Shown here: piece by piece, positions 1 to 64,000 of the stretch
Numbering within the stretch: the first letter of the stretch is position 1
Layout of the letters: every line of letters begins with the position of its first letter
Position numbers and translations under genes: made by a program
Assembly: GCF_002854065.1 (NCBI RefSeq)
Contig: NZ_CP024147.1
Length of the DNA stretch: 64,000 nucleotides
Strand: one strand, 5' to 3'
Source of the DNA: Escherichia coli
GTDB taxonomy: Bacteria > Pseudomonadota > Gammaproteobacteria > Enterobacterales > Enterobacteriaceae
The notes under the pieces: model-generated
What the model was told of the DNA's origin: nothing
Databases searched by the model: none
Seen by the model: the letters and a program-made list of their open reading frames with translations, nothing else

Positions 1-780
1 AAAACGGGTCGGATCGCGCAACATAACGCCGGCTAACAACAGTTTTTCGGCCTGTTCGGACTGGTAAACGCGCTCCAGACGAGAGAGTTGCAGGCGGTTA
101 TTCACGCCTTCAACTTCGCTTAAACGTTGTGGATGAACAGCAACTATTTCACGTCCTTCCTGATACGCCAGCGCAATAATGTCGGTGATGTAGTATTCGC
201 CCTGAGCATTATTGTTGGTCAGCTTCGCCAGCCAGCGTTTCATATCTGCGCCGTTAGCGATCAGAATGCCGGTGTTGATTTCCTGAATCTGACGCTGCTC
301 ATCGGTGGCATCTTTATGCTCAACAATGCCAGTAACTTTGCCGTTTTCACGGGTGATACGTCCATAACCGGTCGGATCATCCAGTTTCACCGTCAGCAGA
401 CCAATGCCACCCTGCGGTTTAGCATCACGCAGACGCTGGAGTGTTTCGACAGAGATCAGCGGCACGTCGCCGTAGAGCATTAAAATGTCTTCATCATCGG
501 CAAAGAAAGGTGCGGCCTGCTGCATGGCATGACCCGTACCCAGCTGCTCTGCCTGAAGCACCCAGTTCAGGTTGTCGTCTTTCAGCGCCTGTTTTAGCAG
601 ATCGCCGCCGTGACCATACACCAGGTGAACGTGCGCTGCGCCTAATTCATTCGCAGCATCAATGACATGCTGAACCATCGCTTTCCCGGCAAGGGTATGC
701 AGCACTTTCGGAAGATCGGAATACATGCGCGTGCCTTTACCTGCGGCAAGGATCACTACGCTCATAACATTATTCAACAT
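1..780 (-). CDS. glmU: Bifunctional GlmU (N-acetylglucosamine-1-phosphate uridyltransferase / glucosamine-1-phosphate acetyltransferase); N-terminal part only, 3' end lies left of the window
   Basis: Reverse complement of 761-780 reads ATGTTGAATAATGTTATGAG (MLNNAMS), the GlmU N-terminus as recalled; frame stays open to position 1; sits upstream of the atp operon as in E. coli. Confidence 0.85.
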
Positions 781-1114
781 ACGCGTCCTGACTGTAATTT
801 GAGAACGAATTTAAACCGCTTCACCTTGAAAAAACTACATTTTTTTCATCGTGAAATGGACAGAGGATAAATTGTTCAATAACGGATTATCCCCGCTGAC
901 GAAAGCGCCATTTTCGACCATCGTCACGCCTTTTGTCTGCAGAAAATTAAGGCAGTACCTTCATTTAAGCGTCAGGTGGATGTTTTTGCTCTTATTTCGA
1001 TCAATGAATAAACAGGAAAACCAGCTAAGAATTTTGCGGATTTATAAAAATGAGTTTAATTGCGGGATATAAAAATGCGCAGGATATAGCAGAACCAATC
1101 TCGCTGCGGCGCGC

Positions 1115-1145
1115 GAAAAAAAAGCCAGCCTGTTTCCAGACTGGC
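1115..1145 (-). terminator. Intrinsic terminator downstream of atpC (end of atp operon)
   Basis: On the minus strand: GC-rich hairpin (gccagtctgg aaac aggctggc) followed by a T8 run, just 3' of the atpC stop. Confidence 0.7.
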
Positions 1146-1167
1146 TTTTGTGCTTTTCAAGCCGGTG

Positions 1168-1587
1168 TTACATCGCTTTTTTGGTCAACTCGATAACGCG
1201 CAGCTGCGCGATCGCTTTGGCCAGTTCCGCAGACGCCTGAGCGTAATCTACGTCGCCGTGAGAGCTGCTAATGTGCTCTTCAGCCTTACGTTTCGCTTCC
1301 ATGGCTCGCGCTTCGTCGAGATCCTGGCCGCGAATTGCGGTGTCGGCCAGAACGGTCACGTTGCCAGGCTGCACTTCAAGAATGCCGCCAGACAGATAGA
1401 TAAACTCTTCGTGACCGTGCTGTTTCACGATGCGAATCATACCAGGCTTAATGGCGGTGAGCAGCGGTGCGTGGCCAGGGTAGATCCCCAGTTCACCTTC
1501 GCTACCCGTTACCTGGATTTTCTCGACCAGACCAGAGAACATTTGTTGCTCTGCGCTGACGACGTCCAGGTGGTAAGTCATTGCCAT
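1168..1587 (-). CDS. atpC: ATP synthase F1 epsilon subunit
   Basis: 139-aa ORF ([17 protein letters not shown]...); last gene of the atp operon. Confidence 0.95.
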
Positions 1588-1607
1588 ATCACCCTCCGAT
1601 TAAGGCG

Positions 1608-3880
<2,273 letters not shown>

Positions 3881-3930
3881 GAGCTTCTCCTCAATGCCTT
3901 GCGGCCTGCCCTAAGGCAAGCCGCAAGACG

Positions 3931-5472
3931 TTACCAGGATTGGGTTGCTTTGAAGGAATCGAGGATGCCTTTCAGCTTGCCTTCGATTTCGTCGTTGTAG
4001 CCACCGGTCTGGTTGATCTCTTGCATCAACGGAGCGTGATCACGGTCGACGTAAGCCAGCAGAGCGGCTTCGAAGCTGCCGATTTTCGACAGTTCAACAT
4101 CCGCCAGGTAACCACGTTCTGCTGCGAACAGAACCAGAGACTGCTGCGCAACGGACATCGGCGCATACTGTTTCTGTTTCAGCAGTTCGGTCACTTTTTG
4201 ACCGTGGTCAAGCTGCTTACGAGTTGCATCGTCAAGGTCGGATGCAAACTGAGAGAACGCTGCCAGTTCACGATACTGTGCCAGAGCGGTACGGATACCA
4301 CCGGACAGTTTTTTCATGATCTTGGTCTGTGCTGCACCACCAACACGGGATACGGAAATACCCGGGTTAACCGCAGGACGAATACCGGCGTTGAACAGGT
4401 TGGTTTCCAGGAAGATCTGACCATCGGTAATGGAGATTACGTTGGTCGGAACGAACGCAGAAACGTCACCCGCTTGAGTTTCGATAATCGGCAGCGCGGT
4501 CAGTGAACCGGTTTTCCCTTTCACTTCACCTTTGGTGAAAGCTTCAACGTATTCGGCGTTAACACGCGCAGCACGCTCCAGCAGACGAGAGTGGAGGTAG
4601 AATACGTCGCCCGGGAATGCTTCACGTCCTGGCGGACGACGGAGCAGCAGGGAGATCTGACGGTAAGCAACAGCCTGTTTAGACAGGTCATCGTAAATGA
4701 TCAGCGCATCTTCACCGCGGTCACGGAAGTATTCGCCCATTGCGCAACCGGCATACGGTGCCAGGTATTGCAGTGCAGCGGATTCAGACGCGGTTGCTAC
4801 CACAACGATGGTGTTAGCCAGTGCGCCGTGCTCTTCCAGTTTACGTACCACGTTAGAAATGGTGGACGCTTTCTGGCCGATAGCGACATAGATACATTTG
4901 ATACCGGAATCGCGCTGGTTGATGATGGCATCGATAGCCAGTGCGGTTTTACCTGTCTGACGGTCACCGATGATCAATTCACGCTGACCACGACCGATTG
5001 GGATCATGGAGTCAACGGCTTTATAACCGGTCTGTACCGGCTGATCTACGGACTGACGTTCGATAACGCCCGGAGCGATTGCTTCTACAGCAGAGAAGCC
5101 GTCGTGATCCAGCGGACCTTTACCGTCGATTGGTGCACCCAGAGTGTTAACCACACGGCCCAGCAGGCCACGGCCAACCGGAACTTCCAGGATACGGCCA
5201 GTACACTTAACTTTCATGCCTTCGGCAAGGTCAGCGTACGGACCCATAACAACCGCACCTACAGAGTCGCGCTCGAGGTTCAGTGCGATAGCGTAACGGT
5301 TACCCGGCAGGGAGATCATTTCACCCTGCATACAATCGGCCAGGCCGTGAATGCGGATAACACCGTCACTTACAGAAACAATAGTACCTTCGTTGTGAGC
5401 TTCACTCACAACATTGAACTGAGCAATGCGCTGCTTGATCAGTTCGCTGATTTCGGTGGAATTCAGTTGCAT
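3931..5472 (-). CDS. atpA: ATP synthase F1 alpha subunit
   Basis: 513-aa ORF with P-loop GDRQTGKT. Confidence 0.97.
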
Positions 5473-5484
5473 GCTCCAGTCCCC

Positions 5485-6018
5485 TTAAGACTGCAAGACG
5501 TCTGCAAGGCGCTCAAGACGACCGCGTACGCTGCCATCAATGACCATATCACCCGCTCGGATGATAACGCCTGCCATTACAGACTTATCGATTTTGCAAT
5601 TCAGCTTAACTTTGCGTGACAGACGTTTTTCCATCGCAGCAGAAATTTTCGCGAGCTGTTGTTCACTCAGTGCGGCAGCGGAAATGACGTCTACCTCAGC
5701 GGTAGCCTCACTCACGGCACGCAGGTGAATAAACTGCTCCAGAACATCCGGGAGCGCGTTAAGACGACCATTCTCAGCCATAACCCGAATCAGGTTCTGA
5801 CCGTTTTCGTCCAGTTGCTCACCACAAACTGCGATAAACGACTCGGCGAGCGTTTCTGGCGCAAGCGCGCCAGAGAGAAGCTCTGCCATTTGTTCGTTTT
5901 TGGTTACCTCGGCGGCAAACGCCAGCATGTCCTGCCAGCGTTCTACACTTTGGTGTTCGACGGCAAAGTCAAAAGCTGCTTTGGCGTAGGGGCGAGCTAC
6001 CGTAATAAATTCAGACAT
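5485..6018 (-). CDS. atpH: ATP synthase F1 delta subunit
   Basis: 177-aa ORF ([19 protein letters not shown]...). Confidence 0.95.
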
Positions 6019-6032
6019 CAGCCCCTCCCTCC

Positions 6033-6503
6033 TTACAGTTCAGCGACAAGTTTATCCACGATGTCGCTGTTAGCAGCTTCATCCACGGAACGTTCGATGA
6101 TCTTCTCGGCGCCAGCAACAGCCAGGATAGCAACTTGCTTACGCAGCTCTTCACGGGCACGTTTACGCTCGGCTTCAATTTCTGCCTGCGCCTGGGCCAC
6201 GATTTTAGTACGTTCCTGTTCTGCCTCAGCTTTCGCTTCATCCAGAATCTGCGAGCGGCGTTTGTTCGCCTGCTCGATGATTACCTGGGCTTCCGCTTTC
6301 GCTTTTTTCAGCTGGTCGGTCGCGCTGGCCTTTGCAAGGTCAAGGTCCTTATGTGCTCGTTCTGCGGAAGCAAGGCCGTCAGCAATTTCTTTTTGACGTT
6401 TTTCGATGGCTGCCATTAATGGCGGCCATACGTACTTCATGCAGAACAGAACGAACAGGACAAACGCGATGGCCTGGCCGAGGATTGTTGCGTTAAGATT
6501 CAC
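6033..6503 (-). CDS. atpF: ATP synthase Fo subunit b
   Basis: 156-aa ORF with N-terminal membrane anchor and long charged coiled-coil region. Confidence 0.95.
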
Positions 6504-6547
6504 AGCACAATGCCTCTATTTAGTTAACGTTCTGATATTGCTCTTTA

Positions 6548-6822
<275 letters not shown>

Positions 6823-6850
6823 TCAGTTAAAACGTAGTAGTGTTGGTAAA

Positions 6851-8055
<1,205 letters not shown>

Positions 8056-8146
8056 CACGTTTTTCACTCCTGCTCCCTTCGAGGTATGCCGCGTGTCGTA
8101 TAAAACTTTCTTTAAGGCTTAGAGTCAAGCATCAAAAAGCGGTCAA

Positions 8147-8174
8147 ATTATACGGTGCGCCCCCGTGATTTCAA
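8147..8174 (-). promoter_or_regulatory. atp operon promoter (sigma70-like: -35 TTGAAA, 16-bp spacer, -10 TATAAT)
   Basis: Minus strand reads TTGAAATCACGGGGGCGCACCGTATAAT about 100 bp upstream of atpI. Confidence 0.7.
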
Positions 8175-8539
8175 ACAATAAGTAGCCAAAAGGTGAATAA
8201 ATGTTTAAATATTTTTCCAGTGCATACAATTGCGACTTTTCTGCTAACCCTGTTCGATCATGAAAAACTGTAAATAACGCGTAAACACTGGTGATAAAGC
8301 GTGCTTCAGATCACATATTGCGCATGTTCGCGCACAGCATATTTATTTACTTGGCAAATGATGCCTTTGCAAGTTTATGATATTTCAGTCTAAAAACAGA
8401 TACTGTTTTAATAAATGACATTTACACAACAAAAACCACCAATTGACATTTTTAATAATGTTTTAACAGCCAATGATGGTTCTTAGCGCCGATTTTTAGC
8501 AGACTGATATTTTCACTAATGACTTATTTTCTGCTTACC

Positions 8540-8585
8540 AAAAAAAGCCACGTTATCTTGTTGATGCAAAAGAGTGAACGTGGCG
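8540..8585 (-). terminator. Probable intrinsic terminator downstream of rsmG (end of mnmG-rsmG unit)
   Basis: On the minus strand: 8-bp stem GCCACGTT/AACGTGGC with a 23-nt loop, followed by a T7 run. Confidence 0.5.
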
Positions 8586-8671
8586 TTAAATGTAACCAGT
8601 TATATCAGTAGAAAACCTGGTTGTTGTTAACAGTCTAACCGGTCAATTTTTTATGATTTTTTTGATAAAAA

Positions 8672-9295
8672 TTAAATTTTATTTGCTTTAATCACCACCA
8701 GATGACGTTCGCCATCCAGGGCTGGAACCTGAAGTTTAACCACTGATTCGACCTGATATTCTTCGGGCAACAAAGCGATTTCATCTTCCGGCATTTGCCC
8801 TTTCAGCGCGTAGAAACGGCCTTGCTCACCAAGAAGATGGTGGCACCAGCTCACCATATCGTTCAGAGAGGCAAAAGCGCGGCTAATTACGCCATCAAAT
8901 GGCGGCTCTGAAGGAAACTCTTCTACCCTGCTCTGTACTGGCTCAATATTCTCCAGTTTAAGCTCATGTTGCACCTGACGAAGGAAACGCACGCGTTTAC
9001 CAAGGCTATCCAACAGAGTGAAATGGGCTTCAGGACGCACGATAGAGAGTGGAATGCCAGGCAGTCCAGGACCGGTGCCGACATCGATAAACCGTTCACC
9101 TTGCAGATACGGTGCCACCACAATGCTATCGAGAATATGGCGTACCAGCATCTCATTAGGATCGCGGACCGAAGTCAGGTTGTACGCTTTGTTCCATTTA
9201 TGCAGCATATTCACGTAGGCAATAAGCTGGTTTTTCTGGTGATCGGTAAGCGAAATACCTGCGTCTTTCAGCAGTAAGGAGAGTTTGTTGAGCAC
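8672..9295 (-). CDS. rsmG: 16S rRNA m7G527 methyltransferase RsmG (GidB)
   Basis: 207-aa ORF with SAM-binding motif [10 protein letters not shown]; directly downstream of mnmG. Confidence 0.95.
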
Positions 9296-9358
9296 GGTGA
9301 TTACCTGTTCTTGATGCGTTGCCTGGTAAGCGGGTGCTTACCAGGCATTTTTAATGCG

Positions 9359-11248
9359 TTATGCGCTACGACGCAGCATACCCTGTTTTTTCAGCCACAC
9401 CAGCAGAATGGAGATGGCCGCAGGCGTGACGCCAGAAATACGTGAAGCCTGGCCGATAGAGGCCGGTTTGTGATCGTTAAGTTTGGCGATCACTTCGTTA
9501 GAAAGACCGGATACCTGGCGGTAATCCAGTGTCGCGGGTAGCAAGGTGTTCTCGTTACGCAGCTGCTTTTCGATCTCATCTTGCTGGCGCGCGATATAAC
9601 CTTCGTATTTAACCTGAATCTCAACCTGTTCCGCCGCCTGTTCGTCTGTCAACGCAGGGGCAAACGGCGTCAGCGTGGTTAATTTTTCATAAGTCATTTC
9701 CGGACGACGCAGCAGATCTTCACCACTGACTTCACGGGAAAGCGGCGCAGTCAGGTGAGCATTCACTTCGGCTGCAGCTTCCGCCGACGGGGTTACCCAG
9801 GTCGATTTCAGACGCTGACGCTCACGCTCGATATTCTCAAGTTTCTCGTTAAAGCGCGCCCAACGTTCGTCATCCACCAGGCCCAGTTCACGACCGATTT
9901 CAGTCAAACGCAGATCCGCATTATCTTCGCGCAGCATCAGACGATATTCTGCGCGCGAGGTAAACATACGATACGGTTCTTTGGTTCCTAAAGTGCACAG
10001 GTCATCAACCAGTACGCCGAGATAGGCCTGAGAACGCGCCGGAGCCCAACCTTCTTTGTCAGCAGACAGACGGGCAGCGTTAAGACCGGCCAGCAAACCT
10101 TGCGCAGCGGCTTCTTCGTAACCGGTAGTGCCGTTAATCTGACCAGCAAAGAACAGCCCCTGGATAAACTTGCTCTCCAGCGTCGGTTTCAGGTCGCGAG
10201 GATCGAAGAAGTCATACTCAATGGCATAACCCGGACGCACGATCTTCGCGTTTTCCATCCCCTGCATAGAGCGGACGATTTGCATCTGCACATCGAACGG
10301 CAGGCTGGTGGAGATACCGTTCGGATAAATTTCGTTAGAGGTCAGCCCTTCCGGTTCAAGGAAGATCTGATGCTGATTTCTGTCGGCGAAGCGCATGACT
10401 TTGTCTTCGATCGACGGGCAGTAGCGTGGGCCGACACCTTCGATCACCCCTGCGTACATTGGGCTACGATCGAGGTTACTGCGGATCACATCATGGGTTT
10501 TCTCGTTGGTATGGGTGATATAACACGGCACCTGCTGTGGATGCTGGGACGCATTGCCCATAAAAGAGAATACCGGCATTGGGTTATCACCATGCTGTTG
10601 CGCAAGCACGCTAAAGTCGATGGTTCGAGCATCAATACGCGGTGGTGTCCCGGTTTTCAGACGACCAACGCGTAGCGGAAGTTCACGCAAACGGCGAGAA
10701 AGCGGAATGGACGGCGGATCACCAGCACGGCCACCGCTGTAGTTATCCAGACCGATATGAATTTTACCGTCGAGGAACGTCCCAACGGTGAGCACGACGG
10801 CTTTGGCACGGAACTTCAGTCCCATTTGGGTAACAGCACCGACCACACGATCGTTTTCGACAATAAGATCTTCAACCGCCTGCTGGAAGATCATCAGATT
10901 CGGTTGGTTCTCCAGCGCCGTACGTACCGCCTGACGGTAGAGCACACGATCCGCCTGAGCTCGGGTAGCACGAACTGCCGGTCCCTTGCTTGCGTTTAGT
11001 ATCCTAAACTGGATACCCGCCTGATCGATCGCTTTCGCCATCAGACCGCCAAGTGCATCCACTTCTTTTACCAGATGTCCCTTCCCAATACCGCCGATCG
11101 CCGGGTTGCAGCTCATCTGCCCCAGAGTGTCGATATTGTGTGTCAAAAGCAGAGTCTGTTGACCCATACGCGCCGCGGCCATCGCGGCCTCGGTGCCTGC
11201 ATGACCCCCGCCAATGATGATGACGTCAAAAGGATCCGGATAAAACAT
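9359..11248 (-). CDS. mnmG: tRNA uridine 5-carboxymethylaminomethyl modification enzyme MnmG (GidA)
   Basis: 629-aa ORF with N-terminal FAD-binding motif [12 protein letters not shown]; adjacent to oriC. Confidence 0.97.
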
Positions 11249-11337
11249 GGTGATTGCCTCGCATAACGCGGTATGAAAATGGATTGAAGCCCGGGCCGTG
11301 GATTCTACTCAACTTTGTCGGCTTGAGAAAGACCTGG

Positions 11338-11606
11338 GATCCTGGGTATTAAAAAGAAGATCTATTTATTTAGAGATCTGTTCTATTGTGATCTCTTATT
11401 AGGATCGCACTGCCCTGTGGATAACAAGGATCCGGCTTTTAAGATCAACAACCTGGAAAGGATCATTAACTGTGAATGATCGGTGATCCTGGACCGTATA
11501 AGCTGGGATCAGAATGAGGGGTTATACACAACTCAAAAACTGAACAACGGTTGTTCTTTGGATAACTACCGGTTGATCCAAGCTTCCTGACAGAGTTATC
11601 CACAGT
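11338..11606. other. oriC: Chromosomal replication origin oriC
   Basis: Three tandem 13-mers GATCTATTTATTT / GATCTGTTCTATT / GATCTCTTATTAG; DnaA boxes TGTGGATAA (11416-11424), TGTGAATGA (11471-11479), TTATACACA (11522-11530), TTTGGATAA (11557-11565), TTATCCACA (11596-11604); about a dozen GATC sites; flanked by mnmG and mioC. Confidence 0.97.
11359..11402. repeat. oriC DNA unwinding element: L, M, R AT-rich 13-mers
   Basis: Three direct 13-bp repeats each starting with GATCT at 11359, 11375 and 11390. Confidence 0.95.
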
Positions 11607-11626
11607 AGATCGCACGATCTGTATAC

Positions 11627-12070
11627 TTATTTGAGTAAATTAATCCACGATCCCAGCCATTCTTCTGCCGGATCTTCCGGAATGTCGTGATCAAGAATGT
11701 TGATCTTCAGTGTTTCGCCCGTCTGTTTTGCACCGGAATTTTTGAGTTCAGCCTCGAGTTTATCGATAGCCCCACAAAAGGTGTCATATTCACGACTACC
11801 AATACCGATTGCGCCAAAGCGGACCGCAGAAAGATCGGGCTTCTGTTCCTGCAATGCTTCATAGAAAGGAGAAAGGTTGTCCGGAATATCTCCGGCACCG
11901 TGGGTGGAGCTGATAACCAGCCAGATCCCCGAGGCAGATAAATCTTCCAACAGCGGACCGTGCAGCGTTTCGGTGGTAAAACCCGCCTCTTCCAGCTTTT
12001 CAGCCAGGTGTTCTGCTACATATTCGGCACCGCCGAGGGTGCTGCCGCTGATAAGAGTGATATCTGCCAT
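11627..12070 (-). CDS. mioC: Flavodoxin-like protein MioC
   Basis: 147-aa ORF (MADITLISGSTLGGAEYVAEHLAEKLEEAGF...), flavodoxin fold; transcribed toward oriC. Confidence 0.95.
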   Translation of the reverse strand: MADITLISGSTLGGAEYVAEHLAEKLEEAGFTTETLHGPLLEDLSASGIWLVISSTHGAGDIPDNLSPFYEALQEQKPDLSAVRFGAIGIGSREYDTFCGAIDKLEAELKNSGAKQTGETLKINILDHDIPEDPAEEWLGSWINLLK

Positions 12071-12159
12071 AAACCGCCACCTTTATTAAGAGTGGCGTAT
12101 TGTACGCTGTGAACGCGTTGGGATCTACCTGTGGAAAAGTATGGGATTAAAAAAGCCGA

Positions 12160-12618
12160 TCAGGGCTTGATGGTACGCATGATCGGGTTCTGCAGGACGA
12201 TCAGTGTCTCGGTGGACTGAATTTCATCAATTGTTTGGATCTTGTTGATAAGTACATGCTGGAGAGCATCGATCGAACGGCACATCACTTTTATAAAGAT
12301 GCTGTAGTGGCCGGTGGTGTAGTACGCCTCGGTCACTTCATCGAGACTTTCCAGCTTTGCCAGCGCGGAAGGATAGTCTTTGGCGCTCTTTAATATAATG
12401 CCGATAAAGCAGCCTACGTCATAACCGAGCTGCTTCGGGCTGACATCAATACGCGCCCCGGTAATGATTCCCGCCTGCTTCATTTTCTCTACTCGAACGT
12501 GAATCGTCCCCGGACTGACGCCAAATTGTTTCGCCAGTTCGGCGTAAGCGGTGCGCGCATTGCCCATTAATGCTTCCAGGATGCCACGGTCCAGATTGTC
12601 GATCAGATAATTTTCCAT
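12160..12618 (-). CDS. asnC: Lrp/AsnC-family transcriptional regulator AsnC
   Basis: 152-aa ORF with HTH region and AsnC-type ligand-binding domain; divergent from asnA. Confidence 0.95.
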   Translation of the reverse strand: MENYLIDNLDRGILEALMGNARTAYAELAKQFGVSPGTIHVRVEKMKQAGIITGARIDVSPKQLGYDVGCFIGIILKSAKDYPSALAKLESLDEVTEAYYTTGHYSIFIKVMCRSIDALQHVLINKIQTIDEIQSTETLIVLQNPIMRTIKP

Positions 12619-12769
12619 AGGATTTTCTTATGCGGATTGATGATTCATTCTATTTTAGCCTTCTTTTTTAATGAATCAAAAGTGAGTTAGGCTTTTTATT
12701 GAATGATTATTGCATGTGTATCGGTTTTTGTTGCTTAATCATAAGCAACAGGACGCAGGAGTATAAAAA

Positions 12770-13762
12770 ATGAAAACCGCTTACATTGCCAAACAACGCC
12801 AAATTAGCTTCGTGAAATCTCACTTTTCTCGCCAACTGGAAGAACGTCTGGGGCTGATCGAAGTCCAGGCGCCGATTCTTAGCCGTGTGGGGGATGGCAC
12901 GCAGGATAACTTGTCGGGCTGTGAAAAAGCGGTGCAGGTAAAAGTGAAAGCTCTGCCTGATGCCCAGTTCGAAGTGGTTCATTCACTGGCGAAGTGGAAA
13001 CGTCAGACCTTAGGGCAACACGACTTCAGCGCGGGCGAAGGGCTGTACACGCACATGAAAGCCCTTCGCCCCGATGAAGACCGTCTTTCTCCGTTGCACT
13101 CGGTCTATGTTGACCAGTGGGACTGGGAACGCGTAATGGGCGACGGTGAGCGTCAATTCTCGACTCTGAAAAGCACGGTAGAGGCGATCTGGGCGGGAAT
13201 TAAAGCAACCGAAGCTGCGGTTAGCGAAGAGTTTGGCCTGGCACCGTTCCTGCCGGATCAGATCCACTTCGTACACAGCCAGGAGTTACTGTCTCGTTAT
13301 CCGGATCTCGATGCCAAAGGGCGTGAGCGGGCGATTGCGAAAGATCTTGGCGCGGTATTCCTCGTCGGGATTGGCGGCAAGTTGAGTGATGGTCATCGTC
13401 ACGACGTGCGCGCACCGGATTATGATGACTGGAGCACCCCGTCAGAGCTGGGCCATGCGGGCCTGAACGGCGATATTCTGGTGTGGAACCCGGTACTGGA
13501 AGATGCGTTTGAGCTTTCTTCCATGGGGATCCGCGTGGATGCCGACACGTTGAAGCATCAGTTGGCGCTGACCGGTGATGAAGATCGTCTGCAGCTGGAA
13601 TGGCATCAGGCGTTGCTGCGCGGTGAAATGCCGCAGACCATCGGCGGCGGTATCGGCCAGTCTCGTTTGACCATGCTGCTGCTGCAACTGCCGCATATCG
13701 GCCAGGTTCAGTGTGGAGTATGGCCAGCTGCTGTTCGCGAGAGCGTCCCTTCTCTGCTGTAA
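12770..13762 (+). CDS. asnA: Aspartate-ammonia ligase (asparagine synthetase A)
   Basis: 330-aa ORF ([38 protein letters not shown]...). Confidence 0.97.
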
Positions 13763-13766
13763 TAAT

Positions 13767-15218
13767 TTATCGCCGCCAGCGTCTGAGCAGGCGGCTTCGC
13801 ATCCCGGTATCAAAGCGCCAGATATGATCGAAAATGCGCATGATGCCGGGTTTGCCGTGTGCCGACATCGCCACGGCATGAAAGCGATGCTGATGTACCC
13901 GCTGCAGCTCTTTCACTTTACTCGTCACGTCGTCAGGCAACCGCTGAGCGATAAAATCAGAAATCACCACCGCATCGGCATCAAACCATTCCCTGCTTTG
14001 CAAGCGTTCCATAATGGCGCGAAAACAACTGGCAAGATCGGTGCCGCCACGAAACTGCTGGCTTAAAAAACGGATTGCTTGTTCGATGCCTTGTGGGCCT
14101 GAAAGCTCATAACGGACGATCTCGGTGGAAAATAGCATAATATAGCAGCGCCGGTTTTCAGCGAGAGCAATGCGCATCAAAGCCAGGCAGAACGCTTTCG
14201 CACACTGTTCATTAAAGCCGCCCATTGAGCCGGAAGTATCCACGCAGACAATAAACGGTCCGCGCGGCTGTTCGTCGTAATCTTTATGCACCACCGGGCG
14301 TTCGATCACTTTTTCACGCCACGACTCACCGTGCAGGCGATAGGTGAGCAACTGTTTTTCCACCAGCCGACGGTAAAACTCATACTCCAGTTCCGTTATC
14401 CCTAGTGTCGCCAGTTCTGGCGGCAGAAGACGTAAAATATCATCGCTTTGTTGCAGACCATCAACCTGCTCAGGAACCGTCGCCGGTTCGCGCACCATGG
14501 TGCGGAAGGTTTCCATCTGCGCATCGTTGCGCGGTATTGATTTGGCTTCCCGGGAACGCCCCAGCTGTTCTGCCAGGTGTTTCAGTTCCGGCTGTTCGTT
14601 AAGAAATTCACCGTATTTCACAATCAACTGATAGTCGCCACGTTTAAGCTGACCGGCGCTCATATCCCACAGACGACCAGCTGCGGTATTATTATCTGCG
14701 AGAATCGGTTCAAGTTGTCCGCTCAGCGTCATGCGTTCCTGAACTTCACTCAACAGTTGTTCGCGTTCTTCTTCTAATAGCTGTTGATTTAACGTCGTTG
14801 CTTGCACGATCAGACTTAAACGCCAACGCTGGAGAAAAAGTGTGTGTAACGCTGAAGTGATCGAGCTGTTAGCATCAACCAACTGTCGGGCTTGTTCTGC
14901 CCATGGGGAATTCAGACGATGCAGTAAGTCCAGGATCTGTGGTAGCTGCATAATAAACTGCGGCGTGGAGAGGAGCTGGCTTTGCTGATAGCACATCACC
15001 TCTTCGGTGAGTTCCGGCGGGACTCGGGCATCTTTCAGCCGATTACGCAGCGCCTCACGCCAGCGGGGAACATCATCAGTGATTGCCGCCTTCAGTCGTG
15101 GGAATTTTTCAAAGAAGACCGCCAGCTGCGGTGAGGCCAGCAGCGCGATGATCATCTCTTCGATCAATCCCTCTTCGCTGACGGCCAGCATCACATTAAG
15201 CGTATCCAGCGTTAGCAT
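13767..15218 (-). CDS. viaA: VWA-domain protein ViaA, partner of RavA
   Basis: 483-aa ORF with C-terminal von Willebrand A motif (DTSGSM); overlaps ravA stop by 7 bp. Confidence 0.9.
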
Positions 15219-16708
15219 TGTTGTGCCTGGCGAATCTGTGCGCCGACATCCTGTAGGCTGGCTTCAATGCGACCTAACCAGTCGCCAGGGATAAACAGAC
15301 ATTTTTGCTGTTCGCTGAATAAAGCGTGTTGCTTGCGCCAGTCGCTTTCAAGCTCTTCCAGTTGTTGTTTTATTTCACCTGGCAGACCTTCAGCCGATGA
15401 ACCGGGAAGTGCCAGCGTACTGCCTTGTAAACTTACATCGCGTACAACAAGATGTTGGGCGCTATCCACTTCTAGATTCAATTTCTGGGCAAAGCCGATA
15501 CCGTTCAGTTTGCCGCGAATTTCACCACCTTTACTCAACCACTGTTCCAGCGCGTTACGCTCAAAGGAGATATGAACCACTTCCATATCATGCAATTTTA
15601 ACGGTTTTTGCAGCAGCAGAGTCAGAGTGGAAGCAGTAACGTTAACAGGAAGTTGATACTGCTGACGACGGCTGAAAATGCCGCCCAGACGAATTACCGT
15701 TAAGGCTGTTTTATCGCTTTGTTGCTGCTGGAGTTGCAGGTGACGTTGCACAATCGCGCCCAGGCGGGTCAACATCCCTTGCTGTTGCCAGGCATGACCG
15801 GTCATCAATACATCAATTTGTTGTTGTATCAAATTCAGGCTTTGCGCGTCATACCACAGGCAATCTTTCAGCAAAATGAGATCTACCGGGGCAACAGCAC
15901 TGCGACCGCTAAAAAAGGCGCTGGCCTGCAATAAGCGGATCGCTTTTTTCCAGCGACGATCCGAGACATAAGGCGCATCCGGTAATTTATCCAGTTGCTG
16001 GCGCAGCATAAAAATCAGCTCAAATACATGATCGGGCAGCGTAATTTCACCAATCTCTTTCTGCCAGCGTTCATATTCTTCATCTGTGACCTGCAAGGCA
16101 TCAGGAACCGGATTGTCGTTTTCATCCTGTTGACTGGTCAGCATGGAGCGGAAATTCGCTTTATCCTGCACTTTATCTAACCACAGACGAATCAGCATGC
16201 GGTCATATAACGCTTCCAGACTGCTGTCTGCTTCCGGCAGCTCGTTGGAGGCCGCCACCAGCAGACGCATCGGGATTTTTTCTACGTGTGCACCGTTGCG
16301 GAACTGGCGCTCGTTAATGGCGGTGAGCAGGGTATTAAGAATTGCCGGGCCCGCTTTCCAGATCTCATCCAGAAAGACAATTTCTGCTTCCGGCAGGTAA
16401 CCGCTGGTTAAACGTTCATAGCGCCCTTCATCTTTTAGCGCCTGAATAGAAAGGGGACCAAAAACTTCTTCCGGCGTGGAGAAGCGGGTCATCAGATATT
16501 CAAACGCGCGGGCATTCTGAAAGGCGAATTTTAAGCGCCGGGCGATCAAACTTTTGGCAATACCTGGCGGGCCAAGGAGGAACACACTTTCACCACTTAA
16601 TGCCGCTAATAAACACAAGCGGATGGCGTGGCTACGTTCATAAAGCCCCTTTTCCAACGAACTGCTCAGGCGGGAAATTCTTTCCGCTAATAAATGAGGG
16701 TGAGCCAT
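15212..16708 (-). CDS. ravA: MoxR-family AAA+ ATPase RavA
   Basis: Walker A GPPGIAKS; start placed at [10 protein letters not shown] (498 aa), the ORF track extends 8 codons upstream. Confidence 0.9.
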
Positions 16709-16930
16709 AATGAAGTGGCGTCCTTTCGTCAAAAGTTCTGCGTAAATTGCGAGTATAGACGTTTCTTGCTGGTGGCTAAAATAGTCTCAAAGGGGGGGTA
16801 TTTTTCTTTGAGCCAGGTTAATGTGGCCGCATTTAGGAGTACGATTTTGCCGTTAATCGTGCATACTGTGCGCTTTTTTGTGGGCCAAGGAACTAAGCAC
16901 ACATTTCATATTTCAACGAAAGACTAGTCT

Positions 16931-18799
16931 ATGAGCACTGATAATAAGCAATCATTGCCCGCGATTACCCTCGCGGCGATTGGAGTTGTCTACGGCGATA
17001 TTGGTACCAGCCCGTTATATACACTTCGTGAATGTTTGTCCGGCCAGTTTGGTTTTGGCGTTGAACGCGATGCCGTGTTTGGCTTTTTATCGCTGATCTT
17101 CTGGCTGCTAATCTTTGTGGTTTCCATTAAATATCTCACCTTCGTGATGCGGGCAGATAACGCCGGTGAGGGGGGGATCCTGACGTTGATGTCGCTTGCC
17201 GGGCGTAATACGTCGGCGCGAACCACATCAATGCTGGTGATTATGGGGCTAATCGGCGGCAGCTTTTTCTATGGTGAAGTCGTCATAACACCCGCTATTT
17301 CGGTGATGTCAGCCATTGAAGGTCTGGAAATCGTCGCCCCGCAGCTGGATACCTGGATAGTTCCCCTCTCAATTATCGTTCTCACTTTATTATTTATGAT
17401 TCAAAAGCATGGCACGGCTATGGTCGGTAAGATGTTTGCGCCGATCATGCTGACCTGGTTTTTGATTCTGGCAGGACTGGGGTTACGTAGCATTATTGCT
17501 AACCCGGAAGTGCTGCATGCGCTGAATCCGATGTGGGCGGTGCATTTCTTCCTTGAATACAAAACGGTTTCTTTTATTGCATTAGGGGCAGTGGTGCTGT
17601 CGATTACGGGGGTCGAGGCGCTGTATGCTGATATGGGACACTTTGGTAAGTTCCCTATTCGTCTGGCGTGGTTCACTGTCGTATTACCTTCCTTAACTCT
17701 TAATTACTTCGGCCAGGGAGCGCTGTTGTTAAAGAACCCGGAAGCGATTAAGAACCCGTTCTTCCTTTTGGCACCGGACTGGGCGCTGATCCCGCTGCTG
17801 ATCATCGCCGCACTGGCGACGGTAATCGCCTCGCAGGCGGTTATCTCTGGCGTCTTTTCATTGACGCGTCAGGCGGTACGTCTGGGATATTTGTCGCCGA
17901 TGCGCATTATTCACACCTCCGAAATGGAGTCAGGGCAAATCTATATTCCGTTTGTGAACTGGATGCTCTATGTCGCGGTCGTGATTGTGATTGTCAGCTT
18001 TGAGCACTCCAGCAACCTGGCGGCGGCGTACGGGATTGCGGTGACCGGAACCATGGTGCTGACGTCTATTCTCTCGACTACCGTGGCACGTCAGAACTGG
18101 CACTGGAATAAGTATTTTGTTGCGCTGATCCTGATTGCTTTCCTTTGTGTCGATATTCCATTGTTCACCGCTAACCTCGATAAACTGCTCTCCGGCGGCT
18201 GGTTGCCATTGAGCCTCGGTACTGTGATGTTTATCGTGATGACCACCTGGAAGAGCGAGCGTTTCCGCTTGCTGCGGCGGATGCATGAACATGGTAACTC
18301 TCTGGAAGCGATGATTGCTTCGCTGGAGAAATCACCGCCTGTTCGCGTGCCCGGGACCGCGGTGTATATGTCGCGTGCAATCAACGTCATTCCCTTTGCG
18401 CTGATGCATAACCTTAAACATAACAAGGTATTGCATGAGCGGGTGATTCTGTTAACTCTGCGCACCGAAGACGCGCCATATGTCCATAACGTCCGTCGGG
18501 TACAGATTGAACAACTGTCGCCCACTTTCTGGCGCGTGGTGGCAAGTTATGGTTGGCGAGAAACGCCAAACGTGGAAGAAGTTTTCCACCGCTGCGGTCT
18601 GGAAGGATTAAGTTGCCGGATGATGGAAACCTCCTTCTTTATGTCGCATGAGTCGTTGATCCTCGGCAAACGCCCGTGGTATTTGCGTCTGCGCGGCAAG
18701 CTGTACTTGCTGCTGCAACGTAATGCGCTGCGTGCACCAGATCAATTTGAAATCCCGCCAAACAGGGTTATCGAACTGGGTACTCAGGTCGAAATCTAA
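16931..18799 (+). CDS. kup: Low-affinity K+ uptake transporter Kup (TrkD)
   Basis: 622-aa polytopic membrane ORF ([34 protein letters not shown]...). Confidence 0.95.
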
Positions 18800-18804
18800 C
18801 GCCA

Positions 18805-18840
18805 GACGCCTCCTTTCTTCATAAGGGGGCGTTTTTGTTT
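18805..18840 (+). terminator. Probable intrinsic terminator after kup
   Basis: Imperfect hairpin (acgcctcc...gggggcgt) followed by TTTTTGTTTT immediately after the kup stop. Confidence 0.45.
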
Positions 18841-18934
18841 TCATGGTTAATCACCATGTAAAACGTTTCGAGGTTGATCACATTTCCGTAACGTCACGAT
18901 GGTTTTCCCAACTCAGTCAGGATTAAACTGCGGG

Positions 18935-18954
18935 TCAGCGAAACGTTTCGCTGA
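18935..18954. promoter_or_regulatory. RbsR (LacI-family) operator: perfect 20-bp palindrome TCAGCGAAACGTTTCGCTGA
   Basis: Perfect inverted repeat ending 11 bp before the rbsD ATG; the core AAACGTTTCG also occurs at 18861-18870. Confidence 0.8.
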
Positions 18955-18965
18955 TGGAGAAAAAA

Positions 18966-19385
18966 ATGAAAAAAGGCACCGTTCTTAATTCTGATATTTC
19001 ATCGGTGATCTCCCGTCTGGGACATACCGATACGCTGGTGGTGTGTGATGCTGGTTTACCCATCCCCAAAAGTACAACGCGTATCGATATGGCATTAACC
19101 CAGGGTGTACCTTCTTTTATGCAGGTGCTGGACGTCGTCACAAATGAAATGCAGGTCGAGGCTGCCATTATCGCGGAAGAGATCAAACAACATAATCCGC
19201 AACTCCACGAAACGTTGCTCACTCACCTTGAGCAGCTGCAAAAACACCAGGGAAATACCATTGAAATTCGTTACACCACGCATGAACAATTCAAACAACA
19301 AACCGCAGAAAGTCAGGCGGTAATTCGCAGCGGAGAATGTTCTCCGTATGCGAATATCATTCTCTGTGCTGGCGTGACGTTCTGA
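18966..19385 (+). CDS. rbsD: D-ribose pyranase
   Basis: Start placed at [14 protein letters not shown] (139 aa); first gene of the rbs operon. Confidence 0.9.
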
Positions 19386-19392
19386 GGCCGTC

Positions 19393-20898
19393 ATGGAAGC
19401 ATTACTTCAGCTTAAAGGCATCGATAAAGCCTTCCCGGGCGTAAAAGCCCTCTCGGGCGCTGCGTTAAATGTCTATCCGGGCCGCGTGATGGCGCTGGTG
19501 GGCGAAAACGGCGCGGGTAAATCCACCATGATGAAAGTGCTTACTGGTATCTATACTCGCGATGCCGGTACGCTTTTATGGCTGGGGAAAGAAACGACAT
19601 TTACCGGGCCGAAATCTTCCCAGGAAGCCGGGATTGGGATTATCCATCAAGAACTGAACCTGATCCCGCAGTTAACCATTGCCGAAAACATTTTCCTCGG
19701 TCGTGAGTTTGTTAATCGCTTTGGCAAAATTGACTGGAAAACCATGTATGCCGAAGCGGATAAATTGCTGGCTAAACTTAACCTGCGCTTTAAAAGCGAC
19801 AAGCTGGTGGGCGATCTTTCCATCGGTGACCAGCAAATGGTTGAAATAGCCAAAGTGCTGAGCTTTGAGTCGAAAGTCATCATTATGGATGAACCGACCG
19901 ATGCGCTGACCGATACCGAAACCGAATCCCTGTTCCGCGTCATCCGCGAACTAAAATCGCAAGGCCGCGGCATTGTCTATATCTCCCACCGTATGAAAGA
20001 AATCTTCGAGATTTGCGATGACGTTACCGTTTTTCGTGACGGACAATTTATTGCTGAGCGCGAAGTGGCATCACTGACCGAAGATTCGCTGATTGAGATG
20101 ATGGTGGGTCGCAAGCTGGAAGATCAATATCCGCACCTGGACAAAGCGCCGGGAGATATCCGCCTGAAAGTCGATAATCTCTGCGGACCTGGCGTTAACG
20201 ATGTCTCTTTTACTTTACGCAAAGGCGAAATTCTTGGCGTCTCTGGTTTGATGGGCGCAGGTCGTACCGAACTGATGAAAGTGCTCTACGGTGCACTACC
20301 GCGCACCAGCGGTTACGTCACCCTGGATGGGCATGAAGTCGTTACCCGTTCACCGCAGGATGGCCTGGCAAACGGCATTGTGTATATCTCCGAAGACCGT
20401 AAACGTGACGGTTTAGTGTTGGGCATGTCAGTAAAAGAGAACATGTCGCTGACCGCGCTGCGCTACTTCAGCCGCGCTGGCGGCAGTTTGAAGCATGCCG
20501 ATGAACAGCAGGCAGTGAGTGATTTTATTCGCCTGTTCAATGTGAAAACGCCGTCGATGGAACAGGCAATTGGTCTGCTTTCCGGTGGCAATCAGCAAAA
20601 AGTGGCGATTGCCCGCGGTCTGATGACACGGCCCAAAGTATTGATCCTTGATGAGCCTACCCGTGGCGTAGATGTCGGCGCGAAAAAAGAGATCTATCAA
20701 CTGATTAACCAGTTCAAAGCCGATGGCTTGAGCATCATTCTGGTGTCATCGGAGATGCCAGAAGTATTAGGCATGAGCGATCGCATCATCGTCATGCATG
20801 AAGGGCATCTCAGCGGGGAATTTACTCGTGAGCAGGCCACCCAGGAAGTGTTAATGGCTGCCGCTGTGGGCAAGCTTAATCGCGTGAATCAGGAGTAA
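19393..20898 (+). CDS. rbsA: Ribose ABC transporter ATP-binding protein (duplicated ABC domains)
   Basis: 501-aa ORF with two Walker A motifs (GENGAGKST and GLMGAGRTE). Confidence 0.95.
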
Positions 20899-20902
20899 AA
20901 AA

Positions 20903-21868
20903 ATGACAACCCAGACTGTCTCTGGTCGCCGTTATTTCACGAAAGCGTGGCTGATGGAGCAGAAATCGCTTATCGCTCTGCTGGTGCTGATCGCGATTGT
21001 CTCGACGTTAAGTCCGAACTTTTTCACCATCAATAACTTATTCAATATTCTCCAGCAAACTTCGGTGAACGCCATTATGGCGGTCGGGATGACGCTGGTG
21101 ATCCTGACGTCGGGCATCGACTTGTCGGTAGGTTCTCTGTTGGCGCTAACCGGCGCAGTTGCTGCATCTATCGTCGGCATTGAAGTCAATGCGCTGGTGG
21201 CTGTCGCTGCTGCTCTCGCGTTAGGTGCCGCAATTGGTGCGGTAACCGGGGTGATTGTAGCGAAAGGTCGCGTCCAGGCGTTTATCGCTACGCTGGTTAT
21301 GATGCTTTTACTGCGCGGCGTGACCATGGTTTATACCAACGGTAGCCCAGTGAATACCGGCTTTACTGAGAACGCCGATCTGTTTGGCTGGTTTGGTATT
21401 GGTCGTCCGCTGGGCGTACCGACGCCAGTCTGGATCATGGGGATTGTCTTCCTCGCGGCCTGGTACATGCTGCATCACACGCGTCTGGGGCGTTACATCT
21501 ACGCGCTGGGCGGCAACGAAGCGGCAACGCGTCTTTCTGGTATCAACGTCAATAAAATCAAAATCATCGTCTATTCTCTTTGTGGTCTGCTGGCATCGCT
21601 GGCCGGGATTATTGAAGTGGCGCGTCTCTCCTCCGCACAACCCACGGCGGGGACTGGCTATGAGCTGGATGCTATTGCTGCGGTGGTTCTGGGCGGTACG
21701 AGTCTGGCGGGCGGAAAAGGTCGCATTGTTGGGACGTTGATCGGCGCATTAATTCTTGGCTTCCTTAATAATGGATTGAATTTGTTAGGTGTTTCCTCCT
21801 ATTACCAGATGATCGTCAAAGCGGTGGTGATTTTGCTGGCGGTGCTGGTAGACAACAAAAAGCAGTAA
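20903..21868 (+). CDS. rbsC: Ribose ABC transporter permease
   Basis: 321-aa polytopic membrane ORF between rbsA and rbsB. Confidence 0.95.
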   Translation: MTTQTVSGRRYFTKAWLMEQKSLIALLVLIAIVSTLSPNFFTINNLFNILQQTSVNAIMAVGMTLVILTSGIDLSVGSLLALTGAVAASIVGIEVNALVAVAAALALGAAIGAVTGVIVAKGRVQAFIATLVMMLLLRGVTMVYTNGSPVNTGFTENADLFGWFGIGRPLGVPTPVWIMGIVFLAAWYMLHHTRLGRYIYALGGNEAATRLSGINVNKIKIIVYSLCGLLASLAGIIEVARLSSAQPTAGTGYELDAIAAVVLGGTSLAGGKGRIVGTLIGALILGFLNNGLNLLGVSSYYQMIVKAVVILLAVLVDNKKQ

Positions 21869-21892
21869 TAACGACTACAGGACATCTTGAAT

Positions 21893-22783
21893 ATGAACAT
21901 GAAAAAACTGGCTACCCTGGTTTCCGCTGTTGCGCTAAGCGCCACCGTCAGTGCGAATGCGATGGCAAAAGACACCATCGCGCTGGTGGTCTCCACGCTT
22001 AACAACCCGTTCTTTGTATCGCTGAAAGATGGCGCGCAGAAAGAGGCGGATAAACTTGGCTATAACCTGGTGGTGCTGGACTCCCAGAACAACCCGGCGA
22101 AAGAGCTGGCGAACGTGCAGGACTTAACCGTTCGCGGCACCAAAATTCTGCTGATTAACCCGACCGACTCCGACGCAGTAGGTAATGCTGTGAAGATGGC
22201 TAACCAGGCGAACATCCCGGTTATCACTCTTGACCGCCAGGCAACGAAAGGTGAAGTGGTGAGCCATATTGCATCTGATAACGTACTGGGCGGCAAAATC
22301 GCCGGTGATTACATCGCGAAGAAAGCGGGTGAAGGTGCCAAAGTTATCGAGCTGCAAGGCATTGCTGGTACATCCGCAGCCCGTGAACGTGGCGAAGGCT
22401 TCCAGCAGGCCGTTGCTGCTCACAAGTTTAATGTTCTTGCCAGCCAGCCAGCAGATTTTGATCGCACCAAAGGTTTGAACGTAATGCAGAACCTGTTGAC
22501 CGCTCATCCGGATGTTCAGGCTGTATTTGCGCAGAATGATGAAATGGCGCTGGGCGCGCTGCGCGCACTGCAAACTGCCGGTAAATCGGATGTGATGGTC
22601 GTCGGATTTGACGGTACACCGGATGGCGAAAAAGCGGTGAATGATGGCAAACTAGCAGCGACTATCGCTCAGCTACCCGATCAGATTGGCGCGAAAGGCG
22701 TTGAAACCGCAGATAAAGTGCTGAAAGGCGAGAAAGTTCAGGCTAAGTATCCGGTTGATCTGAAACTGGTTGTTAAGCAGTAG
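21893..22783 (+). CDS. rbsB: Ribose-binding periplasmic protein
   Basis: Signal peptide [23 protein letters not shown]; start placed at first ATG (296 aa), the ORF track starts at an upstream TTG. Confidence 0.93.
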
Positions 22784-22918
22784 TCTTAAATCAGGCATTA
22801 TGACCTGATGGTGACATCAATGCGTCATCAACAGAGATTGTGGATGTACGCGTAATATAAAGAAAAGCAGGGCACGCGCCACCCTAACCCGGTGGCGCAT
22901 TTTATGGACATCCCGAAT

Positions 22919-23848
22919 ATGCAAAACGCAGGCAGCCTCGTTGTTCTTGGCAGCATTAATGCTGACCATATCCTTAATCTTCACTCTTTTCCTACTCCAG
23001 GCGAAACCGTAACCGGTAACCACTATCAAGTCGCATTTGGCGGCAAAGGCGCAAATCAGGCAGTGGCAGCAGGACGTAGCGGCGCGAATATCGCGTTTAT
23101 TGCCTGCACTGGCGATGACAGTATTGGCGAGAGTGTTCGCCAGCAGCTCGCCACTGATAACATCGATATTTCTCCGGTCAGCGTGATCAAAGGCGAATCA
23201 ACAGGTGTAGCGCTGATTTTTGTTAATGGTGAAGGCGAGAATGTCATTGGTATTCATGCTGGCGCGAATGCAGCCCTTTCCCCTGCGCTGGTGGACGCGC
23301 AACGTGAGCGTATTGCTAACGCATCAGCATTATTAATGCAGTTGGAATCACCACTCGAAAGTGTGATGGCAGCGGCGAAAATCGCCCATCAAAATAAGAC
23401 TATCGTTGCGCTTAATCCGGCTCCGGCTCGCGAACTTCCTGACGAACTGCTGGCACTGGTGGACATTATTACGCCAAACGAAACGGAAGCAGAAAAGCTC
23501 ACCGGTATTCGTGTTGAAAATGATGAAGATGCAGCGAAGGCGGCGCAGGTGCTACATGAGAAAGGTATCCGTACTGTACTGATTACTTTAGGAAGTCGTG
23601 GTGTATGGGCTAGCGTGAATGGCGAAGGTCAGCGTGTTCCTGGATTCCGGGTGCAGGCTGTCGATACCATTGCAGCCGGAGATACCTTTAACGGCGCGTT
23701 AATCACGGCGTTGCTGGAAGAAAAACCGTTGCCAGAGGCTATTCGTTTTGCTCATGCCGCCGCTGCGATTGCCGTAACGCGTAAAGGCGCACAACCTTCC
23801 GTACCGTGGCGTGAAGAGATCGACGCATTTTTAGACAGACAGAGGTGA
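22919..23848 (+). CDS. rbsK: Ribokinase
   Basis: PfkB-family sugar kinase motifs (GGKGANQA, DTIAAGDTFNGA); start placed at MQNAGSLVVLG (309 aa). Confidence 0.93.
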   Translation: MQNAGSLVVLGSINADHILNLHSFPTPGETVTGNHYQVAFGGKGANQAVAAGRSGANIAFIACTGDDSIGESVRQQLATDNIDISPVSVIKGESTGVALIFVNGEGENVIGIHAGANAALSPALVDAQRERIANASALLMQLESPLESVMAAAKIAHQNKTIVALNPAPARELPDELLALVDIITPNETEAEKLTGIRVENDEDAAKAAQVLHEKGIRTVLITLGSRGVWASVNGEGQRVPGFRVQAVDTIAAGDTFNGALITALLEEKPLPEAIRFAHAAAAIAVTRKGAQPSVPWREEIDAFLDRQR

Positions 23849-23851
23849 CGC

Positions 23852-24844
23852 TTGGCTACAATGAAAGATGTTGCCCGCCTGGCGGGCGTTTCTACCTCAA
23901 CAGTTTCTCACGTTATCAATAAAGATCGCTTCGTCAGTGAAGCGATTACCGCCAAAGTTGAAGCGGCGATTAAAGAACTCAATTACGCGCCATCAGCTCT
24001 GGCGCGTAGCCTCAAACTCAATCAAACACATACCATTGGCATGTTGATCACTGCCAGTACTAATCCTTTCTATTCAGAACTGGTGCGCGGCGTTGAACGC
24101 AGCTGCTTCGAACGCGGTTATAGTCTTGTCCTTTGCAATACCGAAGGCGATGAACAGCGGATGAATCGCAATCTGGAAACGCTGATGCAAAAACGCGTTG
24201 ATGGCTTGCTGTTACTGTGCACCGAAACGCATCAGCCTTCGCGTGAAATCATGCAGCGTTATCCGACAGTGCCTACCGTGATGATGGACTGGGCTCCGTT
24301 CGATGGCGACAGCGATCTTATTCAGGATAACTCGTTGCTGGGCGGAGACTTAGCAACGCAATATCTGATCGATAAAGGTCATACCCGTATCGCCTGTATT
24401 ACCGGCCCGCTGGATAAAACTCCGGCGCGCCTGCGGTTGGAAGGTTATCGGGCGGCGATGAAACGTGCGGGTCTCAACATTCCTGATGGCTATGAAGTCA
24501 CTGGTGATTTTGAATTTAACGGCGGGTTTGACGCTATGCGCCAACTGCTATCACATCCGCTGCGTCCTCAGGCCGTCTTTACCGGAAATGACGCTATGGC
24601 TGTTGGCGTTTACCAGGCGTTATATCAGGCAGAGTTACAGGTTCCGCAGGATATCGCGGTGATTGGCTATGACGATATCGAACTGGCAAGCTTTATGACG
24701 CCACCATTAACCACTATCCATCAACCAAAAGATGAACTGGGGGAGCTGGCGATTGATGTACTCATCCATCGGATAATCCAGCCGACCCTTCAGCAACAAC
24801 GATTACAACTTACTCCGATTCTGATGGAACGTGGTTCGGCTTAG
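23852..24844 (+). CDS. rbsR: LacI-family ribose operon repressor
   Basis: 330-aa ORF with N-terminal HTH ([24 protein letters not shown]) and periplasmic-binding-protein-like domain. Confidence 0.95.
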
Positions 24845-26237
24845 ATTTACGCTGTCTTTTGATCAAATTATTACCATCGGTTGTTTTCAGAAGCATGAAC
24901 ATTGCTGCTGAAGCAACAGTAATAATGCCCATTGTGATAAACGTATAGTGGAATTGTTCGACAGTCGTTGTGCCTTCCATTCCTTCATAAACGCGAAGGA
25001 CGGCCGCACTTACAGCTACGCCTAAACTGATAGACAGTTGCTGCGTGACCGCCAGAACACTGTTACCGCTGCTGGCGTTGTCATCGGTCAGATCGGCAAG
25101 TGTGATGGTATTCATCGCGGTAAACTGCGTCGACATAGCCATCCCTAATATAAACAACGGCAAGATCAGCATCCATATTGCCATTGCCGGTGATTGCAAA
25201 GAGAACTGAGCGATCATTAGCCCAATAATCACCGTGATCCCCACTAATGTATGGCGATAGCCCAGACGACGTAAGACTTGGGTAACCATCGATTTTGCAA
25301 TAATGGAACCTAACGCTGTCGGTGCCATCATACAGCCGGCAATAAACGCCTGATAACCAAATCCTACCTGTAACATCAATGGCATAAGGAACGGTACACA
25401 GCCGGTCCCCAGACGGGTTGCAATATTGCCTACGATACCTATCGAGAAAGTGCGGGTTTTAAATAAATCTAATGAAATTAATGGGTTTGGCGTGCGTCGT
25501 GCATGGAGAATATAGAGAAGCAGTAACCCGATGCTGGTGACAATTACCGTCAAGGCAATCCAGCTGGCGACAATCTTTTCCCCGAATAGCTCTATTCCGC
25601 TTGAGAAGAGAACAAGGCTGAGGCCAAACAGCAAAAAGCCAGTGATATCGAATCTGCGTCGTGCGGTGGTGAAATTGGGCATATGTTTGCGCGCGTAAAG
25701 AAGGCCCGCAATACCTATGGGGATATTGATTAAAAATATCCAGTGCCAGGTTGCCCAGGTGACCAGCACGCCGCCAAGAACGGGGCCTAAAATTGGCCCC
25801 ACCAGACCCGGCATGGCGACAAAATTCAATACTGGAAGAAGTTCATTACGAGGATAAGCGCGCAGTAAGGCCAGCCGAGCAACAGGCATCATCATTGCGC
25901 CGCCTATCCCCTGAATAACCCGGAAGACAACCAGCTGTGGTAGCGAATTAGAAAGTGCGCAGGCCAGAGAACCCAATGTGAACAGACTCACGGCAAGGGT
26001 AAAAATGCGACGCGTACCGAAGCGATCGGCTAGCCATCCGCTTACCGGAATAAGCATCGCCACCGTCAGCGTATAACTGATGATGGCTGATTGCATCGCG
26101 AGAGGAGAACGATTAAGGCTATGAGCGATTGCGGGTAAGGCGGTATTCAGAATAGTGGCATCAAGTGCCTGCATGAAGAAGGCCATCGCCGCGATCCACG
26201 GCAAACCCGCCATACTGCGCTTCTTTTTATCGCTCAT
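24810..26237 (-). CDS. hsrA: MFS-family efflux transporter HsrA (YieO)
   Basis: 475-aa polytopic membrane ORF; 3' end overlaps the rbsR 3' end by 35 bp (convergent). Confidence 0.85.
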
Positions 26238-26259
26238 TCAATGTCCTGTTATCGGGTTA

Positions 26260-26952
26260 TCACTTATCAGGTGAGCGTAGCAGCGCCTGACAAGCTTTAA
26301 ATGCCGCGTCGCCATCGCTTTGGATAATCGCATCGACAATCGCCTGATGCAGATCCAGCTTTATCACTGTGTCGCTGGTAATTGACGTGAAGTAAGTGTG
26401 ATAAACCGAATGGAATAGCGAGGCGAATGAGGTCAAAAACGGATTGGCGCTCATTTCATAGATATGCTCATGCCAGGCCATATCGACTTCGATCCAGCGT
26501 TCACGGCGAAAGTTCTCTTTTAATGCCGCCATTTCGGCCATTAACGTATTGAGATGCGCTTTCTGTTCCGCGGTGCCAACCGTTGCTGCCAGTAGGCAAG
26601 CTTGTGGCTCCAGACAGATACGCATAACCAGAAAGTGATTGATGACCTGATGAAAGTTCTCTTCTGTCATCCACCAGGTAAGCAATTCCTGATCAAGAAA
26701 ATTCCAGTTCGATTGTGGCATGACCCGGGTACCAATTCGTGGTCGCGGTAAAACCATCCCTTTTGCCGTTAACGTTTTGACCGCTTCGCGTACCGCTGTA
26801 CGACTCACTCCAAATTGCTCGCCCAGCTCAATCTCACCAGGCAAAATGGTGCCGGGTTCATATTCACCTTTTAAGATCCGTTGCGCCAGCTTCTCAGCCA
26901 GAACATACGAAAGGTTTTTCTGTGCAGCTAACTGTTGTGCGCTTAAAGGCAT
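26260..26952 (-). CDS. yieP: GntR/FadR-family transcriptional regulator YieP
   Basis: 230-aa ORF with N-terminal winged HTH (GEQFGVSRTAVREAVKTL) and FCD-type C-terminal domain. Confidence 0.85.
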   Translation of the reverse strand: MPLSAQQLAAQKNLSYVLAEKLAQRILKGEYEPGTILPGEIELGEQFGVSRTAVREAVKTLTAKGMVLPRPRIGTRVMPQSNWNFLDQELLTWWMTEENFHQVINHFLVMRICLEPQACLLAATVGTAEQKAHLNTLMAEMAALKENFRRERWIEVDMAWHEHIYEMSANPFLTSFASLFHSVYHTYFTSITSDTVIKLDLHQAIVDAIIQSDGDAAFKACQALLRSPDK

Positions 26953-27080
26953 TACTTATCTTCCTTTTTCTTTTTATTGCTCCTTAGTATGCCACCAGGA
27001 AGTGTGATTACGGTTGCAAAAACGGCAAATTGCTTGTTTTATGGCACATTAACGGGGCTTTTGCTGAAAAAATGCGCGGT

Positions 27081-27132
27081 CAGAAAATTATTTTAAATTT
27101 CCTCTTGTCAGGCCGGAATAACTCCCTATAAT
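27081..27132 (+). promoter_or_regulatory. rrn P1 promoter with UP element
   Basis: AT-rich UP element AGAAAATTATTTTAAATTTCCT, -35 TTGTCA (27105-27110), 16-bp spacer, -10 TATAAT (27127-27132). Confidence 0.85.
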
Positions 27133-27223
27133 GCGCCACCACTGACACGGAACAACGGCAAACACGCCGCCGGGTCAGCGGGGTTCTCCTGAGAATTCCG
27201 GCAGAGAAAGCAAAAATAAATGC

Positions 27224-27251
27224 TTGACTCTGTAGCGGGAAAGCGTATTAT
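27224..27251 (+). promoter_or_regulatory. rrn P2 promoter
   Basis: -35 TTGACT, 16-bp spacer, -10 TATTAT; boxA-like antitermination sequence GCTCTTTAACAA follows at 27290-27301. Confidence 0.8.
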
Positions 27252-27432
27252 GCACACCCCGCGCCGCTGAGAAAAAGCGAAGCGGCACTGCTCTTTAACA
27301 ATTTATCAGACAATCTGTGTGGGCACTCGAAGATACGGATTCTTAACGTCGCAAGACGAAAAATGAATACCAAGTCTCAAGAGTGAACACGTAATTCATT
27401 ACGAAGTTTAATTCTTTGAGCATCAAACTTTT

Positions 27433-28974
<1,542 letters not shown>

Positions 28975-29059
28975 CCTTAAAGAAGCGTTCTTTGCAGTGC
29001 TCACACAGATTGTCTGATAGAAAGTGAAAAGCAAGGCGTCTTGCGAAGCAGACTGATAC

Positions 29060-42491: not shown

Positions 42492-43378
42492 TGGTTCGGC
42501 AAAATCTTCCAGAACGCCTCAATCAGCGGCTCATGCAGCCGCTTTTTCTGCGCACAAACGCCCAGTTCAAACGGCGTTTTTTCATCGCTGCGCTCTAAAA
42601 TCATCACGCGGTTACGCACCGGTTCGGGGCTGTTTTCCAGCACTACTTCCGGCAACAGCGCCACGCCACAGCCGAGCGCCACCATCGATACCATCGCTTC
42701 ATGCCCGCCAACCGTGGCGTAAATCATCGGGTTACTGATTTTGTTACGCCGAAACCACAGTTCAATGCGGCGGCGTACCGGCCCCTGATCGGCCATGATA
42801 AACGGCACCGTTGACCAGTCCGGCTTCTCTACCGACACCTGATTACGCACCGGGCAGGGCAGCGCGGGGGCAATCAGCACTACTGCCAGATTCTCCAGCA
42901 TCGAAAACGCCACTGCGCCGGGCAAGGTTTCCGGTTTACCCGCAATCGCCAGATCCGCTTCACCAGTGACCACCTTTTCCATCGCATCTGCCGCATCACC
43001 AGTAGTAAGTTTAATCTCCACCGACGGGTGTTCCGCGCGGAAGCGATCCAGAATCGGCGGCAGATGGCTGTAGGCAGCGGTCACCGAGCAGAAGATATGT
43101 AATTCGCCAGAGAGCGACGGCCCTTGCTGATCGATGGTGTGGCGCAACTGCTGATACTGCAACAGCGTTTGCTGGGCGAAAACGCGCAGCTCTTCGCCCG
43201 CTTCAGTCAGCGTCACCGTGCGGTTATCGCGCACAAACAGCGGCTGACCGAGATCTTCTTCCAGGCGCTGAATCTGCCGTGAGAGCGTGGACGGGCTAAC
43301 GTGCATCGCCCGCGCGCTGCGGCCAAAATGGCGGCTTTCCGCCAGATGCAGGAAGGTTTTCAGATCGCGTAAATCCAA
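42488..43378 (-). CDS. ilvY: LysR-family activator of ilvC
   Basis: LysR HTH; start placed at a TTG codon giving [45 protein letters not shown], the ORF track extends 28 codons upstream. Confidence 0.85.
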
Positions 43379-43401
43379 TGGCGCAGCCCTCAATGTTGAC
43401 G

Positions 43402-43416
43402 TTGCAGAAATTGCAA
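43402..43416. promoter_or_regulatory. Candidate IlvY operator (LysR-type inverted repeat) in the ilvY-ilvC divergent region
   Basis: Inverted repeat TTGCA-GAAAT-TGCAA between the ilvY and ilvC starts. Confidence 0.5.
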
Positions 43417-43527
43417 TGTGACGTTGTGAATATATCAATTTCCGCAATAAATTTCCTGTCATATAGTGAATTCAATCTCGCAAACGCGAACCGAACAATA
43501 AGAAGCACAACATCACGAGGAATCACC

Positions 43528-45003
43528 ATGGCTAACTACTTCAATACACTGAATCTGCGCCAGCAGCTGGCACAGCTGGGCAAATGTCGCTTTATGGGGC
43601 GCGATGAATTCGCCGATGGCGCGAGCTACCTTCAGGGTAAAAAAGTAGTCATCGTCGGCTGTGGCGCACAGGGTCTGAACCAGGGCCTGAACATGCGTGA
43701 TTCTGGTCTCGATATCTCCTACGCTCTGCGTAAAGAAGCGATTGCCGAGAAGCGCGCGTCCTGGCGTAAAGCGACCGAAAATGGTTTTAAAGTGGGTACT
43801 TACGAAGAACTGATCCCACAGGCGGATCTGGTGGTTAACCTGACGCCGGACAAGCAGCACTCTGATGTAGTGCGCACCGTACAGCCACTGATGAAAGACG
43901 GCGCGGCGCTGGGTTACTCGCACGGTTTCAACATCGTCGAAGTGGGCGAGCAGATCCGTAAAGATATCACCGTAGTCATGGTTGCGCCGAAATGCCCTGG
44001 CACCGAAGTACGTGAAGAGTACAAACGTGGATTCGGCGTACCGACGCTGATTGCTGTTCACCCTGAAAACGATCCGAAAGGCGAAGGTATGGCGATCGCT
44101 AAAGCATGGGCGGCGGCAACCGGTGGTCATCGTGCGGGCGTGCTGGAATCCTCTTTCGTTGCGGAAGTGAAATCTGACCTGATGGGCGAGCAAACCATTC
44201 TGTGCGGTATGTTGCAGGCCGGCTCTCTGCTGTGCTTCGACAAGCTGGTGGAAGAAGGCACCGATCCGGCATACGCAGAAAAACTGATTCAGTTCGGCTG
44301 GGAAACCATCACCGAAGCGCTGAAACAGGGCGGCATCACCCTGATGATGGACCGTCTCTCTAACCCGGCGAAACTGCGTGCTTACGCGCTGTCTGAACAG
44401 CTGAAAGAGATCATGGCACCGCTGTTCCAGAAACATATGGATGACATCATCTCCGGCGAATTCTCTTCCGGTATGATGGCGGACTGGGCCAACGATGATA
44501 AGAAACTGCTGACCTGGCGTGAAGAAACCGGCAAAACCGCGTTTGAAACCGCGCCGCAGTATGAAGGCAAAATCGGCGAGCAGGAGTACTTCGATAAAGG
44601 CGTACTGATGATCGCGATGGTGAAAGCGGGCGTTGAGCTGGCGTTTGAAACCATGGTTGATTCCGGCATCATCGAAGAATCTGCTTACTATGAATCACTG
44701 CACGAACTGCCGCTGATTGCCAACACCATCGCCCGTAAGCGTCTGTACGAAATGAACGTGGTTATCTCTGATACCGCCGAGTACGGTAACTATCTGTTCT
44801 CTTACGCTTGTGTGCCGTTGCTGAAACCGTTTATGGCAGAGCTGCAACCGGGCGACCTGGGTAAAGCTATTCCGGAAGGGGCGGTAGATAACGCGCAACT
44901 GCGTGATGTGAACGAAGCGATTCGCAGCCATGCGATTGAGCAGGTAGGTAAGAAACTGCGCGGCTATATGACAGATATGAAACGCATTGCTGTTGCGGGT
45001 TAA
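43528..45003 (+). CDS. ilvC: Ketol-acid reductoisomerase
   Basis: NADPH-binding motif GCGAQG; start placed at [19 protein letters not shown] (491 aa). Confidence 0.97.
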
Positions 45004-45019
45004 TAGCGATTCAGAGTTC

Positions 45020-45044
45020 AAGGCCTTCTCCTGGAGAAGGCCTT
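45020..45044. terminator. Bidirectional hairpin between convergent ilvC and ppiC
   Basis: Perfect stem AAGGCCTTCTCC TGGA GGAGAAGGCCTT located between the two stop codons. Confidence 0.65.
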
Positions 45045-45048
45045 ACTG

Positions 45049-45378
<330 letters not shown>

Positions 45379-45416
45379 TTATTTTCCCCTCCCGACTTTC
45401 ATTGAGCGATTTTCCT

Positions 45417-47438
45417 ATGCGTCTAAACCCCGGCCAACAACAAGCTGTCGAATTCGTTACCGGCCCCTGCCTGGTGCTGGCGGGCGCGGGTTCCGGTAAA
45501 ACTCGTGTGATCACCAATAAAATCGCCCATCTGATCCGCGGTTGCGGTTATCAGGCGCGACATATCGCGGCGGTGACCTTTACCAATAAGGCGGCGCGCG
45601 AGATGAAAGAGCGTGTCGGGCAGACGCTGGGTCGCAAAGAGGCGCGCGGGCTGATGATCTCCACTTTTCACACGCTGGGGTTGGATATCATCAAACGCGA
45701 GTATGCGGCGCTTGGGATGAAAGCGAACTTCTCGTTGTTTGACGATACCGATCAGCTTGCTTTGCTTAAAGAGTTGACCGAGGGGCTGATTGAAGATGAC
45801 AAAGTTCTCCTGCAACAACTGATTTCGACCATCTCTAACTGGAAGAATGATCTCAAAACACCGTCCCAGGCGGCAGCAAGTGCGATTGGCGAGCGGGACC
45901 GTATTTTTGCCCATTGTTATGGGCTGTATGATGCACACCTGAAAGCCTGTAACGTTCTCGACTTCGATGATCTGATTTTATTGCCGACGTTGCTGCTGCA
46001 ACGCAATGAAGAAGTCCGCGAGCGCTGGCAGAACAAAATTCGCTATCTGCTGGTGGATGAGTATCAGGACACCAACACCAGCCAGTATGAGCTGGTGAAA
46101 CTGCTGGTGGGCAGCCGCGCGCGCTTTACCGTGGTGGGCGATGACGACCAGTCGATCTACTCCTGGCGCGGCGCACGTCCACAAAACCTGGTGCTGCTGA
46201 GTCAGGATTTTCCGGCGCTGAAGGTGATTAAGCTTGAGCAGAACTACCGCTCTTCCGGACGTATTTTGAAAGCGGCGAACATCCTGATCGCCAATAATCC
46301 GCACGTCTTTGAAAAGCGTCTGTTCTCCGAACTGGGTTACGGCACAGAGCTAAAAGTTTTAAGCGCGAATAACGAGGAACATGAAGCCGAGCGCGTTACT
46401 GGCGAGCTGATCGCCCATCACTTCGTCAATAAAACGCAGTACAAAGATTACGCCATTCTTTATCGCGGTAACCATCAGTCGCGGGTGTTTGAAAAATTCC
46501 TGATGCAAAACCGCATCCCGTACAAAATTTCTGGTGGTACGTCGTTTTTCTCTCGTCCTGAAATCAAGGACTTGCTGGCTTATCTGCGCGTGCTGACTAA
46601 CCCGGACGATGACAGCGCATTTCTGCGTATCGTTAACACGCCGAAGCGAGAGATTGGCCCGGCGACGCTGAAAAAGTTGGGTGAATGGGCGATGACGCGC
46701 AATAAAAGCATGTTTACCGCCAGCTTTGATATGGGCCTGAGTCAGACGCTTAGCGGACGTGGTTATGAAGCATTGACCCGCTTCACTCACTGGTTGGCAG
46801 AAATCCAGCGCCTGGCGGAGCGGGAGCCGATTGCTGCGGTGCGTGATCTGATCCATGGCATGGATTATGAATCCTGGCTGTACGAAACATCGCCCAGCCC
46901 GAAAGCAGCCGAAATGCGCATGAAGAACGTCAACCAACTGTTTAGCTGGATGACGGAGATGCTGGAAGGCAGCGAACTGGATGAGCCGATGACGCTCACC
47001 CAGGTGGTGACGCGCTTTACTTTGCGCGACATGATGGAGCGTGGTGAGAGTGAAGAAGAGCTGGATCAGGTGCAACTGATGACTCTCCACGCGTCGAAAG
47101 GGCTGGAGTTTCCTTATGTCTACATGGTCGGTATGGAAGAAGGGTTTTTGCCGCACCAGAGCAGTATCGATGAAGATAATATCGATGAGGAGCGGCGGCT
47201 GGCCTATGTCGGCATTACCCGCGCCCAGAAGGAATTGACCTTTACGCTGTGTAAAGAACGCCGTCAGTACGGCGAACTGGTGCGCCCGGAGCCGAGCCGC
47301 TTTTTGCTGGAGCTGCCGCAGGATGATCTGATTTGGGAACAGGAGCGCAAAGTGGTCAGCGCCGAAGAACGGATGCAGAAAGGGCAAAGCCATCTGGCGA
47401 ATCTGAAAGCGATGATGGCGGCAAAACGAGGGAAATAA
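45417..47438 (+). CDS. rep: ATP-dependent DNA helicase Rep (SF1 UvrD-like)
   Basis: Walker A GAGSGKT; start placed at [29 protein letters not shown] (673 aa). Confidence 0.95.
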
Positions 47439-47443
47439 TCAAG

Positions 47444-47476
47444 GCCGGAAAAGATGCGTCAGCATCGCATCCGGCA
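47444..47476. repeat. REP-like palindromic element / terminator hairpin between convergent rep and gppA
   Basis: GCCGGAAAAGATGCG-TCAGCAT-CGCATCCGGC; reverse complement begins GCCGGATGCG, resembling the REP consensus. Confidence 0.5.
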
Positions 47477-47484
47477 CTTACTCA

Positions 47485-48969
47485 TTAATGCACTTCCAGC
47501 GGCCAGTGGACATAGCTCTGCCACTGGCTTTCCTGAGCAATAATCTCTTTACCCAGCGGATGTTGGGTTAGCCAACCTTGCGGAAGCGTCAAGGTCAACA
47601 GTTCATGGTTAGCCTGTAATGTCATCTCTGGCACGAGATCGTCACGGCGACGGCTGGCAAAAATGATGGCCAGGCGTAGTAAACGGCAGAGTTGTTCTGC
47701 GACGCGCGGCGGTACGGCATTTTGCTGATGCAGCGATGAGAGATCGACCGGATTAGTCTGGTTGAGCAGTAGCGTCGCCAGCAATTTTTTCTGTGCGGGG
47801 GTAAAACCGGGAAGATCCAGATTACGCACCAGATAAGCAGCGTGTTGCGGCGCTTGTTTGAAGTCAACGCTCAGGCCGATTTCATGAAGCTGACAGGCGC
47901 TGATGAGCAAATCGCGGCTTATTGCTTCAAGATGCCATTCGTTTTCCACCTGTTCGAAGAAGTTAGCTGCAACTTTGGCTACGCGCTGTGCCTGATCAAT
48001 ATCGATCATAAAGCGGCGTTGAATATTACGCAGCGTACGGCTGCGAATATCCTGCTCGACGGCCAGATGCAACATGCCGTAGACCAGGCCTTCACGCAGC
48101 GCACCGCCCGCCAGGGTCATACACTGAATATTCAGTTCGGTAAAAATGGCGATCAGGATCGCCAGACCACTCGGGAACACTAACGCACGTTCCAGCGTCA
48201 GCCCGTCAATCTCCAGTTCCTCCAGCCGACCGCAATGAATGGCTCGCTGTTTCAATTGCTGCAACTTTTCCAGGGTAATGCGTTCATCCATCCCCTGTGC
48301 CATCATGATTTCCTGTAACGCCTGCACGGTGCCGGAAGCACCAACGCACACTTTCCAGCCGTGATACCGTAATTCATCGGCAACCGGACGTAACACTTCG
48401 CGTGCCGCTTTTTCTGCAGCATCAAAATTTTCCTGCCCCAGATTACGATCGGCAAAATAGCGTTCCAGCCAGGTGACGCAGCCCATCGACAGGCTAAACA
48501 ACGAGGTAGTTTGTGCACCCGTGCCGGTTACCAGTTCAGTACTGGCACCGCCGATATCCACTACCAGGCGCTGATCGGCACCGCCAGTGGTGTGAGCAAC
48601 GCCCTGATAAATCAGACGTGCTTCCTCTTCACCGCTGATCACCTGTACCGGACAACCGAGAATTTCCTGCGCTTTGGCAATAAAATCACCCGCATTGACG
48701 GCAAGGCGTAACGTCGCCGTAGCGACAACGCGAATTTGCGAGGGAGGGATATCTTGCAGACGTTCAGCAAACAGGCGCAAACATTGCCAACCGCGCTCCA
48801 TTGCTTCATTGGAGAGGGCATTTTCGCTATTCAGGCCAGCAGCCAGACGCACTTTGCGTTTTATTCGCGTCAGCGTCTGGATGCTTCCAGCCACCTCGCG
48901 CACAACCAGCATATGAAAACTATTCGAACCGAGATCAATGGCTGCATACAGCGACGAGGTGGAACCCAT
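47485..48969 (-). CDS. gppA: Guanosine pentaphosphate phosphohydrolase / exopolyphosphatase
   Basis: Ppx/GppA family; start placed at [23 protein letters not shown] (494 aa). Confidence 0.93.
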
Positions 48970-49104
48970 ACTCTTCATCCTTCAATCTGTCTCTGTGTTG
49001 GCTGCATTCTTTCACCTGAATCACTTACTACAGTAAGCTCATCGGGATTCATTCTCTTGCCATCTTGATACAGTTTGAATGATTTTGAGTATGACATTTT
49101 TTAT

Positions 49105-50370
49105 TTAACCTGAACGACGACGATTACGCGGAGCGCCAGTACGACGCGGACCATTGCCTGTACGTGGGCGCGTGAGGCGCAGCGGTTTTGGCAGATCGGT
49201 CATCAATGCGTCCGGATTGTATTTGCTTACCGGAATTGAGTGACCAATATAGGTTTCAATAGCAGGCAAATTCAATGCATACTCTTCACACGCCAGGCTG
49301 ATAGAGTGACCGCTTGCGCCTGCGCGACCTGTGCGACCAATACGGTGAACGTAATCTTCACAGTCATCGGGTAAATCGTAGTTAAAGACGTGCGTCACTG
49401 CCGGAATATGCAAACCACGCGCGGCAACGTCGGTGGCAACCAGAATATCCAGATCGCCACGGGTAAATTCATCAAGAATACGCAGACGTTTTTTCTGCGC
49501 GACATCGCCTGTCAACAAACCGACACGATGACCATCTGCCGCCAGGTGGCCCCAGATCTCTTCACAACGGTGTTTGGTATTGGCGAAAATAATCGCTCTG
49601 TCTGGCCACTCTTCTTCGATCAGCGTTTGCAGCAAACGCATTTTTTCTTCGTTAGAAGGGTAGAAAAGCTCTTCTTTAATACGGTGGCCCGTTTTCTGTT
49701 CCGGTTCCACTTCAATATATTCGGCATTGTTCATCTGCTCGAACGCCAGTTCACGTACCCGGTACGAAAGCGTGGCGGAGAACAGCATGTTGAGGCGCTG
49801 GTTTGCAGGCGGCATACGGCGGAACAGCCAGCGGATATCTTTAATAAAGCCCAGATCGTACATGCGATCGGCTTCGTCCAGTACCACTACCTGAATGGCA
49901 CCGAGGTTAATGTGGTTCTGCTTGGCGTAGTCAATTAAACGACCCGTGGTGCCAATCAGAATGTCAACGCCGCTTTCCAGCACTTTCAGCTGTTTGTCGT
50001 AACCATCACCACCGTAAGCCAGACCCAGCTTCAGGCCGGTAGCTTCCGCCAGCGGTTCCGCATCGGCATGGATCTGCACGGCAAGTTCACGCGTCGGTGC
50101 CATAATTAAGGCACGCGGCTGATTCACCTTGCGATCGGCAATCGCAGGATGAGAGAGAAGATAATGAAACGTTGACGTAAGAAACGCCATCGTTTTCCCG
50201 GTACCGGTTTGCGCCTGCCCGGCTACGTCACGACCCGCCAGCGTCAGCGGAAGGGCCAGTGCCTGAATGGGCGTACAGTTATGAAACCCTTTTTTTTCAA
50301 GGGATTCTACAACCTTCGGATGCAGGGCGAAGTCGGAAAACTTCTGTTCTGTTAAATGTGTTTTGCTCAT
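49105..50370 (-). CDS. rhlB: DEAD-box RNA helicase RhlB (degradosome component)
   Basis: 421-aa ORF with Q-motif, Walker [13 protein letters not shown] box and Arg-rich C-terminal tail. Confidence 0.95.
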
Positions 50371-50500
50371 AGTGTGGTAGAATATCAGCTTACTATTGCT
50401 TTACGAAAGCGTATCCGGTGAAATAAAGTCAACCTTTAGTTGGTTAATGTTACACCAACAACGAAACCAACACGCCAGACTTATTCCTGTGGAGTTATAT

Positions 50501-50830
50501 ATGAGCGATAAAATTATTCACCTGACTGACGACAGTTTTGACACGGATGTACTCAAAGCGGACGGGGCGATCCTCGTCGATTTCTGGGCAGAGTGGTGCG
50601 GTCCGTGCAAAATGATCGCCCCGATTCTGGATGAAATCGCTGACGAATATCAGGGCAAACTGACCGTTGCAAAACTGAACATCGATCAAAACCCTGGCAC
50701 TGCGCCGAAATATGGCATCCGTGGTATCCCGACTCTGCTGCTGTTCAAAAACGGTGAAGTGGCGGCAACCAAAGTGGGCGCACTGTCTAAAGGTCAGTTG
50801 AAAGAGTTCCTCGACGCTAACCTGGCGTAA
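50501..50830 (+). CDS. trxA: Thioredoxin 1
   Basis: Active site WCGPC; start placed at [22 protein letters not shown] (109 aa), the ORF track extension of 35 codons is rejected. Confidence 0.97.
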
Positions 50831-50970
50831 GGGAATTTCATGTTCGGGTGCCCCGTCGCTAAAAACTGGACGCCCGGCGTGAGTCATGCTAACTTAGTGT
50901 TGACTTCGTATTAAACATACCTTATTAAGTTTGAATCTTGTAATTTCCAACGCTTCCCATTTTATCTTAA

Positions 50971-51072
50971 ATGCGAAGTGAACAGATTTCTGGCTCGTCA
51001 CTCAATCCGTCTTGTCGTTTCAGTTCTGCGTACTCTCCTGTGACCAGGCAGCGAAAAGACATGAGTCGATGA
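50971..51072 (+). CDS. rhoL: rho leader peptide
   Basis: 33-codon ORF MRSEQISGSSLNPSCRFSSAYSPVTRQRKDMSR in the rho 5' leader. Confidence 0.8.
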   Translation: MRSEQISGSSLNPSCRFSSAYSPVTRQRKDMSR

Positions 51073-51156
51073 CCGTAAACAGGCATGGATGATCCTGCCA
51101 TACCATTCACAACATTAAGTTCGAGATTTACCCCAAGTTTAAGAACTCACACCACT

Positions 51157-52416
51157 ATGAATCTTACCGAATTAAAGAATACGCCGGTTTCTGAGCTGAT
51201 CACTCTCGGCGAAAATATGGGGCTGGAAAACCTGGCTCGTATGCGTAAGCAGGACATTATTTTTGCCATCCTGAAGCAGCACGCAAAGAGTGGCGAAGAT
51301 ATCTTTGGTGATGGCGTACTGGAGATATTGCAGGATGGATTTGGTTTCCTCCGTTCCGCAGACAGCTCCTACCTCGCCGGTCCTGATGACATCTACGTTT
51401 CCCCTAGCCAAATCCGCCGTTTCAACCTCCGCACTGGTGATACCATCTCTGGTAAGATTCGCCCGCCGAAAGAAGGTGAACGCTATTTTGCGCTGCTGAA
51501 AGTTAACGAAGTTAACTTCGACAAACCTGAAAACGCCCGCAACAAAATCCTCTTTGAGAACTTAACCCCGCTGCACGCAAACTCTCGTCTGCGTATGGAA
51601 CGTGGTAACGGTTCTACTGAAGATTTAACCGCTCGCGTACTGGATCTGGCATCACCTATCGGTCGTGGTCAGCGTGGTCTGATTGTGGCACCGCCGAAAG
51701 CCGGTAAAACCATGCTGCTGCAGAACATTGCTCAGAGCATTGCTTACAACCACCCGGATTGTGTGCTGATGGTTCTGCTGATCGACGAACGTCCGGAAGA
51801 AGTAACCGAGATGCAGCGTCTGGTAAAAGGTGAAGTTGTTGCTTCTACCTTTGACGAACCCGCATCTCGCCACGTTCAGGTTGCGGAAATGGTGATCGAG
51901 AAGGCGAAACGCCTGGTTGAGCACAAGAAAGACGTTATCATTCTGCTCGACTCCATCACTCGTCTGGCGCGCGCTTACAACACCGTTGTTCCGGCGTCAG
52001 GTAAAGTGTTGACAGGTGGTGTGGACGCCAATGCCCTTCATCGTCCGAAACGCTTCTTTGGTGCGGCGCGTAACGTGGAAGAGGGCGGCAGCCTGACCAT
52101 TATCGCGACGGCGCTTATCGATACCGGTTCTAAAATGGACGAAGTTATTTACGAAGAGTTTAAAGGTACAGGCAACATGGAACTGCACCTCTCTCGTAAG
52201 ATCGCTGAAAAACGCGTCTTCCCGGCTATCGACTACAACCGTTCCGGTACCCGTAAAGAAGAGCTGCTCACGACTCAGGAAGAACTGCAGAAAATGTGGA
52301 TCCTGCGCAAAATCATTCACCCGATGGGCGAAATCGATGCAATGGAATTCCTCATTAATAAACTGGCAATGACCAAGACCAATGACGATTTCTTCGAAAT
52401 GATGAAACGCTCATAA
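51157..52416 (+). CDS. rho: Transcription termination factor Rho
   Basis: Start placed at [41 protein letters not shown] (419 aa); Walker A APPKAGKT. Confidence 0.98.
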
Positions 52417-52430
52417 ATTTGTCTTATGCC

Positions 52431-52465
52431 AAAAACGCCACGTGTTTACGTGGCGTTTTGCTTTT
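52431..52465 (+). terminator. Intrinsic terminator after rho
   Basis: Hairpin AAAACGCCACGTG TTTA CGTGGCGTTTT followed by a T-run. Confidence 0.85.
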
Positions 52466-52655
52466 ATATCTGTAATCTTAATGCCGCGCTGGCGATGTTA
52501 GGAAAATTCCTGGAATTTGCTGGCATGTTATGCACCTTGCATATCAAATGGTTAATTTTTGCATAGGGCTGGTGGGTTCGGAACGGACTTTCCCTTCTGA
52601 ATAAAGGTCTTCGTGGTTATACTTCTGCTAATAATTTTCTCTGAGAGCATGCATT

Positions 52656-53759
52656 GTGAATTTACTGACAGTGAGTACTGATCTCATCAGTATTTTTTTA
52701 TTCACGACACTGTTTCTGTTTTTTGCCCGTAAGGTGGCAAAAAAAGTCGGTTTAGTGGATAAACCAAACTTCCGCAAACGTCACCAGGGATTGATACCTC
52801 TCGTTGGGGGGATTTCGGTTTACGCAGGGATTTGCTTCACGTTCGGAATTGTCGATTACTATATTCCGCATGCATCTCTCTATCTCGCTTGTGCCGGTGT
52901 GCTTGTTTTCATTGGCGCGCTGGATGACCGTTTTGATATCAGCGTAAAAATCCGTGCCACCATACAGGCCGCTGTTGGCATTGTTATGATGGTGTTCGGC
53001 AAGCTTTATCTCAGTAGCCTGGGTTATATCTTTGGCTCCTGGGAGATGGTGCTCGGACCGTTTGGTTACTTCCTGACGCTATTTGCCGTCTGGGCGGCCA
53101 TTAATGCGTTCAACATGGTTGATGGCATTGATGGCTTGCTGGGCGGGTTGTCCTGCGTCTCGTTTGCAGCAATCGGTATGATTTTGTGGTTCGACGGGCA
53201 AACCAGCCTCGCAATCTGGTGCTTTGCGATGATCGCCGCCATCCTGCCATACATCATGCTTAACCTTGGTATCCTGGGTCGCCGCTACAAAGTCTTTATG
53301 GGTGATGCGGGCAGTACGCTGATTGGTTTTACCGTTATCTGGATCCTGCTCGAAACGACCCAGGGCAAAACCCATCCCATCAGCCCGGTTACCGCTTTGT
53401 GGATAACCGCCATTCCGCTAATGGATATGGTGGCGATTATGTACCGTCGCCTGTGTAAAGGCATGAGCCCATTCTCTCCTGACCGTCAGCATATTCACCA
53501 TTTGATCATGCGTGCCGGGTTTACTTCCCGTCAGGCGTTTGTGCTGATTACCCTTGCCGCAGCACTGCTCGCTTCCATTGGCGTGCTGGCAGAATATTCT
53601 CATTTTGTCCCGGAGTGGGTCATGCTGGTGCTCTTTTTGCTAGCATTCTTCCTCTATGGATATTGCATTAAGCGTGCCTGGAAAGTTGCTCGCTTTATTA
53701 AGCGCGTAAAACGCAGACTGCGTAGAAATCGTGGTGGCAGCCCCAATTTAACCAAATAA
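52656..53759 (+). CDS. wecA: UDP-GlcNAc:undecaprenyl-phosphate GlcNAc-1-phosphate transferase
   Basis: 367-aa polytopic membrane ORF with GTG start (MNLLTVSTDLISIFLFTTLFLFFARK...); first gene of the ECA cluster. Confidence 0.93.
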   Translation: MNLLTVSTDLISIFLFTTLFLFFARKVAKKVGLVDKPNFRKRHQGLIPLVGGISVYAGICFTFGIVDYYIPHASLYLACAGVLVFIGALDDRFDISVKIRATIQAAVGIVMMVFGKLYLSSLGYIFGSWEMVLGPFGYFLTLFAVWAAINAFNMVDGIDGLLGGLSCVSFAAIGMILWFDGQTSLAIWCFAMIAAILPYIMLNLGILGRRYKVFMGDAGSTLIGFTVIWILLETTQGKTHPISPVTALWITAIPLMDMVAIMYRRLCKGMSPFSPDRQHIHHLIMRAGFTSRQAFVLITLAAALLASIGVLAEYSHFVPEWVMLVLFLLAFFLYGYCIKRAWKVARFIKRVKRRLRRNRGGSPNLTK

Positions 53760-53770
53760 ATGAGGATGTG

Positions 53771-54817
53771 ATGACACAACCAATGCCTGGGAAACCGGCC
53801 GAAGACGCTGAAAATGAACTGGATATTCGTGGGTTGTTTCGTACCTTGTGGGCTGGGAAGCTATGGATTATTGGCATGGGGCTGGCGTTTGCGTTAATCG
53901 CGCTGGCGTATACGTTTTTTGCTCGTCAGGAGTGGAGCTCGACGGCGATTACCGATCGTCCAACGGTGAATATGCTGGGGGGATATTACTCGCAGCAGCA
54001 ATTTTTGCGTAACCTGGATGTCCGTTCAAACATGGCTTCTGCCGACCAACCATCGGTCATGGACGAAGCCTATAAAGAGTTTGTTATGCAACTGGCCTCG
54101 TGGGATACCCGCAGAGAGTTCTGGCTGCAAACCGACTATTACAAGCAGCGGATGGTGGGCAACAGCAAAGCCGATGCGGCGTTGCTGGATGAAATGATTA
54201 ACAACATCCAGTTTATCCCCGGAGACTTTACCCGCGCGGTCAATGACAGCGTGAAGCTTATTGCCGAAACCGCGCCTGACGCTAATAACCTGTTACGTCA
54301 GTATGTTGCTTTTGCCAGCCAGCGTGCAGCCAGCCATCTGAATGATGAGCTGAAAGGCGCATGGGCGGCACGCACCATCCAGATGAAAGCTCAGGTGAAG
54401 CGTCAGGAAGAGGTGGCGAAAGCCATCTACGACCGCCGGATGAACAGCATTGAGCAGGCGCTGAAAATTGCTGAGCAGCATAATATTTCGCGCAGTGCGA
54501 CAGATGTGCCTGCCGAGGAATTACCTGATTCAGAAATGTTCCTGCTTGGGCGTCCAATGCTCCAGGCTCGACTGGAAAATTTACAGGCCGTCGGTCCGGC
54601 CTTTGATCTCGACTATGATCAGAATCGGGCCATGTTAAACACCCTGAATGTTGGTCCAACCCTGGATCCGCGTTTTCAGACCTATCGCTATTTGCGTACG
54701 CCGGAAGAACCGGTAAAACGCGATAGCCCACGTCGTGCCTTCCTGATGATTATGTGGGGCATTGTCGGGGGGCTGATCGGGGCTGGTGTCGCATTAACCC
54801 GCCGTTGCTCGAAATAG
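53771..54817 (+). CDS. wzzE: ECA polysaccharide chain-length modulator
   Basis: PCP family with N- and C-terminal transmembrane segments; start placed at the ATG (MTQPMPGK...), one codon inside the GTG-initiated ORF. Confidence 0.9.
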
Positions 54818-54872
54818 CAACACTGCTGCGGTGAGCGCAAAGGCGCTCGCCGCTTATTCGAAGAGAATCGAT

Positions 54873-56003
54873 GTGAAAGTACTGACTGTATTTGGTACGC
54901 GCCCGGAAGCCATCAAGATGGCTCCGTTGGTGCATGCGTTGGCAAAAGATCCTTTTTTTGAGGCTAAAGTTTGCGTCACTGCGCAGCATCGGGAGATGCT
55001 CGATCAGGTGCTGAAACTCTTTTCCATTGTACCTGACTACGATCTCAACATAATGCAGCCAGGACAGGGCCTGACAGAGATAACCTGTCGGATTCTGGAA
55101 GGGCTAAAACCTATTCTTGCCGAGTTCAAACCAGACGTCGTGCTGGTTCACGGCGACACAACGACGACGCTGGCAACCAGCCTGGCGGCGTTTTATCAGC
55201 GTATTCCTGTTGGTCACGTTGAGGCTGGTTTACGCACGGGCGATCTCTATTCGCCGTGGCCGGAAGAGGCTAACCGTACATTGACCGGGCATCTGGCGAT
55301 GTATCATTTCTCTCCAACCGAAACTTCCCGGCAAAACTTGCTGCGTGAAAACGTTGCAGATAGCCGAATCTTCATTACCGGTAATACAGTCATTGATGCA
55401 CTGTTATGGGTGCGTGACCAGGTGATGAGCAGCGACACGCTGCGTTCAGAACTTGCGGCAAATTACCCGTTTATCGACCCCGATAAAAAGATGATTCTGG
55501 TGACCGGTCACAGGCGTGAAAGCTTCGGTCGTGGCTTTGAAGAAATCTGCCACGCGCTGGCAGACATCGCCACCACGCACCAGGACATCCAGATTGTCTA
55601 TCCGGTGCATCTCAACCCGAACGTCAGAGAGCCGGTCAATCGCATTCTGGGGCATGTGAAAAATGTCATTCTGATCGATCCCCAGGAGTATTTACCGTTT
55701 GTCTGGCTGATGAACCACGCCTGGCTGATTTTGACCGACTCAGGCGGCATTCAGGAAGAAGCGCCTTCGCTGGGGAAACCGGTGCTGGTGATGCGCGATA
55801 CCACTGAGCGTCCGGAAGCGGTGACGGCGGGTACGGTGCGTCTGGTAGGCACGGATAAGCAGCGAATTGTCGAGGAAGTGACGCGTCTTTTAAAAGACGA
55901 AAACGAATATCAAACTATGAGCCGCGCCCATAACCCGTATGGTGATGGTCAGGCATGCTCTCGCATTCTGGAAGCGTTAAAAAATAATCGGATATCACTA
56001 TGA
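54873..56003 (+). CDS. wecB: UDP-N-acetylglucosamine 2-epimerase
   Basis: Start placed at GTG giving [20 protein letters not shown] (376 aa). Confidence 0.93.
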
Positions 56004-57262
56004 GTTTTGCGACCATTTCTGTTATCGGACTGGGTTACATCGGGCTGCCTACAGCAGCAGCGTTTGCCTCACGGCAAAAACAGGTGATTGGTGTCGATAT
56101 CAACCAACACGCGGTTGATACCATCAATCGTGGCGAAATCCATATCGTCGAGCCTGATTTGGCGAGCGTAGTAAAAACTGCCGTAGAAGGCGGTTTTTTA
56201 CGAGCGAGCACGACGCCAGTTGAAGCGGATGCCTGGCTGATTGCTGTACCCACGCCGTTTAAAGGCGATCATGAGCCAGATATGACCTACGTTGAATCGG
56301 CTGCTCGCTCCATTGCGCCAGTGCTGAAAAAAGGCGCGCTGGTGATCCTTGAATCCACCTCGCCGGTGGGGTCAACCGAGAAGATGGCAGAATGGTTAGC
56401 AGAGATGCGTCCGGATCTCACTTTCCCACAGCAGGTGGGCGAGCAGGCGGACGTCAACATTGCTTACTGCCCGGAACGCGTGTTACCGGGCCAGGTTATG
56501 GTCGAGCTGATTAAAAACGATCGCGTGATTGGTGGTATGACGCCGGTTTGTTCGGCCCGCGCCAGCGAACTGTACAAAATTTTCCTCGAAGGTGAGTGTG
56601 TCGTCACTAACTCGCGGACGGCGGAAATGTGTAAGCTCACCGAAAACAGCTTCCGCGATGTGAATATCGCTTTTGCTAATGAATTGTCGCTGATTTGTGC
56701 CGATCAGGGGATTAACGTCTGGGAACTGATTCGCTTGGCGAATCGTCACCCTCGCGTTAATATTCTTCAGCCTGGCCCTGGCGTGGGCGGTCACTGCATT
56801 GCTGTTGATCCGTGGTTTATCGTGGCACAGAACCCCCAGCAGGCGCGGCTTATCCGTACCGCGCGCGAAGTGAACGATCACAAACCGTTCTGGGTTATCG
56901 ATCAGGTGAAAGCGGCGGTGGCTGATTGCCTGGCGGCTACCGATAAACGCGCCAGTGAACTGAAAATCGCCTGCTTTGGTCTGGCGTTTAAACCGAATAT
57001 TGATGACCTGCGCGAAAGCCCGGCGATGGAAATCGCTGAACTGATCGCCCAGTGGCATAGCGGCGAAACTCTGGTTGTTGAGCCTAACATCCACCAGTTG
57101 CCGAAAAAACTGACCGGGCTTTGTACTCTGGCGCAGCTTGACGAGGCGCTGGCAACGGCAGACGTGCTGGTGATGCTGGTCGATCATAGTCAGTTCAAAG
57201 TTATCAATGGCGACAATGTCCATCAGCAGTATGTCGTCGATGCCAAAGGAGTCTGGCGCTGA
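56000..57262 (+). CDS. wecC: UDP-N-acetyl-D-mannosamine dehydrogenase
   Basis: 420-aa ORF with NAD-binding motif GLGYIGLP; overlaps the wecB stop (ATGA). Confidence 0.95.
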
Positions 57263-58329
57263 TGAGAAAAATTCTGATAACAGGTGGTGCCGGGTTTATT
57301 GGCTCGGCGCTGGTGCGTTATATCATCAACGAAACGAGCGACGCGGTGGTAGTGGTCGATAAGCTGACCTACGCCGGAAACCTGATGTCGCTGGCACCGG
57401 TCGCGCAAAGCGAGCGCTTTGCCTTTGAGAAAGTTGATATCTGCGATCGGGCAGAACTGGCGCGCGTATTCACTGAGCATCAGCCAGACTGTGTCATGCA
57501 TCTGGCAGCCGAAAGCCATGTTGACCGTTCTATTGACGGCCCGGCAGCGTTTATTGAAACCAACATTGTCGGGACTTATACATTGCTTGAAGCGGCGCGG
57601 GCTTACTGGAATGCGCTAACGGAAGATAAAAAATCAGCGTTCCGTTTTCATCATATCTCCACTGACGAAGTATATGGTGACCTGCACTCGACGGATGATT
57701 TCTTCACCGAAACCACGCCGTATGCGCCGAGCAGCCCTTATTCCGCGTCAAAAGCCAGCAGCGACCATCTGGTGCGCGCCTGGCTGCGGACCTATGGTCT
57801 GCCGACGCTTATCACCAACTGCTCGAATAACTACGGCCCTTACCACTTTCCGGAAAAACTGATCCCGCTGATGATCCTCAACGCGCTGGCGGGTAAATCG
57901 CTGCCGGTATATGGCAACGGGCAGCAAATCCGTGACTGGCTGTATGTGGAAGATCACGCCCGCGCGCTGTATTGCGTGGCGACCACCGGGAAAGTCGGTG
58001 AAACCTATAATATTGGTGGTCACAACGAGCGTAAGAATCTCGATGTTGTGGAAACCATTTGCGAGCTGCTGGAAGAACTGGCTCCGAACAAGCCGCACGG
58101 CGTGGCGCACTATCGTGACCTGATCACCTTTGTCGCTGACCGTCCGGGGCATGATCTGCGTTATGCCATTGATGCTTCGAAAATTGCCCATGAACTTGGC
58201 TGGCTGCCGCAGGAAACCTTTGAAAGTGGAATGCGTAAAACGGTGCAGTGGTATCTGGCTAATGAAAGCTGGTGGAAGCAGGTGCAGGACGGCAGCTATC
58301 AGGGCGAGCGTTTAGGTCTGAAAGGCTAA
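57262..58329 (+). CDS. rffG: dTDP-glucose 4,6-dehydratase (ECA-cluster paralog)
   Basis: 355-aa ORF with SDR motifs GGAGFIGS and YSASK. Confidence 0.93.
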
Positions 58330-58347
58330 TTTTCAGCGGAGGCAAAC

Positions 58348-59229
58348 ATGAAAGGTATTATCCTGGCGGGCGGTTCCGGCACCCGATTGCATCCGATTAC
58401 GCGCGGCGTATCGAAGCAACTGTTGCCGATTTACGATAAGCCAATGATTTACTATCCGCTGTCGGTGCTGATGCTGGCCGGTATCCGCGAAATTCTCATC
58501 ATCACTACGCCGGAAGATAAAGGTTATTTCCAGCGCCTGCTGGGCGATGGTAGTGAGTTCGGTATCCAGCTGGAATATGCCGAACAGCCCAGCCCGGACG
58601 GTCTGGCGCAGGCCTTTATCATCGGTGAAACCTTCCTTAATGGTGAACCTTCTTGTCTGGTGCTGGGCGATAACATCTTCTTCGGTCAGGGCTTCAGTCC
58701 GAAGCTGCGTCATGTTGCGGCGCGCACGGAAGGGGCGACGGTTTTTGGCTATCAGGTGATGGACCCGGAACGCTTTGGCGTGGTGGAGTTTGACGACAAT
58801 TTCCGCGCTATCTCGCTGGAAGAAAAGCCAAAACAGCCGAAGTCAAACTGGGCGGTGACCGGGCTTTATTTCTACGACAGTAAAGTCGTGGAGTACGCAA
58901 AGCAGGTGAAGCCGTCGGAGCGTGGTGAACTGGAGATTACCTCCATCAACCAGATGTACCTCGAGGCGGGCAACCTGACCGTTGAACTGCTCGGGCGCGG
59001 ATTTGCCTGGCTGGACACTGGCACTCACGACAGCCTGATTGAAGCCAGCACCTTTGTACAGACGGTGGAAAAACGCCAGGGCTTTAAGATTGCCTGCCTG
59101 GAAGAGATCGCCTGGCGTAACGGCTGGCTCGATGACGAGGGTGTGAAGCGTGCTGCCAGTTCATTAGCGAAAACTGGCTACGGCCAATATCTGCTGGAGT
59201 TACTTCGTGCCCGTCCGCGCCAGTATTGA
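58348..59229 (+). CDS. rffH: Glucose-1-phosphate thymidylyltransferase (ECA-cluster paralog)
   Basis: 293-aa ORF with N-terminal motif [18 protein letters not shown]. Confidence 0.93.
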
Positions 59230-59881
59230 GCCACTAACTTGGGAAAACGCCTTCTTTGGTGTTAACAGCGCCATCGTGCGCATTACGTCTGAAGCACCGC
59301 TCCTGACGCCAGACGCGTTAGCGCCGTGGTCACGGGTGCAGGCCAAAATTGCGGCATCAAATACGGGTGAACTGGATGCCCTGCAACAGCTGGGATTCTC
59401 CCTGGTAGAAGGTGAAGTTGATTTGGCGCTACCCGTGAACAATGCCAGTGATAGCGGTGCTGTAGTGGCACAAGAGACCGATATTCCCGCATTACGTCAG
59501 TTAGCCAGCGCCGCATTTGCGCAAAGCCGTTTTCGTGCGCCGTGGTATGCGCCTGACGCCAGCAGTCGCTTTTATGCACAGTGGATTGAAAATGCCGTGC
59601 GCGGCACCTTTGATCATCAATGTCTGATTTTACGTGCGGCGTCCGGCGATATTCGCGGCTATGTCTCTTTACGGGAACTCAATGCGACAGATGCGCGAAT
59701 AGGCCTGCTGGCTGGACGCGGTGCAGGTGCTGAGCTGATGCAAACGGCGCTAAACTGGGCGTATGCTCGCGGTAAAACAACTTTGCGGGTGGCGACCCAA
59801 ATGGGCAACACCGCCGCGCTTAAACGATACATACAAAGTGGTGCGAATGTAGAAAGCACCGCGTACTGGTTATACAGGTGA
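59207..59881 (+). CDS. wecD: dTDP-fucosamine acetyltransferase (GNAT)
   Basis: 224-aa ORF from a GTG start overlapping the rffH 3' end by 23 bp; start is the least certain in the cluster. Confidence 0.8.
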
Positions 59882-59885
59882 TCAC

Positions 59886-61016
59886 ATGATTCCATTTAAC
59901 GCACCGCCGGTGGTGGGAACCGAACTCGACTATATGCAGTCGGCAATGGGTAGCGGCAAACTGTGTGGCGATGGCGGTTTTACCCGTCGCTGCCAGCAGT
60001 GGCTGGAGCAACGTTTTGGCAGCGTCAAAGTGTTACTGACGCCGTCCTGCACCGCTTCGCTGGAGATGGCGGCGCTGCTGCTCGATATCCAGCCTGGCGA
60101 TGAAGTGATCATGCCGAGCTACACCTTTGTCTCCACCGCCAATGCCTTTGTGCTGCGTGGCGCGAAAATCGTCTTTGTGGATGTTCGCCCGGACACCATG
60201 AACATCGACGAAACGCTGATTGAAGCGGCGATCACCGACAAAACGCGCGTTATCGTGCCGGTCCATTACGCGGGTGTGGCCTGCGAAATGGACACCATTA
60301 TGGCGTTGGCGAAAAAGCATAATCTGTTTGTGGTGGAAGATGCTGCTCAGGGCGTGATGTCCACTTACAAAGGGCGTGCACTGGGAACCATTGGTCATAT
60401 TGGCTGCTTTAGCTTCCATGAAACCAAAAACTACACGGCGGGTGGTGAAGGCGGCGCGACGCTGATTAACGATAAAGCGTTAATCGAACGAGCCGAGATC
60501 ATCCGTGAAAAAGGCACTAACCGCAGCCAGTTCTTCCGTGGTCAGGTCGATAAATATACCTGGCGCGATATTGGCTCCAGCTATTTGATGTCCGATCTGC
60601 AAGCTGCGTACCTGTGGGCGCAACTGGAAGCAGCGGATCGTATCAACCAGCAACGTCTGGCGCTGTGGCAAAACTACTACGATGCGTTAGCGCCTCTGGC
60701 GAAAGCCGGGCGTATCGAGCTGCCGTCGATTCCCGATGGCTGCGTGCAGAACGCGCATATGTTCTACATTAAACTGCGGGATATTGATGACCGGAGCGCG
60801 TTGATTAACTTTCTGAAAGAAGCGGAAATCATGGCGGTGTTCCATTACATTCCGCTGCACGGTTGCCCTGCGGGGGAACGCTTTGGTGAGTTCCACGGTG
60901 AAGATCGCTACACCACCAAAGAGAGCGAGCGCCTGCTGCGCCTGCCGCTGTTCTACAACCTGTCGCCCGTCAATCAGCGTACGGTAATTGCGACTTTGTT
61001 GAACTACTTCTCCTGA
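59886..61016 (+). CDS. wecE: dTDP-4-keto-6-deoxy-D-glucose aminotransferase (DegT/AHBA family, PLP-dependent)
   Basis: 376-aa ORF (MIPFNAPPVVGTELDYMQSAMGSGKLCGDGGFTRRCQQWLEQ...). Confidence 0.93.
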   Translation: MIPFNAPPVVGTELDYMQSAMGSGKLCGDGGFTRRCQQWLEQRFGSVKVLLTPSCTASLEMAALLLDIQPGDEVIMPSYTFVSTANAFVLRGAKIVFVDVRPDTMNIDETLIEAAITDKTRVIVPVHYAGVACEMDTIMALAKKHNLFVVEDAAQGVMSTYKGRALGTIGHIGCFSFHETKNYTAGGEGGATLINDKALIERAEIIREKGTNRSQFFRGQVDKYTWRDIGSSYLMSDLQAAYLWAQLEAADRINQQRLALWQNYYDALAPLAKAGRIELPSIPDGCVQNAHMFYIKLRDIDDRSALINFLKEAEIMAVFHYIPLHGCPAGERFGEFHGEDRYTTKESERLLRLPLFYNLSPVNQRTVIATLLNYFS

Positions 61017-61017
61017 T

Positions 61018-62268
61018 ATGTCGTTGGCAAAAGCGTCCTTGTGGACGGCGGCCAGTACACTGGTCAAGATTGGTGCCGGGTTACTGGTCGGTAAGTTGCT
61101 GGCGGTGTCATTTGGTCCGGCGGGGCTTGGGCTGGCGGCAAATTTCCGCCAGTTGATTACCGTGCTCGGCGTGCTTGCCGGGGCTGGCATCTTTAACGGT
61201 GTAACCAAATACGTTGCCCAGTACCATGATAATCCGCAACAGCTGCGCCGCGTGGTCGGCACTTCATCAGCGATGGTACTTGGTTTCTCTACGCTGATGG
61301 CGCTGGTTTTTGTGCTGGCAGCTGCGCCAATCAGCCAGGGATTGTTTGGTAATACCGACTATCAGGGGCTGGTGCGTTTAGTGGCGCTGGTGCAAATGGG
61401 GATTGCCTGGGGCAACCTGTTACTGGCGCTGATGAAAGGCTTTCGCGATGCCGCAGGTAATGCGTTATCGCTGATTGTCGGCAGCTTGATTGGCGTTCTC
61501 GCGTACTACGTCAGTTACCGTTTGGGCGGTTATGAAGGGGCGTTGCTGGGTCTGGCGCTGATTCCCGCGCTGGTGGTGATTCCTGCCGCCATCATGTTGA
61601 TCAAACGTGGTGTCATCCCGTTAAGCTATCTGAAACCCAGCTGGGATAACGGTTTGGCAGGGCAGTTGAGCAAATTTACGCTCATGGCGTTGATTACGTC
61701 GGTGACCTTGCCTGTTGCTTACATCATGATGCGTAAACTGCTGGCGGCGCAGTATAGCTGGGATGAGGTGGGGATCTGGCAAGGGGTGAGCAGTATTTCC
61801 GATGCCTACCTGCAATTTATTACGGCATCGTTCAGCGTATATTTGCTGCCCACGTTGTCGCGGCTAACGGAAAAGCGCGATATCACCCGGGAAGTGGTTA
61901 AATCGCTGAAATTCGTCTTACCGGCAGTGGCGGCGGCGAGTTTTACCGTCTGGTTGCTGCGTGATTTTGCTATCTGGCTGCTGTTGTCGAATAAATTTAC
62001 CGCTATGCGCGATCTCTTTGCCTGGCAGTTAGTGGGTGATGTGTTAAAAGTGGGCGCTTATGTCTTTGGTTATCTGGTGATCGCCAAAGCTTCACTGCGG
62101 TTTTATATTCTGGCGGAAGTCAGCCAGTTCACTTTATTGATGGTATTTGCCCACTGGCTAATCCCTGCACATGGTGCACTGGGCGCGGCGCAGGCCTATA
62201 TGGCAACCTATATCGTCTATTTTTCTCTTTGTTGTGGCGTGTTTTTACTCTGGCGTAGGCGGGCATGA
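61018..62268 (+). CDS. wzxE: ECA lipid III flippase (Wzx family)
   Basis: 416-aa polytopic membrane ORF. Confidence 0.9.
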
Positions 62269-63344
62269 CTGTACTGATTCACGTACTGGGATCGGATATC
62301 CCTCACCATAACCGAACCGTTTTGCGGTTTTTCAATGACGCGCTGGCCGCGACGAGCGAGCACGCGCGCGAGTTTATGGTTGTTGGCAAGGACGACGGCT
62401 TAAGTGATAGCTGTCCGGCGCTTTCTGTGCAATTTTTCCCTGGGAAAAAATCGCTGGCGGAAGCGGTCATCGCGAAAGCAAAAGCTAACCGTCAGCAGCG
62501 TTTTTTCTTCCACGGTCAGTTCAATCCCAAACTGTGGCTGGCTTTGCTGAGTGGTGGCATTAAGTCCCGCCAGTTTTTCTGGCATATCTGGGGGGCAGAT
62601 CTGTATGAGCTTTCCAGTGGCTTGAGATATAAGCTTTTTTACCCGCTACGTCGCCTGGCGCAAAAGCGAGTCGGCTGTGTATTTGCCACCCGCGGTGATT
62701 TGAGCTTTTTTGCCAAAACGCATCCAAAGGTGCGGGGCGAACTGCTGTACTTCCCGACGCGGATGGATCCTTCTCTCAATACGATGGCGAACGATCGGCA
62801 ACGTGAAGGGAAAATGACCATTCTGGTGGGGAACTCCGGCGACCGCAGCAATGAGCATATTGCTGCCTTGCGCGCCGTTCATCAGCAATTTGGCGATACG
62901 GTAAAAGTGGTGGTGCCGATGGGATATCCGCCTAATAACGAAGCGTACATCGAGGAAGTTCGTCAGGCGGGGCTGGAGTTATTCAGCGAAGAAAATCTGC
63001 AAGTTCTGAGTGAAAAACTGGAATTTGACGCCTATCTCACGCTACTTCGTCAGTGCGATCTTGGTTACTTTATTTTTGCCCGCCAGCAGGGCATTGGTAC
63101 GCTGTGCTTACTGATTCAGGCGGGTATTCCTTGTGTGCTTAACCGGGAAAATCCGTTCTGGCAGGATATGACGGAACAGCATTTGCCGGTGCTGTTTACT
63201 ACCGACGATCTCAACGAGGATATTGTGCGTGAAGCGCAGCGCCAGTTGGCGTCGGTGGATAAAAACACCATTGCCTTCTTTAGCCCTAACTATCTACAAG
63301 GCTGGCAGCGGGCGTTGGCGATTGCCGCCGGGGAGGTCGCATGA
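62265..63344 (+). CDS. wecF: TDP-Fuc4NAc:lipid II Fuc4NAc transferase
   Basis: 359-aa ORF overlapping the wzxE stop (ATGA). Confidence 0.9.
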
Positions 63345-64000
63345 GTCTGCTGCAATTCAGTGGCCTGTTTGTGGTCTGGCTGCTCTGCACGCTGTTTATT
63401 GCCACGCTGACCTGGTTTGAGTTTCGCCGTGTGCGCTTTAACTTCAATGTCTTCTTTTCATTGCTGTTTTTGCTCACCTTTTTCTTCGGCTTCCCGCTGA
63501 CCAGCGTGCTGGTATTTCGCTTTGATGTTGGTGTCGCGCCGCCAGAAATCTTGTTGCAGGCGTTGCTTTCTGCGGGCTGCTTCTACGCGGTTTACTATGT
63601 CACCTACAAAACCCGCCTACGCAAACGCGTTGCTGATGTACCGCGCCGTCCGCTGTTTACCATGAATCGCGTGGAGACCAATCTTACGTGGGTGATCCTG
63701 ATGGGTATCGCGCTGGTAAGCGTCGGCATCTTCTTCATGCACAACGGCTTTTTGCTGTTCCGGCTTAACTCCTACAGTCAGATCTTTTCCAGTGAAGTCT
63801 CCGGCGTGGCGTTAAAACGCTTCTTTTACTTTTTCATCCCGGCGATGCTGGTGGTCTACTTTCTGCGCCAGGACAGCAAAGCGTGGCTGTTTTTCCTCGT
63901 CAGCACGGTCGCCTTTGGCTTGCTGACTTATATGATTGTCGGCGGCACTCGCGCCAATATCATCATCGCATTCGCTATCTTCCTGTTTATTGGCATTATT
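63341..64000 (+). CDS. wzyE: ECA polymerase (Wzy family); N-terminal 220 codons, continues beyond the window
   Basis: ATG at 63341 overlapping the wecF stop (ATGA); open hydrophobic frame ([28 protein letters not shown]...) to the window end; absent from the ORF track because no stop occurs in the window. Confidence 0.85.

Follow-up and report, generated by a model that had tools for sequence, protein, structure and literature searches.

The intergenic spacer between rsmG (gidB) and atpI of Escherichia coli occupies positions 8056/8068-8671 of the 64,000-nucleotide stretch of DNA analysed here (the window), with both genes on the minus strand and oriC about 2.7 kb away. Its length depends on which of two alternative starts is assigned to atpI: 616 bp with the ATG and 604 bp with the GTG (Table 1). 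The spacer is rich in A and T, with a GC fraction of 0.354 across 8068-8671 and 0.336 across 8226-8671, against 0.519 for the whole window. Among the gaps of the RefSeq annotation in the window, it is longer than those upstream of rrnC (480 bp) and at oriC (378 bp) and the next of 352 bp. The original prediction, which had described an AT-rich region of about 600 bp and had called it the largest non-coding, non-rRNA stretch of the window, was accurate on both counts. Positions 8000-8750 are 100% identical to E. coli ATCC 8739, and of 5,426 complete E. coli genomes 5,424 carry this segment at a single place each. The spacer is therefore neither repeated nor mobile, a REP, ERIC or IS-type identity was rejected, and a search for tandem and dispersed repeats in the spacer returned only short matches at the level of chance, together with the terminator stem described below.

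Table 1. Features of the rsmG-atpI spacer and its borders, ordered from rsmG to atpI (window positions; upstream distances relative to the predicted atp start)
Feature	Position	Strand	Description
rsmG coding sequence	8672-9295	minus	
Conserved A/T block	8645-8675		At and just past the rsmG stop codon
FNR-like TTAATTTTTATCAA	8675-8662		At most 2 mismatches in 49/62 species
Promoter island 3920739_440 (U00096.2)	8331-8770		Panyukov and Ozoline, 2013, Table 1; reported H-NS-bound
rsmG intrinsic terminator	8540-8587	minus	8-bp G+C-rich stem, inner helix, U7
Block C, TGAAAATATCAG.CTGCTAAAAATC	8488-8513	atp strand	Nearly invariant columns, 62 species
Distal ArcA-P operator cluster	8400-8470	minus	Published box and second box
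Published ArcA box CTGTTAAAACATTATTAA	8469-8452	minus	
Second ArcA box TGGTTTTTGTTGTGTAAA	8438-8421	minus	ATGTCAA between the two boxes
CRP-box-to-ArcA-cluster spacer	8316-8399		Fast-evolving, fixed length
CRP box CGTGCTTCAGATCACA	8300-8315	plus	TGTGATCTGAAGCACG on the atp strand; centre 8307.5, -167.5
CRP-box-to-proximal-block spacer	8226-8299		Substitutes freely, length constant; conserved words 8263-8286 and 8235-8241
Promoter-proximal block	8175-8225	minus	About -35 to -85; nearly invariant, 62 species
Fis-like 15-mer GAAAAATATTTAAAC	8217-8203		Centre about -70; motif match, 45/62 species
DnaA-box-like TTATTCACC	8200-8192		Motif match, 57/62 species
Two ArcA-box-like 18-mers	8180-8197, 8191-8208	plus	Matrix score at least 9 bits in 62/62 and 52/62 species
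FNR-like TTGTTTGAAATCAC	8178-8165		Overlaps -35; motif match, 43/62 species
Sigma-70 promoter of atpIBEFHAGDC	8147-8174	minus	-35 TTGAAA 8174-8169, 16-bp spacer, -10 TATAAT 8152-8147
atp mRNA 5' UTR	8056-8140	minus	Predicted start near 8140 to atpI ATG
atpI start	ATG 8055 or GTG 8067	minus	ATG in RefSeq, GTG in the ORF list

Promoter, terminator and transcripts of the spacer

The near-consensus sigma-70 promoter that the original prediction had placed ahead of the atp operon is upheld: it agrees with the consensus at 11 of 12 positions, a level that 2.75% of random sequences of equal length and composition reach, and its -35 and -10 hexamers vary little or not at all across an alignment of 62 Enterobacteriaceae species. 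Transcription is predicted to start 7 nt past the -10 hexamer. A mapping from 1983, reported to have put the start 73 nt ahead of the original uncI GTG start, fits window position 8140. The start-site table of Kim (2012) has no entry at the locus. From 8056 to 8225, promoter and 5' UTR together retain an identity of 0.88 to distant genera. The UTR itself has accumulated only 1.8 substitutions per column and is the sole part of the spacer with a consensus RNA fold (RNAalifold, -17.6 kcal/mol, z -2.5).

At the opposite end, the hairpin with a T7 run that had been read from the sequence after rsmG is also well founded. Its stem, GCCACGTT (8584-8577), pairs with AACGTGGC (8554-8547) and is followed by T7 (8546-8540); the fold reaches -21.4 kcal/mol (z = -4.0), and a perfect 8-bp stem with T6 or longer occurs in 0.05% of random sequences. 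A simple scanner missed it because the loop exceeds 8 nt. Like other Rho-independent terminators, the hairpin is G+C-rich and carries U7, about 87 nt past the rsmG stop codon; unlike them, it has a 22-nt loop region that requires an inner helix, and its stem is confined to Escherichia and Citrobacter amalonaticus. The corresponding columns of other genera hold TTTAAC, GTTAC or GTTAAC words, and an ArcA-like box scores there in 41 of the 62 species.

The original prediction had also proposed the remaining ~350 bp as a plausible place for an unannotated small RNA. A small RNA of this kind, or an antisense RNA with its own promoter, would be made independently of the atp and rsmG messages, and several observations speak for it: the dominant exo-RNAs of E. 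coli include short extracellular species whose 5' ends map to window 8542/8543 (minus strand); many start points are predicted in the spacer, which figures among the promoter islands; a plus-strand RNA antisense to rsmG has a Term-seq 3' end at 9352/9353, at a good plus-strand terminator; and a consensus TTGACA lies on the plus strand at 8443-8448. However, the extracellular ends are few (53-145 reads) and are 5' ends, not 3' ends, in the U-tract of the rsmG terminator, which fits decay or read-through fragments, and the TTGACA is without a usable -10 and sits inside the ArcA cluster. A consensus scan of 7900-9450 gave no further promoter-like site of at least 9/12 on either strand. RNAalifold, applied to both strands in 120-column windows against column shuffles, yielded 0.0 kcal/mol across 8671-8321, and Rfam at a permissive threshold gave just two chance eukaryotic matches in the spacer. 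Among the Term-seq 3' ends listed, a comparison that the original prediction had suggested, none lies between 8002 and 9352, hence none inside the spacer, and rsmG may be too weakly expressed to contribute one. The literature searched names no small RNA at the rsmG-atpI spacer. Nor is a small protein indicated by the alignment, as no ORF keeps both start and stop family-wide in the 62 species, and two 30-codon plus-strand ORFs of E. coli are intact in only 6/62 and 15/62. We therefore regard an independent small RNA or antisense promoter as very unlikely, and this part of the original prediction is set aside.

Protein-binding sites upstream of the promoter

The original prediction could assign no function to the ~350 bp beyond promoter and terminator, a description that the literature contradicts, since CRP and ArcA boxes, H-NS binding and a promoter island have all been placed there. 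Its accompanying suggestion of extra regulatory sites was sound: the nearly invariant islands of the 62-species alignment are the published CRP and ArcA boxes, block C and the promoter-proximal block at -35 to -85.

The CRP box was identified by Genomic SELEX-chip, in which the exact 16-mer CGTGCTTCAGATCACA is assigned to the atpI/gidB spacer, and an atpI-lacZ reporter carrying approximately 8057-8574 falls in activity in a crp mutant, an effect that belongs to the whole fragment. On the atp strand, TGTGATCTGAAGCACG fits a TGTGA-N6-TCACA-like palindrome at 8 of 10 core positions; every one of the 62 species keeps the box within two mismatches of the consensus, with TGTGA and CACGCTTT invariant, and the box includes one GATC. 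The site shares with CRP-activated promoters (class I; the multi-site acsP2 and malK) a TGTGA-N6-xCACx box, binding in SELEX and a reporter that loses activity when crp is mutated, and its centre stands roughly in class I phase (-61.5 minus 10 x 10.5 = -166.5). It differs in its position, which is outside those of class I (-61.5 to about -103.5) and class II (-41.5) and beyond the alpha C-terminal domain unless the DNA is bent, in the want of a second CRP site, and in a distance to the promoter that two families keep to the exact base pair. At -167.5, CRP is too distant to touch RNA polymerase directly in the way it usually does. We also weighed a second CRP-dependent promoter to which the box would stand at class I or class II distance, and rejected it: TTTACG-17-CATGAT, the best candidate, matches at 8/12, is off-phase and is weakly conserved, and inspection of hexamers together with the consensus scan found no conserved alternative promoter at a suitable distance from the box.

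Farther upstream, ArcA binding in vivo has been reported as a ChIP-chip peak at window 8387 and a ChIP-seq peak at 8418, with a box of 13 bits (Park et al., 2013), the ChIP signal at the spacer being modest (about 3.2-3.3). A matrix trained on 114 other ArcA boxes, with the spacer site left out, gives the published box 13.2 bits in E. coli, above the 11.1 bits that mark the 5th percentile of the training set; the aligned site reaches at least 9 bits in 54 of 62 species, with a median of 15.9 bits. The E. coli score by itself is equalled in 11% of shuffled spacers. Matches of at least 7 bits number 10 in the E. coli spacer vs 2.6 +/- 1.6 in shuffles, and those of at least 9 bits have a median of 6 per species vs 1.1, at conserved positions. 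In common with the ArcA-P operators of sdhC, cydA and icdA (Park et al., 2013), the atp spacer combines an 18-bp box, built from two TGTTA-type repeats at 11-bp distance and accompanied by further repeat-like elements, with a ChIP peak in vivo, A/T-rich surroundings and reported H-NS co-occupancy; unlike them, it has its main cluster 260-330 bp ahead of the start and not over the promoter, a weak ChIP signal and a disputed effect on expression. An earlier comparative study had already pointed to possible sites for ArcA and Fnr ahead of atp, conserved in Enterobacteriaceae. As cited in that study, atp expression is raised in arcA and fnr mutants, and older lacZ work found it independent of both regulators. 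With published reports in conflict, any sign or size given to the ArcA effect on atp would be presumptive.

The distance from block C to the ArcA box is 43-46 bp in every species. Its sequence offers no convincing consensus match to FNR, CRP, IHF, Cra or DnaA, and consensus scans of the block for IHF, Cra and NarL gave nothing useful. An ArgR signal at atpI, seen at low occupancy by ChIP-chip, was discarded, as ChIP-exo in the source paper did not reproduce it.

The distal two-thirds of the spacer form one of 78 listed "promoter islands" (Shavkunov, Panyukov and Ozoline), which are defined by an exceptional density of PlatProm-predicted start points and whose original table includes this spacer; we converted its coordinates through the ArcA box as anchor (U00096.2 = window + 3912408). 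The region could on this basis be a generic island, A/T-rich DNA that silently traps RNA polymerase and H-NS with no site-specific function, an idea to which H-NS binding in two data sets and a GC fraction of 0.34 lend weight. Yet promoter islands have been described with horizontally acquired genes, whereas this spacer belongs to the core genome and can be aligned base by base in 62 species, and its discrete invariant boxes at fixed distances contradict a generic character. Consensus promoters are not enriched in it (a simple scan found 1 site vs 2.0 in shuffles), and A/T-richness in general does not require constant length. A purely generic island is therefore unlikely.

The nearly invariant block adjoining the -35 hexamer carries the Fis-like, ArcA-like, DnaA-like and FNR-like matches of Table 1. 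These motifs overlap within columns that are invariant in any case, so they cannot be distinguished from one another, and the protein names attached to them are candidate assignments by motif match only. The upstream activating regions of rrn P1 promoters, such as that of rrnB P1, carry Fis sites at -71 and beyond and an UP element. With these the atp promoter shares very strong, growth-rate-controlled activity, a long, conserved A/T-rich upstream region and a Fis-like 15-mer near -70, and it differs in that its Fis site is a motif match and that -59 to -38 is a poor match to an UP element. The DnaA-box-like site, with 8 of 9 positions matched, raises a separate idea, namely that the spacer is an origin-proximal element of the chromosome (for instance a site for DnaA or SeqA, or an insulator that separates oriC-linked mnmG-rsmG transcription from atp) that does not regulate atp. 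The proximity of oriC would suit it, as would the presence of parAB between gidB and atpI in certain other Gammaproteobacteria. Against it, the box is single where about 0.5 one-mismatch boxes are expected by chance per 616 bp, the spacer has only two GATC sites, published binding is by CRP, ArcA and H-NS, and the reporter fragment responds to crp. We consider an element of this kind highly improbable, more so than a small RNA.

Distances held constant across the family

The alignment across Enterobacteriaceae that had been proposed as a check revealed discrete invariant boxes at fixed distances. The original prediction, which saw no conserved structure in the spacer, was right with regard to RNA, as the folding result across 8671-8321 attests, and overlooked the DNA, the layout of which is strongly conserved. 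Among 58 Enterobacteriaceae loci measured, 57 have spacers of 612-621 bp, and one has 597 bp. From the CRP box to the -35 hexamer the distance is exactly 141 bp in all 62 species, through 753 substitutions and 0 indels by parsimony; an alignment-free check of 57 loci gave 141 bp in all but one, which has 140. From the ArcA box to the CRP box it is 154 bp in 56 of 62 species. The best 120 hits of an AtpI homologue search are all Enterobacteriaceae; in four Erwiniaceae, the CRP box and -35 stand 141, 141, 140 and 141 bp apart, and this module persists while the distal part differs by 100-200 bp.

The DNA between the boxes has meanwhile changed extensively. Parsimony counts 532 substitutions and 0 indels in 8293-8226, 967 substitutions (10.7 per column) and 1 indel in 8420-8331, and 4618 substitutions vs 47 gap changes over the whole spacer. 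The comparator is internal only, consisting of other segments of the same alignment in which indels are tolerated, and there the ratio is about 10:1 (158:16 in the 5' UTR; 171:19 in the rsmG 3' end). Identity to distant genera in the fast-evolving spacer is 0.51, vs 0.54 at 4-fold degenerate sites. Such values invite the view that the spacer is a neutral leftover whose constant length reflects a low rate of indel mutation and not selection, and identity outside the boxes (0.49-0.54) is indeed at the level of the 4-fold degenerate sites. But the spacer contains many runs of A and T, which are prone to slippage; the neighbouring 5' UTR and rsmG 3' end show roughly one indel for every 10 substitutions, against 0/753 and 1/967 in the spacers; and Erwiniaceae keep the 141-bp module despite their distal differences. 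Neutrality is, in our estimation, scarcely credible, the least probable of the readings weighed here. Judged from the aligned sequences, the length of the spacer appears instead to be under unusually strict selection.

A test for phased curvature by AA/TT periodicity gave no clear 10.5-bp signal, with several peaks (8.5, 9.75 and 11.75 bp). The spacer also tolerates large laboratory insertions, and strain UMNF18 carries an IS91-family element at about 8348; the geometry is thus not essential for viability.

A probable composite control region and its proposed geometry

The rsmG-atpI spacer is probably a composite regulatory region and not a gene. The assignments of CRP, ArcA and H-NS to it are already published; its fixed length is an unreported feature. 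In the model that we propose, the rsmG transcript would end at the hairpin and U7 (8587-8540), the solution found in Escherichia, and the remaining ~400 bp would serve as an extended upstream control region of the strong atp sigma-70 promoter. cAMP-CRP would raise atp transcription from the -167.5 box; ArcA-P would bind direct repeats in 11-bp phase from about -260 to -330, and possibly the weaker repeats adjoining -35; and H-NS would occupy the A/T-rich distal part. The upstream proteins are probably connected to RNA polymerase through the -35 to -85 block.

Since the distances have stayed constant in some 60 species while the intervening DNA was substituted, the bound proteins most likely form one three-dimensional assembly, and the rigid length suggests a nucleoprotein structure of fixed geometry. 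The upstream DNA may be bent, looped or wrapped in such an assembly, and both distance and helical face would then count. In its fullest form, which we advance tentatively and would hold to be possible more than probable, this reading makes the whole 616-bp spacer a molecular ruler: CRP, ArcA-P, a presumed block-C-binding factor, the proximal-block proteins and H-NS would be joined in one structure; insertions and deletions would have been purged over the lifetime of the Enterobacteriaceae, and from the 141-bp module since before the Erwiniaceae split; and CRP would activate from -167.5 by way of a conserved bend or loop. If the ruler is true, activation by CRP from this position would be an arrangement undescribed for the atp promoter.

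The atp operon is among the most highly expressed in E. coli, and the 600 bp upstream of it are empty in the reference annotation. In genetic engineering the spacer serves as a neutral, "safe" site, where inserted DNA comes to lie between the promoter and conserved sites, those of CRP and ArcA among them. If the assembly is real, it would caution against treating the locus as a neutral landing pad, and it would offer a tractable case of long-range, distance-critical activation at a housekeeping promoter.

Composition and boundaries of the rsmG-atpI spacer

The gap between rsmG (gidB) and atpI measures 616 bp with the RefSeq atpI start (8056-8671), and 604 bp if counted from the GTG at 8067 that the original prediction adopted. 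Its GC content is 0.354, against 0.519 for the whole window, and no other unannotated gap in the window is as long, the next ones measuring 480, 378 and 352 bp; the earlier description of an AT-rich gap of this rank with an atp promoter and an rsmG terminator was confirmed in all parts. The E. coli ATCC 8739 chromosome matches window 8000-8750 at 100% identity, and RefSeq annotates no feature in the gap in either ATCC 8739 or K-12 MG1655. The locus is present in 5,424 of 5,426 complete E. coli genomes, in single copy, invariably between rsmG and atpI and never on a plasmid. Published coordinates were converted as NC_000913.3 (K-12) = window + 3914385 and U00096.2 = window + 3912408, the latter anchored on the published ArcA box. 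Elsewhere, the ATCC 8739 annotation gives rbsR as a pseudogene with an internal stop and a PemK/MazF-family toxin gene adjoining ppiC as frameshifted (window 23842-24834 and 45633-46081).

The atp promoter (TTGAAA, 16 bp, TATAAT) matches at 11 of 12 positions, a quality equalled in only 2.75% of composition-matched random sequences, and a consensus scan of both strands found no second consensus-type promoter in the region. The rsmG hairpin, GCCACGTT...AACGTGGC followed by T7, folds at -21.4 kcal/mol (z = -4.0), a comparable stem and T-run arising in 0.05% of random sequences; a simple terminator scan missed it because of its 8-nt loop limit. The stem occurs in E. coli, E. whittamii and Citrobacter amalonaticus and is weakened in E. 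albertii, while most other genera have no equivalent and several keep GCTTTTTTTGTTAA, which makes the hairpin a lineage-specific solution over conserved A/T words. Between window 8002 and 9352 no 3' end appears in the Term-seq tables of Adams et al. (2021), which thus do not document use of this terminator in vivo.

Features and segments of the rsmG-atpI region, with identity to E. coli in distant genera
Feature or segment	Window position	Strand	Identity
RNA 3' end (Term-seq)	8002	minus	
Promoter + 5' UTR	8056-8225		0.88
atp promoter	8174-8147	minus	
Proximal block	8175-8225		
Segment	8226-8330		0.64
CRP box CGTGCTTCAGATCACA	8300-8315		
Promoter island 3920739_440	8331-8770		
Segment	8331-8420		0.51
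IS91-family insertion (UMNF18)	~8348		
ArcA ChIP-chip peak	8387		
ArcA ChIP-seq peak	8418		
Segment	8421-8520		0.67
ArcA box ctgttaaaacattattaa	8469-8452	minus	
Block C	8488-8513		
Segment	8521-8600		0.54
Extracellular RNA 5' ends	8542/8543	minus	
rsmG terminator	8584-8540	minus	
Segment	8601-8671		0.49
Intrinsic terminator, mnmG-rsmG spacer	9320-9353	plus	
RNA 3' end (Term-seq)	9352/9353	plus	
4-fold degenerate sites, rsmG + atpI			0.54

Transcripts and the small-RNA reading

The small RNA originally suggested for this spacer is unsupported: an Rfam search of the spacer returned nothing, RNAalifold on 15 diverse sequences, applied to 8671-8321, gave 0.0 kcal/mol for either strand, no further consensus-type promoter was detected, and the literature searched names no small RNA in the spacer. 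Nor is any ORF kept with start and stop family-wide (62 species); the two 30-codon plus-strand ORFs of E. coli are intact in just 6 and 15 of the 62. The sole transcript evidence consists of short extracellular RNAs of E. coli MG1655 whose 5' ends fall inside the rsmG terminator U-tract. These are represented by 53-145 reads in three data sets, rank among the dominant extracellular short RNAs and were ascribed by their authors to the promoter island (one of a published class of A/T-rich loci dense in predicted start points); the most plausible reading is that they are fragments from decay or read-through. Beyond rsmG, a strong plus-strand intrinsic terminator with a 12-bp stem and T5 (-29.7 kcal/mol, z -4.8) coincides with a listed Term-seq 3' end. 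An RNA antisense to rsmG therefore exists, and it could start within the rsmG-atpI spacer. The T-run is found only in Escherichia loci, most other genera having a REP-like hairpin there.

On the atp side, a very abundant 3' end (NC_000913.3 3922387) lies 53 nt inside the atpI ORF and is not classed as Rho-dependent (Adams et al., 2021). Together with a start near 8140 it implies that a 5' fragment of the atp message, ~139 nt long, is plentiful. Only the 5' UTR and atpI start show a conserved consensus fold (-17.6 kcal/mol, z -2.5). Older work has reported cleavage within atpI by RNase E.

Regulatory sites upstream of atp

The ~350 bp initially left without function contain published CRP and ArcA sites, H-NS binding and the promoter island, and the accompanying guess of extra regulatory sites was right. 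The CRP 16-mer is listed for the atpIBEFHAGDC/gidB spacer from Genomic SELEX-chip, and an atpI-lacZ fusion (primers spanning ~8057-8574) was less active in a crp mutant (Shimada et al., 2011). The promoter island, atpI(-)/rsmG(-), is reported to bind H-NS in two data sets (Panyukov and Ozoline, 2013). ArcA peaks were reported together with a 13-bit box (Park et al., 2013), and unpublished candidate sites for ArcA and Fnr in front of atp, kept in Enterobacteriaceae, had been mentioned alongside a summary of conflicting atp expression data (Ravcheev et al., 2007).

A weight matrix from 114 boxes of Park Table S3, the atpI box left out, gave 10 matches of at least 7 bits in the E. coli spacer, where shuffles gave 2.6 +/- 1.6; 11% of shuffles reach the best single score of 13.6, so the ArcA site is not provable by sequence alone. 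The aligned box at 8469 scores at least 9 bits in 54 of 62 species (median 15.9 bits), and ArcA-type matches per species have a median of 6 against 1.1 in shuffles. Further conserved plus-strand matches adjoin the -35 at 8180-8197 (62/62 species) and 8191-8208 (52/62), and a match at 8572-8589 occurs in 41 of 62 species, E. coli excluded, where the terminator stem fills those columns. Because TGTTTTAACA (8460-8469) reads TGTTAAAACA on the opposite strand, ArcA boxes score on both strands. Within 8400-8466, the words TGTTTTAA and TGACATTT each occur twice in mirror order (8404-8411, 8416-8423; 8444-8451, 8459-8466), surrounding the ChIP-seq peak centre.

In a MAFFT alignment of 62 sequences (696 columns, any gap in 48), the invariant islands include the promoter with the proximal block (about -35 to -85 from the atp start), the CRP box with flanks TGTGATCT...GCACGCTTT and the ArcA region TGTTAAA..TTATTA.AAATGTCAA...GGTTTTT.TTGTGTA. 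Block C, a third conserved block (TGAAAATATCAG.CTGCTAAAAATC), is nearly invariant and matched none of the consensus motifs tried. By motif, the proximal block offers three candidates: a 15-mer of Fis type centred near -70, TTATTCACC, which resembles a DnaA box, and a 14-mer overlying the -35 that resembles an FNR site. Sequence alone does not distinguish between them.

Fixed spacing and a possible upstream assembly

An RsmG scan, one genome per species, returned 80 loci. In the 58 Enterobacteriaceae loci also containing atpI, rsmG stop and atpI ATG lie 612-621 bp apart (597 in a single exception) at a GC of 0.34-0.39; Erwiniaceae spacers span 711-816 bp (n=4). The CRP box lies 141 bp from the -35 in 62/62 species, in 56 of 57 loci by alignment-free regular-expression measurement, and at 141, 141, 140 and 141 bp in the four Erwiniaceae, despite spacers 100-200 bp longer. 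ArcA and CRP boxes are separated by 154 bp in 56 of 62 species (153 in five, 155 in one), block C and the ArcA box by 43-46 bp, and the rsmG stop and block C by 157-161 bp. Fitch parsimony on a neighbour-joining tree gave 47 gap-state changes and no fewer than 4618 substitutions over the whole spacer. Substitutions and gap changes numbered 753 against 0 from CRP to -35, and 967:1 in 8420-8331, the segment that evolves fastest (10.7 substitutions per column), compared with ~10:1 in indel-tolerant segments of the same alignment (5' UTR 158:16, rsmG 3' end 171:19). Given these ratios, and identities near those of 4-fold degenerate sites, the DNA between the boxes appears to substitute freely, at about the silent-site rate, with length change barred relative to those segments.

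We propose that the spacer consists of the rsmG terminator and, after it, an extended control region upstream of the atp promoter. Bound at -167.5, CRP would lie approximately on the class I helix face (-61.5 minus ten 10.5-bp turns) and, being out of direct reach of RNA polymerase, would act through bent or looped DNA. ArcA-P would occupy the distal repeat array and H-NS the A/T-rich distal part, while the proximal block probably carries a connecting protein or an intrinsic bend; the constancy of the distances favours one three-dimensional assembly. Published data show that CRP and ArcA bind; the assembly itself, which other factors take part and the direction in which ArcA acts are what we infer.

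Against an essential role, 7-kb engineered insertions are viable, and in strain UMNF18 an IS91-family transposase and a hypothetical gene (locus L084, 1866-3418) naturally separate the CRP box from the ArcA cluster. Of the 5,424 matching genomes, just 3 have no contiguous match covering 80% or more of the query, UMNF18 being the one inspected. Large insertions are widely placed in the spacer, which serves engineers as a neutral landing pad.

Taken singly, the parts are not new: the promoter dates from the 1980s, the CRP site from 2011, and the ArcA site, like the promoter-island and H-NS reports, from 2013. The near-absolute constancy of length and site spacing is the only feature that we did not find described, and it makes a modest follow-up of the rsmG-atpI spacer worthwhile.

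Follow-up and report, generated by a model that had tools for sequence, protein, structure and literature searches.

The region spanning positions 11347–11604 of the window (the whole 64-kb stretch of Escherichia coli DNA that was analyzed) is almost certainly the single chromosomal replication origin, oriC, of a non-K-12 E. coli strain, as judged by comparison of its sequence with that of K-12. The region is an already known element, and nothing found here alters existing knowledge of oriC. An earlier note on this DNA had called it known biology and not novel, which is correct, the region matching K-12 oriC.

Positions 11249–11640, which comprise the whole mnmG-mioC intergenic region including the annotated oriC, aligned without gaps to E. 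coli K-12 MG1655, with 391 of 392 bases identical; this alignment to a reference E. coli oriC was the check named beforehand. The 64-kb window as a whole is collinear with MG1655 3,914,421–3,979,260 at 97–99% identity. The origin_of_replication feature "oriC" of MG1655 (NC_000913.3 3,925,744–3,925,975 as annotated) lies in the same mnmG-mioC gap and maps to 11359–11590 of the window. All of the 13-mers, DnaA boxes, low-affinity sites and GATC sites of MG1655 oriC are identical here and the flanking genes and their orientation are the same, the two sequences being different at one base. On the left, oriC is flanked by mnmG (gidA; 9359–11248, − strand), and on the right by mioC (11627–12070, − strand). 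Both ORFs are so annotated in K-12 and in a genome 100% identical to the region, as the earlier note had proposed when it placed the element between these two genes and read it as an enterobacterial oriC, a reading that the near-complete identity to the annotated K-12 origin, the shared gap and the 64-kb collinearity bear out.

Because the alignment with MG1655 is collinear and ungapped, position 11337 of the window, the G of the BamHI site GGATCC, was taken as position 1 of classical oriC numbering. The interval 11338–11606 then corresponds to classical positions 2–270, and the 245-bp minimal oriC (classical positions 23–267), assigned through its identity to K-12 and its 11 GATC sites, to 11359–11603 (+ strand). 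The RefSeq MG1655 feature is only 232 bp long, ends inside the C1 site and omits the R4 box, and it thus falls short of the 245-bp minimal origin. An origin feature was absent from the PGAP annotation of the 100%-identical genome, which is an annotation gap and not counterevidence.

The left part of the region contains the unwinding element. By direct reading and by motif scan, three 13-mers starting with GATCT were located on the + strand, at the places where they had been described before (11359–11402): L (GATCTATTTATTT, 11359–11371), M (GATCTGTTCTATT, 11375–11387) and R (GATCTCTTATTAG, 11390–11402), with 1, 1 and 2 mismatches, respectively, to the 13-mer consensus GATCTnTTnTTTT (PMC5742627). 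In K-12 an AT-rich region adjoins the L 13-mer, and the minimal origin of 245 bp holds 11 GATC sites (PMC5742627). Here, an exact match to the AT-cluster TATTAAAAAGAA was found at 11347–11358 (+ strand), just outside the minimal origin; both its sequence and its auxiliary role in unwinding and DnaB loading are documented (PMC9198467). Two candidate single-stranded DNA (ssDNA) DnaA-binding motifs, TTAT at 11386–11389 and TTGT at 11396–11399, are present on the + strand, and TT[A/G]T(T) motifs are bound by DnaA as ssDNA (PMC9198467).

When the 13-mer consensus was scanned with up to two mismatches across the 64-kb window, matches were not enriched (20 vs. 18.25 expected), so that only the tandem arrangement is informative. 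Three same-strand 13-mers inside 44 bp had a simulated P of ∼2e-4. Nearest-neighbour energies ranked the stretch formed by the AT-cluster and the 13-mers (starting at 11346–11347) as the second to third least stable 44–60 bp duplex stretch in the 64 kb. A natural variant of this element occurs in the O157:H7 strain PV15-279, in which the R 13-mer begins with T in place of G (equivalent of 11390) and the GATC site is lost (TATCTCTTATTAG); this change is absent from the window.

Five 9-mer DnaA boxes, the number given in the earlier note, were found by motif scan at 11416, 11471, 11522, 11557 and 11596. R1 (11416–11424, − strand; TTATCCACA, window strand TGTGGATAA) and R4 (11596–11604, + strand; TTATCCACA) are perfect matches to the consensus, and in K-12 they are the perfect-consensus, high-affinity boxes (PMC5716108). 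They lie in opposite orientation at either end of the DnaA-binding region, R4 marking the right boundary of the origin. R2 (11522–11530, + strand; TTATACACA), in the middle region of the origin, is also a perfect match to TTATNCACA. R5M (11471–11479, − strand; window-strand 9-mer TGTGAATGA) was placed by the motif scan and the published map (PMC5716108). The classical R3 box (11557–11565, − strand; TTATCCAAA, window strand TTTGGATAA) is overlapped by the C3 and C2 sites as placed below.

Perfect TTATNCACA boxes are overrepresented in the window, with 8 occurrences in 64 kb vs. 1.55 expected, and none of 100 shuffles reached 8. At oriC, 189 bp hold three of these eight (simulated P ∼0.0013). 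The other five were mapped through K-12: in kup (17907–17915, + strand), ∼185 bp upstream of the rrnC 16S rRNA gene (27248–27256, + strand), in the yifB-ilvL intergenic region (35618–35626, − strand), in wecA, as a full TTATCCACA (53398–53406, − strand), and in rffC (59572–59580, + strand).

The description of this set of elements as "full" stood in part. It holds for the five R boxes of the classical maps of the 1980s–90s, but current maps contain 11 (PMC6070618) or 12 (PMC5716108) DnaA sites, with R3 in neither list. The current sites are R1, τ1, R5M, τ2, I1, I2, R2, C3, C2, I3, C1 and R4 (PMC5716108), laid out as a left array (R1, τ1, the IHF site, R5M, τ2, I1 and I2), a central R2 and a right array (C3, C2, I3, C1 and R4) (PMC6070618, PMC5716108). 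The AT-cluster (11347–11358), a Fis site (11542–11556) and an IHF interval (11425–11470) also lie inside the region and had not been named.

Each array holds four low-affinity sites 2 bp apart, in the orders R5M-τ2-I1-I2 and C3-C2-I3-C1 (PMC6070618). We placed τ2, I1, I2, C3, C2 and I3 by this published spacing rule together with the known map, and their coordinates are to be read as predictions. A full-text literature search for the low-affinity 9-mers returned matches in oligonucleotide tables only. Counting from R5M, the predicted low-affinity DnaA-ATP sites on the − strand would be τ2 (11482–11490; AGGATCACC), I1 (11493–11501; TTATACGGT) and I2 (11504–11512; CTGATCCCA). On the + strand, with C1 as the anchor, the predicted low-affinity sites would be C3 (11551–11559; TTGTTCTTT), C2 (11562–11570; ATAACTACC) and I3 (11573–11581; TTGATCCAA). 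The low-affinity site C1 itself (11584–11592, + strand; TTCCTGACA) is printed together with R4 in Table 1 of PMC11317965. The C1-R4 double box cTTCCTGACAgagTTATCCACAg has an exact match at 11584–11604; the same sequence is the oriC double DnaA box listed under ChIP-seq peaks (PMC11317965, Table 1), and in K-12 some of the strongest DnaA ChIP-seq peaks are at oriC, over this double box (PMC11317965). Coordinates obtained from the spacing rule fall exactly into place between R5M, R2 and R4, and the array sequence is identical to that of K-12. The low-affinity array sites are thus present as in K-12, and binding of DnaA to them is predicted from the sequence.

The interval between R1 and R5M (11425–11470) is where the IHF-binding site IBS1 and the low-affinity box τ1 are located in K-12 (PMC5716108, PMC9198467). 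The strict IHF consensus (WATCAAnnnnTTR or TAAnnnnTTGATW) had no match in 11200–11700. The best match, GATCAACAACCTG at 11443–11455, deviates at 2 positions, and matching at this level lacks specificity: 502 such matches were counted in the window vs. 486 expected. Since 2-mismatch matches occur near expectation, the consensus cannot locate the IHF site; a putative site is placed in the interval through its identity to the K-12 sequence footprinted by IHF (PMC5716108).

Fis binds between R2 and C3 (PMC6070618). In the corresponding part of the window, the palindrome GAACAAC-G-GTTGTTC (11542–11556) matches the Fis consensus GnnYAnnnnnTRnnC (PMC10380432) on both strands and is the single match in 11200–11700; the consensus is weak, with 114 matches in the whole window. 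Within the mnmG-mioC intergenic region, the sequence departs from K-12 only at the center base of this palindrome, 11549 (oriC position 213), which falls on an N of the consensus and is G here and A in K-12. Of 5407 E. coli genomes, 1263 (an O157:H7 strain among them) carry the exact 70-bp sequence of the window around 11549, and 1143 carry that of K-12. A third allele, C, occurs in strain a15, a sampled pig isolate, and G is the majority state (∼0.6) at the equivalent position in 107 other Enterobacterales among the matches listed. We read G, A and C at position 213 as a neutral polymorphism. That the allele alters Fis occupancy, and thereby shifts the timing or synchrony of initiation between lineages, is very improbable; if it did, natural oriC alleles at this position would be a small source of cell-cycle variation.

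The GATC sites are densely clustered at the locus. The "about a dozen" reported within ∼270 bp were counted as 12 in 11338–11606, and this figure holds for that wider interval, the textbook number of 11 referring to the 245-bp minimal origin (11 in 11359–11603). With 332 GATC sites in 64 kb, ∼1.4 are expected per 269 bp, whereas oriC reaches 12–13; outside 11200–11750 the maximum per 269 bp is 7 in the whole window. To our knowledge, a dense GATC cluster for Dam/SeqA sequestration is specific to Dam-positive gammaproteobacteria. The cumulative G−C curve bottoms out at 11212, ∼150 bp away from the L 13-mer, with a GC skew of −0.039 on the left side and +0.047 on the right, both being local statements for the 64-kb window.

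DnaA boxes elsewhere in the E. coli chromosome serve as transcriptional or titration sites, as at datA, DARS1/2 and the mioC, nrdA and polA promoters (PMC11317965), and in the window a separate double DnaA box, at 12130–12150, regulates mioC. One alternative is that the region only titrates or regulates DnaA, in the manner of datA, DARS1 or DARS2, or only controls the mnmG and mioC promoters, and is not an origin. The datA, DARS1 and DARS2 loci likewise combine grouped 9-mer DnaA boxes with sites for IHF and/or Fis, and they give strong DnaA ChIP-seq peaks (PMC11317965, PMC10380432); datA and DARS inactivate or reactivate DnaA. They lie at other loci, however, and according to those papers they have no 13-mer unwinding element and do not initiate replication. 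By description they are without a duplex unwinding element (PMC5742627, PMC10380432), whereas here the 13-mers and the AT-cluster make up a stretch that is among the least stable in the window. The GC skew changes sign at the locus, and 391 of 392 bases are those of the annotated K-12 oriC. The unwinding element, the skew switch and the match to oriC of K-12 make a cluster that only regulates or titrates exceedingly unlikely; this alternative is rejected, and the region is read as the replication origin.

The genome comparison bears on whether this oriC is the chromosomal one. Of 5426 complete E. coli genomes, 5424 held Megablast matches of ≥95% identity to 11250–11700, many of these at 100%; all of the matches were chromosomal, plasmids giving none, and the median was one matching place per genome. 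Two places matched in a few E. coli records, as expected, because a match may cross the start of a circular record. That the region is a copy of oriC and not an active origin, whether duplicated, plasmid-borne, engineered or inactivated, has next to no probability and is rejected on the collinearity of the whole 64-kb window with the K-12 chromosome around oriC and the zero plasmid matches in 5424 genomes; the high-affinity boxes, 13-mers and GATC sites of 11338–11606 are moreover all intact, and the sole difference from K-12 falls on a base without constraint, which is naturally variable between strains. The chromosomal oriC of the strain is thus the reading retained.

To analyze conservation beyond E. 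coli, an exact 18-mer spanning R5M and τ2 was scanned against one genome per species, yielding at least 120 loci. Seven of the listed loci came from unrelated taxa, with ∼28% identity and neither flanking gene; with ∼9 chance matches expected (2 × 298 Gb / 4^18), they were discarded as chance. The remaining listed loci are from Enterobacterales of many genera. Their ungapped identity to the window was 0.48–0.97, and hence the spacing of the elements is essentially fixed. Among the matches listed, all 104 loci with both mnmG and mioC have the element between these genes, at median distances to them of 225 and 159 bp, compared with 223 and 159 bp in the window.

The window was aligned (MAFFT) with 107 Enterobacterales origins among the matches listed, and all conservation values that follow refer to this set. 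R1, R2 and R4 together were 0.96 conserved vs. 0.58 for unannotated columns (R1, 0.98; R4, 0.98; R2, 0.93). In the unwinding element, conservation was 0.85 for the AT-cluster, 0.86 for the L, 0.74 for the M and 0.94 for the R 13-mer. Low-affinity sites ranged from I1 (0.86), I2 (0.90) and C2 (0.95) to I3 (0.63) and C1 (0.41), the R1-R5M interval scored 0.55, and spacers and outside flanks 0.4–0.6. Annotated elements and GATC columns averaged 0.84 vs. 0.58 for the rest (Mann-Whitney P = 4.5e-15), a comparison that leaves out the 18-mer search pattern itself. Ten of the 12 GATC sites of the interval are kept in ≥81% of the loci; the GATC of the M 13-mer is kept in 100%, and that of the R 13-mer (11390) is 86% conserved across Enterobacterales. 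The R3 9-mer (0.89) and C2 (0.95) are highly conserved, though R3 was dropped from the current maps.

In other Enterobacterales (Salmonella, Citrobacter, Enterobacter, the Klebsiella group, Serratia, Yersinia, Pantoea, Erwinia, Dickeya and others) oriC is therefore found in the same mnmG-oriC-mioC order, with R1, R2, R4, the R 13-mer, C2, I1, I2 and most GATC sites kept, but the spacers, C1, I3 and the R1-R5M interval diverge, the window having the E. coli-type sequence. Location distinguishes it from the dnaA-adjacent oriC of most other bacteria, such as Bacillus subtilis and Thermotoga maritima: here oriC lies between mnmG and mioC, and gene mapping found no dnaA in the 64-kb window. The working principle is common to E. 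coli oriC and dnaA-adjacent origins, a DnaA oligomer guided by DnaA boxes melting the AT-rich element next to them (PMC10316083).

How the origin would work in this strain was derived from the K-12 literature, the two sequences being one base apart. We infer that replication initiates here in a DnaA-dependent and bidirectional manner. The high-affinity boxes R1, R2 and R4 would carry DnaA throughout the cell cycle, and Fis bound at 11542–11556 would prevent IHF binding. As ATP-DnaA rises, IHF would bend the R1-R5M interval and DnaA would fill the two low-affinity arrays, one comprising R5M, τ2, I1 and I2, and the other extending from R4 through C1, I3, C2 and C3. In K-12, Fis blocks IHF, and IHF bending together with the rise in ATP-DnaA fills both arrays from the outside in (PMC6070618). 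The left DnaA-IHF complex would then melt the 13-mers, M and R first, and the T-rich upper strand would be held, through its TT[A/G]T motifs, by the DnaA oligomer. The right-hand complex, together with the L 13-mer and the AT-cluster, would enlarge the bubble, and two DnaB helicases loaded by DnaC would establish bidirectional replication; these roles in melting, strand holding, bubble widening and DnaB loading are those described for K-12 (PMC5716108, PMC9198467). After firing, SeqA bound to hemimethylated GATC sites would block rebinding of DnaA, and thus re-initiation, for part of the cycle, SeqA on hemimethylated GATC being known to stop re-initiation (PMC5742627). Finally, transcription from the mnmG and mioC promoters would modulate initiation, with the mioC promoter itself under the control of DnaA.

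The mnmG (gidA) promoter may have a role in transcriptional activation of oriC. A consensus scan returned promoter-like hexamers TTCTCA-16-TAGAAT at 11302–11329 (− strand), which would direct transcription leftwards into mnmG, away from oriC. Transcription of mioC reads leftwards through oriC (PMC10380432), and the mioC promoter has its double DnaA box TTAATCCCAtacTTTTCCACA at 12130–12150 (− strand), an exact match to the ChIP-seq site listed for mioC (PMC11317965, Table 1). A terminator-like hairpin at the asnC end (12168–12153) abuts this double box (12150–12130) on the − strand. Judging from titles in the reference list of PMC11317965, DnaA-box-assisted termination of asnC transcripts would fit the arrangement of hairpin and box at 12130–12168. 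A second set of promoter-like hexamers, TCCACA-17-TATACT (11599–11627, + strand), is a consensus match that overlaps R4 and points rightwards out of oriC.

As an annotation landmark, oriC sets the origin of bidirectional replication for the window, and with its position fixed, leading and lagging strands can be assigned for the rest of the stretch. The genes to the left of oriC (the atp operon, rsmG and mnmG) and most of those to the right (kup, rbs, rrnC, ilv, rho and wec) are directed away from it.

Several features elsewhere in the window were recorded in passing. A complete rRNA operon at 27433–32657 (+ strand), encoding 16S, tRNA-Glu, 23S, 5S, tRNA-Asp and tRNA-Trp, matches K-12 rrnC; this rrnC-type operon is found ∼16 kb rightwards of oriC, with its transcription directed away from the origin. 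The ilvG gene (36174–37820, + strand) is an intact ORF of 548 aa, annotated as a pseudogene in K-12 MG1655, and its integrity indicates that the source strain is not K-12. At 45346–45401, ∼780 bp of K-12 sequence between ppiC and rep, in the yifN pseudogene region (K-12 3,959,829–3,960,661), are missing, and 88 bp of the glmU-atpC intergenic region (1022–1109) could not be aligned to the corresponding 54 bp of K-12. Rfam matches were the sRNA family STnc410 (864–1021), StyR-44 (29213–29321), the Rev39 5′ UTR (35865–36154, upstream of ilv) and the trxA thermometer (50431–50530).

Follow-up and report, generated by a model that had tools for sequence, protein, structure and literature searches.

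The ravA-viaA operon of an Escherichia coli chromosome: a MoxR-class ATPase and its VWA-domain partner

Within the window, a stretch of 64,000 nucleotides of Escherichia coli DNA, two genes of the minus strand lie between asnA and kup. The gene ravA, at 15212-16708 when counted from its ATG, encodes a MoxR-class AAA+ ATPase of 498 amino acids, and viaA, at 13767-15218, encodes the VWA-domain partner of RavA, with 483 amino acids. Both are annotated under these names in the E. coli chromosome record NZ_CP182139.1, to which the DNA of the locus is 100% identical. The gene asnA (12770-13762, plus strand) converges on viaA, with 4 bases between the two stop codons, and kup (16931-18799) diverges from ravA. 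The neighbours and the coordinate pattern match those of b3745/b3746 in K-12. The preliminary description of this DNA had placed the pair at 13767-16708 next to asnA and had judged it not to be new. The placement is exact to the base and the judgement is right, as ravA-viaA is already known and has been studied for twenty years, and the present copy adds no new variant. Of 5426 complete E. coli genomes, 5414 have the pair, which occupies a single place in each and always lies between asnA and kup. As far as the sequence can tell, ravA-viaA is here very probably an intact chromosomal E. coli operon carrying an ordinary allele, and no result speaks against this identification.

The program-made list of open reading frames starts ravA further upstream, at a TTG at 16732. 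This longer form was rejected as the ATG is conserved, in-frame stops lie upstream of it elsewhere, and the solved protein begins MAHPHLL. Of 80 loci, 76 keep the ATG; the remaining four have alignments that fall short of RavA residue 1. An in-frame stop is located 2-9 codons upstream of the ATG in many species, and the TTG is confined to Escherichia, Citrobacter and close relatives. Judged by these alignments, the ATG is the true start of ravA.

RavA scores 992.9 bits against the NCBIfam equivalog NF010054 (ATPase RavA, cut-off 681), with residues 1-498 lying on profile positions 1-498, and ViaA scores 877.5 bits against the equivalog NF008230 (RavA stimulator ViaA, cut-off 500) over residues 1-483. 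Both scores are far above the curated family cut-offs and therefore the two open reading frames are not chance ones. The HMM searches assigned MoxR/AAA_5 to RavA and VWA to ViaA, as had been predicted from the letters. The Pfam families matched by RavA are bpMoxR, AAA_5, AAA_lid_8, LARA_dom and ATPase_RavA_C, the best match being PF20030 bpMoxR (E = 1.5e-56, residues 11-206), and weak sub-threshold matches were obtained to Mg_chelatase and AAA_3. ViaA matches VWA_CoxE and VWA_2 above their cut-offs, over residues 320-457.

The Walker A motif (P-loop) GPPGIAKS that the preliminary description had read in ravA is present at 16550-16573 on the minus strand (residues 46-53). It is invariant in the sequences of 77 species and contains K52, the residue altered in the ATPase-dead K52Q allele (PMC3893208). 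The Walker B region FLDEIW is located at 16358-16375, minus strand (residues 112-117), with D114 and E115 invariant in 77 sequences. The LdcI-binding LARA domain occupies 15401-15706 of the minus strand (residues 335-436; Pfam PF20265, E = 1e-39) and agrees with 4UPF_D and 5FL2_K, two chains of LARA in isolation, while the C-terminal helix is recognized by PF12592 (E = 1.8e-23, residues 444-497). The mean identity across species is 0.69 for LARA versus 0.86 for the AAA+ module. The predicted layout of RavA is an N-terminal AAA+ module (K52, D114/E115), a helical bundle, a LARA beta-barrel that binds the lysine decarboxylase LdcI, and a C-terminal helix. The comparison with structurally characterised RavA, which the same description had proposed, gave 497 of 498 residues identical to the crystallised K-12 protein (PDB 3NBX/6Q7L). 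K-12 RavA assembles as hexamers, and by this near identity the present RavA would likewise be expected to form the hexamer, to act as an ATPase and to build the cage with LdcI (PMC6987120).

ViaA begins with a helical domain at 14646-15218, minus strand (residues 1-191), of which 188 of the 191 residues are identical to PDB 7UGC, the NMR structure for which the ViaA 'VAN' fold was described (PMC10585395). The VWA domain is encoded at 13809-14261, minus strand (residues 320-470), and its MIDAS consists of D327, S329, S331, T393 and D421, all five invariant in 72 species. The motif DTSGSM, claimed earlier for viaA, was found at 14223-14240 of the minus strand (residues 327-332) and forms part of this MIDAS. 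An Arg-rich amphipathic helix closes the protein (13770-13808, minus strand; residues 471-483). Its R476 and R479 are invariant in 72 species, and the helix is the published lipid-binding site of ViaA (PMC9489729). Read from its sequence, ViaA runs from a helical N-domain through a middle domain to a C-terminal VWA domain, in which the MIDAS metal site is complete, and ends with the Arg-rich amphipathic helix.

Compared with K-12, ravA carries 18 nucleotide changes and one amino-acid change (S385N, in the LARA domain; DNA identity 98.8%), and viaA carries 23 nucleotide changes and four amino-acid changes (S59N, V90M, T119S and R214H; DNA identity 98.4%). All five substitutions are conservative and sit at positions that vary between species; RavA position 385, for instance, is E, S, D, A, G or N. 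Across 72-77 species, no variation is seen at any of the catalytic, MIDAS or lipid-binding residues. The upstream region of 222 bases differs from K-12 by one base. The present copy shares with K-12 RavA-ViaA (b3746/b3745; PDB 3NBX, 6Q7L, 6SZA and 7UGC) its position, the 7-base overlap of the genes, the lengths of 498 and 483 amino acids and all the functional residues.

The overlap is the sequence ATGCTAA at 15212-15218 (minus strand), in which the start of viaA overlaps the stop of ravA by 7 bases and which presumably serves as a translational coupling site. The viaA ATG is contained in the junction sequence ...caa caa tgc taa, as the 7 bp overlap described before had it. The same description called the two genes likely co-translated. 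The tight stop/start junction in 80 of 80 species supports this, but an overlap alone is no proof, and "translational coupling" is the better term. In all 80 species viaA directly follows ravA on the same strand, with a 7-base overlap in 36, a 4-base overlap in 31, a 1-base overlap in 11 and a 5-base gap in 2. In other words, the form of the junction drifts across species and its tightness is always kept, from which we infer that ravA and viaA are translationally coupled. Ribosomes finishing ravA at the TAA would restart at the viaA ATG four bases upstream, and such a restart would help explain the reported RavA:ViaA ratio of 350:90 at native levels, with ~90 ViaA molecules per cell (PMC3893208). 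Folding showed no unusual degree of structure at the junction (z +0.65).

The 7-base overlap might instead be incidental, a matter of gene packing, with viaA translated from its own ribosome-binding site; we regard this as unlikely. Nearly all species share a conserved CAGGC located 10-16 bases before viaA begins, which is a possible weak Shine-Dalgarno sequence, and the weak AGG ~10 bases upstream of the ATG could permit independent initiation. However, CAGGC codes for a conserved Gln-Ala of RavA, which is enough to explain why it is conserved. In Pectobacterium, viaA is preceded by a separate AGGA and the 5-base gap, and genera differ in the length of the overlap (7, 4 or 1 bases), so that no single form is required; yet the junction is never wider than 5 bases in the 80 species, and the amount of ViaA is about one quarter of that of RavA, as expected for a restart after termination (PMC3893208).

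The upstream elements were drawn from an alignment of 42 intergenic regions. A conserved element TCTATACT of the sigma-S type (C at -13) lies at 16752-16759 on the minus strand, ~44 bases upstream of the ravA ATG. We assign it as the probable -10 of the ravA-viaA promoter, the hexamer assignment being our own reading of the alignment. The AAGGA at 16721-16725 (minus strand) is Shine-Dalgarno-like and stands 12 bases before the ravA ATG, a spacing that is unusually long and conserved. The operon is described in PMC3893208 as sigma-S dependent, with one promoter transcribing both genes under sigma-S control and 206 upstream bases sufficing for native expression. Co-transcription from a single promoter is consistent with the absence of a gap between ravA and viaA. 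It is also consistent with the result of a sigma-70 consensus scan over 13400-17100, which gave one match, fewer than in shuffles, on the opposite strand.

Published work also places ravA-viaA under Fnr control in anaerobic conditions. No FNR box within 2 mismatches is found in the intergenic region, where the best candidate is TTGAGccagGTTAA with 3 mismatches; the Fnr control may therefore be indirect. Further upstream, a block at 16838-16893 (minus strand) is conserved between genera better than the coding sequences. It holds the invariant 18-mer GCGCACAGTATGCACGAT (16856-16873, ~150 bases upstream of ravA) and, flanking it, a palindrome CACGATT-N9-AAATCGTA (arms within 16838-16860) with conserved arms and a free spacer. 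The block gave no RNA-structure signal and no Rfam match, and it carries no annotation in NC_000913.3, being the one feature without annotation that came out of the analysis. Tentatively, GCGCACAGTATGCACGAT and the palindrome could be a candidate regulator site for ravA-viaA, perhaps for the divergent kup too. If the block binds a regulator, this might be the source of the anaerobic control that has been ascribed to Fnr.

Structured RNA was sought with Rfam at E <= 1 over 9000-21000, which gave no match, and by folding segments at the junction, in the upstream block and at the 3' end, which gave z-scores of -2.0 to +0.7. A hairpin at 13772-13795, in the C-terminal codons of viaA, was considered as a selected bidirectional terminator and rejected. 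It is lost where R482 is replaced by Q or K, with no compensatory change, and has no T-run on the asnA strand; from its sequence, the hairpin looks like a by-product of Arg/Trp codons.

The links to aminoglycoside sensitivity and respiratory complexes named in the preliminary description are found in the literature (PMC3893208, PMC9489729, PMC9973319, PMC10585395). K-12 ViaA has been shown to associate weakly with RavA in its nucleotide-loaded state and to stimulate the ATPase activity of RavA. ViaA is held at the inner membrane by its C-terminal helix through phosphatidic acid and cardiolipin (PMC9489729). [quoted passage not shown] The target is disputed between fumarate reductase or Nuo on the one side and membrane lipids together with the proton motive force on the other. 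Direct binding of ViaA to FrdA with inhibition of Frd was reported by one group (PMC10585395), whereas a second group, using purified FrdA and NuoEFG, detected no binding by ViaA at 5 uM (PMC9489729) and found Frd and Nuo activity unaffected (PMC9489729, PMC9973319).

The reading that we favour, with some reserve, is that of a membrane-anchored ViaA adaptor and a RavA motor acting on a client in the respiratory chain. ViaA would hold the client, for which FrdA and Nuo subunits have been reported, with its MIDAS face, and the RavA hexamer would supply the ATP-driven remodelling. Under low-energy conditions, this would alter respiratory activity or the proton motive force.

RavA and ViaA could conceivably act on the membrane itself and not on a protein client, a proposal that we hold to be doubtful. 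[quoted passage not shown] Lipid binding in dot blots, membrane localisation and cardiolipin enrichment upon ViaA overexpression have been described, and chromosomal lipid-binding mutants (ViaA R476E/R479E; RavA without LARA) are gentamicin tolerant (PMC9489729). Both arginines are present here, with the invariance noted above, and the failure to detect ViaA binding to purified FrdA or NuoEFG (PMC9489729) points the same way. However, the LARA lipid binding was not seen by the other laboratory, which reports Frd-dependent phenotypes (PMC10585395), and the lipid effects arose under overexpression, whereas the native level is ~90 ViaA molecules per cell (PMC3893208). The fully conserved MIDAS of ViaA in turn suggests a protein ligand.

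It is improbable that RavA serves mainly in the LdcI-RavA acid-stress cage, shielding lysine decarboxylase from ppGpp, with ViaA and the respiratory and aminoglycoside effects being secondary. The LARA domain is clearly present by its PF20265 match, structures of the LdcI-RavA cage exist (6Q7L and related; PMC6987120, PMC4145799), and protection of LdcI from ppGpp appears in the summaries of earlier work in PMC9489729 and PMC10585395. But viaA stays beside ravA with a coupled junction in 80/80 species, ViaA binds RavA independently of LARA (PMC9489729), the aminoglycoside phenotype requires both ravA and viaA (PMC9973319, PMC10585395), and, within RavA, LARA is less well conserved than the AAA+ module.

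The bpMoxR match could also be taken to make RavA-ViaA a MoxR-vWA-beta-propeller ternary conflict (anti-invader) system, which is almost certainly wrong: the third, beta-propeller gene is absent, as E. coli and the other species all have asnA and kup as the neighbours, the PADLOC defence models gave no meaningful match for RavA or for ViaA, RavA has the LARA and C-terminal domains specific to it, the locus has a fixed core-genome position (5414/5426 genomes) and is no variable island, and the paper that defined the ternary systems lists RavA-ViaA apart from them, as a MoxR-vWA pairing studied before (PMC7159879). Membership in a defence system was rejected on the missing third component and the PADLOC result. 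What is shared with the ternary systems is the vWA partner and an AAA+ core that the bpMoxR profile fits best; RavA-ViaA differs from them in having neither beta-propeller gene nor effector and in its core-genome location.

A known counterpart is NorQ-NorD of Paracoccus denitrificans, in which a MoxR AAA+ protein is paired with a VWA partner for the insertion of non-haem iron into nitric oxide reductase; the comparison is drawn from the literature alone. Both systems have a hexameric MoxR ATPase and a partner that carries, after an N-domain and a linker, a C-terminal VWA domain with a DxSxS-T-D MIDAS, which in NorD is needed for the client and not for ATPase binding (PMC9976466). NorQ differs in being a bare AAA+ module without LARA or the C-terminal helix. 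In published models, NorD binds through a VWA 'finger' in the pore, whereas ViaA binds RavA through its N-terminal and middle part (PMC9976466, PMC10585395, PMC9489729). The NorQ-NorD client is defined (cNOR), whereas that of RavA-ViaA is disputed. CbbQ-CbbO (Rubisco activase) and the Mg-chelatase BchI/BchD likewise pair a MoxR-like or related AAA+ ring with a VWA/MIDAS adaptor that grips a client (PMC9976466). They have other clients and other accessory domains, and are likened to RavA-ViaA by this two-component logic and not by sequence orthology.

The sigma-S-type -10 element and the invariant upstream block could guide dissection of the promoter. The wider importance of RavA-ViaA is that it modulates aminoglycoside killing and persistence under anaerobic, low-energy conditions such as those of the gut.

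The two minus-strand genes were located in the open reading frame list and by sequence reading. viaA spans 13767-15218 (minus strand, 483 aa) and ravA, read from the ATG at 16708, spans 15212-16708 (minus strand, 498 aa). They share the seven bases ATGCTAA at 15212-15218 (minus strand), where the junction reads ...CAA CAA TGC TAA with the viaA ATG embedded. Motif searches placed the Walker A sequence GPPGIAKS at RavA residues 46-53 and DTSGSM at ViaA residues 327-332. asnA (12770-13762, plus strand) converges on viaA, and kup (16931-18799, plus strand) diverges from ravA. The reading frames, the overlap, both motifs and the asnA neighbour, as given in the preliminary description, were all confirmed in the sequence.

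The MoxR and VWA domains, for which an HMM check had been proposed, were assigned by both Pfam and NCBIfam. RavA matched bpMoxR (E = 1.5e-56), AAA_5 (5e-28) and AAA_lid_8 (5e-22), together with the RavA-specific LARA domain (1e-39) and RavA C-terminal domain (2e-23), whereas ViaA matched VWA_CoxE (2e-10) and VWA_2 (1e-8); all these Pfam matches exceed the curated cut-offs. The NCBIfam equivalogs "ATPase RavA" (993 bits against a cut-off of 681) and "ATPase RavA stimulator ViaA" (877 bits against 500) matched end to end. RavA is identical at 497/498 residues to Protein Data Bank entries 3NBX/6Q7L, and ViaA residues 1-191 agree with the NMR structure 7UGC at 188/191. Over its 3.35 kb the stretch matches the E. 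coli strain CUWW06 chromosome at 100% identity. Of 5426 complete E. coli genomes, 5422 carry it (5414 at 80% coverage or more), at a median of one place per genome and on none of their plasmids, always annotated as ravA/viaA between asnA and kup; identity over the stretch reaches at least 99% in only 182 of the 5422. K-12 MG1655 has the same layout. The finding is real, correctly interpreted and, as the preliminary description also held, already known.

This copy is not special. Its DNA is 98-99% identical to that of K-12, with 18 base changes in ravA that alter a single residue (S385N, within LARA) and 23 in viaA that alter four (S59N, V90M, T119S and R214H), a silent-change excess typical of purifying selection. 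For comparison we collected the locus of 80 further species, ranging from Escherichia albertii to Pectobacterium, whose RavA identities run from 96% to 67%. Among 77 aligned RavA sequences the whole Walker A motif, D114/E115, N155, R170 and R251/R252 are invariant, as are the MIDAS residues D327, S329, S331, T393 and D421 and the lipid-binding arginines R476 and R479 in 72 aligned ViaA sequences; in these alignments all five residues differing from K-12 lie at freely variable positions. The viaA frame is shortened in Phytobacter massiliensis (172 codons) and in Kluyvera genomosp. 3 (251 codons, with the RavA match beginning at residue 49), and each may be a pseudogene or an assembly error.

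viaA directly follows ravA in all 80 species. The genes share seven bases (ATGYTRA or GTGCTGA) in 36 species, four (ATGA, GTGA or TTGA) in 31 and a single base (TAATG) in 11; in the two Pectobacterium species a gap of five bases, with a separate AGGA, parts them. Its form thus drifts while its tightness stays constant, as expected if ravA termination and viaA initiation are linked. Folding of the junction RNA showed no unusual structure (z +0.65). Reported counts of about 350 RavA and 90 ViaA per cell (PMC3893208) fit inefficient restart at viaA. The preliminary description had called the genes likely co-translated; the tight junction and the protein counts support this in the form of translational coupling, which we infer from comparative sequence.

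The mechanical frame list prolonged ravA to a TTG at 16732. This longer form was rejected: outside Escherichia, Citrobacter and their close relatives the TTG is missing, an in-frame stop interrupts the frame 2-9 codons before the ATG in many species, and 76/80 loci keep the ATG at 16708 (the four remaining alignments fall short of RavA residue 1); the annotated ATG start is right. A Shine-Dalgarno-like AAGGA (16721-16725, minus strand) lies 12 bases before this ATG, a spacing that is unusually long yet conserved across genera and that may contribute to low RavA abundance.

Promoters recognized by sigma-S typically carry a C at -13 followed by TATACT. When 42 ravA-kup intergenic regions of comparable length were aligned, TCTATACT (16752-16759, minus strand), 44 bases before the ravA ATG, proved conserved, and it would be the -10 element of a sigma-S-dependent ravA promoter. 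Sigma-S dependence has been reported, with 206 upstream bases sufficient (PMC3893208). The operon is also said, in two papers (PMC9973319; PMC9489729) that both cite Wong et al. 2017, to be Fnr-controlled. A scan between ravA and kup found no FNR box with two or fewer mismatches; the nearest candidate has three. Upstream of ravA, a run of seven C is flanked by the arms of an inverted repeat of 7 bases (CTCAAAG-N13-CTTTGAG; 16785-16813, minus strand) that other species conserve poorly.

About 150 bases upstream of ravA, the intergenic region contains a block (16838-16893, minus strand) that is more conserved than the flanking genes. Its 18-mer GCGCACAGTATGCAYGAT is unchanged in 59/82 loci, including Erwinia, and its palindrome CACGATT-N9-AAATCGTA has conserved arms and a variable spacer. 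Folding gave no RNA-structure signal for the block, Rfam had no match to it, and K-12 leaves it unannotated. It probably serves as a regulator site or a promoter element, acting on ravA, on kup or on both. In Citrobacter its distance to the ravA ATG (about 148-165 bases) is kept and kup lies about 110 bases further away, a spacing that does not discriminate between ravA, kup and both because a single insertion could explain it. On the plus strand, a terminator-like hairpin with a six-T run after it (GTGCATACTGTGCGC TTTTTTGTGG; 16858-16882) overlaps the block, 50-70 bases upstream of the kup start; it could be a kup leader element or just the opposite-strand reading of the block's A-tract.

At the opposite end, asnA and viaA finish 4 bases apart (13760-13769), and in 35/39 measurable species their stop codons overlap or are separated by 0-4 bases, so close that the 3' end of each transcript must enter the coding sequence of the other. 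By microarray, asnA mRNA changed on ravA/viaA deletion or overexpression (PMC3893208). A GC-rich hairpin at 13772-13795, within viaA codons for an arginine-rich helix, is lost without compensation where R482 becomes Q or K and has no T-run on the asnA strand; we set it aside as a coding by-product.

The window covers the E. coli oriC neighbourhood, beginning with the atp operon, rsmG, mnmG, mioC (11627-12070), asnC and asnA and continuing through viaA-ravA, kup, the rbs operon and an rRNA operon to ilv, trxA, rho and wec genes. Judged from K-12, oriC is expected immediately left of mioC (about 11360-11590). The rRNA operon comprises 16S (27433-28974), tRNA-Glu (29060-29135), 23S (29329-32231) and 5S (32327-32442), then tRNA-Asp and tRNA-Trp. 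Directly after a match to the Rev39 5'UTR family (35865-36154), a 548-aa frame (36174-37820) is, from gene order, a putative intact ilvG, unlike the frameshifted K-12 copy. Taken with the 98-99% DNA identity to K-12, this shows that the window derives from another strain. Rfam matches above gathering score to the sRNA STnc410 (864-1021), StyR-44 in the rRNA spacer (29213-29321) and the TrxA 5'UTR thermometer (50431-50530) are expected in such an enterobacterial chromosome region.

For function we draw on published work on virtually identical proteins. RavA, a MoxR AAA+ ATPase, forms hexamers and binds LdcI, the acid-stress lysine decarboxylase, through its LARA domain in a 3.3-MDa cage (PMC6987120, PMC4145799). 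ViaA stimulates the RavA ATPase and binds RavA loaded with nucleotide weakly, with a KD of about 2 uM with ADP and 11-19 uM without nucleotide (PMC9489729, PMC10585395). Deletion of the operon increases gentamicin/kanamycin tolerance during fumarate respiration or fermentation, and overexpression sensitises aerobic cells to aminoglycoside in a manner that needs the proton motive force (PMC9973319). The Houry laboratory reported direct ViaA-FrdA binding, fumarate reductase inhibition and Frd-dependent persistence (PMC10585395); the Gutsche and Barras laboratories found no ViaA binding to purified FrdA or NuoEFG (PMC9489729) and unaffected FrdA/NuoEFG activities (PMC9489729, PMC9973319).

The Gutsche and Barras laboratories instead reported that ViaA specifically binds phosphatidic acid and cardiolipin via R476/R479, that RavA binds phosphatidylglycerol through LARA, and that lipid-binding mutants lack the sensitising effect (PMC9489729). 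Pure lipid remodelling by RavA-ViaA, the main rival reading, is possible but less likely than the protein-client model below. Membership in the MoxR-vWA-beta-propeller conflict systems, the source of bpMoxR, the top Pfam match of RavA, fails on four counts: the third gene of the ternary system is absent in E. coli, K-12 and the other-species loci, neither protein has a meaningful match to PADLOC defence models, the pair holds a fixed core-genome position, and the authors who described those systems count RavA-ViaA as a different pairing that had been studied before (PMC7159879). In NorQ-NorD, the MIDAS is required for the client but dispensable for the ATPase (PMC9976466). Because of this analogy and the invariant ViaA MIDAS, we somewhat favour a model in which ViaA would be a membrane-anchored adaptor that presents a protein client to the RavA motor.

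Follow-up and report, generated by a model that had tools for sequence, protein, structure and literature searches.

The copy of the operator core that lies upstream of the ribose promoter of Escherichia coli is probably the remnant of an ancestral second operator of the ribose repressor RbsR, which was placed within a class-I CRP site and has become a weakened relic in the genus Escherichia. This reading, in which we have moderate confidence, was obtained for a window of 64,000 nucleotides of E. coli DNA, which is the whole stretch that was analysed. The main operator in front of rbsD is called O1 in the following and the upstream copy O2. Judged from the sequences RbsR would be expected to bind to an intact O2, RbsR and CRP would be expected to exclude each other there, and the E. 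coli relic would be bound weakly.

A stretch of 401 bases that includes the finding agrees to 100% with the chromosome of E. coli O157:H7. It recurs in 5,411 of 5,426 complete E. coli genomes, and in every case its place is between kup and rbsD. According to the RefSeq annotation the gene order is kup, rbsD, rbsA, rbsC, rbsB, rbsK, and rbsR, followed by mdtD on the opposite strand. The upstream neighbour kup (16931–18799, plus strand; open reading frame list and RefSeq annotation of the identical sequence) encodes a low-affinity K+ transporter. A terminator scan located a terminator-like hairpin followed by a T run behind kup (18804–18834, plus strand), which bounds the rbs control region on its upstream side and the sequence of which differs between genera. 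When the intergenic region and early rbsD were searched for an RNA element, Rfam gave only a sub-threshold match on this hairpin, and a known RNA element was dismissed as a cause because no match above the threshold was obtained.

The first gene of the operon, rbsD (18966–19385, plus strand; open reading frame list, RefSeq annotation, and NCBIfam), encodes D-ribose pyranase, and the respective NCBIfam profile was matched over residues 1–139 of 139. Its start is the ATG at 18966, which is backed by the annotation and by this profile match, and conserved alignment columns contain a Shine-Dalgarno sequence GGAG (18956–18959, plus strand) 6 nt before the ATG. An alternative in-frame ATG is found at 18954–18956; its A is the final base of the operator, and it would yield an open reading frame of 143 amino acids. 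The last gene of the operon is rbsR (23852–24844, plus strand; open reading frame list, RefSeq annotation, and NCBIfam). Its product matches the NCBIfam equivalog NF007743 over the full length of residues 1–330 with 695.6 bits as compared to a cut-off of 531, which together with the annotation bears out an earlier assignment, made from the letters alone, of a LacI-family repressor RbsR encoded at the end of the same operon.

O1 has the sequence TCAGCGAAACGTTTCGCTGA (18935–18954, no strand assigned) and is defined by its unique perfect palindrome, by a crystal structure, and by conservation. The first-pass annotation had described it as a perfect 20-bp inverted repeat 11 nt before rbsD, and these coordinates are exact, the gap to the ATG at 18966 comprising positions 18955–18965. 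The sequence occurs once in the window with 0 mismatches, and no shuffle of the window contained a match even at 3 mismatches, a tolerance at which the site is still unique. Assignment of the palindrome as the RbsR operator of the rbs promoter was likewise correct and is not new, as it is already established: the crystal structure of RbsR with rbsO at 2.1 Å was solved on GTGGGTCAGCGAAACGTTTCGCTGATGGAG (bioRxiv 10.1101/2025.04.02.646877, 2025 preprint), which equals window positions 18930–18959 but for one SNP. O1 does not differ from the known E. coli rbsO: sequence and place before rbsD are the same, and the operon ends with the gene for the cognate repressor. The original footprinting work on the rbs operator is said to be that of Mauzy and Hermodson in 1992. 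O1 has a central CG, the AAACGTTT core and CG at positions 5-6 of the half-sites (CGAAAC|GTTTCG), and it lies in the promoter region of the ribose operon which encodes its cognate repressor. An RbsR dimer sitting on O1 just downstream of the start would block transcription of rbsDACBKR until ribose releases RbsR.

The inner 16-mer of O1, AGCGAAACGTTTCGCT (18937–18952), is identical in 86 of 87 loci. Perfect symmetry over all 20 bp was found in all six sequences of the genus Escherichia, as opposed to only four of 81 others. The conserved unit of O1 is the inner 16 bp, and the outer two pairs probably lie outside the recognition unit. As RbsR and rbsO are in use as parts in synthetic biology, it may be of practical value that the conserved recognition unit would be the inner 12–16 bp and not the full 20 bp.

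The O2 relic reads GTAAAACGTTTCGA in E. coli (18858–18871, no strand assigned; repeat scan and species alignment), and its counterpart in other Enterobacterales is (G/T/A)CGAAACGTTTCGA. It contains the 10-bp copy of the core at 18861–18870. That this core recurs there had been noted correctly before, but the spacing of about 75 bp given for it has to be corrected, as the distance from core to core in the window is exactly 80 bp. For AAACGTTTCG, the copy at 18861–18870 and both strands of the palindrome add up to 3 matches as compared to 0.30 expected, a number not reached in any of 100 shuffles. The palindromic part of the upstream copy comprises only the 8 bp of AAACGTTT. Scored as a 12-bp RbsR core the copy has 2 mismatches, and of such sites 8 were found in the window with 4.06 expected. 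Since cores with 2 mismatches are not rare in the window, the significance of the upstream copy comes from its position and its conservation. A chance repeat was discarded as an explanation, as the 10-mer is over-represented and a homologous site occurs in all 86 other species genomes.

The two halves of the relic differ in preservation. The right half GTTTCG is intact and the left half reads TAAAAC in place of CGAAAC, so that the site (TAAAAC|GTTTCG) differs from an RbsR operator by the missing CG of the left half. For comparison, the 30-mer around the intact O2 of Salmonella is TTAGCGAAACGTTTCGACGG and that around the relic of E. coli is CATGTAAAACGTTTCGAGGT. The first-pass annotation had proposed the upstream core as an auxiliary RbsR site. 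Its relation to RbsR stands, as the full 12-bp palindrome is present in 81 of 81 non-Escherichia species; for the E. coli site itself the proposal is weakened, as the CG of one half-site is gone. Judging from its sequence, the E. coli O2 probably binds RbsR weakly, if at all. Some residual binding would be compatible with the one perfect half-site plus AAAC which the relic retains, and an auxiliary operator may be weak and asymmetric and yet work, as is the case for lacO3. In RegulonDB the rbs operon is listed with a single RbsR operator (PMC3505978).

To follow the upstream copy through related bacteria rbsD was taken together with its upstream DNA from 80 species-level Enterobacteriaceae genomes. 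All 80 loci contain exactly two AAACGTTT cores, located at about −105 and about −26 from the ATG. In an unanchored MAFFT alignment the upstream core emerged as a sharply bounded block with the consensus GCGAAACGTTTCGA followed by GATCACA, a heptamer invariant in the Enterobacteriaceae alignments; upstream of the block the sequence is not alignable across this family. A first search for RbsD homologues yielded only proteins which were at least 83% identical and no outgroups, and these came from a protein search seeded with Proteus and from PLSDB, in which some chromosomes are deposited as plasmids. The 12-mer CGAAACGTTTCG was intact at the position of O2 in all 81 non-Escherichia species, which span three families (Enterobacteriaceae, Proteus/Providencia, and Erwinia) in a sampling without Yersiniaceae, Pectobacteriaceae, and Hafniaceae, so that an order-wide occurrence of O2 is not thereby proven. 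The distance between O1 and O2 over 87 loci was 77 bp in two, 78 bp in ten, 79 bp in 46, and 80 bp in 29; these loci are phylogenetically related, and fewer independent events lie behind them than the counts suggest. The same module is found, with a spacing of 77–78 bp, in Proteus mirabilis, three Providencia, and two Erwinia species, although what precedes it there is not kup but ravA, a short-chain dehydrogenase gene or the gene for a TPP enzyme.

The rbs operators of the Vibrionaceae read ATCGAAACGTTTCGAT and have the same 12-mer as their core. Because of this the 12-mer was taken as the shared RbsR core with position 7 free, and the O2 of the non-Escherichia species is therefore a full-grade operator sequence. 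The layout of O2 with the CRP site was not present in the Vibrio and Aeromonas rbs loci examined. One operator was seen in each of the Vibrio loci examined except that of Vibrio campbellii (L083). There rbsD is preceded by two perfect operators of the CATCGAAACGTTTCGATG type at −216 and −89 from the ATG, at a distance of 127 bp, with a TGTGA motif after the upstream one, and this pair may be an independent instance of an arrangement with two operators.

O2 overlaps with a CRP-type site. The 22-mer CGTTTCGAGGTTGATCACATTT (18864–18885, no strand assigned, centre at 18874.5) was assigned by where it lies, by its conservation and because the promoter is known to depend on CRP. The left half TTCGA (18867–18871) is non-consensus and the right half TCACA (18878–18882) is consensus, and both halves of the TTCGA-N6-TCACA site are invariant in 87 of 87 loci. 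Eight of the ten core positions match, and the pattern is as such unremarkable in the window, in which 16 were found and 26 expected. O2 and the 22-mer have positions 18864–18871 in common and their centres are 10 bp apart. Activity of the rbsD promoter was described to be linear with CRP reporter activity and with external cAMP, and among six sugar promoters rbsD requires the most CRP activity, about three times that of lac, and ranks last (PMC4304618). The rbs genes are also found among CRP feed-forward loops (PMC6121374).

Further downstream a conserved block GATGGTTTT (18898–18906, plus strand) probably serves as the −35 region, a role suggested by columns which are invariant or at least 90% conserved and by the fixed distance from O2 and the CRP site. 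It is a poor match to the −35 consensus TTGACA, and poor −35 matches are usual at activator-dependent promoters. Within the Enterobacteriaceae the constraint on the block seems stronger than a weak −35 would need. The putative −10 hexamer TAAACT (18924–18929, plus strand) has four of six consensus positions and is the best −10-like sequence, moderately conserved and at a fixed distance from the −35 block. No promoter was detected in a strict scan for the sigma-70 consensus, and conservation therefore served to deduce the −10 and the start. Transcription would start at about 18936, which is 7 nt after TAAACT, and with this position as +1 the CRP site would be centred at −61.5, O2 at −71.5 and O1 at about +8 to +10. 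The distances from the CRP site to the −35 block and to the −10 are fixed and all of the variation between 77 and 80 bp is located between the −10 and O1, from which it follows that the place of O2 is set by CRP and the promoter and not by O1.

The explanation we propose is that the ancestral O2 was built into the promoter-distal half of a class-I CRP site. In the other Enterobacterales the right half-site GTTTCG of O2 would use the same bases as the left CRP half-site TTCGA, and because the two half-sites share bases RbsR and cAMP-CRP most likely cannot bind at the same time. With centres 10 bp apart the same major groove would be needed by both proteins, so that RbsR at an intact O2 would exclude CRP. 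The repressor could then act in two ways, blocking the polymerase at O1 and denying the activator its site at O2, and the overlap of the upstream core with the CRP site, which the first-pass annotation had not noticed, is more in keeping with RbsR competing against the activator than with cooperation between the two operators. That RbsR and not CRP alone accounts for O2 is concluded from three features: five conserved bases of the left half of O2 fall outside the CRP 22-mer, the non-consensus CRP half-site is frozen, and at the two positions where the RbsR consensus (GTTTCG) and the CRP consensus (TGTGA) conflict all 87 loci have the TC preferred by RbsR and not GT. An overlapping operator which keeps the CRP half-site suboptimal would account for the high CRP need of rbsD. 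In Escherichia, with CG replaced by TA in the distal half-site, O2 would be at best a weak RbsR site and its remaining bases would persist mainly as the CRP half-site and its flank. A more encompassing version of this proposal should be regarded as tentative, as possible rather than probable: the Enterobacterales would have two rbs operators, the second one fused to the CRP site, with repressor and activator competing for 7–8 bp, a suboptimal CRP half-site and ribose lowest in the sugar hierarchy, and Escherichia alone would have dismantled O2.

PurR and Cra were considered as binders of O2 and were discarded by eye, as the O2 core CGAAAC does not agree with their motifs. The operator core of Cra is TGAAAC, and the operator half-site of PurR is GCAAAC, which is unlike the CGAAAC of RbsR at the very positions changed in Escherichia.

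The loss of the intact form is confined to one genus in our sample. All six sequences of the genus Escherichia read GTAAAACGTTTCGA at O2, and among about 5,400 E. coli genomes searched all but one carry TAAAACGTTTCG. In the promoter-distal half-site TA has taken the place of CG at positions 5-6, and the TA state is fixed in five Escherichia species and nearly all E. coli. A query with a repaired O2, made on two common haplotype backgrounds, never matched at full length with 100% identity in 5,409 E. coli genomes, and the native O2 query was 100% identical in 5,115 of these 5,409. Because Salmonella, Citrobacter, Klebsiella, Erwinia, and Proteus are all intact, the loss is placed in the ancestor of Escherichia, the intact O2 being by parsimony the ancestral state. 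E. coli JB2 (L093, NZ_CP182203.1, locus positions 61–75) has the sole intermediate allele among the 5,409 genomes, GCAAAACGTTTCGA (GCAAAAC), in which one of the two ancestral bases is present; it also has a T to G exchange in the CRP spacer.

A working auxiliary RbsR operator in E. coli, which would cooperate with O1 for instance by looping over the 80 bp, is rather unlikely. It would agree with the exact copy of the 10-bp core and its one perfect half-site, with the full operator at the homologous site in 81 other species, with an O1–O2 distance held within 77–80 bp, and with the weak asymmetric auxiliary operators known from lac (O3). Dimer–dimer contacts have also been argued to be possible in natural LacI/GalR paralogs (Meinhardt et al., PMC3505978). 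However, the CG of the left half-site is gone genus-wide and one RbsR site is annotated for the operon (PMC3505978). Looping, which the first-pass annotation had raised as an option for the upstream core, has become less likely for several reasons. RbsR is a dimer from 10 nM to 3 µM (bioRxiv 10.1101/2025.04.02.646877); with its 330 amino acids it aligns to positions 6–330 of a LacI-type profile of 358 positions, so that the C-terminal about 28 residues and with them the tetramerisation tail of LacI are absent, and a tetramer or dimer–dimer bridge feature was not found in it. In a study of chimeras the LacI-DBD/RbsR protein (LLhR) depended less than 2-fold on operator spacing under conditions where GalR-, TreR-, and LacI-based proteins showed clear looping (PMC3505978). 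In addition, the 3-bp range in spacing amounts to ~100 degrees of twist, and the variable segment lies between the −10 and O1. Looping between O1 and O2 is thus unlikely.

Still less probable is that the O2 block is conserved only as a CRP site, or as a contact for alpha-CTD or another factor, and resembles an operator by coincidence. NCGAA is invariant outside the CRP 22-mer, for which CRP provides no explanation, and the non-consensus TTCGA is frozen in 87 of 87 loci with the bases preferred by RbsR at both conflicting positions. The conserved block is exactly the 12-bp palindrome common to O1 and the Vibrio rbs operators and sits in the promoter of the operon which encodes RbsR. What such an explanation can draw upon is that eight of the fourteen O2 bases are inside the CRP 22-mer, that the right CRP half is equally invariant, that the block survives in E. 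coli despite its broken RbsR-type symmetry, and that cores of the AAACGTTT type are common to many LacI-family operators. It is conceivable, though very improbable, that O2 was repurposed in E. coli, the CG to TA exchange having made or joined a new element which is bound by a different factor. An imperfect inverted repeat with 9 of 10 pairs, TTTTCATGGT-TAATC-ACCATGTAAA, abuts O2 at 18838–18862. It takes in the substituted TA bases, and fixation of TA in five Escherichia species and nearly all E. coli would also fit with repurposing, but the left arm of the repeat is conserved neither in E. coli nor in the genus (the haplotypes L002 and L004–L006 differ), no known motif was recognised and no Rfam match obtained, and two transitions in one half-site readily fit relaxed constraint. 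An ancestral operator competing with CRP and lost in Escherichia is the reading we retain.

Among known systems the lac operon is closest in layout. There O1 is located at +11, the CRP site at −61.5 and the auxiliary O3 at −82, and the LacI tetramer loops O1 to O3. Both promoters have an operator of the LacI family past the start and a second operator-like site ~80–90 bp upstream of this main operator, and the CRP site of rbs would, like that of lac, be of class I and centred near −61.5. They differ in that O3 is located beside the CRP site whereas O2 of rbs is 10 bp closer and shares bases with the CRP half-site, and in that LacI is a tetramer whereas RbsR is a dimer without sign of looping. 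Anti-activation by CytR and CRP at deoP2 and cdd resembles the proposed arrangement in that a LacI-family repressor acts at the site of the activator. CytR binds next to CRP cooperatively through a protein–protein contact, whereas the geometry of rbs O2, with the same face, a shared major groove and centres 10 bp apart, would predict exclusion. More than one operator for a dimeric member of the family is also known from gal OE/OI, the two purR operators and ascFB (PMC3505978). In these cases neither operator is located in a CRP half-site. Both are annotated, and binding to both has been shown by experiment, whereas only one is annotated for rbs.

The RegPrecise regulog of RbsR in Enterobacteriales is listed with 17 sites in 11 regulons of 12 genomes, and RbsR and PurR motifs are described as slightly different, as far as the accessible part of the source goes (Ravcheev et al. 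2014). Some second RbsR sites are probably already recorded in RegPrecise as predictions, and the ratio of 17 sites to 11 regulons suggests some families with only one site. The accessible text of this paper makes no mention of an overlap with CRP or of a loss in Escherichia (Ravcheev et al. 2014). A literature search, with older key papers outside its scope, found neither form of O2, nor the sequence of the CRP site, nor a second RbsR site or the start site of rbsD. Mauzy and Hermodson 1992, Laikova 2001, Shimada 2013 or RegPrecise may already have reported a second site; the layout of O2 with its CRP overlap and the lineage-specific loss are apparently undescribed. The single-operator picture of rbs was drawn from E. 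coli and would represent a derived state, and if this is true the model organism E. coli gives a wrong picture of how the operon was regulated ancestrally. Should RbsR bind to O2, the promoter would offer an uncomplicated example from nature of one stretch of DNA shared by a repressor and a global activator, and the sequence itself would give a reason why the ribose promoter responds weakly to CRP. The loss of O2 would be a clean lineage-specific rewiring event of two nucleotides.

A further element resembling an operator was noticed post hoc within rbsD. The sequence CGAAACGTTGCT (19208–19219), 269 bp downstream of the centre of O1, has a perfect left RbsR half-site and two mismatches in the right one. 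Across the 80 species the five-codon window from codon 82 has the lowest synonymous variability in rbsD (0.09 versus a mean of 0.45), and at CGAAACGTTGCT the codons GAA, ACG, and the rare TTG are 100% fixed, each synonymous choice being the one which maximises the match to the RbsR core. The stretch of low variability covers ~30 nt (19191–19220, codons 76–85) and is longer than an operator, and the patch is absent in Proteus. As candidate roles, a downstream operator of auxiliary function, a site for some other sRNA and a signal for RNA processing come into question. A third, intragenic half-operator at 19208–19219 in a lac-like layout of three sites is a possibility raised by the match.

Pairing with the small RNA DsrA, the sequence of which was confirmed to 100% in E. 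coli genomes, was discarded as the cause of the constraint on codons 76–85, as the patch pairs weakly (−11.7 kcal/mol) and the duplex is located elsewhere. RNAduplex placed a contiguous 16-bp duplex between DsrA and rbsD at ~19263–19279 (nt ~298–314 of the coding sequence) with about −22 to −28 kcal/mol and a second predicted site at ~19240–19255. The 16-bp duplex is situated roughly three quarters along rbsD and agrees with the published description of the DsrA target.

Some database records were found to deserve attention. Whole chromosomes are filed as plasmids in PLSDB, namely NZ_OL790811.1 (Proteus, 4.08 Mb) and NZ_AP026896.1 (Aeromonas, 4.94 Mb), and also the E. coli chromosome NZ_CP134663.1 (4.90 Mb). 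A record titled 'Chryseobacterium sp. 18061' (L059, CACSKA010000004.1) has an rbs promoter of enterobacterial type, and its RbsD shares 89% identity with the E. coli protein; it is nearly the same as the neighbouring record of 'Citrobacter sp. 18056', and its title is probably due to mislabelling or contamination.

Follow-up and report, generated by a model that had tools for sequence, protein, structure and literature searches.

Convergent genes that share their coding ends are a described feature of bacterial genomes. In E. coli, 75 of the 663 overlapping adjacent gene pairs are convergent CDS overlaps, and such overlaps originate through stop loss or frameshift (Palleja et al. 2008, PMC2478687; Huvet and Stumpf 2014, PMC4161906). 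At the level of transcripts, 276 of 370 convergent operon pairs (75%) have complementary 3' ends with a mean overlap of 286 nt, and this happens with or without an overlap of the coding sequences (Conway et al. 2014, PMC4161252). Mapped regions of Rho-dependent termination lie antisense to genes in 51.5% of cases (Adams et al. 2021, PMC7815308, citing Peters et al. 2012). In the data of Huang et al. (2020, PMC7373196), 87% of genes yield at least 1 RPM of p19-captured dsRNA, and dsRNA density is 37.9-fold lower at convergent 3' overlaps than at divergent 5' overlaps. Pairs of this kind have also been catalogued as excludons with a coverage criterion that a CDS overlap passes almost automatically, and the sole worked functional example in that catalogue is relBE-ydfV (ExcludonFinder 2025, PMC12288877).

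The overlap described here joins rbsR and hsrA (yieO) in a 64,000-nt stretch of an E. coli genome (contig NZ_CP024147.1), referred to below as the window. rbsR is a 330-aa ORF on the plus strand (23852..24844) with its TAG stop at 24842-24844, and hsrA is a 475-aa ORF on the minus strand (24810..26237) with its TAA stop at 24812-24810. The 35 nt from 24810 to 24844 are common to the 3' coding ends of both genes in the ORF list and the sequence, and RefSeq annotates the same convergent CDS overlap. The K-12 RefSeq annotation has identical geometry (2353..3345 on the plus strand and 3311..4738 on the minus strand of locus L001). The first-pass annotation had placed the two gene ends and the 35-bp overlap at these same positions, and the ORFs and sequence agree with it. 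Its figure of about eleven codons per gene is correct when the stop is counted, the overlap consisting in each gene of 2 nt, ten sense codons, and the stop. Position 1 of each rbsR codon stands opposite position 1 of an hsrA codon, position 2 opposite position 3, and position 3 opposite position 2.

The stops were read directly from the DNA, and no earlier in-frame hsrA stop occurs within the 34 nt ahead of the junction. A different true stop for either gene, which the first-pass annotation had named as a way in which it could be wrong, was not found. The length of the overlap is as expected by chance. Continued across the antisense strand of rbsR, the hsrA reading frame meets 26 stops over about 330 codons, a spacing of roughly 13 codons, and hsrA ends at the first of these after ten codons; a ten-codon open run is therefore typical. 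In the neighbouring minus-strand frame of the window, a TAA that would yield a 4-nt overlap is still present.

Family models, a solved RbsR structure, and RefSeq show that rbsR and hsrA are both real protein-coding genes, one on each strand. The plus-strand ORF is RbsR, the LacI-family ribose operon repressor: it matches the equivalog model NF007743 over its full length (1-330/330, 695.6 bits against a cut-off of 531), its Pfam LacI and Peripla_BP_3 domains extend up to residue 329, it matches the solved ribose operon repressor 9ny7 in the PDB, and it aligns with PurR to residue 329. The minus-strand ORF is an MFS transporter of the DHA2 type, with MFS_1 at residues 17-406. The subfamily model NF007799 spans only residues 13-465 of HsrA and leaves the last ten residues outside. 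This ORF is named hsrA in published K-12 data tables, and PGAP calls it 'mdtD, multidrug transporter subunit MdtD' through NF007799. The name mdtD usually refers to a gene of the mdtABCD operon, and its use for hsrA in RefSeq may be misleading. Family annotation is also the source of the description of HsrA as an efflux pump, which we treat as putative.

The upstream neighbour of hsrA, encoded on the same strand and separated from it by 22 nt, is yieP (26260..26952, minus strand), a regulator of the GntR/FCD family identified from its ORF, its Pfam GntR and FCD domains, and the annotation. Judging from this spacing, yieP and hsrA are probably co-transcribed, which would be the likely source of minus-strand transcription into the overlap. 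In the K-12 annotation a 16S rRNA gene begins about 480 nt upstream of yieP (window position ~27430 onward). Most draft contigs in the species set described below end roughly 1 kb upstream of hsrA, and these breaks probably sit at the rRNA operon.

The first-pass annotation had raised the question of whether E. coli strains keep the overlap, and nearly all do. A 651-nt junction query matched 5414 of 5426 complete E. coli genomes at 95-100% identity, and a 95-nt query centred on the overlap was found in 5393 of the 5426 (at least 95% identity and at least 80% coverage). The two most divergent of the full-length E. coli examples compared both retain the exact 35-nt overlap. Two natural disruptions were identified. 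In strain 1162C (NZ_CP051659.1, locus L083 2258-3508) the IS3-family element ISEc52 is inserted in the overlap, at a site equivalent to window position ~24811, and rbsR and hsrA are both annotated as pseudogenes that lack their C-termini. In strain JNE181771 (NZ_AP027156.1, locus L002 2501-2519) a deletion runs from the 3' end of rbsK through rbsR into the 3' end of hsrA; it fuses a truncated rbsK to a truncated hsrA and removes the whole of rbsR along with the overlap.

Beyond E. coli, we compared the best 80 HsrA loci, taking one genome per species and calling stops by scanning from the gene starts. All 80 are from the Enterobacteriaceae. In every one, rbsR is convergent to hsrA with essentially no spacer, the junction ranging from a 3-nt gap to a 53-nt overlap. 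The 35-nt overlap occurs in 34 species, and a 4-nt overlap, the commonest short class in this sample, in twenty-five. The remaining species have a 2-nt gap (eight), a 9-nt overlap (six), a 53-nt overlap (five), a 3-nt gap (one), or a 24-nt overlap (one Kosakonia). Nearly all 80 species share the RbsR C-terminal motif QLTP.L..RGS[AV]. The conserved core of HsrA ends with KDGRNLIKERHK and is followed by a tail that differs among the species in both length and sequence.

We placed these states on a neighbour-joining tree built from HsrA and RbsR, with Buttiauxella as the root. Short states of about -3 to +9 nt occupy its deepest branches (Buttiauxella, bacterium LSJC7, Atlantibacter, Siccibacter, and Franconibacter), and short states are also found in Kosakonia, Phytobacter, Pseudescherichia, Kluyvera, a Raoultella-labelled genome, Trabulsiella, Yokenella, and Pluralibacter. 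The 35- and 53-nt states are limited to two clades, one composed of Escherichia, Salmonella, Citrobacter, and Intestinirhabdus and the other of Enterobacter, Leclercia, Lelliottia, and Huaxiibacter. Because the deepest branches carry short states and the long states are confined to these two clades, the tree indicates that tight abutment is ancestral in the sampled Enterobacteriaceae and that the 35-nt overlap is derived. The two-gene tree would be compatible with either one or two origins of the 35-nt state. One assembly titled 'Chryseobacterium sp. 18061' (CACSKA010000004.1, L031) has an Enterobacteriaceae rbsR-hsrA locus that falls beside 'Citrobacter sp. 18056' (L027) on the tree; judging by this position, the assembly is probably mislabelled or contaminated.

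Relative to rbsR, hsrA is read in three different frames across the overlap classes, the first comprising the 4-nt overlap and the 2-nt gap, the second the 9- and 24-nt overlaps and the 3-nt gap, and the third the 35- and 53-nt overlaps. This pattern indicates that the change at the junction was an indel and not a simple stop-codon substitution. The 53-nt class (loci L032, L034, L035, L036, and L046, from Lelliottia, Huaxiibacter, and an Enterobacter MAG) differs in the other partner: its rbsR has lost its own stop and is six codons longer, with tails such as ...RGSVSAGGDL. Each gene has thus extended into the other, in different lineages.

Variation within the shared nucleotides follows the rbsR reading frame. 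Across the 35-nt clade, mean entropy in the overlap is 0.14, 0.22, and 0.54 at rbsR codon positions 1, 2, and 3, and rbsR position 3 is position 2 of hsrA. Residues of the HsrA tail swap radically between species (N/S/T, H/R/P, E/K/V, and S/Q/P/R), and the invariant P-S-E in the tail is dictated by conserved Leu-Met codons of rbsR. The ten-residue tail is missing altogether in 41 of the 80 species. With the variability phased to rbsR, the tail outside the family model, and its residues radically variable, the comparison indicates that the shared sequence is set by rbsR, with the HsrA tail for the most part a passenger.

Some of the evidence hints that the tail is not entirely free. In the 35-nt clade, the last eleven rbsR codons show 0.59 times the synonymous-site variability of the forty-nine before them, a ratio below every sliding eleven-codon window of the clade (range 0.60-1.04). 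In the short-overlap species that serve as a control, where hsrA leaves those rbsR codons uncovered, the same ratio is 1.07. Truncated-tail variants number zero among the 39 species of the 35- and 53-nt classes, in which the frame and tail length are constant. The overlap may therefore add some constraint of its own, as judged from eleven sites in related species. Ascertainment was considered as a source of the low synonymous variation and explains little of it, two of the ten tail codons being able to become stops through a change at the rbsR third position.

We also looked at how transcription might end around the junction. A terminator scan of positions 23500-26500 found no sites on the plus strand, and the minus-strand sites did not exceed chance expectation and lay well away from the junction. 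Rfam gave no matches at the junction at E <= 1, and the RNA folds of the junction on the two strands were unremarkable (z = -0.40 and -1.60). A bidirectional intrinsic terminator, in the form of a GC-rich hairpin flanked by A/T runs, is absent from the gene ends. The statement in the first-pass annotation that there is no room for a terminator thus holds in part: there is no intergenic DNA and no site resembling an intrinsic terminator, but the hsrA transcript does have a terminator, a Rho-dependent one located inside rbsR.

That terminator comes from published DirectRNA-seq with and without bicyclomycin (BCM), in which a Rho region at MG1655 position 3938923 on the minus strand is labelled 'antisense rbsR' (Adams et al. 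2021, PMC7815308). Its read counts are 102/32 without BCM and 164/143 with BCM, for a Rho score of 2.78 (P = 7.6e-6). These published data record a bicyclomycin-sensitive loss of downstream RNA for the hsrA transcript. With coordinates converted through the sequence that flanks a nearby Term-seq end, the region falls at window position ~24548, about 262 nt beyond the hsrA stop; the position is approximate because the Rho score is computed from 800-nt windows. The hsrA read-through RNA antisense to rbsR accordingly covers 24548..24809 on the minus strand, and past the hsrA stop it would be untranslated. Just upstream of the Rho region, at +121..+240 past the hsrA stop, a composition scan of the minus strand shows a C-rich, G-poor stretch (24570..24689, C/G 1.3-1.6) that is a candidate Rho loading (rut) site. 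The tables of Adams et al. (2021, PMC7815308) contain no minus-strand Term-seq end within rbsR, in keeping with heterogeneous ends produced by Rho at a low level of expression.

For the opposite direction, Adams et al. (2021, PMC7815308) report neither a 3' end nor a plus-strand Rho region antisense to hsrA, where coverage is low. The rbsR read-through RNA would have stretches with more C than G at +101..240 and +441..600 in hsrA, and Rho may terminate the rbsR transcript there. Less plus-strand transcription reaches rbsR and the overlap in the first place, since most rbs transcription stops after rbsB. The terminator scan places an intrinsic terminator between rbsB and rbsK (22876..22898, plus strand), and this coincides with a strong Term-seq 3' end at MG1655 3937278 whose score is 84576, compared with 865 for the end inside rbsR (PMC7815308). 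The latter end (MG1655 3938325, plus strand; window 23950) is located at a perfect hairpin, ATCGCTTCGTCAGTGAAGCGAT, in the 5' part of rbsR (23925-23946, plus strand), which the terminator scan also picked up as a palindrome. About 60 nt downstream of it is a plus-strand Rho region at MG1655 3938387 (window ~24012; score 3.77, P = 1.4e-13; PMC7815308). Together these suggest premature termination within rbsR that drains plus-strand transcription ahead of the overlap. Read counts are low on both strands around rbsR and hsrA (PMC7815308).

The two transcripts meet as RNA as well. Among the p19-captured duplexes of 21/22 bp that Table S3 of Huang et al. (2020, PMC7373196) gives as perfectly paired with 2-nt overhangs, one of 22 bp (AUGGAACGCGGUUCGGCUUAGA / UAAGCCGAACCGCGUUCCAUCA) is labelled 'hsrA rbsR'. 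Its strands have 158 and 232 reads (1.85 and 2.72 RPM), and among the table rows listed it is the sole duplex assigned to rbsR or hsrA. We mapped the site of this dsRNA, an in vivo product of RNase III type, to 24822-24845 of the window (sense strand 24824-24845, antisense strand 24822-24843) with one mismatch, a strain difference; 21 of the 22 nt of the sense strand are within the overlap. The published data thus show that rbsR and hsrA RNAs do pair, at a low level. The same table also has a 22-bp duplex in yieP that is more abundant (932 and 505 reads, U00096.2 3938858-3938882); it would correspond to window ~26461-26485 if the coordinate offset of the rbsR/hsrA duplex is assumed, and it points to antisense transcription within yieP.

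In addition, a catalogue of 165 convergent excludons of E. coli, each detected in half or more of 58 MG1655 RNA-seq samples, includes rbsR-hsrA (ExcludonFinder 2025, PMC12288877). Two features expected of an excludon, overlapping transcripts and RNase III-processed dsRNA, are therefore found in published data for this pair, the dsRNA at a low level, while repression of one gene by expression of the other would be putative. The first-pass annotation had reasoned that transcription of each gene must pass into the other, and this is borne out by the Rho region in rbsR, the RNase III-type duplex in the overlap, and the excludon listing. Its further suggestion of antisense interference between the ribose operon and the transporter is plausible in kind, unproven, and probably weak, given the low transcript levels. 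A Salmonella paper that treats rbsR at length is silent on hsrA and the overlap.

Taken together, it is likely that this is an ordinary tail-to-tail overlap resulting from gene packing and not a dedicated regulatory device. Under such a scenario, rbsR and hsrA would already have stood stop to stop in the ancestor of the sampled Enterobacteriaceae. A small indel just ahead of the junction would then have put hsrA into another frame in Escherichia, Salmonella, and Citrobacter, and in Enterobacter and its relatives. The new hsrA frame would read ten codons of rbsR antisense until it reached the TAA formed by the rbsR Leu-Thr codons CTT ACT. From then on rbsR would dictate the shared sequence, and the extra ten-residue HsrA tail would be mostly a passenger. 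With no spacer, a polymerase arriving from either side would enter the opposite gene, and Rho could terminate the RNA there, untranslated as it would be past its stop codon; such termination is documented on the hsrA side and would be expected on the rbsR side. Where both RNAs are present they could pair over the overlap, and RNase III would cut the duplex, as documented at a low level. Any mutual dampening of expression would probably be small because both transcripts are scarce.

Several other readings were weighed against this one. Among the long convergent overlaps in databases, many are artefacts in which a 3' end has been wrongly extended (PMC2478687, PMC4161906), so that one of the stops could be wrong here too, for example if sequencing had introduced a frameshift or if hsrA had been falsely lengthened at its 3' end. 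That reading is essentially refuted: both stops are read straight from the DNA with no earlier in-frame stop, the same sequence recurs in over 5300 complete genomes, the frame is kept in 39 species, the RbsR end is backed by a family model and a solved structure, and 35 nt is under the 60-nt range of the artefact study. Head-on polymerases might instead set the 3' ends in place of Rho, as programmed polymerase collisions are published to end convergent pairs in E. coli. We consider this highly improbable, as the published mechanism requires a nascent-RNA stem-loop and none stands out at the junction, collisions are rare when both strands are transcribed at a low level, and the minus-strand end is bicyclomycin-sensitive (PMC7815308).

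A functional convergent excludon would be a more interesting outcome, with the zero spacer selected and transcription of rbsK-rbsR and yieP-hsrA antagonistic through polymerase collision and RNase III, thereby linking ribose regulation to the transporter. The pair does belong to the E. coli 'excludome' in at least 50% of the 58 RNA-seq samples (PMC12288877), although the coverage criterion flags CDS overlaps almost automatically. There is a duplex of RNase III geometry in the overlap, but it is near the 1 RPM floor that 87% of genes reach (PMC7373196). The zero-spacer arrangement in all 80 of the best loci could reflect selection, or zero spacing may persist simply for want of neutral DNA to expand. 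Since, moreover, both transcripts are scarce, the rbs transcript is largely terminated upstream, and the length of the overlap varies from -3 to +53 nt, we regard such an excludon as unlikely. It is also decidedly unlikely that the HsrA tail is functional and that the overlap is retained for the sake of nucleotides required by both proteins. The drop in the rbsR synonymous ratio under hsrA relative to the short-overlap species and the constant tail length over 39 species would fit such dual-coding selection. Against it, the tail lies outside the family model and is absent in just over half of the species, its residues vary radically, its constant P-S-E is imposed by the rbsR Leu-Met codons, and the synonymous signal comes from eleven sites in phylogenetically non-independent species. 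The combination of a selected zero spacer, acting as a working excludon that ties the transporter to the ribose operon, with a real dual-coding constraint is very unlikely.

Gene packing as the origin of the overlap has little consequence for new biology, and the overlap itself is already known from the reference annotation, the published excludon map, and the dsRNA and Rho read-through in published supplementary tables. It does have a practical side. Because the last ten codons and the stop of each gene sit inside the other, a clean whole-gene deletion of either one, or an insertion in the overlap, changes both proteins. The ISEc52 insertion of 1162C and the deletion of JNE181771 are natural cases in which both genes were inactivated at once. 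Phenotypes of rbsR or hsrA knockouts are therefore worth checking for a double-gene effect. The species comparison also offers a small example of how tail-to-tail overlaps grow, by a frame change at an abutting junction and a run to the next antisense stop.

Compared with the systems described at the outset, the locus resembles the fre-fadA convergent dsRNA cluster in yielding p19-captured dsRNA from the 3' overlap of adjacent genes (Huang et al. 2020, PMC7373196). It resembles Rho-dependent antisense read-through (PMC7815308) in its untranslated antisense RNA, its region with more C than G, and its bicyclomycin-sensitive drop in coverage. Here such termination is documented for the hsrA side only, with a modest score of 2.78 and low coverage. 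With convergent excludons (PMC12288877; PMC4161252) it shares complementary 3' RNA ends and RNase III-cut dsRNA, and the pair is listed among them. It differs in that the rbsR/hsrA overlap takes in coding sequence and not 3' UTRs alone, and in that rbsR and hsrA have no evident opposing functions, the listing being by coverage and the mutual exclusivity putative. The closest match is with the convergent overlapping pairs of prokaryotes (Palleja et al. 2008, PMC2478687; Huvet and Stumpf 2014, PMC4161906). As in those, the 3' ends of two genuine genes on opposite strands are shared, one gene has been extended at its 3' end by frameshift or stop loss, and the overlap is kept among related species (35 nt in 34 of them, a 53-nt derivative in five, and a shorter overlap in thirty-two). 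There is no essential difference from these pairs; at 35 nt the overlap is longer than the 4-nt class and well below the suspicious 60-nt range.

Follow-up and report, generated by a model that had tools for sequence, protein, structure and literature searches.

The ilvY–ilvC divergent promoter region of Escherichia coli in a genome with a TTG start codon for ilvY

The ilvY–ilvC locus

The window, by which is meant the whole 64-kb stretch of Escherichia coli DNA analysed here, carries the gene order ilvD-ilvA, ilvY (minus strand), ilvC, ppiC and rep, and the synteny of ilvA, ilvY and ilvC is the same in K-12. The ilvY coding sequence, mapped from the RefSeq CDS of a 100% identical genome, occupies 42488..43378 on the minus strand and encodes a LysR-type regulator of 296 amino acids plus a stop codon. 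The ATG of ilvC is at 43528-43530. Between it and the ilvY TTG lies an intergenic region of 149 bp, 43379-43527, and the divergent region of that size described in the first-pass annotation is thus borne out. The 1301 bp around the ilvY-ilvC region have a 100% match in several complete E. coli genomes, and matches were found in 5425 of 5426 overall. The match to the window is contiguous in strains XJ34, XJ6-3, 100416 and CUWW06. Strain TR01 matches in two pieces and has a PemK/MazF-family toxin gene inserted in its ppiC-rep spacer (window 45331-45416), a place where ppiC runs almost directly into rep in the window; TR01 is otherwise 100% identical. When the window was compared with K-12 over 261 bp around the region, six positions were found to differ, none of them in the operator O2, in either promoter or in the ilvC leader.

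The product of the ilvY open reading frame matches PF00126 (HTH_1) with an E-value of 3.8e-23 over residues 31-90 of a 324-aa ORF, equivalent to residues 3-62 counted from the TTG, and PF03466 (LysR substrate-binding) with an E-value of 2.6e-37. Given these domains together with its orthology and synteny, the product is a LysR-type regulator and the orthologue of IlvY. Over the 295 codons following the initiator there are 16 nucleotide changes between the window and K-12, all of them synonymous, and no amino acid differences. The K-12 protein is 297 amino acids long while that of the window is 296 and lacks the C-terminal Lys, because the 58-bp ilvA-ilvY spacer of K-12, which contains a REP, is absent. 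The REP-like palindrome in the K-12 spacer is GCCTGATAGCGCTTCGCTTATCAGGCCTAC. In the window the lack of this spacer means that the stop codons of ilvA and ilvY overlap (GGTTAATGG, 42488-42491) and the two coding sequences share 4 nt. At least 1133 of the 5426 complete E. coli genomes have this REP-less junction. How convergent ilvA/ilvY transcription terminates in K-12 is reported to have been examined by Sameshima (1989), and termination must be arranged in another way in the REP-less window.

IlvY operators and promoters

At 43402-43416, TTGCAGAAATTGCAA consists of two 5-nt arms in perfect inverted repeat around 5 nt of spacer, TTGCA-GAAAT-TGCAA, just as the first-pass annotation had described it. 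In the 64-kb window the pattern TTGCANNNNNTGCAA is found a single time, compared with 0.18 occurrences expected from shuffled sequences, and about 4e-4 occurrences would be expected per 149 bp. The repeat is the core of a 21-bp dyad, ACGTTGCAGAAATTGCAATGT, at 43399..43419 (unstranded, centre 43409), which is the operator O1 for recognition and repression by IlvY. The O1 sequence given in PMC5002191, in its summary of Wek and Hatfield 1988, is ACgTTGCAAaaaTTGCAAtGT, and the window differs from it at one position in the spacer, with G at 43407 where K-12 has A. PMC5002191 also gives the IlvY consensus as TTGCA-N5-TGCAA, the same pattern as the window palindrome, and places the centre of O1 at +17 of ilvY and at -65 of ilvC, counted from their transcription starts. 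Within the core, T43403 and A43415 form the T-N11-A dyad of LysR-type sites.

Of the 73 Enterobacteriaceae species whose intergenic region is short, 69 have an exact O1 core, a conservation that speaks against chance more decisively than the shuffles do, and 64 of those 69 have it at a distance of 23 nt from the start codon of ilvY. Across species the arms stay invariant around a variable spacer, the 15-mer of the window being the commonest version (32 species). Position 43407 itself varies among species, so the G/A difference there is unlikely to matter, and we infer that G43407 would leave the mechanism unchanged. In the conservation profile 43397-43460 is near-invariant, and the ilvY leader between the Shine-Dalgarno (SD) sequence and O1 varies freely. 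The palindrome had been put forward tentatively as a candidate IlvY operator; it forms the core of O1 as published, and what was offered with caution is textbook fact. A lack of protection by IlvY had been named as the observation that would refute this. The summary in PMC5002191 points the other way, as it reports that Wek and Hatfield 1988 obtained a DNase I footprint covering O1 on the K-12 allele (A at 43407).

An alternative is that the repeat serves chiefly as a hairpin in the RNA, formed at the 5' end of the ilvY message and controlling stability or translation, or that it is there by chance. It does fall within the ilvY leader, spanning about +10 to +24, where a 5-bp stem is possible, and the predicted minimum-energy fold of the K-12 allele includes the hairpin. 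However, the predicted fold of the window allele does not use it, and the arms, invariant in 69 of the 73 species while the spacer varies, show no compensatory changes. Furthermore, the related half-palindrome O2, at a distance in helical phase (31 bp), is not part of the ilvY transcript, and the palindrome agrees with the IlvY consensus and with the published DNase I footprints summarised in PMC5002191. A hairpin or a chance repeat is therefore very unlikely, and the palindrome is treated below as part of O1.

The second operator, the activation site O2, is ATATATCAATTTCCGCAATAA at 43430..43450 (unstranded) with the core TATCA-ATTTC-CGCAA at 43433-43447 and its centre at 43440. This sequence matches in full the published O2, aTATatCaatttccGcaATAa, as taken from the summary of Wek and Hatfield 1988 in PMC5002191. 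The centres of O1 and O2, 43409 and 43440, are 31 bp apart, and an O2 core at +31 from O1 was found in 58 of the 69 species. In a repeat search O1 paired with O2 as an inverted repeat and with a middle repeat as a direct repeat at 22-bp spacing. This degenerate middle repeat, IR2 (TTGTG-AATAT-ATCAA, 43424..43438, unstranded), is centred at 43431; PMC5002191 puts IR2 at -43 of ilvC, between two repeats whose centres are at -65 and -34 relative to the ilvC start. A loose motif search allowing up to 2 mismatches gave 38 matches compared to 48 in shuffled sequences and missed both O2 (3 mismatches) and IR2 (4 mismatches), and such a search is therefore useless here.

The published offsets of O1 (-65) and O2/IR3 (-34) both place the probable ilvC transcription start at 43474 on the plus strand. 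Counting back from this start, the putative -10 of ilvC is TATAGT at 43462..43467 (plus strand), and at 17-bp spacing from it there is a putative weak -35, TTTCCG, at 43439..43444 (plus strand). The latter is overlapped by O2, in agreement with the overlap of O2 and the ilvC -35 stated in PMC5002191. Given the published ilvC start, the recognition site is near -65 and the activation site covers the -35 on the same helical face. The ilvY transcription start probably lies at 43422..43425 on the minus strand, with about 43425 (plus or minus a few nt) following from the position of the O1 centre at +17 in PMC5002191; the best -10-like hexamer for ilvY, TATATT, would favour about 43422 over 43425. 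A scan for sigma-70 consensus promoters and terminators between 43250 and 43650 returned no site, a result that carries little weight given that both promoters depart from the consensus or depend on an activator. A scan of 42000-46000 against Rfam at E<=1 gave no match. The picture in the first-pass annotation is incomplete rather than wrong, as O2, the degenerate third repeat, the geometry of the promoters and the GcvB site described below had gone unnoticed.

The ilvY start codon

On the minus strand the TTG at 43378..43376, corresponding to GTG in K-12, is followed by GAT TTA CGC GAT CTG AAA (D-L-R-D-L-K). The RefSeq/PGAP start of ilvY in a 100% identical genome is this TTG at 43378, and the GTG at which K-12 MG1655 b3773 starts is co-linear with it. 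An SD sequence, GAGGG (43387..43391, minus strand), is found 8 nt upstream of the TTG and is kept in K-12 despite flanking SNPs. Start regions were compared in 80 sequences, namely 80 Enterobacteriaceae species representatives minus L007 and L082, which could not be parsed, plus the window and K-12. The codon preceding DLRDLK was an initiator in 80/80 (GTG in 65, ATG in 13 and TTG in 2), the TTG pair being the window and Escherichia albertii, and an SD-like motif was present no more than 20 nt upstream of the start in all 80 sequences. The conserved N-terminus that had been invoked for this start is thus there, directly after an initiator in every sequence compared. The TRAINSPOTTER N-terminomics supplements, consulted for direct evidence on the IlvY N-terminus, hold no ilvY entry.

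An alternative is that translation begins at the upstream ATG 43462, giving a protein of 324 amino acids with a 28-residue N-terminal extension. The reading frame is open from this codon in both the window and K-12, and ATG is the preferred initiator. However, with the O1 centre at +17 the ilvY transcript would start at about 43425, and the ATG therefore falls outside it, some 37 nt upstream of the published transcription start. The codon (43462..43460) abuts or overlaps the putative ilvC -10, is without an SD sequence and is unused by RefSeq in both the window-identical genome and K-12. An ilvY protein begun there would have its HTH starting at residue 31, which is atypical for the LysR family. 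Amongst the 80 sequences, an in-frame stop occurs within 6 codons upstream of the start in 53 and before codon -28 in 2 more (55/80), thus the long ilvY ORF is absent from most relatives. The 28-codon 'extension' has 4 changed codons between the window and K-12, 3 of which would be non-synonymous (Fisher p ~0.004 against the 295-codon CDS), meaning three residue changes between two E. coli strains whose IlvY is otherwise identical. What is conserved in the DNA of the extension is the operator and promoter sequence rather than the codons, and the selective regime switches exactly at the TTG codon, with purifying selection on the coding side and free drift on the other. Initiation at the upstream ATG had been named beforehand as what would overturn the TTG start; both the comparison of the 80 sequences and the position of the transcript went against it, and we give this start almost no chance.

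A start at the in-frame TTG 43393..43391, five codons upstream in this allele, is equally far-fetched: although it is an allowed initiator within the probable ilvY transcript, it overlaps the SD sequence itself (TTGAGGG) and has none of its own, K-12 has TCG there, and most species lack it, many of them having a stop codon on the way from that point to the conserved start.

The TTG at 43378, as first proposed, is supported by RefSeq, the alignment to K-12, the initiator conserved in 80/80, the SD sequence and the selection boundary. The spacing of the SD sequence and the conservation of the initiator support a genuine non-ATG start for ilvY, and it is assumed that TTG here would work by the same mechanism as GTG in K-12.

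Two spurious long ORFs overlap the region. The start of the 324-codon ORF at 43462 (42488-43462, minus strand), considered above as a candidate for ilvY, is effectively refuted and the ORF is an artefact. On the other strand, the TTG allele creates a plus-strand ATG at 43378 within CAATGG, which overlaps the ilvY TTG by one base and opens a 50-codon in-frame extension of ilvC to give a 541-aa ORF (43378-45003, plus strand). Both upstream ATGs, 43378 on the plus strand and 43462 on the minus strand, lie upstream of the respective transcription starts.

Start-codon alleles in E. coli

Alleles of the ilvY start were surveyed in 5426 complete E. coli genomes using 36-mer queries in which each 28-nt seed was forced across the start codon. 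The window-type (TTG) allele was found in 3364 genomes (~62%) and the K-12-type (GTG) allele in 1848 (~34%) of this phylogenetically unbalanced sample, and TTG is therefore the commonest state in E. coli with the K-12 type a minority. Other alleles of the start region account for about 4% of the complete genomes, for example that of strain AST85, which likewise has GTG. The SNPs that separate the window and K-12 haplotypes are at 43378, 43379, 43382, 43383 and 43392, all within 15 bp, plus 43407 in the O1 spacer. Mosaic haplotypes occur, for example in strain 504237, and the window haplotype at the ilvY start is shared with E. albertii.

Folding predictions indicate that the SD sequence is more sequestered in the K-12 ilvY leader than in that of the window. 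This contrast in accessibility is a computational hint that the leader may compensate for the strength of the start codon. A more ambitious proposal is that the initiator is a balanced GTG/TTG polymorphism, with the linked SNPs compensating or the haplotypes setting the same or different IlvY dosage and ilvC inducibility. We regard this as doubtful, but if true then conclusions on IlvY expression drawn from K-12 would concern a minority allele. The modest addition made here is that the ilvY start codon met most often in sequenced E. coli genomes is TTG, not the GTG of K-12, together with its linkage to a tight group of SNPs in the leader. Otherwise the results are mostly a matter of annotation hygiene: the long ORF is an artefact, the annotated TTG is right and the palindrome is the defined operator O1.

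One locus, L003 (2471-2500), is titled E. coli SCPM-O-B-8794 and encodes an IlvY identical to that of the window. Its sequence upstream of ilvY resembles the Pseudocitrobacter- and Citrobacter-labelled loci L006 and L008 and was found in 0/5426 complete E. coli genomes, so it was left out as an E. coli allele. The contig is possibly mislabelled or contaminated, or it may be a recombinant.

The ilvC leader and GcvB

The 5' leader of ilvC is strongly conserved between 43476 and 43527, almost to the level of the operators. Work by Sharma et al. in 2011 is said to have described targets of the GcvB sRNA in amino-acid biosynthesis mRNAs. The ilvC leader contains CACAACAUCAC at 43506..43516 (plus strand), an 11-nt perfect complement to nt 67-77 of K-12 GcvB (R1 seed), directly upstream of the SD sequence, GAGGA at 43517-43521, which with the ATG at 43528-43530 makes up the ribosome binding and start region (43517..43530, plus strand). 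The predicted duplexes between the ilvC leader and GcvB were dominated by unrealistically long pairings, and only the exact 11-nt complement was used. ilvC is a verified GcvB target (PMC9299463), and 43506-43516 is the known GcvB site, the regulation itself being taken from the literature.

Between O1 and the middle repeat, GTGACGTTGTG at 43418-43428 repeats the GcvB target site in inverted orientation with 10/11 matches. In strain 103, O157:H7 WS4202 and E. albertii these positions read GTGATGTTGTG, which is the GcvB seed itself. The segment lies upstream of the ilvC start, and the complement of the segment (CACAACGUCAC) spans the point where the ilvY mRNA begins. The likeness may be a coincidence arising from conservation of the operator flank, or it may represent a partial GcvB-like site on ilvY.

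Proposed mechanism

Taken together, the region is the canonical divergent, overlapping ilvY-ilvC promoter region of E. coli, working as described for K-12, and we put the probability of this reading at about 0.95. The TTG start and the palindrome are correct and already known, and nothing here is new in kind. Our own part of the case consists of the identity to the K-12 region, the conservation of the initiator and the conservation and geometry of the operators; the footprints, the transcription starts and the inducer response come from the literature.

IlvY, translated from a non-ATG initiator, would form a LysR-type tetramer that binds cooperatively to the two tandem dyads O1 and O2. O1 would be the high-affinity recognition site at about +17 in the transcribed leader of ilvY and, since it lies inside that leader, its occupancy would repress ilvY with or without inducer. 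O2, centred three helical turns (31 bp) away, overlaps the weak ilvC -35. Binding of acetolactate or acetohydroxybutyrate to IlvY would change the conformation of the protein-DNA complex, which would allow RNA polymerase to bind and switch on ilvC; the induction given in the literature is roughly 100-fold. Divergent transcription would couple the ilvY and ilvC promoters through supercoiling, and the ilvC leader additionally carries the GcvB sRNA site beside its SD sequence. Summaries of the IlvY/ilvC mechanism are given in PMC6483228 and PMC5965847. Protection of the IlvY sites and inducer-dependent activation were reported for the K-12 allele by Wek and Hatfield 1988 and Rhee 1998, according to the accounts in PMC5002191 and PMC6483228, and IlvY was identified at the ilvC promoter by mass spectrometry in Reg-Seq (PMC7567609).

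Comparison with known systems

The closest comparison is with ilvYC of K-12 (Wek and Hatfield 1986, 1988; Rhee et al. 1998, 1999), which is the same locus with the same 149-bp spacing, the same O1 arms and the same IlvY protein, begun in both cases at a non-ATG codon. The differences are the GTG start of K-12 in place of TTG and four further SNPs in the ilvY leader, at 43379, 43382, 43383 and 43392, between the SD region and the start. The extended O1 dyad of K-12 is TTGCAA/TTGCAA whereas G at 43407 makes that of the window TTGCAG/TTGCAA. The ilvC leader resembles the GcvB targets in other amino-acid biosynthesis mRNAs (PMC9299463) in having a C/A-rich element directly upstream of the SD sequence, and no difference from them was seen.

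Amongst other LysR-type systems, the region is like oxyR-oxyS and cynR-cynT, the three-repeat regions placed in group two by PMC5002191. In each, a regulator and its target are divergent, with a conserved recognition dyad near -65 and two further sites at about -43 (degenerate) and about -34 (activation), and autorepression is combined with inducer-dependent activation. OxyR differs in the sequence and spacing of its half-sites, ATAG-N7-CTAT compared with TTGCA-N5-TGCAA for IlvY, and the inducers differ too.

Follow-up and report, generated by a model that had tools for sequence, protein, structure and literature searches.

The genes rep and gppA (gpp in K-12 naming) converge in Escherichia coli, and the short gap between their stop codons is largely taken up by a palindrome. 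What is this palindrome, and what becomes of the transcripts that reach it from either side? An initial annotation of the locus had called it REP-like and had proposed that it acts as a bidirectional transcript-stabilising or termination structure. We examined it within a 64-kb stretch of E. coli DNA, hereafter the window, to which all positions refer unless MG1655 is named; coordinates in MG1655 (NC_000913.3) equal window coordinates plus 3,915,260. K-12 MG1655, O157:H7 and many other strains match a 501-bp piece surrounding the site with 100% identity. The piece is present in 5,424 of the 5,426 complete E. coli genomes, where annotation places rep on one side of it and gppA on the other, and the names of the flanking genes, rep and gppA/gpp, are those given by annotation in more than 5,400 E. 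coli genomes.

The gap from stop to stop spans 47439-47484 (46 bp) and reads TCAAG GCCGGA AAA GATGC GTCA GCATC GCA TCCGGC ACTTACTCA. An imperfect palindrome fills most of it, just as the initial annotation had described: its core occupies 47444-47475, with inverted-repeat arms at 47444-47457 and 47462-47475, and together with flanking pairs it accounts for about 40 of the 46 bp. Since the element lies wholly inside the gap, it is extragenic. Read from the minus strand it begins with GCCGGATGCG at 47475-47466, also as described, and this is the sole such 10-mer in the window. The end that had been given for the element, 47476, is one base beyond the palindrome; in the REP consensus GGC is followed by a conserved A, which is this base, and the catalogued element also ends here (see below). 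The features of the gap are as follows.

47436-47438, plus strand: stop codon of rep (TAA), 2 nt ahead of the first extended pair and 5 nt ahead of the REP core.
47487-47485, minus strand: stop codon of gppA (gpp) (TAA), 4 nt ahead of the extended stem and 9 nt ahead of the REP core.
47440-47443, plus strand: tetranucleotide CAAG in the place of the conserved GTAG, with two of four bases kept (covariance-model alignment).
47444-47475: REP core, 32 nt, GCCGGAAAAGATGCGTCAGCATCGCATCCGGC; the plus strand carries the "REP" orientation, and the gpp mRNA carries the inverse form, which starts GCCGGAUGCG.
47444-47449: 5' arm of the foot stem, GCCGGA, paired with 47470-47475 in a 6-bp foot.
47470-47475: 3' arm of the foot stem, TCCGGC, paired with 47444-47449.
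47450-47452 and 47467-47469: internal 3x3 loop, AAA against GCA (fold and covariance-model alignment).
47453-47457 and 47462-47466: upper stem of 5 bp, GATGC/GCATC, closed by the 4-nt loop GTCA at 47458-47461.
47477-47480: flanking bases that pair with 47440/41-47443 and lengthen the stem by 3-4 pairs past the REP core.

Folding of the RNA predicted a stable hairpin on both strands, at -21.6 kcal/mol on the plus strand (z -6.9) and -21.3 kcal/mol on the minus strand (z -3.9), and none of 200 dinucleotide shuffles equalled either value. With the 3-4 extra flanking pairs, the hairpin covers about 47440-47480. The AA at 47451-52 lies opposite GC at 47467-68, which is the two-base mismatch of a canonical REP. 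A T>A change at 47450 breaks the seventh pair of the foot, and the 2x2 AA/GC mismatch thereby becomes a 3x3 loop.

The likeness to repetitive extragenic palindromes that had been suggested proved fully justified: the palindrome is a single bona fide REP (palindromic unit), already catalogued as REP286. It is listed as "Convergent", rep/gpp, at 3962701-3962736 of MG1655, corresponding to 47441-47476 of the window (Harris et al., bioRxiv 10.64898/2026.03.23.713779, supplement). The K-12 REP at 25710-25741, which lies between lspA and fkpB and reads GCCGGATAAGATGCGTCAGCATCGCATCCGGC after a GTAG, shares 31 of 32 positions with the core of REP286; no background match to the core on either strand of the 64-kb window exceeds 20 of 32. 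Z1-type copies agree at 26 of 32 positions, and four of the six differences make up two compensating pairs. For a sample of canonical REPs we took the first 212 kb of the K-12 chromosome, which yielded 16 units. From 13 of these independent REPs we built a covariance model, which matched 47440-47477 on the plus strand over its full length (40.4 bits, E 2.8e-11), the next-best score in the 64-kb window being 11 bits. Copies elsewhere in the genome, which the initial annotation had proposed looking for, are plentiful: at a stringent threshold the 46-nt gap query matched 5,425 of 5,426 E. coli genomes, with a median of 24 places in each, and literature figures for REP units per E. coli genome range from 584 to 697 (the lower figure from PMC3333891). 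We classify REP286 as a slightly degenerate hybrid, with a Y-type foot on a 32-nt body of Z1 length.

Regular-expression scans and the covariance model revealed no second REP in the 64-kb window. The element was accordingly rejected as a BIME, being a single unit in the gap with no inverted partner REP in the window. Membership of the Rfam family naRNA4 (RF02564) was likewise rejected: the match scored 26.2 bits (E 0.027), far under the gathering threshold of 59.5, a score that reflects shared REP ancestry only. The NC_000913.3 annotation has no repeat_region features at all, so the absence of a REP from it at this locus is uninformative; it lists no repeat at 5565-5596 in the thrC-yaaA region either, where a REP is plainly present. 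On plasmids, the only kind of match to the gap query was that of pSTEC711_1 (NZ_CP041417.1, 306 kb, E. coli), which carries a chromosomal-type ycfP-ndh segment with a Z-type REP at 401-431 of the retrieved locus (L091).

An E. coli REP is an imperfect palindrome of 30-40 nt whose stem contains a two-base mismatch and whose foot is preceded on the 5' side by a highly conserved GTAG; binding and cleavage by the transposase TnpA-REP need both the GTAG and the mismatch (Ton-Hoang 2012, PMC3333891). Most REPs are paired in BIMEs, solitary units numbering 84 of 584 (PMC3333891). REP286 departs from this pattern in three respects: GTAG has become CAAG, T has become A at 47450, and there is no partner REP. 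GTAG precedes 14 of the 16 sampled K-12 REPs, the remaining two having GAAG and TTAG; with CAAG at 47440-47443, REP286 lacks this hallmark of the family. The loss of GTAG counts against activity as a transposase substrate and does not exclude descent from the REP family. With CAAG where GTAG would be expected and a broken pair in its foot, REP286 is probably no longer a substrate of TnpA-REP, and its sequence suggests an immobile relic that has been retained at this site; the published GTAG mutant that lost binding was ACGA, which differs from the CAAG found here (PMC3333891). Classification as an active TnpA-REP (RAYT) substrate was rejected on the predicted effect of the missing GTAG and the missing BIME partner.

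We then turned to published maps of RNA 3' ends and Rho-dependent termination, in which the locus is represented by the following features.

47438 (MG1655 3962698), minus strand: primary 3' end of gpp, Term-seq, average of 25,474 reads, LB at OD600 0.4 (Adams et al. 2021, eLife, PMC7815308, Supplementary file 1).
47238 (MG1655 3962498), minus strand: region of Rho termination antisense to rep (PMC7815308, Supplementary file 2).
47339-47438, minus strand: candidate rut region of C-rich, G-poor untranslated RNA antisense to the 3' end of rep, with a C/G ratio of 1.79, at the 97th percentile of the window's 100-nt windows.
47452-47557 (MG1655 3962712-3962817), plus strand, rep-sense: P_R10_3328, a peak of Rho binding in vitro (rut) that shares 24 nt with REP286 (Harris et al., bioRxiv 10.64898/2026.03.23.713779, supplementary file 2).

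A 3' end that maps to the hairpin, the observation by which the initial annotation had proposed to check its function, is thus on record for the gpp strand, at 3962698 (minus strand), that is, window position 47438. In the published table this end is classed as "primary" for gpp and as antisense to rep, and the sequence surrounding it is the REP286 hairpin (PMC7815308). The gpp RNA ends ...UCCGGCCUUGAU-3', 2 nt beyond the extended stem and 6 nt after the core stem, within the partly U-rich CUUGAUUAUUU. The end was called in LB at OD 0.4 only, and not in LB at OD 2.0 or in M63 (PMC7815308). Both REP286 and its RNA end were therefore already known, the one from the catalogue and the other from the Term-seq table.

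Transcription itself stops further downstream. Without bicyclomycin (BCM), coverage fell from 202 upstream of the Rho region to 29 downstream; with BCM it was 235 upstream and 369 downstream (Rho score 10.9, p 2.7e-39; PMC7815308). The coordinate of this region is approximate, being the best-scoring position from 800-nt flanking windows, and the downstream signal could be inflated, since antisense transcription too is released by BCM. Since BCM restores read-through, we conclude that transcription on the gpp strand is terminated by Rho, and that this takes place beyond the hairpin and not at it.

For the rep strand the record is sparser. The Term-seq sheet for LB at OD600 0.4 lists no 3' end on either strand between 3962698 and 3965375, and hence none for rep (PMC7815308). 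In vitro Rho binding at P_R10_3328 hints that rep transcription, too, ends Rho-dependently here. The peak extends into sequence antisense to gppA, and it is the sole evidence from the rep strand.

How would a hairpin upstream of the termination region come to mark the end of the mRNA? Rho-dependent transcripts have been found to end just after stable stem-loops that lack U-tracts, to which PNPase and RNase II trim them back; rut sites lie just beyond such hairpins, and annotated REPs are present at 24% of such ends (Dar & Sorek 2018, PMC6061677). Three features of these protective hairpins are seen at REP286, namely a 3' end adjoining a stable stem-loop, BCM-sensitive read-through and an excess of C over G downstream. 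We propose that REP286 acts as a barrier to 3' exonucleases that sets the 3' end of the gpp mRNA after Rho-dependent termination in sequence antisense to rep, and we put the probability of this reading at roughly 75%. RNA polymerase coming from gpp would read through REP286; Rho would load on the untranslated, C-rich RNA just past the hairpin and terminate transcription within a few hundred nucleotides; and 3'-to-5' exonucleases (PNPase, RNase II) would trim the tail until blocked by the hairpin of -21 kcal/mol, leaving a precise and protected 3' end. On the other strand, rep transcripts may end likewise, given the Rho binding seen in vitro. The hairpin may also have a net stabilising effect on the mRNA, with the caution that REP-bearing genes show no general advantage in half-life and that the effects of REPs depend on context (Harris et al., bioRxiv 10.64898/2026.03.23.713779).

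REP286 is fixed in E. coli, with 5,415 records matching at least 80% of the 46-nt query, most of them at 95% identity or more. The variants that we inspected carry 47457 C>T, either alone or together with 47453 G>A. Each change is single-sided and weakens one pair of the upper stem, and the hairpin keeps a stability of -18 to -20 kcal/mol in all variants examined. Neither of these two common variants includes a compensatory change, and covariation among E. coli strains hence lends no support to the structure. Because the upper-stem polymorphisms are non-compensatory, they argue against strong selection on the exact structure of REP286.

To place the element in a wider context, we assembled 80 rep loci from GTDB species representatives, in 69 of which gppA converges on rep. 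With the covariance model trained on E. coli, a REP was found at the junction in 30 of these 69 species, all Enterobacteriaceae, on the rep-sense strand and always in the same orientation. By eye, several more species carry a genus-specific type, GCCCGGTAAG. Twelve of the 69 have a gap of 10 bp or less, or overlapping genes, and no hairpin, and some others have unrelated hairpins at the junction. The copy in E. albertii is recognisably homologous and retains the T that was lost in E. coli.

Several details of these loci are worth recording. Where a REP occupies the junction (about 3400-3500 of each locus), it is of the flavour proper to that species' genus. The GTAG of the REP provides the rep stop codon (G|TAG) in Salmonella enterica subsp. 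diarizonae, Citrobacter werkmanii and one Enterobacteriaceae isolate (L010, L043 and L062; 3403-3406), and in Citrobacter sedlakii and Kluyvera (L007 and L065, 3403-3406) ATAG stands in its place; in loci with GTAG or ATAG at the end of rep the repeat abuts the coding sequence with zero spacer. Two Citrobacter species (L013 and L014, about 3403-4450) have approximately 1 kb of extra DNA between rep and gppA, with an ATG soon after the rep stop codon in L013. A GTDB representative labelled E. coli (L004, 3404-3519) has a 116-bp gap, in which the REP is without the AAAGA segment and so forms a perfect 10-bp stem of GCCGGATGCG, with extra upstream sequence that includes a partial second GCCGGAT motif. 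Upstream of rep, REPs or BIME-like pairs are present in several relatives (L005, 897-981; L004, 950-981; L011, L012 and L062, around 540-620); the relatives with REPs 5' of rep include E. albertii and the variant "E. coli" SCPM-O-B-8794, and the E. coli window has none there.

The position of REP286 relative to the two stop codons invites a different explanation, in which it would lower expression through translation: ribosomes would stall at the hairpin, leading to mRNA cleavage and trans-translation, and hence to less Rep and GppA. This mechanism draws on Liang et al. 2015, to the extent that the work is related in PMC12306157. The hairpin begins less than 16 nt after both stop codons (spacers of 2-5 nt for rep and 4-9 nt for gpp), and the REP supplies the stop codon of rep in Salmonella and Citrobacter. 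However, such closeness may simply reflect the tightness of the 46-bp gap, and 12 of the 69 related species manage with almost no gap and no hairpin. We consider this explanation unlikely as an account of the element, although it may add to a barrier against exonucleases rather than replace it.

The same degree of doubt attaches to REP286 being a neutral relic of a selfish repeat, which would have settled in a permissive gap and whose effect on the RNA 3' end would be an unselected by-product. The degenerate GTAG, the damaged foot and the non-compensatory polymorphisms would all be expected of such a relic, many relatives lack the element or have unrelated hairpins at the junction, and the absence of a genome-wide half-life advantage for REP-bearing genes (Harris et al. 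preprint) points the same way. Set against this are its fixation in essentially all E. coli (the 5,415 records above), the recurrence of a same-orientation REP at the junction in 30 of 69 species of Enterobacteriaceae, and a hairpin stability that is kept throughout the variants. We consider it unlikely that REP286 is no more than such a neutral relic.

A more speculative reading goes to the opposite extreme. Since a REP in the same orientation occupies the junction in at least 30 of 69 species, and in Salmonella and some Citrobacter rep takes its stop codon from the GTAG of the REP, the junction might just conceivably be a "REP slot" maintained by selection and not a site that passively receives REPs. 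The hairpin would then be coupled, in a conserved manner, to the end of Rep translation. Ribosome stalling close to the stop codon could then tune the levels of Rep helicase, of GppA (an enzyme of the ppGpp pathway), or of both, which we regard as a long shot; that the sequence is periodically refreshed by conversion from other REPs strikes us as equally far-fetched.

Returning to the exonuclease barrier that we favour, its most familiar competitor is a bidirectional intrinsic terminator, in which the hairpin itself would release RNA polymerase arriving from rep as well as from gpp. REP286 resembles such a terminator in being a stable, GC-rich hairpin flanked by convergent genes; the gpp 3' end lies only 6 nt past the core stem in the partly U-rich CUUGAUUAUUU, and approximately 40% of REPs between convergent genes fall inside bidirectional terminators defined by sequencing (Harris et al. 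preprint). Moreover, a textbook bidirectional terminator stands at the same junction in Franconibacter. Yet a consensus promoter and terminator scan called no intrinsic terminator in the gap (47439-47484) on either strand, and the plus-strand tail, ACUUACUCAUUAAU, has no U-tract, while that of the minus strand is only partly U-rich. For rep no 3' end is listed, coverage on the gpp strand no longer drops when BCM is present, and a polyU tract is missing from most REPs (Harris et al. preprint). We consider it very unlikely that REP286 terminates transcription in this manner, and rejected its assignment to the class of intrinsic terminators for want of a proper U-tract and of a scan call, together with its BCM sensitivity (Rho score 10.9). 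A weak intrinsic or pause-assisted contribution at the gpp end, within CUUGAUUAUUU, is conceivable. Of the function first proposed, then, transcript stabilisation fits the gpp strand, where a defined 3' end lies at 47438, whereas bidirectional termination is not supported, given the lack of a listed rep 3' end, of a plus-strand U-tract and of a terminator call, and the restoration of gpp-strand read-through by BCM.

The scan found no promoter in the rep-gppA gap, and the TERMITe supplements hold no entry for the locus. Inside rep, in antisense orientation, there is a terminator-like hairpin, CGCCGTACTGACGGCG followed by TTCTTTACAC, at 47259-47274 (minus strand), approximately 20-35 nt upstream of 47238; the number of terminators of this type returned by the scan is at chance level (1 found, 1.1 expected). 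The terminator of Franconibacter helveticus (L030, 3404-3433), AAAAAGCCTCCTGCGGGAGGCTTTT, replaces the REP there and is a functional analogue at the orthologous site.

Finally, a role at the level of DNA, as a site for DNA gyrase, IHF, Pol I or the TnpA-REP transposase, is highly improbable: REPs and BIMEs are reported to bind those proteins (PMC3333891), but the activities are tied to BIMEs, that is, to paired REPs with linkers, and REP286 is solitary in the window and lacks the GTAG that TnpA-REP needs.

Beyond correct annotation, the significance of these findings is small: E. coli has roughly 600-700 REP units, and REP286 is one of them. On the reading that we favour it would be a clean example of a REP hairpin between convergent genes that fixes where an mRNA ends and shields that 3' end once Rho has terminated transcription, without being a true terminator. 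It would also exemplify a degenerate copy that has lost the recognition signal for the transposase and has kept its effect at the level of RNA.

Four known systems bear comparison with REP286. It shares with the E. coli REPs of types Y, Z1 and Z2 a 32-nt extragenic palindrome, the GCCGGA...TCCGGC foot, the AA/GC mismatch and a high copy number, and, like about 60% of REPs, it is found at the 3' ends of convergent genes; it differs from them in its solitary state, its CAAG, its 3x3 loop and its hybrid form with a Y foot and Z1 length. With the stem-loops that protect Rho-terminated transcripts (the Peters 2012 model; Dar & Sorek 2018) it has in common a precise end after a hairpin that is without a proper U-tract, BCM-sensitive read-through and a skew towards C over G downstream, the difference being that its end was called in one growth condition. 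REP325/naRNA4 (RF02564), a dual terminator and stabiliser in the yjdMN operon, belongs to the same repeat family, has the same hairpin architecture and has been given a similar dual role in the 3' UTR; REP325 is an array of 12 hairpins between tandem genes, whereas REP286 is one hairpin between convergent genes. Bidirectional intrinsic terminators of the class described by SEnd-seq also present a single palindromic hairpin common to two converging transcription units. REP286 stands apart from these in having no flanking A- or U-tracts, in its dependence on Rho on the gpp strand and in having no recorded 3' end for rep.

Follow-up and report, generated by a model that had tools for sequence, protein, structure and literature searches.

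Rho terminates a large share of the transcription units of Escherichia coli and silences foreign and antisense RNA, and the feedback loop which sets the Rho level belongs to central physiology. The attenuator in the leader of rho is already known, having been described for about forty years, and it is well documented for the exact sequence considered here. Several papers credit rho autoregulation to Barik 1985 and Matsumoto 1986, and the small RNA SraL is reported to counteract attenuation by Rho in the Salmonella rho leader (Silva et al. 2019, as presented in PMC6582626 and PMC12360218). The addition made by the present analysis is a modest one: the label 'leader peptide', carried by the short ORF of this leader, rhoL, probably names a frame which is incidental to a conserved regulatory RNA.

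The window, i.e. the whole 64-kb stretch of DNA analysed, is E. coli chromosome with the gene order rhlB, trxA, rhoL, rho and wecA; trxA (+) and rhlB (-) lie upstream of the leader, and wecA lies downstream of rho (Table 1). RefSeq names the short ORF 'rho operon leader peptide RhoL'. Its 33-residue translation, MRSEQISGSSLNPSCRFSSAYSPVTRQRKDMSR, matches NCBIfam NF007433 (PRK09979) with 95.2 bits against a cut-off of 85, covering residues 1-33 of 33, and no Pfam domain was found in it. Its placement, on the same strand and between trxA and rho, is the layout of the RefSeq annotation of O157:H7 TR01 and of MG1655, where rhoL is b3782 at 3966231-3966332 and rho (b3783) runs from 3966417. The rho start codon is ATG 51157-51159, the protein begins MNLTELK, and the gap from rhoL to rho (51073-51156) measures exactly 84 nt. 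The locus is rhoL-rho, the leader of rho. The original prediction, made from the sequence alone, had given it this name, correctly in the light of b3782 and the NF007433 match, and its placing of a 33-codon ORF 84 bp before rho proved exact.

Of 5426 complete E. coli genomes, 5425 carry the rhoL annotation, and the 370 nt surrounding rhoL are matched at 95% identity or more in all 5425 genomes with the locus; the genomes closest to the window at rhoL are O157:H7 and O145 strains, with 100% identity over the 370 nt. Window positions are MG1655 coordinates minus 3915260. Between 50780 and 51629 a single base (50959) differs from MG1655, and since 50960-51629 is identical, published MG1655 data transfer directly to the window.

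Table 1. Features of the trxA-rho region, in window coordinates.
Feature	Position	Strand	Details
trxA	50501-50830	+	5' neighbour of the rho leader
Putative rho promoter	50866-50895	+	-35-like TGGACG (50868-50873), 16-nt spacer, -10-like TAACTT (50890-50895)
rho 5' leader	50902-51156	+	between trxA and rho; untranslated except for the rhoL ORF; probable 5' end
rhoL ORF	50971-51072	+	ATG to TGA; 33 codons plus stop
Predicted long imperfect hairpin	50992-51074	+	encloses rhoL codons 8-33 and stop
RNA 3' end within rhoL (+91)	51062	+	Term-seq, MG1655 3966322 (PMC7815308)
Small conserved hairpin GGCAUGG/CCUGCC	51082-51099	+	-8.4 kcal/mol
Candidate rut, C-rich/G-poor tract	51091-51168	+	C 0.295, G 0.103
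rho coding sequence	51157-52416	+	419 aa plus stop; TIGR00767, 738 bits; RefSeq-annotated
Rho-dependent termination zone, early rho	51207-51244	+	3' end plus bicyclomycin-sensitive peak (PMC7815308)

In MG1655, where the sequence is identical, transcript ends fall in the late leader and at the beginning of rho, with read-through when Rho is inhibited or mutated. The Term-seq 3' end at MG1655 3966467 (window 51207, rho +50) has a bicyclomycin Rho score of 7.07 and is classed as Rho-dependent ('Yes'); its intrinsic-terminator score, 1.2, does not reach the threshold of 3 (PMC7815308, Adams et al. 2021 supplements). The Rho termination region peaks at 3966504 (window 51244) with a Rho score of 7.8 (p 1.3e-215 with bicyclomycin), and reads downstream of this peak increase from 297 to 2386 under bicyclomycin, read-through in early rho being about 7-8-fold up on the drug (PMC7815308). 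In a rho R66S mutant, the occupancy of RNA polymerase in rho rises 12-fold relative to rhoL (PMC12121999). A scan for intrinsic terminators (hairpin plus T-run) in 50300-51400 found none. The original prediction had read the leader as an autoregulatory, Rho-dependent attenuator and had named a lack of leader read-through on Rho inhibition as evidence to the contrary; the published bicyclomycin scores of 7.07 and 7.8 record the opposite, and together with the 12-fold effect of R66S they establish the attenuation for this sequence.

Relatives of the locus were drawn from 80 rho loci (one genome per species, by protein similarity) and from 64 metagenome loci collected by a DNA pattern made of two blocks of the leader core; the 52 metagenome leaders necessarily all have these two blocks unchanged, and the pattern misses diverged lineages. 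The rho leader is reportedly about 255 nt long (Matsumoto et al. 1986), and this length, together with promoter-like blocks showing 90% conservation or more across 60 Enterobacteriaceae leaders, places the probable transcription start near 50902. A strict consensus promoter scan gave no promoter at the rho leader. A second candidate, TTGACT (50901) with TATTAA (50924), was rejected, its -10 being unconserved. On the side of trxA (50858-50895, +), a hairpin lacking a T-run, CGGGTG...CGCCCG, precedes the published 3' ends at window 50882 and 50885, and because this hairpin overlaps the -35-like TGGACG, some sequence is common to the trxA end and to the start of rho transcription.

Compared with shuffled sequences, the leader folds somewhat more stably (z = -2.05). 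The long hairpin of Table 1 is a plausible model: the minimum free energy of 50995-51080 is -22.6 kcal/mol, and in the RNAalifold consensus 98% of cells are paired, with two pairs showing compensatory changes, not above shuffles, the sequence being too conserved for the structure to be testable by covariation. The small hairpin which follows gives no covariation information because its sequence is invariant, the 5' arm being part of the metagenome search pattern and invariant also in the seven genomes found through the Rho protein. A third consensus element is a possible pairing of AUUCA (51105-51109) with UGAAU (51158-51162), overlapping the UG of the rho start codon. No U tract follows the predicted leader hairpins. 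The 3' end at 51062 was recorded in two of three growth conditions, not in the one giving 3966467 (PMC7815308), and falls 2 nt beyond the inner helices of the long hairpin; it may well reflect exonuclease trimming of Rho-terminated RNA back to a stable stem. No Rfam 15 match was found in the rho leader, even at E up to 10 or at gathering thresholds, and the conserved enterobacterial rho leader has no Rfam family. The sole Rfam match within 36000-64000 is TrxA_thermometer (RF02773) in the trxA 5'UTR (50431-50530, +), with 78.8 bits and a gathering score of 58.

A C-rich, G-poor composition of the leader RNA had been put forward as a check of the original prediction. It does not hold for rhoL itself, in which C and G are equal (0.245) and whose 78-nt windows stand at the 72.6th percentile for C-G, but it does hold for the spacer: ranked with every + strand window of 78 nt in the 64 kb, the tract 51091-51168 reaches the 99.4th percentile for C-G and falls at the 0.2nd for G. 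The whole leader (255 nt; C 0.247, G 0.169) reaches the 96.6th percentile for C-G among 255-nt windows. The tract begins 19 nt after the rhoL stop and sits 40-150 nt 5' of the published Rho-dependent ends at 51207-51244; covered by neither ORF, it fits best as the candidate rut, the loading site of Rho. By H-SELEX, a Rut peak of about 160 nt has been reported at the attenuator in the rho 5'UTR (PMC9499579).

Composition was also recorded beyond this leader. C exceeds G in the 80-140 nt ahead of the rho ATG in Vibrio, Pseudomonas and Alteromonadales, whose leaders are unalignable to that of E. coli; over about 140 nt upstream of rho, mean C-G at these loci is +0.11 to +0.19. By this comparison a rut-like leader appears to be widespread, and autoregulation perhaps is as well. 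The strongest C-rich, G-poor stretch of the region lies within rho itself (51351-51428, +; C 0.41, G 0.17; 99.9th percentile), about 200-270 nt into the ORF, and could act as an additional rut inside the gene; rho genes of other gamma-proteobacteria show the bias at the corresponding position, where it is inseparable from coding constraint because the protein is conserved there.

As an ORF, rhoL is no longer than expected by chance. When the 326-nt region between trxA and rho was shuffled 5000 times with its dinucleotides preserved, 1937 of the shuffles (39%) held a complete ATG ORF of 33 codons or more, and overlapping ORFs of 21-47 codons occur at rhoL in all three forward frames and on the reverse strand. 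It is by its identity and conservation that the locus stands above chance, not by the length of the ORF. The start lacks a Shine-Dalgarno sequence, as the 20 nt 5' of the ATG give +1.9 kcal/mol against the anti-Shine-Dalgarno, compared with -5.9 for trxA. The 33 codons include no evident run for a single amino acid, and neither a conserved peptide motif nor a regulatory codon run is present in rhoL. Being of chance-level length, devoid of a Shine-Dalgarno and unconserved outside Escherichia, the ORF is in itself no evidence for attenuation.

The conservation of the region follows the RNA. In most of the gamma-proteobacteria sampled trxA lies 5' of rho, at a distance of 143-600 nt; the leader core is present in all seven Enterobacteriaceae genomes found through the Rho protein, and the proximal 80 nt or so of the leader are conserved as far as Yersinia, Photorhabdus and Acerihabitans. 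An ATG in frame at the rhoL start is found in 6 of the 60 distinct Enterobacteriaceae leaders, five of which are of the E. coli or E. albertii type and one of which is shortened by a frameshift. Two leaders of the 60 have an ATG one codon 5' of that start, 50 have no in-frame ATG from the upstream stop to the conserved core, and in 11 this interval holds no ATG, GTG or TTG whatever. The codon homologous to the rhoL start is mostly GCG or GAG in relatives, and in many of the 60 leaders a stop stands 10 codons ahead of the core. With indels in the rhoL frame (+1, -1, -2 and -5 nt) and altered stops, five or more distinct C-termini result. All sampled E. coli genomes, and E. albertii as well, have the ORF intact, at a divergence too low to show selection.

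Two unrelated metagenome leaders, only about 80% identical to E. coli over the leader, carry independently an ORF of 33 codons in the same frame, which starts with an ATG one codon upstream and reads MRVKLIIPGLSLIPS... Three other leaders of the sample have lost the two stops that follow the rhoL frame, and in them it stays open without a break into rho, a potential long N-terminal extension of Rho if any upstream start is used.

Rates of change give the same picture. Mean column variability is 0.081 in the rhoL core, 0.055 in the non-coding spacer and 0.20-0.28 further upstream; by codon position 1-3 of rhoL it is 0.045, 0.091 and 0.102, with no coding periodicity. Identity to E. coli in the seven genomes is 0.65-0.93 for rhoL, 0.75-1.00 for the spacer and 0.57-0.80 for four-fold degenerate sites of rho, the nucleotides of rhoL evolving more slowly than these sites. 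We infer from these comparisons that selection probably acts on the leader RNA (its sequence, the probable hairpin at 50992-51074 and the rut tract) and not on the RhoL peptide. rhoL would then be an Escherichia-specific frame laid over a conserved RNA, not required for the conserved mechanism, and in E. coli it may be weakly translated.

At the rho start, an in-frame ATG at 51085, 24 codons before the annotated one, leads ORF calling to 51085-52416 (443 aa). An N-terminal extension of Rho from this codon was rejected, since indels of 1-2 nt in relatives break the frame; the ATG is itself invariant in relatives and lies inside the small conserved hairpin. Pairing of the rho Shine-Dalgarno (51140-51156, +) is weak, -1.4 kcal/mol, although the protein is abundant, and the conserved A/U- and C-rich spacer may serve rho translation as well as Rho loading. 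After rho, an intrinsic terminator at 52432-52467 (+) consists of a 12-bp stem, AAAACGCCACGTGTTTACGTGGCGTTTT, then GCTTTTAT, and agrees with the published 3' end at MG1655 3967721 (window 52461).

Taken as a whole, it is likely that the locus is a Rho-dependent transcriptional attenuator which provides negative feedback on Rho synthesis and in which the selected element is the leader RNA, not the peptide. Transcripts would begin near 50902, and Rho would load on unstructured C-rich, G-poor RNA, chiefly in the ribosome-free spacer 51091-51168, to catch up with the polymerase over the initial 50-90 nt of rho. A drop in Rho activity would let more polymerases through to rho, and more Rho would be made. 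Against this stands the reading of rhoL as a genuine regulatory uORF of Escherichia, whose translation would melt the hairpin 50992-51074 or shield part of the Rho loading site and so tune Rho output, translation capacity (e.g. in low Mg2+) setting the amount of Rho in a manner resembling tnaC, mgtL and toiL. In MG1655 a Ribo-RET initiation signal has been reported at the rhoL start, with a rise of at least 3-fold in low Mg2+ (PMC11429745), and because of this peak ribosomes probably initiate at rhoL in E. coli; no report of a detected RhoL peptide was found in the literature. The overlap of the ORF with the predicted hairpin, the position of its stop just ahead of the C-rich tract and its retention in all E. 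coli genomes and in E. albertii agree with such a role. However, we regard this role as unlikely, given that rhoL has a chance-level length and no Shine-Dalgarno, that its start codon is missing in 50 of 60 related leaders which retain the RNA sequence, that it has neither a conserved motif nor a regulatory codon run, and that a ribosome at its stop leaves most of 51091-51168 free; moreover, tetracycline does not significantly change RNA polymerase occupancy in rho (p = 0.1; PMC12121999). An evolutionary form of the idea, in which rhoL is a young, Escherichia-specific uORF which arose by the gain of an ATG over an older leader RNA and whose conditional translation opens the hairpin and retunes Rho autoregulation, appears rather unlikely to us; if true, global termination would be coupled to ribosome availability in Escherichia only.

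Two further explanations move the function into trans. The 5' part of the leader, up to 51062, could form a stable RNA of about 160 nt which serves a separate purpose, for example by acting as a decoy for Rho or by base-pairing. The Term-seq end at 51062 is reproducible, with about 6200 reads in two growth conditions (PMC7815308), and lies just beyond a stable stem; the region is conserved at nucleotide level, and a multicopy rhoL clone weakened termination at an sRNA terminator, much as Rho inhibition does. Nevertheless, trimming of 3' ends to a stem is the usual fate of Rho-terminated transcripts, the multicopy effect is open to other explanations, no trans target is known, and neither an Rfam family nor a described sRNA was found for the region, which makes such an RNA very unlikely. 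A role of RhoL in the general stress response, for example through RpoS, may also be considered, since mutants with a transposon in rhoL or a deletion of it clustered with rpoS mutants and the activity of their gadB promoter dropped transiently (PMC11188689). That RhoL acts in trans as a functional small protein is nonetheless extremely improbable: the peptide is unconserved and has neither a Pfam domain nor a Shine-Dalgarno, and any lesion of rhoL also changes the rho leader in cis, where an IS2 insertion lowers Rho about 2.5-fold. The phenotypes of rhoL insertions and deletions are most simply explained as cis effects on rho.

With the classical leader-peptide attenuators trpL, hisL, leuL, pheL, thrL and ilvL, rhoL has in common only its annotation as a 'leader peptide' and its place within a 5' leader; attenuators of the trpL type rely on an intrinsic terminator, alternative hairpins and regulatory codon runs, whereas the rho leader is Rho-dependent, has no intrinsic terminator, and contains an ORF which is unconserved and lacks a ribosome binding site. 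The layout of tnaC-tnaA, mgtL-mgtA and toiL-topAI, that is, a short ORF, an untranslated C-rich spacer and Rho-dependent termination before or within the first gene, is shared. The ORFs of those systems have recognisable start sites and conserved peptides or key codons, and they sense signals by ribosome stalling; rhoL, unlike them, has no Shine-Dalgarno and no conserved peptide, and its start, frame and C-terminus vary. Tetracycline relieves the attenuation of topAI, but it has no significant effect on rho (PMC12121999).

A SraL (RyjA) pairing site in the E. coli leader was sought with sliding 25-nt duplexes and rejected, the best duplex (-21.8 kcal/mol) being no stronger than the mean best of shuffled leaders (-22.5 kcal/mol). 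An sRNA site could be shared with Salmonella because the leader core is highly conserved across Enterobacteriaceae. The SraL-regulated rho leader of Salmonella has Rho-dependent attenuation in common with that of E. coli, and with the rhoL-rho leader of E. coli K-12 (b3782/b3783) the window shares locus, sequence and gene order, without substantive difference.

What the first reader, a model, noticed from the sequence alone, without database searches (positions are those of the whole stretch)
52656..64000. Complete enterobacterial common antigen cluster with tight translational coupling
Eleven co-directional genes (wecA, wzzE, wecB, wecC, rffG, rffH, wecD, wecE, wzxE, wecF, wzyE) are packed with overlapping or abutting junctions: wecB/wecC ATGA, wecC/rffG 1-bp overlap, rffH/wecD 23-bp overlap with a GTG start, wzxE/wecF ATGA, wecF/wzyE ATGA. 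wecA and wecB also appear to use GTG starts. The cluster is intact in this strain.
Basis: partly seen in the sequence, partly recalled or inferred. Interest (0 to 1): 0.2.

Follow-up and report, generated by a model that had tools for sequence, protein, structure and literature searches.

The report
E. coli ECA (wec) operon, ordinary
This is the well-known E. coli gene cluster for enterobacterial common antigen, compact as described and annotated the same way in K-12, but cut off by the window end, so it is an ordinary, already-known feature.

Summary
The region is the E. coli wec (rfe-rff) operon for enterobacterial common antigen, located after rho. It is 100% identical to two E. coli genomes and 99.2% identical to K-12, with no indels.

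- GTG starts for wecA, wecB and wecD.
- ATGA overlaps at wecB/wecC, wzxE/wecF and wecF/wzyE.
- A TGATG overlap at wecC/rffG.
- A 23-nt rffH/wecD overlap.

This layout is conserved in 80 Enterobacteriaceae species. The wecD GTG start is well supported. It is the only start-type codon upstream of invariant residues L10, W12, E13, F16 and F17, and the first in-frame ATG is codon 178.

"Complete" is wrong for the window. wzyE is cut at 64000 (660 of 1353 nt), and the twelfth gene, wecG/rffM, lies outside.

Translational coupling is plausible but untested. Several downstream genes have their own Shine-Dalgarno sequence; only wecC and wzxE lack a good one.

Two side observations:
- A covarying hairpin between wzzE and wecB, with a published Term-seq 3' end 7 nt after it.
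- A palindrome in wecA codons 8-13 whose synonymous sites are frozen.

Verdict: already known, low interest.

The parts
52432..52459 (+). rho intrinsic terminator. It marks the upstream boundary and is not part of the wec operon.
   Evidence: 12-bp stem followed by a T run. Term-seq 3' end of rho at K-12 3967721 (PMC7815308 supplement).
52618..52623 (+). TATACT, a -10-like hexamer about 33 nt upstream of the wecA GTG. It is a putative proximal wec promoter element (inference).
   Evidence: TATACTT is kept in at least 90% of 51 distinct upstream sequences from Enterobacteriaceae. PMC8669472 reports four transcription start sites plus PdeL and NsrR sites upstream of wecA. Promoter activity of this particular hexamer was not tested here.
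52656..53759 (+). wecA (rfe), UDP-GlcNAc:undecaprenyl-phosphate GlcNAc-1-P transferase, 367 aa. GTG start with a weak Shine-Dalgarno sequence.
   Evidence: TIGR02380 569 bits (cut-off 326). GTG at the homologous codon in 64/64 loci. SD duplex -2.7 kcal/mol.
52676..52699 (+). Palindrome TACTGAT-CTC-ATCAGTA followed by T7, inside wecA codons 7-15. Function unknown.
   Evidence: Synonymous sites are frozen: ACT 50/50, ATC 44/48, AGT 54/54, ATT 53/59. The loop codon Leu10 uses five codons. The 6-codon window has z = -2.9. The K-12 Term-seq 3' end at 3967945 equals window 52685, which falls in the loop.
53771..54817 (+). wzzE, ECA chain-length regulator, 348 aa. ATG start with a strong Shine-Dalgarno sequence.
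   Evidence: NF008645 694 bits. ATG in 71/71 loci. SD -6.1 kcal/mol.
54828..54853 (+). Conserved RNA hairpin (11-bp stem, AAAG loop) in the wzzE-wecB spacer. Probably a leaky intra-operon terminator or 3'-end-protecting hairpin.
   Evidence: MFE z = -3.3. 9 of 9 consensus pairs show compensatory changes in 64 sequences. 87.7% of cells are paired, against 33-64% when the partners are slid; 0 of 500 shuffles reach the covariation score. K-12 Term-seq 3' end at 3970120 equals window 54860, 7 nt after the stem.
54873..56003 (+). wecB, UDP-GlcNAc 2-epimerase, 376 aa. GTG start with a weak Shine-Dalgarno sequence. The 16 nt before the start are nearly invariant.
   Evidence: TIGR00236 621 bits. GTG in 76/76 loci. 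AAGAGAATCGATGTGAAAGTACT is conserved.
56000..57262 (+). wecC, UDP-ManNAc dehydrogenase, 420 aa. ATGA overlap with wecB and a weak Shine-Dalgarno sequence.
   Evidence: -4 overlap in 79/79 loci. SD -3.3 kcal/mol.
57262..58329 (+). rffG, dTDP-glucose 4,6-dehydratase, 355 aa. TGATG 1-nt overlap with wecC.
   Evidence: In other species the overlap is -4 (25 loci) or -1 (20 loci), with ATG, TTG or GTG starts.
58348..59229 (+). rffH (rmlA paralogue), glucose-1-phosphate thymidylyltransferase, 293 aa.
   Evidence: Its last codons, 286-291, have the strongest synonymous constraint in the cluster (z = -4.3).
59207..59881 (+). wecD (rffC), dTDP-fucosamine acetyltransferase, 224 aa. GTG start 23 nt inside rffH.
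   Evidence: NF008212 covers residues 1-224. The PDB 2FS5/2FT0 chain contains residues 2-224. Overlap and GTG are conserved. Residues 4-23 are as conserved as the rest of the protein.
59886..61016 (+). wecE (rffA), dTDP-4-keto-6-deoxyglucose aminotransferase, 376 aa.
   Evidence: 4-nt gap in 77/79 loci.
61018..62268 (+). wzxE, lipid III(ECA) flippase, 416 aa. 1-nt gap after wecE and no recognisable Shine-Dalgarno sequence.
   Evidence: 1-nt gap in 74/76 loci. SD duplex +0.4 kcal/mol.
62265..63344 (+). wecF (rffT), Fuc4NAc transferase, 359 aa. ATGA overlap with wzxE.
   Evidence: -4 overlap in 76/78 loci.
63341..64000 (+). wzyE, ECA polymerase. Only the first 220 of 450 codons are present, because the window end cuts the gene. 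ATGA overlap with wecF and a strong Shine-Dalgarno sequence.
   Evidence: -4 overlap in 76/76 loci. SD -11.7 kcal/mol.

Best explanation
The region is the 5' 11.3 kb of the canonical E. coli wec operon: wecA-wzzE-wecB-wecC-rffG-rffH-wecD-wecE-wzxE-wecF-wzyE-(wecG). This operon makes enterobacterial common antigen through a Wzx/Wzy-dependent pathway.

Shown here:
- Gene identity and order.
- Start codons and junction geometry.
- Conservation of that geometry across Enterobacteriaceae.
- The GTG start of wecD.

Inferred:
- The operon is transcribed from promoters between rho and wecA.
- The overlapping or abutting stop/start junctions let ribosomes that finish one gene reinitiate on the next (termination-reinitiation coupling).
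- Coupling is most likely obligatory at wecB->wecC and wecE->wzxE, where the downstream gene has little or no Shine-Dalgarno sequence. It is probably only supplementary where a good Shine-Dalgarno sequence sits inside the upstream gene (rffG, wecD, wzyE).
- The weak GTG start and weak Shine-Dalgarno sequence of wecA and wecB keep the two UDP-GlcNAc-consuming enzymes at low translation.
- The hairpin between wzzE and wecB partly separates wecA-wzzE expression from the downstream genes.
For: - Identity to known genomes: 100% identity to two E. coli genomes, and the cluster is present in 5425 of 5426 complete E. coli genomes.
- Annotation: same coordinates as PGAP and K-12. 99.2% identical to K-12 with no indels and only 16 amino-acid changes.
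- Protein families: every protein is above its NCBIfam equivalog cut-off.
- Junction geometry: conserved in 80 species loci.
- wecD start: GTG is the only start-type codon between the upstream in-frame stop (-14 codons) and codon 24. Residues L10, W12, E13, F16 and F17 are invariant in 81 sequences.
- wecD start without rffGH: in 34 loci lacking rffG-rffH, wecD still starts within 3 codons of the same position, using ATG, TTG or GTG.
- Dual coding: the rffH tail shows the strongest synonymous constraint in the cluster.
- Solved structure: the crystallised WecD chain contains residues 2-224.
- Shine-Dalgarno strengths.
- Operon and regulation literature: PMC7439462, PMC12212991 and PMC8669472.
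Against: - No experiment on translational coupling in this operon was found.
- Five downstream genes carry their own good Shine-Dalgarno sequence, so coupling need not be tight.
- No ribosome-profiling or N-terminomics data for WecA, WecB or WecD could be retrieved.
- The window itself cannot show that wzyE and wecG are intact.
Confidence: 0.88

Rival explanations
1. wecD does not start at the overlapping GTG but at a downstream codon (GTG24, GTG44 or the first ATG). Under this reading the 23-nt overlap would be an annotation artefact of taking the longest ORF.
For: The older TIGR02382 model begins at residue 44 of the protein. In-frame GTG codons exist at positions 24 and 44. No direct initiation data were found.
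Against: - The first in-frame ATG is codon 178, which would leave a 47-aa fragment.
- Residues 4-23 are as conserved as the rest of the protein (0.77 against 0.79 majority fraction), with five invariant residues.
- GTG24 is absent from many species.
- The start position is kept even where the upstream gene is wecC rather than rffH. Some of those loci have ATG with a strong Shine-Dalgarno sequence (L074, L080).
- NF008212 matches residues 1-224.
- The crystallised chain has residues 2-224.
- The rffH tail is the most synonymously constrained stretch in the cluster.
Confidence: 0.03
2. The compact junctions are inherited operon architecture with no functional translational coupling. Each gene initiates independently, and the overlaps simply reflect the mutational ease of ATGA/TGATG arrangements.
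For: - Overlaps of -4 and -1 are the commonest operon spacings in bacteria generally (established knowledge).
- Good Shine-Dalgarno sequences precede rffG, wecD and wzyE despite the overlaps.
- The wecC/rffG junction switches between -4 and -1, and the rffG start codon switches among ATG, GTG and TTG across species.
Against: - wzxE has no Shine-Dalgarno sequence at all (+0.4 kcal/mol) and wecC only a weak one (-3.3), yet both junctions are invariant: 1-nt gap in 74/76 loci and -4 in 79/79. This suggests reliance on the upstream ribosome.
- Synonymous constraint appears at the 3' ends of wecB, wzxE and wecD. That constraint could equally reflect embedded Shine-Dalgarno sequences.
Confidence: 0.3
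3. Other start choices are right for wzzE (GTG 53768) or wecB (GTG 54831, 390 aa), as the purely mechanical longest-ORF list suggests.
For: the ORF listing reports those upstream GTGs as the first start-type codons of the two ORFs.
Against: - The GTG at 54831 lies inside the covarying hairpin. The spacer varies in length by non-multiples of 3 (43-112 nt) and is not conserved as protein.
- The wecB GTG at 54873 aligns with model position 1 of TIGR00236 and is invariant in 76 loci.
- For wzzE, the ATG is invariant in 71 loci, and the GAGGA Shine-Dalgarno sequence is spaced for the ATG.
Confidence: 0.02

Closest known systems
E. coli K-12 MG1655 wec (rfe-rff) operon, b3784-b3794
   Same: Same gene order, same gene lengths, same start codons (GTG for wecA, wecB and rffC/wecD), and same gaps and overlaps at every junction. 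99.2% nucleotide identity without indels.
   Different: 91 substitutions and 16 amino-acid replacements, 7 of them in WecF. The window stops inside wzyE, so wecG/rffM is not included.
Termination-reinitiation translational coupling at overlapping stop/start codons (for example the trp operon TGATG junctions; established knowledge)
   Same: ATGA and TGATG overlaps. Two downstream genes (wecC, wzxE) lack a good Shine-Dalgarno sequence.
   Different: Dependence of downstream translation on upstream translation has not been measured for any wec junction. Several wec junctions have independent Shine-Dalgarno sequences.
Intra-operon intrinsic terminators / attenuating hairpins that give differential expression within a polycistron
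   Same: GC-rich 11-bp hairpin in the only long spacer of the operon. A Term-seq 3' end lies 7 nt downstream. Coverage drops only modestly, from 176 to 130.
   Different: The U tract is poor (CUUAUUC; CUAAUCG in most species). The published intrinsic-terminator score of 2.88 is below the 3.0 threshold. The hairpin could instead protect a processed 3' end.

Membership tests
Enterobacterial common antigen (wec/rff) gene cluster | Twelve genes in the order wecA-wzzE-wecB-wecC-rffG-rffH-wecD-wecE-wzxE-wecF-wzyE-wecG on one strand | tested here: inconclusive
   The first ten genes and 49% of wzyE are present in the right order. The rest of wzyE and all of wecG lie beyond base 64000. Both are intact in the 100%-identical genome CUWW06.
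Enterobacterial common antigen (wec/rff) gene cluster | Each product matches the curated family model for its ECA enzyme above the cut-off | tested here: met
   All ten whole proteins exceed the NCBIfam cut-offs. Examples: WecA 569/326, WzzE 694/332, WecD 358/219, WzxE 809/325, WecF 856/754 bits.
Enterobacterial common antigen (wec/rff) gene cluster | Chromosomal position directly downstream of rho | tested here: met
   rho ends at 52416, its terminator is at 52432-52459, and wecA starts at 52656.
Enterobacterial common antigen (wec/rff) gene cluster | The strain actually produces ECA | not testable with these tools
   Needs immunoblotting or chemical analysis.
Translationally coupled gene pairs | Stop codon of the upstream gene overlaps or abuts the start codon of the downstream gene | tested here: met
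   Junction spacings are -4, -1, -23, -4 and -4, plus gaps of 1 and 4 nt. They are conserved in 43-79 species loci each.
Translationally coupled gene pairs | Downstream gene lacks an independent ribosome-binding site | tested here: inconclusive
   This is true for wzxE (+0.4 kcal/mol) and weakly so for wecC (-3.3). It is not true for rffG (-8.2), wecD (-5.9) and wzyE (-11.7).
Translationally coupled gene pairs | Downstream translation falls when upstream translation is stopped | not testable with these tools
   No such experiment was found in the literature searches.
Intrinsic (Rho-independent) terminator, applied to the wzzE-wecB hairpin | Stable GC-rich stem-loop | tested here: met
   11-bp stem. 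The 81-nt region folds at -29.6 kcal/mol, z = -3.3. Covariation supports the stem.
Intrinsic (Rho-independent) terminator, applied to the wzzE-wecB hairpin | U-rich tract immediately 3' of the stem | tested here: not met
   The tract is CUUAUUC in E. coli and CUAAUCG in most other species. The simple terminator scan does not list it. The published terminator score is 2.88, below 3.0.
Intrinsic (Rho-independent) terminator, applied to the wzzE-wecB hairpin | RNA 3' ends map a few nt after the stem, independent of Rho | tested here: met
   From published K-12 data, not generated here: the 3' end at 3970120 is 7 nt after the stem, seen in two growth conditions, with Rho region 'No'.

The most novel reading that the evidence does not exclude
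The operon may carry undescribed post-transcriptional control at its 5' end. Three observations could fit together:
- The two enzymes that draw on UDP-GlcNAc, WecA and WecB, both keep a GTG start and a weak Shine-Dalgarno sequence in every species examined.
- wecA codons 8-13 hold a palindrome or hairpin whose synonymous sites are frozen.
- The wzzE-wecB spacer holds a covarying hairpin with a mapped RNA 3' end, followed by about 20 invariant nucleotides up to the wecB start.

Together these could form a conserved cis-regulatory layer that sets flux into ECA and the WecB-dependent N4 receptor glycan. The layer might be a leaky attenuator plus a binding site for an sRNA or a protein.
Probability: 0.15. 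Interest if true: 0.4.

Novelty: already known. Interest (0 to 1): 0.12.

Why it matters
The finding as stated adds nothing to what is already in the K-12 annotation and the ECA literature. It is useful only as confirmation that this strain carries a standard wec operon. The comparative work does put the three GTG starts and the rffH/wecD overlap on firm footing. It also points to two small conserved nucleotide-level elements, the wzzE-wecB hairpin and the wecA codon 8-13 palindrome. Neither is mentioned in the ECA papers I read, including the 2025 review of ECA regulation. Both could be tested cheaply.

Tried and rejected
- **Conserved uORF at the wecA start.** The out-of-frame ATG at 52649, 7 nt upstream of the wecA GTG, is not conserved; it reads CACG, TATA or CACC in other species. 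Rejected.
- **wecA palindrome plus T7 as an ORF-internal intrinsic terminator.** The supplement lists -50..+10 around each 3' end. I checked this register against the rho terminator entry. The wecA 3' end, K-12 3967945 or window 52685, therefore falls in the loop and not after the T run. Its terminator score is 1.11. A simple-termination reading is not supported.
- **LexA box for TACTGA-N5-TCAGTA.** The spacing is wrong: CTG-N7-CAG rather than CTG-N10-CAG (from memory of the consensus). Rejected.
- **Rfam.** No family matches either element, at gathering thresholds or at E <= 1.
- **Direct initiation evidence.** The TRAINSPOTTER supplements have no wec entries. The Ribo-RET preprint supplements are not held. 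Hung et al. 2006 (WecD structure) and Li et al. 2014 are not held.
- **Similarity of the wecA and wecB start regions.** GTGAATTTACTGAC and GTGAAAGTACTGAC match at 12 of 14 positions. I noted this but did not pursue it; it may reflect A/T-rich early codons.

Full report
**What is there**

The window is E. coli chromosome: glmU-atp-mnmG/mioC-rbs-rrn-ilv-rep-rho-wec. Bases 52000-64000 are 100% identical to two complete E. coli genomes. At least 80% of this stretch is found in 5425 of 5426 complete E. coli genomes. Against K-12 MG1655 the stretch 52417-64000 has 91 substitutions, no indels, and 16 amino-acid changes in total.

All ten complete proteins exceed the curated NCBIfam cut-offs for the expected ECA enzymes.

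**Check of the observation**

| Junction | Geometry |
|---|---|
| wecB/wecC | ATGA, 4-nt overlap |
| wecC/rffG | TGATG, 1-nt overlap |
| rffH/wecD | 23-nt overlap, GTG start |
| wzxE/wecF | ATGA |
| wecF/wzyE | ATGA |

wecA and wecB start with GTG. The remaining junctions have gaps of 11, 55, 18, 4 and 1 nt.

One part is wrong. The cluster is not complete in the window. wzyE is cut at base 64000, leaving 660 of 1353 nt, and the twelfth gene, wecG/rffM, lies beyond it. Intactness of those two genes is only inferred from the identical genomes.

**Is the geometry meaningful?**

I fetched 80 loci from other Enterobacteriaceae species, with 64-94% WecD identity, and located all twelve genes by tblastn. 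The geometry is strongly conserved:

| Feature | Loci |
|---|---|
| wecB/wecC -4 | 79/79 |
| wzxE/wecF -4 | 76/78 |
| wecF/wzyE -4 | 76/76 |
| wecE/wzxE 1-nt gap | 74/76 |
| wecD/wecE 4-nt gap | 77/79 |
| rffH/wecD -23 | 43/45 (GTG in 44/45) |
| wecA GTG | 64/64 |
| wecB GTG | 76/76 |

The wecC/rffG junction alternates between -4 and -1, with ATG, GTG or TTG starts.

Within this window, 5 of 10 wec junctions overlap, against 2 of 24 other same-strand junctions (p = 0.014, post hoc). But -4 and -1 overlaps are the commonest operon spacings in bacteria (established knowledge). The pattern is real, conserved and ordinary.

**The wecD start**

That test fails to refute the GTG start, for these reasons:

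- The first in-frame ATG is codon 178.
- The GTG at 59207 is the only start-type codon between the upstream in-frame stop, 14 codons before it, and codon 24.
- Residues 4-23 are as conserved as the rest of the protein. L10, W12, E13, F16 and F17 are invariant in 81 sequences.
- In 34 loci, rffG-rffH are absent and wecD follows wecC. wecD still begins within three codons of the same position. It then uses ATG (16 loci), TTG (11) or GTG (7), some with a strong Shine-Dalgarno sequence.
- A cluster-wide scan of synonymous-site variability puts rffH codons 286-291, the overlap, as the most constrained stretch (z = -4.3). That is the signature of dual coding.
- NF008212 matches residues 1-224.
- The crystallised WecD chain (2FS5/2FT0) contains residues 2-224.
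- The GTG is partly held in place by the rffH frame. The base change G to A would turn Arg into His in RffH (rffH tail [10 protein letters not shown]).

**Translational coupling**

This is inference, not observation. Anti-Shine-Dalgarno duplex energies (background -2.6 +/- 2.3 kcal/mol) fall into two groups:

| Group | Genes and energies (kcal/mol) |
|---|---|
| Clear SD | wzzE -6.1, rffG -8.2, rffH -9.5, wecD -5.9, wzyE -11.7 |
| Weak or none | wecA -2.7, wecB -2.9, wecC -3.3, wecE -3.8, wecF -5.1 (borderline), wzxE +0.4 |

The best candidates for obligatory termination-reinitiation are therefore wecB->wecC and wecE->wzxE. Elsewhere coupling may only add to independent initiation.

I found no experiment on coupling in this operon. 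I could retrieve no initiation-site or N-terminomics data for these genes.

**Things found on the way**

- **wzzE-wecB hairpin.** The one loose junction, the 55-nt wzzE-wecB spacer, holds an 11-bp GC-rich hairpin at 54828-54853.
  - All nine consensus pairs show compensatory changes across 64 distinct spacers. 87.7% of cells are paired, against 33-64% when partners are slid, and 0 of 500 shuffles reach the covariation score.
  - Published Term-seq data for K-12 place an RNA 3' end at 3970120, which is window 54860. That is 7 nt after the stem and 13 nt before the wecB GTG. It was seen in two conditions and is not Rho-dependent. Its intrinsic-terminator score is 2.88, and coverage falls from 176 to 130 (PMC7815308 supplements).
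  - The U tract is poor. A leaky terminator or a 3'-end-protecting hairpin are both possible.
  - The roughly 20 nt from the hairpin to the wecB GTG are almost invariant.
- **wecA palindrome.** wecA codons 8-13 form the palindrome TACTGAT-CTC-ATCAGTA (52676-52692), followed by T7.
  - The synonymous positions in the arms are frozen: ACT 50/50, ATC 44/48, AGT 54/54, ATT 53/59.
  - The loop codon and the flanking codons vary freely. The 6-codon window has z = -2.9 and ranks 12th in the cluster.
  - The Term-seq 3' end at window 52685 lies in the loop, so simple termination is not the explanation.
- **Prior description.** No Rfam family covers either element. The 2025 review of ECA regulation does not mention them.
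- **Variable rffG-rffH.** rffG-rffH are a variable part of the cluster, absent in 34 of 80 species loci. Some of those loci retain a remnant of the rffH 3' end upstream of wecD.

**Comparison with what is known**

The region is the same operon as K-12 b3784-b3794. The operon, its enzymology and its known regulators (PdeL, NsrR, ElyC) are reviewed in PMC7439462, PMC12212991 and PMC8669472. Novelty: already known.

**Verdict**

- Interest is low (0.12).
- The most novel reading still open is that the conserved GTG starts, the wecA palindrome and the wzzE-wecB hairpin form an undescribed post-transcriptional control layer. I give this a probability of about 0.15 and an interest of about 0.4 if true.

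Noticed in passing
window 54828-54860: Covarying 11-bp hairpin in the wzzE-wecB spacer. A published K-12 Term-seq 3' end lies 7 nt after it. The next ~20 nt, up to the wecB GTG, are nearly invariant across 64 Enterobacteriaceae sequences.
   Followed up: yes
window 52676-52699: Palindrome TACTGAT-CTC-ATCAGTA plus a T7 run inside wecA codons 7-15. Synonymous sites in the arms are frozen across about 59 species, while the loop codon varies. The published 3' end maps to the loop. Function unknown.
   Followed up: partly
L006, L012, L017, L019, L026, L030, L031, L034, L036-L038, L051-L054, L061-L082 (wecC-wecD junction, about locus 10000): rffG-rffH are absent from the ECA cluster in 34 of 80 species loci. 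wecD then follows wecC directly, often with a GTGA/TTGA overlap. L030 and L031 keep what looks like a remnant of the rffH 3' end. C. amalonaticus (L016) has rffG but no rffH.
   Followed up: partly
window 52656-52669 and 54873-54886: The two GTG-start genes share 12 of 14 nt from the start codon (GTGAATTTACTGAC and GTGAAAGTACTGAC). Both have weak Shine-Dalgarno sequences, and both stretches are conserved across species. This may be chance or A/T-rich early-codon bias.
   Followed up: no
window 63839-63856 (wzyE codons 167-172); also wzyE codons 218-223 at the window edge and 340-345 outside it: Unusually low synonymous variability inside wzyE (z = -4.0, -3.9 and -3.3 in the cluster-wide scan). 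No explanation was sought.
   Followed up: no
window 36174-37820: ilvG is an uninterrupted 548-codon ORF here. In K-12 it carries a frameshift (from memory; the strain table lists MG1655 as ilvG-).
   Followed up: partly
window 32244-35779: The window matches strain CUWW06 exactly across the wec region. It differs from that strain at 2581 positions in the first 50 kb, apparently concentrated downstream of the rrn operon (first dense mismatches from 32244). This may be an indel or a recombinant segment.
   Followed up: no
window 50431-50530 and 864-1021: Rfam matches above gathering score. The TrxA 5' UTR thermometer lies upstream of trxA. sRNA STnc410 lies in the glmU-atpC interval.
   Followed up: no
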